IMG/VR virus record: IMGVR_UViG_2531839200_000014
Strand: one strand, 5' to 3'
DNA: 4,285 nucleotides
From: a virus
Lineage: Duplodnaviria; Heunggongvirae; Uroviricota; Caudoviricetes
Shown: piece by piece, positions 1 to 4,285 of the stretch
Layout: every line of letters begins with the position of its first letter
Numbering within the stretch: position 1 is the stretch's first letter
Program-made: the position numbers and the translations under genes
Notes under the pieces: model-generated
What the model was told of the DNA's origin: nothing
The model's database searches: none
What the model saw: the letters and a program-made list of their open reading frames with translations, nothing else

Positions 1-491
1 GTAAGCAGTCGTACGCAAAAGGTTCATCCATTGCACTGGTCAGCCAGGTTGAGTTCTCAACCTCGTCATGGCGCCGCGCGGTTCTGTCTCTCGAAGAACA
101 TCAGAAAGCGTGGTTGCTGTGGAGTTACAGCGAAAGTGTTCGCTGGGAACATCAGGTCACCATAACGCAGTGGGCATGGAGCGAGTTTAAGACTCTGTTG
201 GGTACCAGGAAAATTGCAGGTAAGACACTGGAACGTTTGAAGAAGTTGATCTGGCTGGCGGCACAGGATGTGAAGAACGAGCTGGCAGGGCGTAAGACCT
301 ATGAATACCAGGAGCTGGCATCACTGGTGGGAGTGACATCAAAAAACTGGTCTGAGACATTTACTGAACGCTGGGTTGCAATGAAACACATTTTTCTACA
401 GCTTGATAGCCAAGCTTTATTGCTTTTAACGAAAACACGTTCAAAACAAAAGACCACATTTTCACAGCAAGATATTGCAAAACTGGATTAA
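1..491 (+). CDS. Probable late-gene antiterminator (Q-like), C-terminal portion; 5' end lies outside the window
   Basis: Seen: the frame of the listed 114..491 ORF stays open back to the window edge (no stop from nt 3 to 488; TAA at 489-491), and the listed 'M' at 114 is actually TTG, so the real start is upstream of the window. Inference: it sits directly upstream of a promoter/terminator region and the holin-endolysin-Rz cassette, the canonical position of Q in lambdoid phages. The sequence does not resemble lambda Q as I recall it, so it would belong to another Q family. Identity is by synteny only. Confidence 0.45.
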   Translation, partial: KQSYAKGSSIALVSQVEFSTSSWRRAVLSLEEHQKAWLLWSYSESVRWEHQVTITQWAWSEFKTLLGTRKIAGKTLERLKKLIWLAAQDVKNELAGRKTYEYQELASLVGVTSKNWSETFTERWVAMKHIFLQLDSQALLLLTKTRSKQKTTFSQQDIAKLD

Positions 492-503
492 AAATCATAT
501 ATT
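475..503 (+). promoter_or_regulatory. Candidate sigma70 late promoter (PR'-like): TTGCAA - 17 bp - TATATT
   Basis: Seen: TTGCAA at 475-480 and TATATT at 498-503 with a 17-bp spacer, overlapping the end of the Q-like ORF and followed by terminator hairpins, the same arrangement as PR'/qut/tR' in lambdoid phages. Motif-based only; no transcript data. Confidence 0.3.
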
Positions 504-558
504 TTATGTAAATCTGATATTTTGCCAATGTTGTACGCACTGGCAGTAATCCAAATTC

Positions 559-593
559 AAGCCCGAGGTTTAAAGCCTTGGGCTTTTCTGTTT
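559..593 (+). terminator. Intrinsic terminator-like hairpin (10-bp stem with one G-U, 7-nt loop) followed by a T-rich tract
   Basis: Seen: AAGCCCGAGG (559-568) pairs with CCTTGGGCTT (576-585), loop TTTAAAG, then TTCTGTTTCTG. It lies about 55 nt downstream of the candidate promoter, so it could be a Q-modifiable pause/terminator. Confidence 0.4.
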
Positions 594-672
594 CTGAACG
601 GTGAGTAGCCTTCCAACCTACCCCAGCCAGGGGGTCTTCAGCTGTTGAGTTGATATTGCTTAGCCCTCTGTT

Positions 673-698
673 GCCAGCTACATGCTGGCTTTTTTATT
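673..698 (+). terminator. Intrinsic terminator (tR'-like): GC-rich 6-bp stem, 5-nt loop, T6 run
   Basis: Seen: GCCAGC (673-678), loop TACAT, GCTGGC (684-689), then TTTTTTATT (690-698). Its position about 190 nt downstream of the candidate late promoter is comparable to the short constitutive late transcript of lambda (6S RNA) ending at tR'. Confidence 0.55.
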
Positions 699-800
699 CC
701 AGGCTTGTGGGGAGCATCAACTCCGTGCTTTGTCGTTAAATTACCCCGTGAGCCTGATTTCTGACATTTAACGTCCCGGCCTTTTGTCGGCGGCGAAACA

Positions 801-1118
801 TTGGCTATTCATATGCACGAAAAAGAGAGCCTTGCCGGAGCGTTCTGGCTCGTTTTGCTGATCATCGCAGGTTGGGGCGGTCTGGTCCGCTACCTGATAG
901 ATGTGAAGCAGAGTAAAGCAACGTGGAGTTGGATAAATGCTCTGGCTCAAATAGTGGTATCAGGATTCACCGGTGTTATTGGTGGCCTGATCAGCATCGA
1001 AAGTGGATTCAGTATTTACATGATTCTCGCGACAGCGGGGATTAGTGGTGCGATGGGTTCGGTTGCACTGACGTACTTCTGGGAACGACTGACAGGGGTG
1101 AAAAATGCAAAATCTTAA
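801..1118 (+). CDS. Holin (class I-like, three predicted TMDs); not lambda S
   Basis: Seen: 105-aa ORF (101 aa if the ATG at 813 is used; 801 is TTG) with three hydrophobic segments (AGAFWLVLLIIAGWGGLV, WINALAQIVVSGFTGVIGGLISI, FSIYMILATAGISGAMGSVALTYFW) and a charged C-terminal tail. It ends 14 nt inside the start of the endolysin gene, the typical holin-endolysin overlap. The sequence is unlike lambda S or S21 as I recall them. Confidence 0.75.
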   Translation: MAIHMHEKESLAGAFWLVLLIIAGWGGLVRYLIDVKQSKATWSWINALAQIVVSGFTGVIGGLISIESGFSIYMILATAGISGAMGSVALTYFWERLTGVKNAKS

Positions 1119-1581
1119 TCCTCAGCGTAAAGCCTTCCTCGATATGTTGGCGTGGTCAGAAGGAACGGATAACGGGCGACAACCGACACGTAACCACGGT
1201 TATGATGTTATTGTTGGCGGCGAACTGTTTACTGATTACTCCGATCACCCTCGCAAACTTGTCACGCTACACCCCAAACTCAAATCAACAGCCGCCGGAC
1301 GTTATCAGCTTCTTTCACGCTGGTGGGATGCTTACCGTAAACAGCTTGGTTTGAAAGACTTCTCCCCCAAAAGCCAGGACGCAGTGGCATTGCAGCAGAT
1401 TAAAGAGCGTGGTGCTTTACCTATGATTGATCGCGGTGATATCCGTCAGGCAATCGACCGTTGCAGTAATATCTGGGCTTCACTGCCGGGCGCTGGTTAT
1501 GGTCAGTTCGAGCATAAGGCTGACAGCCTGATTGCAAAATTCAAAGAAGCTGGCGGAACGGTCAGAGAGAGTGAGGTATGA
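1105..1581 (+). CDS. R: Endolysin R (lambda-type lytic transglycosylase), 158 aa
   Basis: The protein (…[48 protein letters not shown]…[51 protein letters not shown]…) matches my recollection of lambda R almost throughout, with minor differences at the N and C termini. Start overlaps the holin end; stop overlaps the Rz start (ATGA at 1578-1581). Confidence 0.95.
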
Positions 1582-2039
1582 GCAGAATAACCGCGATTAT
1601 CTCCGCTCTGCTCATCTGCATCATCGTCTGCCTGTCATGGGCTGTTAATCATTACCGTGATAACGCCATTACCTACAAAGCCCAGCGCGACAAAAATGCC
1701 AGAGAACTGAAGCTGGCGAACGTGGCAATTACTGACATGCAGATGCGTCAGCGTGATGTTGCTGCGCTCGATGCAAAATACACGAAGGAGTTAGCTGATG
1801 CGAAAGCTGAAAATGATGCTCTGCGTGATGATGTTGCCGCTGGTCGTCGTCGGTTGCACATCAAAGCAGTCTGTCAGTCAGTGCGTGAAGCCACCACCGC
1901 CTCCGGCGTGGATAATGCAGCCTCCCCCCGACTGGCAGACACCGCTGAACGGGATTATTTCACCCTCAGAGAGAGGCTGATCACTATGCAAAAACAACTG
2001 GAAGGAACCCAGAAGTATATTAATGAGCAGTGCAGATAG
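1578..2039 (+). CDS. Rz: Rz spanin (inner-membrane subunit, i-spanin), 153 aa
   Basis: N-terminal TM segment ([20 protein letters not shown]) followed by a coiled-coil-like periplasmic domain; the sequence closely matches lambda Rz as recalled. Translationally coupled to R by the ATGA overlap. Confidence 0.93.
1798..1980 (+). CDS. Rz1: Rz1 spanin (outer-membrane lipoprotein, o-spanin), embedded in the +1 frame of Rz
   Basis: 60-aa ORF lying wholly inside Rz in another frame. It has a signal peptide with lipobox VVGC ([20 protein letters not shown]) and a proline-rich mature part ([13 protein letters not shown]), matching lambda Rz1. Confidence 0.88.
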
Positions 2040-2040
2040 A

Positions 2041-2062
2041 GCTGCCCATATCGATGGGCAGC
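2041..2062. terminator. Hairpin between the convergent Rz and bor stops (8-bp stem, 6-nt loop); possible bor terminator
   Basis: Seen: GCTGCCCA (2041-2048), loop TATCGA, TGGGCAGC (2055-2062), a perfect inverted repeat, located 2 nt after the Rz stop and 8 nt after the bor stop. Flanking U-tracts are weak on both strands, so terminator function is uncertain. Confidence 0.35.
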
Positions 2063-2070
2063 TCATGCAA

Positions 2071-2364
2071 TTATTGTGAGCAATACACACGCGCTTCCAG
2101 CGGAGTATAAATGCCTAAAGTAATAAAACCGAGCAATCCATTTACGAATGTTTGCTGGGTTTCTGTTTTAACAACATTTTCTGCGCCGCCACAAATTTTA
2201 GCTGCATCGACAGTTTTCTTCTGCCCAATTCCAGAGACGAAGAAATGGTGGGTGATGGTTTCCTTTGGTGTTACTGCTGCCGGTTTGTTTTGAACAGTAA
2301 ACGTCTGTTGGGCACATCCTGTAATAAGCAGGGCCAGCGCAGTAGCGAGTAGCATTTTTTTCAT
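2071..2364 (-). CDS. bor: Bor lipoprotein (lambda bor family; outer-membrane serum-resistance lipoprotein), 97 aa
   Basis: The protein MKKMLLATALALLITGC…ETITHHFFVSGIGQKKTVDAAKICGGAENVVKTETQQTFVNGLLGFITLGIYTPLEARVYCSQ matches lambda Bor as recalled. Lipoprotein signal with lipobox LITGC. It lies convergent to Rz, as in lambda. Confidence 0.93.
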   Translation of the reverse strand: MKKMLLATALALLITGCAQQTFTVQNKPAAVTPKETITHHFFVSGIGQKKTVDAAKICGGAENVVKTETQQTFVNGLLGFITLGIYTPLEARVYCSQ

Positions 2365-2497
2365 GGTGTTATTCCCGATGCTTTTTAAAGTTCGCAGAAT
2401 CGTATGTGTAGAAAATTAAACAAACCCTAAACAATGAGTTGAAATCTCATATTGTTAATATTTATTAATGTATGTCAGATGCGAAGGATCGTCACTG

Positions 2498-2563
2498 TAT
2501 TCCCGGATTAACTATGTCCGCAGCCCTGACAGGGAAACTCCTCTGCGGGAGTGTCCGGGAATA
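2498..2563. repeat. Nested inverted repeat / palindromic element in the intergenic region upstream of bor
   Basis: Seen: outer perfect 10-bp arms TATTCCCGGA (2498-2507) and TCCGGGAATA (2554-2563); inner arms CCGCAG (2518-2523) and CTGCGG (2543-2548); central palindrome CCCTG-A-CAGGG (2524-2534). No flanking T/A run, so it is not a canonical intrinsic terminator. Confidence 0.5.
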
Positions 2564-2655
2564 ATTAATAACGATGCACACAGGGTTTAGCGCGTACACG
2601 TATTGCATTATGCCAACGCCCCGGTGCTGACACGGAAGAAACCGGACGTGATGAT

Positions 2656-3066
2656 TTAGCGTGGAAAGATTTGTGTAGTGTTCTGAATGCTCTCAGTAAA
2701 TAGTAATGAATTATCAAAGGCATAGTAATATCTTTTATGTTCGTGGATATTTGTAACCCATCGGAAAACTCCTGCTTTAGCAAGATTTTCCCTGTATTGC
2801 TGAAATGTGATTTCTCTTGATTTCAACCTATCATAGGACGTTTCTATAAGATGCGTATTTCTTGAGAATTTAACATTCACAACCTTTTTAAGTCCTTTTA
2901 TTAACACAGTGTTATCGTTTTCTAACACAATGTGAATATTATCTGTGGCTAGATAGTAAATATAATGTGAGACATTGTGACGTTTTAGTTCAGAATAAAA
3001 CAATTCACAGTTTAAATCTTTTCGCACTTGATCGAATATTTCTTTAAAAATGGCAACCTGAGCCAT
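2656..3066 (-). CDS. Lambdap78 / YbcV-like (DUF1398-type) moron protein; 136 aa from the ATG at 3066, possible N-terminal extension to a TTG at 3189 (177 aa)
   Basis: Seen: the ORF is open from 3189 to 2656 on the minus strand. The codon at 3189 is TTG immediately after an in-frame stop, whereas the ATG at 3066 is preceded by GGAAGG about 8 nt upstream, a good RBS. Strongly AT-rich relative to the lysis genes. Its position and orientation (immediately rightward of bor, same strand) match the lambdap78/ybcV slot in lambda and DLP12-like prophages. Identification is by synteny and size. Confidence 0.7.
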
Positions 3067-3351
3067 TGGTAAAACCTTCCATGTGATACGAGGGCGCGTA
3101 GTTTGCATTATCGTTTTTATCGTTTCAATCTGGTCTGACCTCTTTGTGTTTTGTTGATGATTTATGTCAAATATTAGGAATGTTTTCAATTAATAGTATT
3201 GGTTGCGTAACAAAGTGCGGTCCTGCTGGCATTCTGGAGGGAAATACAACCGACAGATGTATGTAAGGCCAACGTGCTCAAATCTTCATACAGAAAGATT
3301 TGAAGTAATATTTTAACCGCTAGATGAAGAGCAAGCGCATGGAGCGACAAA

Positions 3352-3558
3352 ATGAATAAAGAACAATCTGCTGATGATCCCTCCGTGGATCTGATTCGTG
3401 TAAAAAATATGCTTAATAGCACCATTTCTATGAGTTACCCTGATGTTGTAATTGCATGTATAGAACATAAGGTGTCTCTGGAAGCATTCAGGGCAATTGA
3501 GGCAGCGTTGGTGAAGCACGATAATAATATGAAGGATTATTCCCTGGTGGTTGACTGA
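3352..3558 (+). CDS. Lambdap79 / YbcW-like small protein, 68 aa
   Basis: ATG at 3352 is preceded by GGAG about 7 nt upstream. The 68-aa length and its divergent position relative to the p78-like gene match the lambdap79/ybcW slot. Function unknown. Confidence 0.75.
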
Positions 3559-3722
3559 TCACCATAACTGCTAATCATTCAAACTACTTAACCTGTGACA
3601 GAGCCAACACGCAGTCTGTCACTGTCAGGAAAGTGGTAAAACTGCAACTCAATTACTGCAATGCCCTCGTAATTAAGTGAATTTACAATATCGTCCTGTT
3701 CGGAGGGAAGAACGCGGGATGT

Positions 3723-3917
3723 TCATTCTTCATCACTTTTAATTGATGTATATGCTCTCTTTTCTGACGTTAGCCTCCGACGGCAGGCTTCAATGACCCA
3801 GGCTGAGAAATTTCCGGACCCTTTTTGATCAAGAGCGATGTTAATTTGTTCAATCATTTGGTTAGGAAAGCGGATGTTGCGGGTTGTTGTTCTGCGGGTT
3901 CTGTTCTTCGTTGACAT
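3723..3917 (-). CDS. Small ribbon-helix-helix-like protein (YlcI/DUF3950-like), 64 aa
   Basis: 64-aa ORF with a basic N-terminus (TKNRTRRTTTR) followed by a beta-strand/helix/helix pattern (NIRFPNQMIEQINIALDQKGSGNFSAWVIEACRRRL) typical of CopG/Arc-type RHH DNA-binding proteins. It occupies the position of ylcI in DLP12-type prophages, between the ybcW-like gene and the packaging region. Confidence 0.65.
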   Translation of the reverse strand: MSTKNRTRRTTTRNIRFPNQMIEQINIALDQKGSGNFSAWVIEACRRRLTSEKRAYTSIKSDEE

Positions 3918-3933
3918 GAGGTTGCCCCGTATT

Positions 3934-4285
3934 TGAACCGCCCCGGAAATCCTGGAGACTAAACTCCCTGAGAAAGAGGTAAACAGGATGACTAAAAATA
4001 CTCGTTTTTCCCCCGAGGTCCGTCAACGGGCAGTTCGTATGGTTCTGGAAAGTCAGGGCGAATATGACTCACAATGGGCGGCAATTTGTTCCATTGCCCC
4101 AAAGATTGGCTGTACACCAGAGACTCTGCGTGTGTGGGTTCGTCAGCATGAGCGGGATACCGGGAGTGGTGATGGTGGACTCACCACCGCTGAACGTCAG
4201 CGTCTGAAAGAGCTGGAACGTGAAAATCGTGAACTGCGCCGCAGTAACGATATCCTTCGCCAGGCTTCCGCTTATTTTGCGAAGG
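3934..4285 (+). mobile_element. IS3 insertion sequence, left end (partial; continues beyond the window)
   Basis: Left terminus beginning TGAACCGCCCCGG… at about 3934 (boundary placed from my recollection of the IS3 left inverted repeat), followed 54 nt later by the IS3 orfA start. The prophage sequence ends abruptly at this point. Confidence 0.8.
3988..4285 (+). CDS. insE: IS3 transposase OrfA (InsE-type HTH/leucine-zipper protein), 3'-partial
   Basis: Own translation from the ATG at 3988 (RBS AAGAGG 8 nt upstream): [99 protein letters not shown]…, which matches the IS3 OrfA sequence as I recall it. The ORF has no stop within the window, which is why it is absent from the supplied ORF track. 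Confidence 0.88.

Follow-up and report, generated by a model that had tools for sequence, protein, structure and literature searches.

The 66-bp nested palindrome at 2498-2563 forms, with a probability that we put at about 0.5, the central hairpin of a conserved and autonomous noncoding module that is a folded RNA of the + strand. On this strand, the module is sense to the late (pR') transcript, which depends on Q and proceeds from the lysis genes in the direction of the cos site and the terminase genes. The window, by which we mean the whole stretch of 4285 nt that was analysed, is the late region of a lambda-like prophage of E. coli O157 and is 99.6% identical to several O157:H7 chromosomes. 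Its genes and signals are the following:

Window start, left of the holin: 3' end of Q, followed by the pR'/tR' region
801-1118: holin
1105-1581: endolysin R
1578-2039: Rz/Rz1
2071-2364, - strand: bor
2417-2433, - strand: PhoP-box-like direct repeat TGTTTAgggttTGTTTA in the bor promoter region (repeat finder)
2656-3189, - strand: p78/ybcV homologue
3352-3558, + strand: ybcW/p79
3723-3917, - strand: ylcI-like DUF3950 gene
Right of the DUF3950 gene: IS3-family element

The same layout is found in lambda and in the K-12 cryptic prophage DLP12, where the bor-ybcV spacer is near-identical (98% mean column identity). The palindrome lies in this spacer, as the preliminary description of this DNA had it, and consists of three concentric inverted repeats exactly as claimed there, which both the sequence and a repeat finder confirm:

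2498-2507 and 2554-2563: outer arms TATTCCCGGA and TCCGGGAATA, complementary at 10 of 10 positions
2518-2523 and 2543-2548: inner arms CCGCAG and CTGCGG, complementary at 6 of 6 positions
2524-2534: central palindrome CCCTG-A-CAGGG

That such an arrangement is unlikely by chance also held, since, when the whole window was shuffled 1000 times with dinucleotides preserved, only 9 shuffles contained a comparable nested repeat (defined as a perfect inverted repeat of 10 bp or more whose loop does not exceed 60 nt and which encloses a second one of 6 bp or more). When the RNAs of both strands were folded, a check that had been proposed, the 66-mer proved more stable than its shuffles on either strand: -30.5 kcal/mol on the + strand (z = -4.4, with none of 200 shuffles as good) and -27.4 kcal/mol on the - strand (z = -3.3). 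Neither strand has a U-tract (+, ATTAATAACG; -, ACAGTGACGA), including directly 3' of the hairpin, where the + strand reads AUUAAUAACG and the - strand ACAGUGACGA, and a terminator scan was empty at 2498-2563. The stable, G+C-rich hairpin is present and the U-tract is missing; a standard intrinsic terminator is thus excluded, again in line with the preliminary description.

The structure nevertheless reaches beyond the 66 bp. An additional helix, P0, encloses the palindrome, and conservation continues up to position 2649, so that the palindrome makes up just the core (P1-P2-P3) of a more extensive module, whose parts in the window are:

2476-2649, + strand: entire conserved module; length about 174 nt in the window, 183-189 nt in most other phages
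2486-2492, + strand: 5' strand of P0, GGATCGT, pairing with 2571-2577; 98.8% paired (RNAalifold, pair counts)
2498-2508, + strand: 5' strand of P1, TATTCCCGGAT, the outer arm of the palindrome plus a closing U:G pair
2509-2517, + strand: 5' side of the asymmetric internal loop, TAACTATGT
2518-2523, + strand: 5' strand of P2, CCGCAG, the inner arm, pairing with 2543-2548
2524-2534, + strand: P3, apical mini-hairpin CCCT-GAC-AGGG on the central palindrome, a variable part
2543-2548, + strand: 3' strand of P2, CTGCGG
2549-2552, + strand: 3' side of the internal loop, GAGT, unchanged in all 82 variants
2553-2563, + strand: 3' strand of P1, GTCCGGGAATA
2571-2577, + strand: 3' strand of P0, ACGATGC
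2578-2618, + strand: middle segment, made in most phages of hairpin A and a CCCUCAU-GUCGCC linker
2621-2645, + strand: hairpin B, CCGGT ... ACCGG, with a purine-rich loop containing GGAAGAAA

A covariance model (R1) built on 82 variants aligns to the window over model positions 1-185 with a score of 142.5 bits (E 8e-42). The edges of conservation are sharp in the alignments, with ATGCG... at the left and ...GGAAGAAACCGGAC at the right; across the variants, conservation starts abruptly at (A/G/C)TGCG and stops about 185 nt further on at GGAAGAAAC-NGGA. Outside these limits, at least five unrelated sequence classes are found on the left and many on the right. The RNA is predicted to form one long irregular hairpin, in the order P0-P1-(asymmetric internal loop)-P2-P3, with two smaller hairpins after it. 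The folding energy of the module as a whole is unremarkable (z = -1.35 and -0.39) and the core hairpin alone stands out.

The arms were compared across lambdoid phages, as had also been suggested, using a set of 82 distinct variants, with helices defined by RNAalifold and inspection. They turned out to be conserved and to covary, with compensatory changes. Standard pairs occupy 96.6% of the pair cells, against 35-61% once the 3' partners have been shifted along by 1-3 columns. Two-sided changes occur at 12 pairs, against 5.6 +/- 1.6 in column shuffles, none of 500 of which reached 12, a significance that is inflated because the sequences are related and only modestly diverse (mean column identity, 77%). 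In P0 (consensus GUAUCGU / ACGAUGC from RNAalifold and inspection), C:G pairs change to U:G, and a single position shows U:A, U:G and C:G. The 11 pairs of P1 (97.9% paired) include three with two-sided changes (G:C to C:G, U:A to C:G, C:G to U:A): position 9 is G:C in the window and lambda and C:G in others, with U:G intermediates, and at position 4 U:A, U:G and C:G are all seen. P2 is 98.8% paired, with one position at which C:G and U:G are nearly equal in number (42 vs 38), and P3 carries the indels, 9 nt being deleted in the POCJ13 class and 1 nt inserted or deleted in other classes. The middle segment of the class formed by lambda and the window is shorter and divergent compared with most phages. 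Hairpin A takes forms as different as CCGCG/CGCGG, CUGUG/CGCAG, CAGC/GCUG and UCUCAU/AUGGGA (89% paired, three two-sided changes), and of the seven consensus pairs of hairpin B (95.6% paired) five show two-sided changes (GUCCUG/CAGGAC, GUCCGG/CCGGAC, CUCGA/UCGAG). Two further pairings were rejected: one between the 5' arm of P1 and UGCGGGGGUG in the hairpin B loop, which came from the single-sequence fold of one locus (L076) and finds no support in the window and lambda class, and CACCGG:CCGGUG, which lacks covariation support.

The variants also indicate which strand is selected. Starting from a Watson-Crick pair, one transition gives T:G, which is tolerated by a + strand RNA, and the other gives A:C, which is tolerated on the - strand only. 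At 23 column pairs, polymorphism between Watson-Crick and G:U pairs is of the kind expected for the + strand, and at 6 it is of the kind expected for the - strand (347 vs 26 when cells are counted). Every helix pairs better on the + strand, P1 for instance at 97.9% vs 81.0%. Since the unpaired columns show no transition bias (C/T at 11, A/G at 10), this asymmetry reflects selection rather than mutation pressure. To a DNA duplex, T:G and A:C intermediates would be alike; what is selected is therefore a single-stranded molecule of the + strand, most simply the RNA of the late transcript. We consider it highly probable that a + strand RNA is under structural selection. The suggestion that the palindrome is an RNA stability or processing element at the 3' end of the p78-like transcript can accordingly be kept in one respect only: a role at the RNA level is favoured, and the p78 transcript is not its bearer, being read from the - strand while selection bears on the + strand.

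In sequence, the loops are more conserved than the helices. In kink-turns, a C-stem is followed by a 3-nt bulge, tandem sheared G.A/A.G pairs and an NC-stem. The loop between P1 and P2 reads, in 77 of the 82 variants, 5'-AC / NNN / GA / C...-3' opposite 5'-...N / GA / GU-3', its 5' side being UA-AC-NNN-GA by column statistics; there is little or no variation at AC, GA, GA and GU, and free variation at the three bulged bases and at position 3n. Judged by its sequence, the internal loop thus fits a kink-turn in most family members. This is the stem, bulge and tandem G.A pattern of the kink-turns of SAM-I, of T-box leaders and of the rplJ leader, with variability confined to the positions that the motif leaves free. 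The likeness is one of pattern, and none of these RNAs was matched in Rfam. The class of the window and lambda is among the five exceptions, with GU in place of GA, G at 3n, and P2 lengthened by a U:G and a C:G pair. The conservation of the loops, together with the kink-turn-like pattern, suggests a specific partner, either a protein or a tertiary fold. For a simple exonuclease barrier, the unpaired segments are conserved beyond what is needed, which speaks for a function of a more specific kind, protein binding or tertiary folding for instance.

The module is widely distributed. When the spacer was compared by blastn with 50,697 phage records, only about 2479-2600 matched a second and larger group of phages, at 73-82% identity and with unrelated flanks; this group comprises Stx1 and Stx2 phages, YYZ-2008, POCJ13, ES18 and SPN3UB. 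With a consensus-type copy as the query, 438 of the 50,697 records were found, 390 of them with a full-length copy, and all are phages of Escherichia, Shigella or Salmonella. A pattern scan of IMG/VR gave at least 120 contigs with the module. It is present in 84% of complete E. coli genomes (4564 of 5426), with a median of 2 and a maximum of 10 copies per genome, and in ten E. coli records among the matches listed no annotated feature lies beneath the match. When one genome per species was scanned, genuine copies proved to be confined to Escherichia species and Raoultella; the other matches, which were the majority, are lambda control-DNA contamination. Covariance-model searches found the module missing from P22, HK97, N15 and phi80. 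It is therefore an accessory element rather than a universal part of lambdoid late operons.

Its position is constant. In 127 loci, Rz, the last of the lysis genes, always lies to the left and on the same strand, 5-14 nt away in the simplest arrangement; in YYZ-2008, the module begins 9 nt past the Rz stop codon. Next on the right comes cos (at about 20 nt), TerS (at 109 nt) or a - strand gene that ends at the boundary with its stop codon, and in many phages lambda-type cosQ/cosN lies within about 20 nt. The flanks themselves are diverse, with three unrelated types of Rz and at least four types of terminase. Morons have been inserted both to the left and to the right. Those that separate the module from Rz are bor, rha and ant; those that separate it from cos or the terminase gene are ybcV, ybcW, the DUF3950 gene and an HnrS-like sRNA, and HNH is found there as well. 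For example, the module follows rha in ES18, lies between rha and the terminase gene in POCJ13, and between bor and the DUF3950 gene in Lambda_2G7a. Many phages carry it without bor and without p78.

The late genes of lambda are described as a single 27-kb pR' mRNA, and a dCas12a roadblock placed in the nonessential + strand gene p79 is polar on the essential late genes and lethal, while roadblocks in bor and p78 are harmless (PMC10695390). It follows that late transcription crosses the module. As bor, p78 and p79 are all nonessential in lambda (PMC10695390) and the module is absent from the four phages named above, its role is probably dispensable for plaque formation. We propose that the module is made as part of the late pR' mRNA and would act in cis on this mRNA as a processing or stability domain. 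It may in this way mark the border between the lysis and packaging blocks, either as an entry site for RNase III or RNase E or as a barrier to 3' exonucleases. This putative cis role is put forward as tentative, with odds clearly below even. Its nearest functional counterparts would be irregular hairpins of T7 and lambda mRNAs that act as signals for RNase III or stabilise the 3' end. Like signals of the T7 R1.1 type and lambda sib, the module is a long irregular hairpin with an asymmetric internal loop, located between gene blocks and devoid of a U-tract. Cleavage of such signals leaves a 3' hairpin that stabilises the upstream message. The resemblance is one of architecture, and the module differs in its invariant kink-turn-like internal loop and in its two extra covarying hairpins. 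The stacking of P0 (7 bp), P1 (11 bp) and P2 (6 bp) across internal loops is a geometry compatible with RNase III, whose sites need about two helical turns of coaxial duplex and tolerate internal loops, without being diagnostic. REP/BIME stabilisers, such as that of malE-malF, are likewise intercistronic palindromes able to protect upstream mRNA from 3' exonucleases; REPs are, however, short, dispersed and found in many contexts, whereas the module has a single copy per phage at one syntenic position, and is far larger, with several covarying helices. A REP- or MITE-like dispersed repeat was rejected as an identity for it, since there is always one copy per lambdoid late region, after Rz.

The main rival of this cis role is a processed, trans-acting RNA: the module would be excised from late or read-through transcripts as a stable noncoding RNA that, for example, binds or sequesters a host or phage protein through its invariant loops (AUUAAC/GAGUGU, GGUGGAAGAAAC). 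The greater conservation of loops than of helices, the autonomy of the unit and its sharp boundaries would all suit such an RNA, as would the kink-turn-like pattern and the purine-rich hairpin loop, which seem typical of RNAs making protein or tertiary contacts. Furthermore, this region of EHEC prophages hosts regulatory RNAs, HnrS being next door (PMC13502914). Against it, the module has neither a conserved promoter nor a conserved terminator, the entries near the HnrS copies in the O157 Sakai table of Hfq-bound sRNAs do not include it, and a search near the module for a site complementary to the GGAAGAAAC loop gave nothing consistent, so that we regard a trans-acting RNA as unlikely, and less probable than action in cis. 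We hold equally doubtful the view that the module represents a class of folded regulatory RNA so far undescribed, with a length of about 185 nt, a kink-turn and a specific job in the late operon; if this were true, it could for example be a ligand- or protein-sensing switch, or else a modifier of polymerase or a blocker of Rho at the lysis/packaging border that would tune the ratio or the timing of lysis versus virion production. One version of such a job has a precedent in the put RNAs of the lambdoid phage HK022. A put-like or anti-Rho RNA would act on the transcribing polymerase or block the loading of Rho, keeping late transcription processive across a long untranslated stretch that holds opposite-strand morons and cos. 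The late operon has a single long untranslated stretch, at whose beginning the module does lie, and in all loci the module is co-oriented with late transcription. Like the put RNAs, it is a structured RNA of a lambdoid operon, able to act untranslated. The put sites, for their part, measure about 70 nt, have two stem-loops and lie just downstream of early promoters, whereas the module measures 175-190 nt, stands about 2 kb into the late operon in the window and is absent from many lambdoid phages; the two differ in position and size, and Rfam scans gave no put match. Many phages with the same layout do without the module, and the Q-modified polymerase is already resistant to terminators. In uninduced K-12 cells, hence without Q modification, a Rho-dependent termination region has been mapped on the + strand, 168 nt downstream of the module (PMC7815308, supplementary file 2), which would fit an anti-Rho function; on balance, we rate a put-like or anti-Rho RNA as quite improbable.

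Three explanations dispense with a selected + strand RNA, and taken together they remain unlikely. A DNA-level element (a symmetric protein-binding site, a cruciform or a patch of homology for the exchange of lysis and packaging modules) would account for the location of the module exactly at a mosaic junction and for its sharp boundaries, and recombination linkers have long been proposed for lambdoid phages. But a duplex would be blind to the difference between T:G and A:C, at odds with the 23 vs 6 positions reported above, and the compensatory changes keep the pairing and not the sequence. Moreover, arms that are interrupted and lie 46 bp apart would make a poor geometry for an operator or for cruciform extrusion. 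For these reasons, neither the operator for a dimeric regulator nor the cruciform that had been envisaged is retained. In the case of a regulator of bor, there is the added difficulty that many carriers possess neither bor nor p78, and that the arms, where they change, do so in a compensatory manner or by way of G:U intermediates that suit a single strand. The promoter region of bor, with its PhoP-box-like repeat, is located on the - strand at a distance of 60-80 nt downstream, and borD is a member of the PhoP regulon (PMC5740661); judging from its sequence, this repeat would be a better candidate regulatory site for bor than the palindrome. We thus give little weight to an element acting as DNA, about as little as to a put-like one. 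Less probable still is an action on the - strand, either on ybcV or the DUF3950 gene, whose transcript would be terminated, stabilised at its 3' end or processed there, or on bor, for which the module would be a promoter or an upstream element. It is true that - strand genes have their stop codons flush with the right boundary, that the 66-mer folds on this strand too, and that the HK629 record predicts a promoter, TGGACA-N15-TACAAT, inside its copy of the lambda class. Yet the wobble asymmetry favours the + strand in every helix, the module is found without a - strand neighbour, for example directly between Rz and TerS or cos, and the hexamers of the predicted promoter are not conserved outside the lambda class. 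The missing U-tract also weighs against a 3' end, and the K-12 Term-seq tables (uninduced cells) list none in 579,005-579,177, the interval homologous to the module, a result that counts against the cis role too. The hairpin half of the module does travel with iss, a bor-derived serum-survival gene, on some 580 large IncF plasmids of the ColV type, which carry model positions 1-104 only, adjoining this gene. This copy is cut after position 104, has an otherwise invariant base changed and has 3 of its 29 pairs broken on the + strand, two of these being C:A, that is, G:U if read on the - strand. Its sequence would look like relaxed constraint outside the phage late operon, in favour of the + strand RNA, although a single lineage is concerned; the plasmid copies are remnants of prophage linked to iss/bor.

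The third explanation attributes the conservation to a small protein encoded by the - strand (consensus ...NPVCIVFDYSRTLxQKEFPVGLRSWLMREYGDD...; the frame reads ...NPVCIVFDYSRTL...). Most variants keep this frame open (median open length, 59 codons), the deletion of the POCJ13 class, being of 9 nt, is in frame for it, and it is annotated as the CDS of a hypothetical protein in Lambda_2G7a and Chlobot. Nevertheless, its pN/pS of 0.64 falls inside the range of the five other frames (0.43-1.26). Its start codon and N-terminus vary by class, and its C-terminal third is in three different frames in the lambda/K-12, window/ES18 and L014 classes. Neither Pfam nor PHROG has a family for it. Covariation is also seen in hairpin B, which this frame does not cover, and the common polymorphisms are radical in the protein (Ser/Pro, Thr/Ala/Ser/Pro) and neutral for pairing on the + strand. 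Coding was therefore rejected as the source of conservation, and we see hardly any chance of its being correct. A + strand mini-ORF of 10 codons (ATG CGC ... CAT TAA) was rejected too, its start being missing or a stop following in lambda, K-12, ES18 and the 2G7a class.

Known elements gave no identity to the folded + strand RNA that we favour. Scans of the window and of seven diverse loci against Rfam 15 returned nothing at the module with E up to 1. The EHEC sRNAs (HnrS/EcOnc10-12, AgvB, AsxR, StxS) resemble the module in being noncoding and in occupying the late region or moron sites of the same prophages; they differ from it in measuring 50-70 nt, in having their own promoter or an intrinsic terminator, neither of which the module has, in binding Hfq, and in sequence. 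HnrS is a transcript of 66 nt that has an intrinsic terminator and carries a seed to which both the hha RBS and the 3' end of mazF are complementary. It was rejected as an identity because its sequence is different and because it lies, in YYZ-2008, about 130 nt from the module and on the opposite strand. The window holds no complement of the mazF 3' end, and an HnrS-like sequence was found elsewhere, on the opposite strand, in two loci (L002 and L016). An IHF site considered at AATCAAAAACGAT was set aside by eye, the TTR part of the consensus being unmatched.

Structured noncoding elements are familiar in the polycistronic mRNAs of phages, and the present family appears to be undescribed: a literature search that included sequence strings gave one match, which was unrelated. 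The module is carried by most E. coli genomes and by Shiga-toxin phages, in which it lies on the late transcript that also carries stx. If it controls the processing, the stability or the read-through of this transcript, it would bear on the timing of lysis, on burst size and on toxin release, and would offer a handle to engineer the expression of late genes. Whatever its function, it is a clean candidate for a new RNA family and a marker of the lysis/packaging junction in lambdoid phages. The genome of lambda is among the most thoroughly annotated, yet this block is unannotated in K-12 MG1655 and in the lambda-type records that we inspected, the sole exception among the latter being the promoter predicted in HK629.

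Within the lambda-class copy of the conserved structured module (the variant type shared by the window and lambda) in the HK629 record (L163 1515-1541), a sigma-70 promoter, TGGACA-N15-TACAAT, is predicted on the minus strand. It corresponds to window positions ~2493-2519 (-), where the hexamers are weaker (CGGACA and TACAGT), and hexamers of the HK629 type are absent from the module classes other than the lambda class.

Part of the module is also carried by plasmids. ColV-type plasmids retain its 5' 104 nt, ~170 nt upstream of the bor-derived gene iss, as exemplified by the IncF plasmid NZ_CP032263.1 (L168 3539-4102) and found likewise in ~580 other plasmids. In these copies, the phage homology ends immediately after P0, the outermost helix of the module's long irregular hairpin.

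An HnrS-like sRNA gene lies on the minus strand of two compared loci, L002 (~2690-2760) and L016 (~8610-8680), and consists of the complement of the mazF 3' end followed by a terminator hairpin and a T-run. In the Stx1 phage YYZ-2008, ~130 nt separate the module from this downstream gene, which is encoded on the strand opposite to it. The gene adds a further moron, or inserted accessory gene, to this junction. C4 antisense RNA and isrK are immunity RNAs of the P1/P7 type, and tandem Rfam matches to both occur at 3165-3777 of L076, a lambdoid viral contig that also bears the module.

In the window itself, the minus strand carries a direct repeat, TGTTTA-gggtt-TGTTTA (2417-2433), that precedes the start codon of bor by ~55-70 nt and has the form of a PhoP box; borD has been reported to belong to the PhoP regulon (PMC5740661). 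A perfect 9-bp hairpin, GCTGCCCAT-ATCG-ATGGGCAGC, occupies positions 2041-2062 in the gap where Rz and bor converge, with no clear U-tract on either strand.

Directly 3' of the Q stop codon, positions 507-586 (+) match the Rfam family isrJ weakly (30.4 bits, E 0.008), which does not reach the gathering score of 37. This stretch is where the short pR'-tR' transcript is synthesized (lambda 6S RNA; StxS in Stx phages), so IsrJ of Salmonella may belong to this type of RNA.

At the right end of the window, the cos-proximal sequence of lambda is replaced by an IS3-family element (left end at ~3934-4285; IS1203 in RefSeq), whose insertion point lies 16 nt upstream of the ylcI-like DUF3950 gene. In the closest O157 genomes, the match to the window is broken into 2-3 pieces that span 5.2-6.5 kb. 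The scan of genome contigs also returned ~25 exact lambda matches (L128-L162), in assemblies of Pseudomonas, Cohnella, Kitasatospora, Flavobacterium, Pedobacter and others; the contigs measure ~3.5 kb or ~48.4 kb, and these matches look like lambda control or spike-in DNA that was not removed from the public assemblies.

Follow-up and report, generated by a model that had tools for sequence, protein, structure and literature searches.

An IS629 end beside ylcI in the late region of an Sp8-type lambdoid prophage of the Escherichia coli O157:H7 lineage

The element treated here has its closest described relative in IS629, an insertion sequence (IS) of the IS3 family with the isoforms IS1203 and IS3411, found in E. 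coli O157:H7 and in Shigella. A published IS629 survey describes it as the dominant IS of O157:H7, present in 22-25 copies per genome, with 62% of the O157:H7 copies lying in prophages or prophage-like elements; insertion generates duplications of 3-4 bp, the target is not sequence-specific, and subtypes stand 4-5% apart (PMC3271280). Among the 47 sites surveyed in four O157 genomes, some lie in prophage Sp8, which is listed with the prophages holding target sites (PMC3271280). The element at our locus shares with IS629 its sequence over the 352 nt present in the window; sibling copies add the length of 1310 bp, the TGAACCGCCCCGG termini, duplications of 3-4 bp, and orfA/orfB with a programmed frameshift and an ALIL pseudoknot. 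A more distant point of reference is IS3 of E. coli K-12 (insE/insF), which has the same family architecture (two open reading frames, a -1 frameshift, a DDE transposase and TG...CA ends) but shows no detectable similarity in nucleotide sequence or in OrfA, and differs in length and in its terminal repeats.

For the surrounding DNA the closest described systems are phage lambda and two prophages of the O157:H7 strain Sakai. The late region of lambda runs Q, PR', S, R, Rz/Rz1, bor, lambdap78/79, cos, nu1 and A, and the prophage described here shares this gene order. Sakai prophage Sp8 has neither cI nor cro; it is reported not to excise, and it showed no circularization, replication or packaging (PMC2669165). 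Sakai prophage Sp4 carries an IS within its nu1 gene (PMC2669165), so that both the element family and the boundary between lysis and packaging genes are shared with our locus. In Sp4 the small terminase gene itself is interrupted, whereas the IS described below lies in noncoding DNA, with cosN 184 bp and nohD, the small terminase gene, 373 bp further on.

The prophage and its late region

The window, by which we mean the entire stretch of 4,285 nucleotides analysed, consists of prophage DNA from position 1 to 3933 and of an IS from 3934 to its end. The prophage part is identical, without gaps, over all 3933 bases to a locus in E. coli O157:H7 strain PV15-279, and matches Sakai Sp8 at 3932 of 3933 positions, with a single mismatch. 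Other O157-type chromosomes among the matches listed differ from it by a few bases at most (bit score 7258, against 7263 for the top match). PV15-279 is the sole zero-mismatch genome that was examined in detail; strain F3113 scored equally. The matching locus adjoins icd, and its annotation in Sakai reads 'prophage Sp8; lambda-like phage'.

Pfam matches and identity to the references give the order Q, lysis cassette, bor, ybcV, ybcW and ylcI, which is the order in lambda. The window begins inside Q, so that the 3' part of this late antiterminator gene occupies 1-491 on the plus strand (positions 102-217 of the Pfam profile Phage_antiter_Q); the reference coding sequence spans 2503-3192 of L001, the uninterrupted PV15-279 locus. 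The lysis cassette follows at 813-2039 (+), as identified by the profiles Phage_holin_3_3 and Phage_lysis and by reference annotations that include Sakai ECs_1621-1624. It comprises a LydA-type holin (813-1118, +; Phage_holin_3_3), a lambda R-like endolysin of 158 residues (1105-1581, +), Rz (1578-2039, +; Phage_lysis) and, embedded in Rz, the open reading frame of the Rz1 lipoprotein (1798-1980, +). We take the endolysin to resemble the transglycosylase R of lambda; a Pfam search at E<=0.001 gave no match for it, and its RefSeq label is glycoside hydrolase family 24. The cassette is mosaic, with the LydA-type holin accompanying this endolysin where lambda has S.

Beyond the cassette lie bor, a serum-resistance lipoprotein moron (2071-2364, minus strand; Pfam Lambda_Bor, E 1e-30, and reference annotation), ybcV (2656-3066, minus strand; DUF1398, E 3e-46; L001 5357-5767) and ybcW (3352-3558, +), whose 68-residue product carries this name in the 100%-identical reference. 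The start of ybcV is uncertain: the mechanically called reading frame, 2656-3189 (-), gives 177 residues from a TTG, the references give 136 residues, and one assembly gives 150. The last gene before the IS is an intact ylcI of 64 codons (3723-3917, minus strand; DUF3950, E 5e-20, YlcI/YnfO family). Its product is identical to WP_001300120.1, annotated ylcI in O157:H7. Unlike lambda, the prophage has ylcI annotated between ybcW and cos.

A few features of the noncoding DNA may be recorded. A promoter-like site, TTGCAA-17-TATATT, lies at 475-503, just past the Q stop codon; it is followed by a strong terminator-like hairpin with a 12-pair stem and a T-run, and then by a second hairpin (559-585 and 673-689). 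The layout fits PR' and tR', the Q-dependent late promoter and terminator of lambda. Six terminator-like sites were seen in 400-900, where 0.7 would be expected. Both ends of the window are multicopy sequence: each O157 genome has two copies of the first 130 nt, and the final 352 nt are IS629. A complete short-read contig flanked by repeats would have ends of this kind; the window may be such a contig, and its stop within the IS would then be accounted for.

Uninterrupted genomes show what normally lies beyond ylcI: a spacer of 388 bp, then nohD (Nu1), the genes for the large terminase and the portal, and head and tail genes. Window position 3933 corresponds to L001 6634, past which the uninterrupted locus continues CAGTGTCGCTG..., also given as CAGTGTCGCTGATTTG..., while the window departs from it at 3934. 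The cosN sequence GGGCGGCGACCT lies at L001 6818-6829, or 184 bp to the right of the insertion point, and aligns with the 12-nt 'cos site' annotated in lambda DE3; the ATG of nohD is at L001 7007, 373 bp to the right. Identity to lambda/DE3 is 95.5% for the segment from cos to nu1 in the uninterrupted relative, which takes in the spacer and the start of nohD. Genes encoding the identical YlcI protein were retrieved in ten distinct genomic contexts, and a Nu1 gene is adjacent in all ten; none of the ten has this IS beside ylcI. The expectation of the initial annotation that cos and the small terminase gene should come next is thus borne out by the uninterrupted relatives.

The element that begins at 3934

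The change from prophage DNA to IS falls exactly at 3934, the outermost base of the left inverted repeat, and the adjoining prophage DNA ends ...CCCCGTATT. The ATG of ylcI, on the minus strand, occupies 3915-3917. The native sequence that remains upstream of it, read directly and compared with L001 6619-6634, is 16 nt long (3918-3933, minus strand): AATACGGGGCAACCTC, then ATG. A distance of 17 bp had been given earlier for this gap; the position behind that figure is right, and 17 is the difference between the coordinates. The insertion site is noncoding DNA between ylcI and cos, and neither was hit. The transposase gene of the IS has the orientation of the late operon.

Positions 3934-4285 (+) represent the left 352 nt of an element with a full length of 1310 bp. 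All 352 are identical to a multicopy O157:H7 element. It matches 3,745 of 5,426 E. coli genomes, and every O157:H7 chromosome listed has 16-40 places that match it. The left terminal inverted repeat is imperfect and 41 nt long (3934-3974, +), and its outermost 13 nt, TGAACCGCCCCGG, are perfectly complementary to the right end. Full sibling copies begin with this 13-mer, as the window does at 3934, and end with CCGGGGCGGTTCA, its reverse complement; it bounds every 1310-bp copy examined. In one identical full copy (L003) the arms of the inverted repeat lie at 3001-3041 and 4270-4310 and are 76% complementary. A 10-nt extension to the left of 3934, seen in one match (H29), was considered as a longer IS end and rejected as chance similarity of flanking DNA.

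Within the window, orfA runs from 3988 off the right edge (3988-4285, +), giving the N-terminal 99 codons of the transposase OrfA/OrfAB with a helix-turn-helix match (Pfam HTH_Tnp_1, E 1.1e-12). The transposase coding sequence of full copies likewise starts 54 nt from the IS end and is annotated with a programmed frameshift. The frameshift site, orfB and the right end of the window's own copy lie beyond 4285, and were read from sibling copies. The orfB product of one such sibling (L010) matches rve, rve_3 and HTH_21, and the matching element is annotated 'IS3 family transposase, programmed frameshift, AL1L pseudoknot' (ALIL). An Rfam search of the window returned no matches; most of the ALIL frameshift pseudoknot lies beyond 4285. 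The marks of the IS3 family are accordingly present, with orfA and its helix-turn-helix in the window, the rve domain of orfB and the programmed -1 frameshift in siblings, and terminal repeats of the form 5'-TG...CA-3', for which the left end was read in the window and the right end in full copies.

Membership in the family leaves the element to be named, and the initial annotation had called it IS3. These same family marks (the HTH_Tnp_1 OrfA, the programmed frameshift and the TG...CA ends) are what would speak for IS3 itself. Against K-12 IS3A, however, blastn of 3934-4285 returned only chance matches of 8-15 nt (the best 15 nt, E 0.64), and BLASTP of OrfA against InsE1 gave no alignment. 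IS3A is 1255 bp long in the MG1655 annotation and has different termini, while full copies of our element measure 1310 bp, and related copies carry IS629 or IS1203 annotations. That the element is IS3 proper is therefore next to impossible, and with neither nucleotide similarity to IS3A nor protein similarity to InsE1 we rejected this identification; what stands of it is an IS3-family end, now placed exactly at 3934.

The name IS629 derives from the annotations of related copies together with PMC3271280. A copy in phage JLK-2012, 98.7% identical, is annotated 'IS629 putative transposase OrfA', and a Sakai copy just outside Sp8, 95.7% identical, is annotated 'IS1203 Family: IS3 / IS629 transposase OrfB'. 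Judged by sequence, the element is IS629, a member of the IS3 family. The window's copy differs by 4.3% from the Sakai copy labelled IS1203, and on that divergence belongs to the other O157 subtype, the one to which the NCBI annotation pipeline gives no IS1203 label.

The junction itself distinguishes this copy from known copies of IS629. By megablast it is absent from 5,426 complete E. coli genomes and from phage records; exact 40-mers and 27-mers across it have no match in GTDB species representatives, IMG/VR or JGI metagenomes; and two open reading frames that span it have no exact-sequence record. The exact site, unrecorded among complete genomes, appears to be new. IS629 itself is well known and highly active, and there is nothing novel in its behaviour or in its preference for prophages.

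Such a junction, found in no other record searched, could be the product of misassembly, in which Sp8 sequence was joined in a chimeric contig to an IS629 copy from elsewhere. The end of the window inside a multicopy IS would suit this explanation, as would the first 130 nt, present twice per O157 genome, since both are expected of a repeat-bounded short-read contig. Against it, the switch coincides with the very first base of the inverted repeat (TG...), which is the outcome of transposition; no repeat common to both sides exists at the junction to mislead an assembler; and true insertions in draft assemblies normally look like this, with a unique flank that runs into an IS. We regard an artefact as very improbable.

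Simple insertion or breakpoint

What lies beyond the right end of the IS is outside the window, so that a preference for simple insertion is a prior rather than an observation, and sibling IS629 copies were used as a guide to it. Duplications of 3-4 bp flank five of the seven siblings, which are simple insertions; the two without a duplication are rearrangements. The simple cases comprise a copy in the cII gene of another prophage (L002, duplication AAT), one between bor and ybcV in an Sp8-like prophage (L010 7409-8718, AP026082.1; GTT), one inside a small terminase gene (L017 4112-5421; GCCC), and two in the interval between ylcI and terminase, where the terminase genes follow directly (L015 3752-5061, GTT; L018 4063-5372, TTTA). 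The L017 copy, like that in Sp4, interrupts the small terminase gene and in this differs from the copy in the window. The Sp8-type late region of L010 has one mismatch to the window, and its insertion point corresponds to about 2510-2513.

On these grounds a simple and recent insertion is the probable reading of the locus. A copy of IS629 would have transposed, by the copy-out/paste-in route and with a DDE transposase made by -1 frameshifting, into the 388-bp intergenic region between ylcI and nohD of the icd-adjacent prophage in an E. coli strain of the O157:H7 lineage. The bases TATT at 3930-3933, beside the IS, would then be the left copy of a 3-4 bp duplication (ATT or TATT). The right end, ...CCGGGGCGGTTCA, should be followed by ATT or TATT and then by CAGTGTCGCTGATTTGTATTG, and cos, nohD with the rest of terminase, and the head and tail genes would be intact 1.3 kb to the right. 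A recent event is probable, given that the copy matches the bulk of those in O157 exactly and that the site is unoccupied elsewhere. Against a simple insertion count the two of seven siblings that have no duplication, the published figure of 21 sites in 47 with matching duplications (PMC3271280), and the exact junction, which was found nowhere else.

The same IS629 end could instead mark the breakpoint of a rearrangement, a deletion or inversion having split ylcI and the lysis module from cos, terminase and the morphogenesis genes, either through intramolecular transposition or through recombination with another IS629 copy after insertion. One sibling is a close parallel: in O26 strain RM10386 (L016 4064-5373) the copy lies beside a ylcI homologue, has no duplication, and is followed by ninE, ninB, ren and P on the opposite strand. 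The second sibling without a duplication, in PV15-279 between an excisionase gene and a truncated exonuclease gene (L003), is also rearranged. In the four-genome survey, matching duplications are given for just 21 of 47 IS629 sites (PMC3271280). A potential partner for inversion exists as well, in the form of an inverted IS629/IS1203-type copy at the right end of the same prophage in PV15-279, about 23 kb away (L019 30279-32069), where it truncates a tail-fibre assembly gene. Against a breakpoint stand the five simple siblings, two of them in the very interval between ylcI and terminase; the identity of the copy and the absence of the junction from 5,426 genomes, which suggest a recent event and little time for secondary rearrangement; and the window itself, within which there is no sign of a deletion. 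We consider a breakpoint unlikely, if by no means far-fetched, and keep simple insertion as the working interpretation. The proposal in the initial annotation that the IS truncates the late region reflects the window's ending 352 nt into the element; siblings in the same interval are mostly simple insertions (L015, L018).

Four independent IS629 copies (L015 to L018) lie in the region between a ylcI-family gene and terminase in different E. coli prophages, and this may be a recurrent target region. At least five independent IS629 positions have been seen in the interval from ylcI through cos to nu1 across different prophages. An orientation bias among the neighbouring copies was considered and rejected, as the search joins only pieces on the same strand and leaves copies in the opposite orientation unlisted. 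That this interval is a preferred landing zone for IS629 in lambdoid prophages strikes us as rather improbable; the AT-rich, protein-bent neighbourhood of cos could be what attracts the element. If it were such a zone, insertions there could repeatedly uncouple O157-type prophages from packaging or switch off ylcI.

Probable consequences for the late operon, the prophage and ylcI

Polar effects of the IS on the packaging genes had been proposed. RNA polymerase modified by Q passes terminators across the whole lambda late operon, and antitermination by N classically suppresses the polarity of IS insertions. The element shares its orientation with the late operon; a scan of a full IS629 copy found no intrinsic terminator on the plus strand; and cos is intact if the insertion is simple. 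For these reasons, together with the ability of Q-modified polymerase to read through terminators, strong polarity on the Q-antiterminated late transcript is unlikely. The late transcript would instead gain 1.3 kb, without strong polarity.

Nor is the IS needed to account for a defective prophage, as had also been suggested, since Sp8 is already without cI and cro and is reported not to excise, replicate or package (PMC2669165). In PV15-279 (NZ_AP018488.1) the early, immunity and replication region has been deleted, with xis followed by a truncated ylcG and then by Q (L019 2829-3431). Sakai Sp8 retains O/P-like genes, a serine recombinase and nin genes. With the prophage already non-inducible, the insertion would be essentially neutral.

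The locus is thus an ordinary strain-specific IS629 insertion, or polymorphism, in a prophage that was defective already. O157:H7 strains differ in their IS629 sites, which serve for strain typing and lineage inference, and a site absent from 5,426 complete genomes is potentially useful as a strain or clade marker. The insertion adds one more example of the erosion of the O157 prophage pool by IS629, and leaves the understanding of lambdoid late-gene expression, packaging and IS3-family transposition as it was.

The only local effect that is firm concerns ylcI. Only 16 nt of native DNA are left upstream of the gene, so its native promoter, if it had one, has been displaced by the IS, as the initial annotation suggested; whatever control sequence existed is now at least 1.3 kb away. 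The gene would be separated from its control region, and is probably silent or expressed at a lower level. A hybrid promoter formed with the IS end had been suggested as a replacement, and this idea is speculative. In the IS3 family the junction promoter of the circular intermediate combines an outward -35 element from the right end with a -10 from the left; as this outward -35 belongs to the right end, outward transcription from the left end, the one that faces ylcI, is not particularly to be expected. A consensus scan of the minus strand upstream of ylcI found no promoter in the window and none in the uninterrupted locus, and the best scores from a position-weight scan, 6.6 in the window and 6.1 in the native locus, both fall below the median best score of shuffled sequence. 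Scans that detect neither a native ylcI promoter nor a hybrid or outward IS promoter are uninformative.

The sequence pattern of YlcI is one that we take to resemble a ribbon-helix-helix DNA-binding protein. Relaxed Pfam searches and PDB sequence searches returned nothing beyond DUF3950 and gave no support for that fold. The protein has a basic N-terminus, and helices at residues 19-31 and 35-56 are predicted by single-sequence AlphaFold at low confidence (pLDDT 61).
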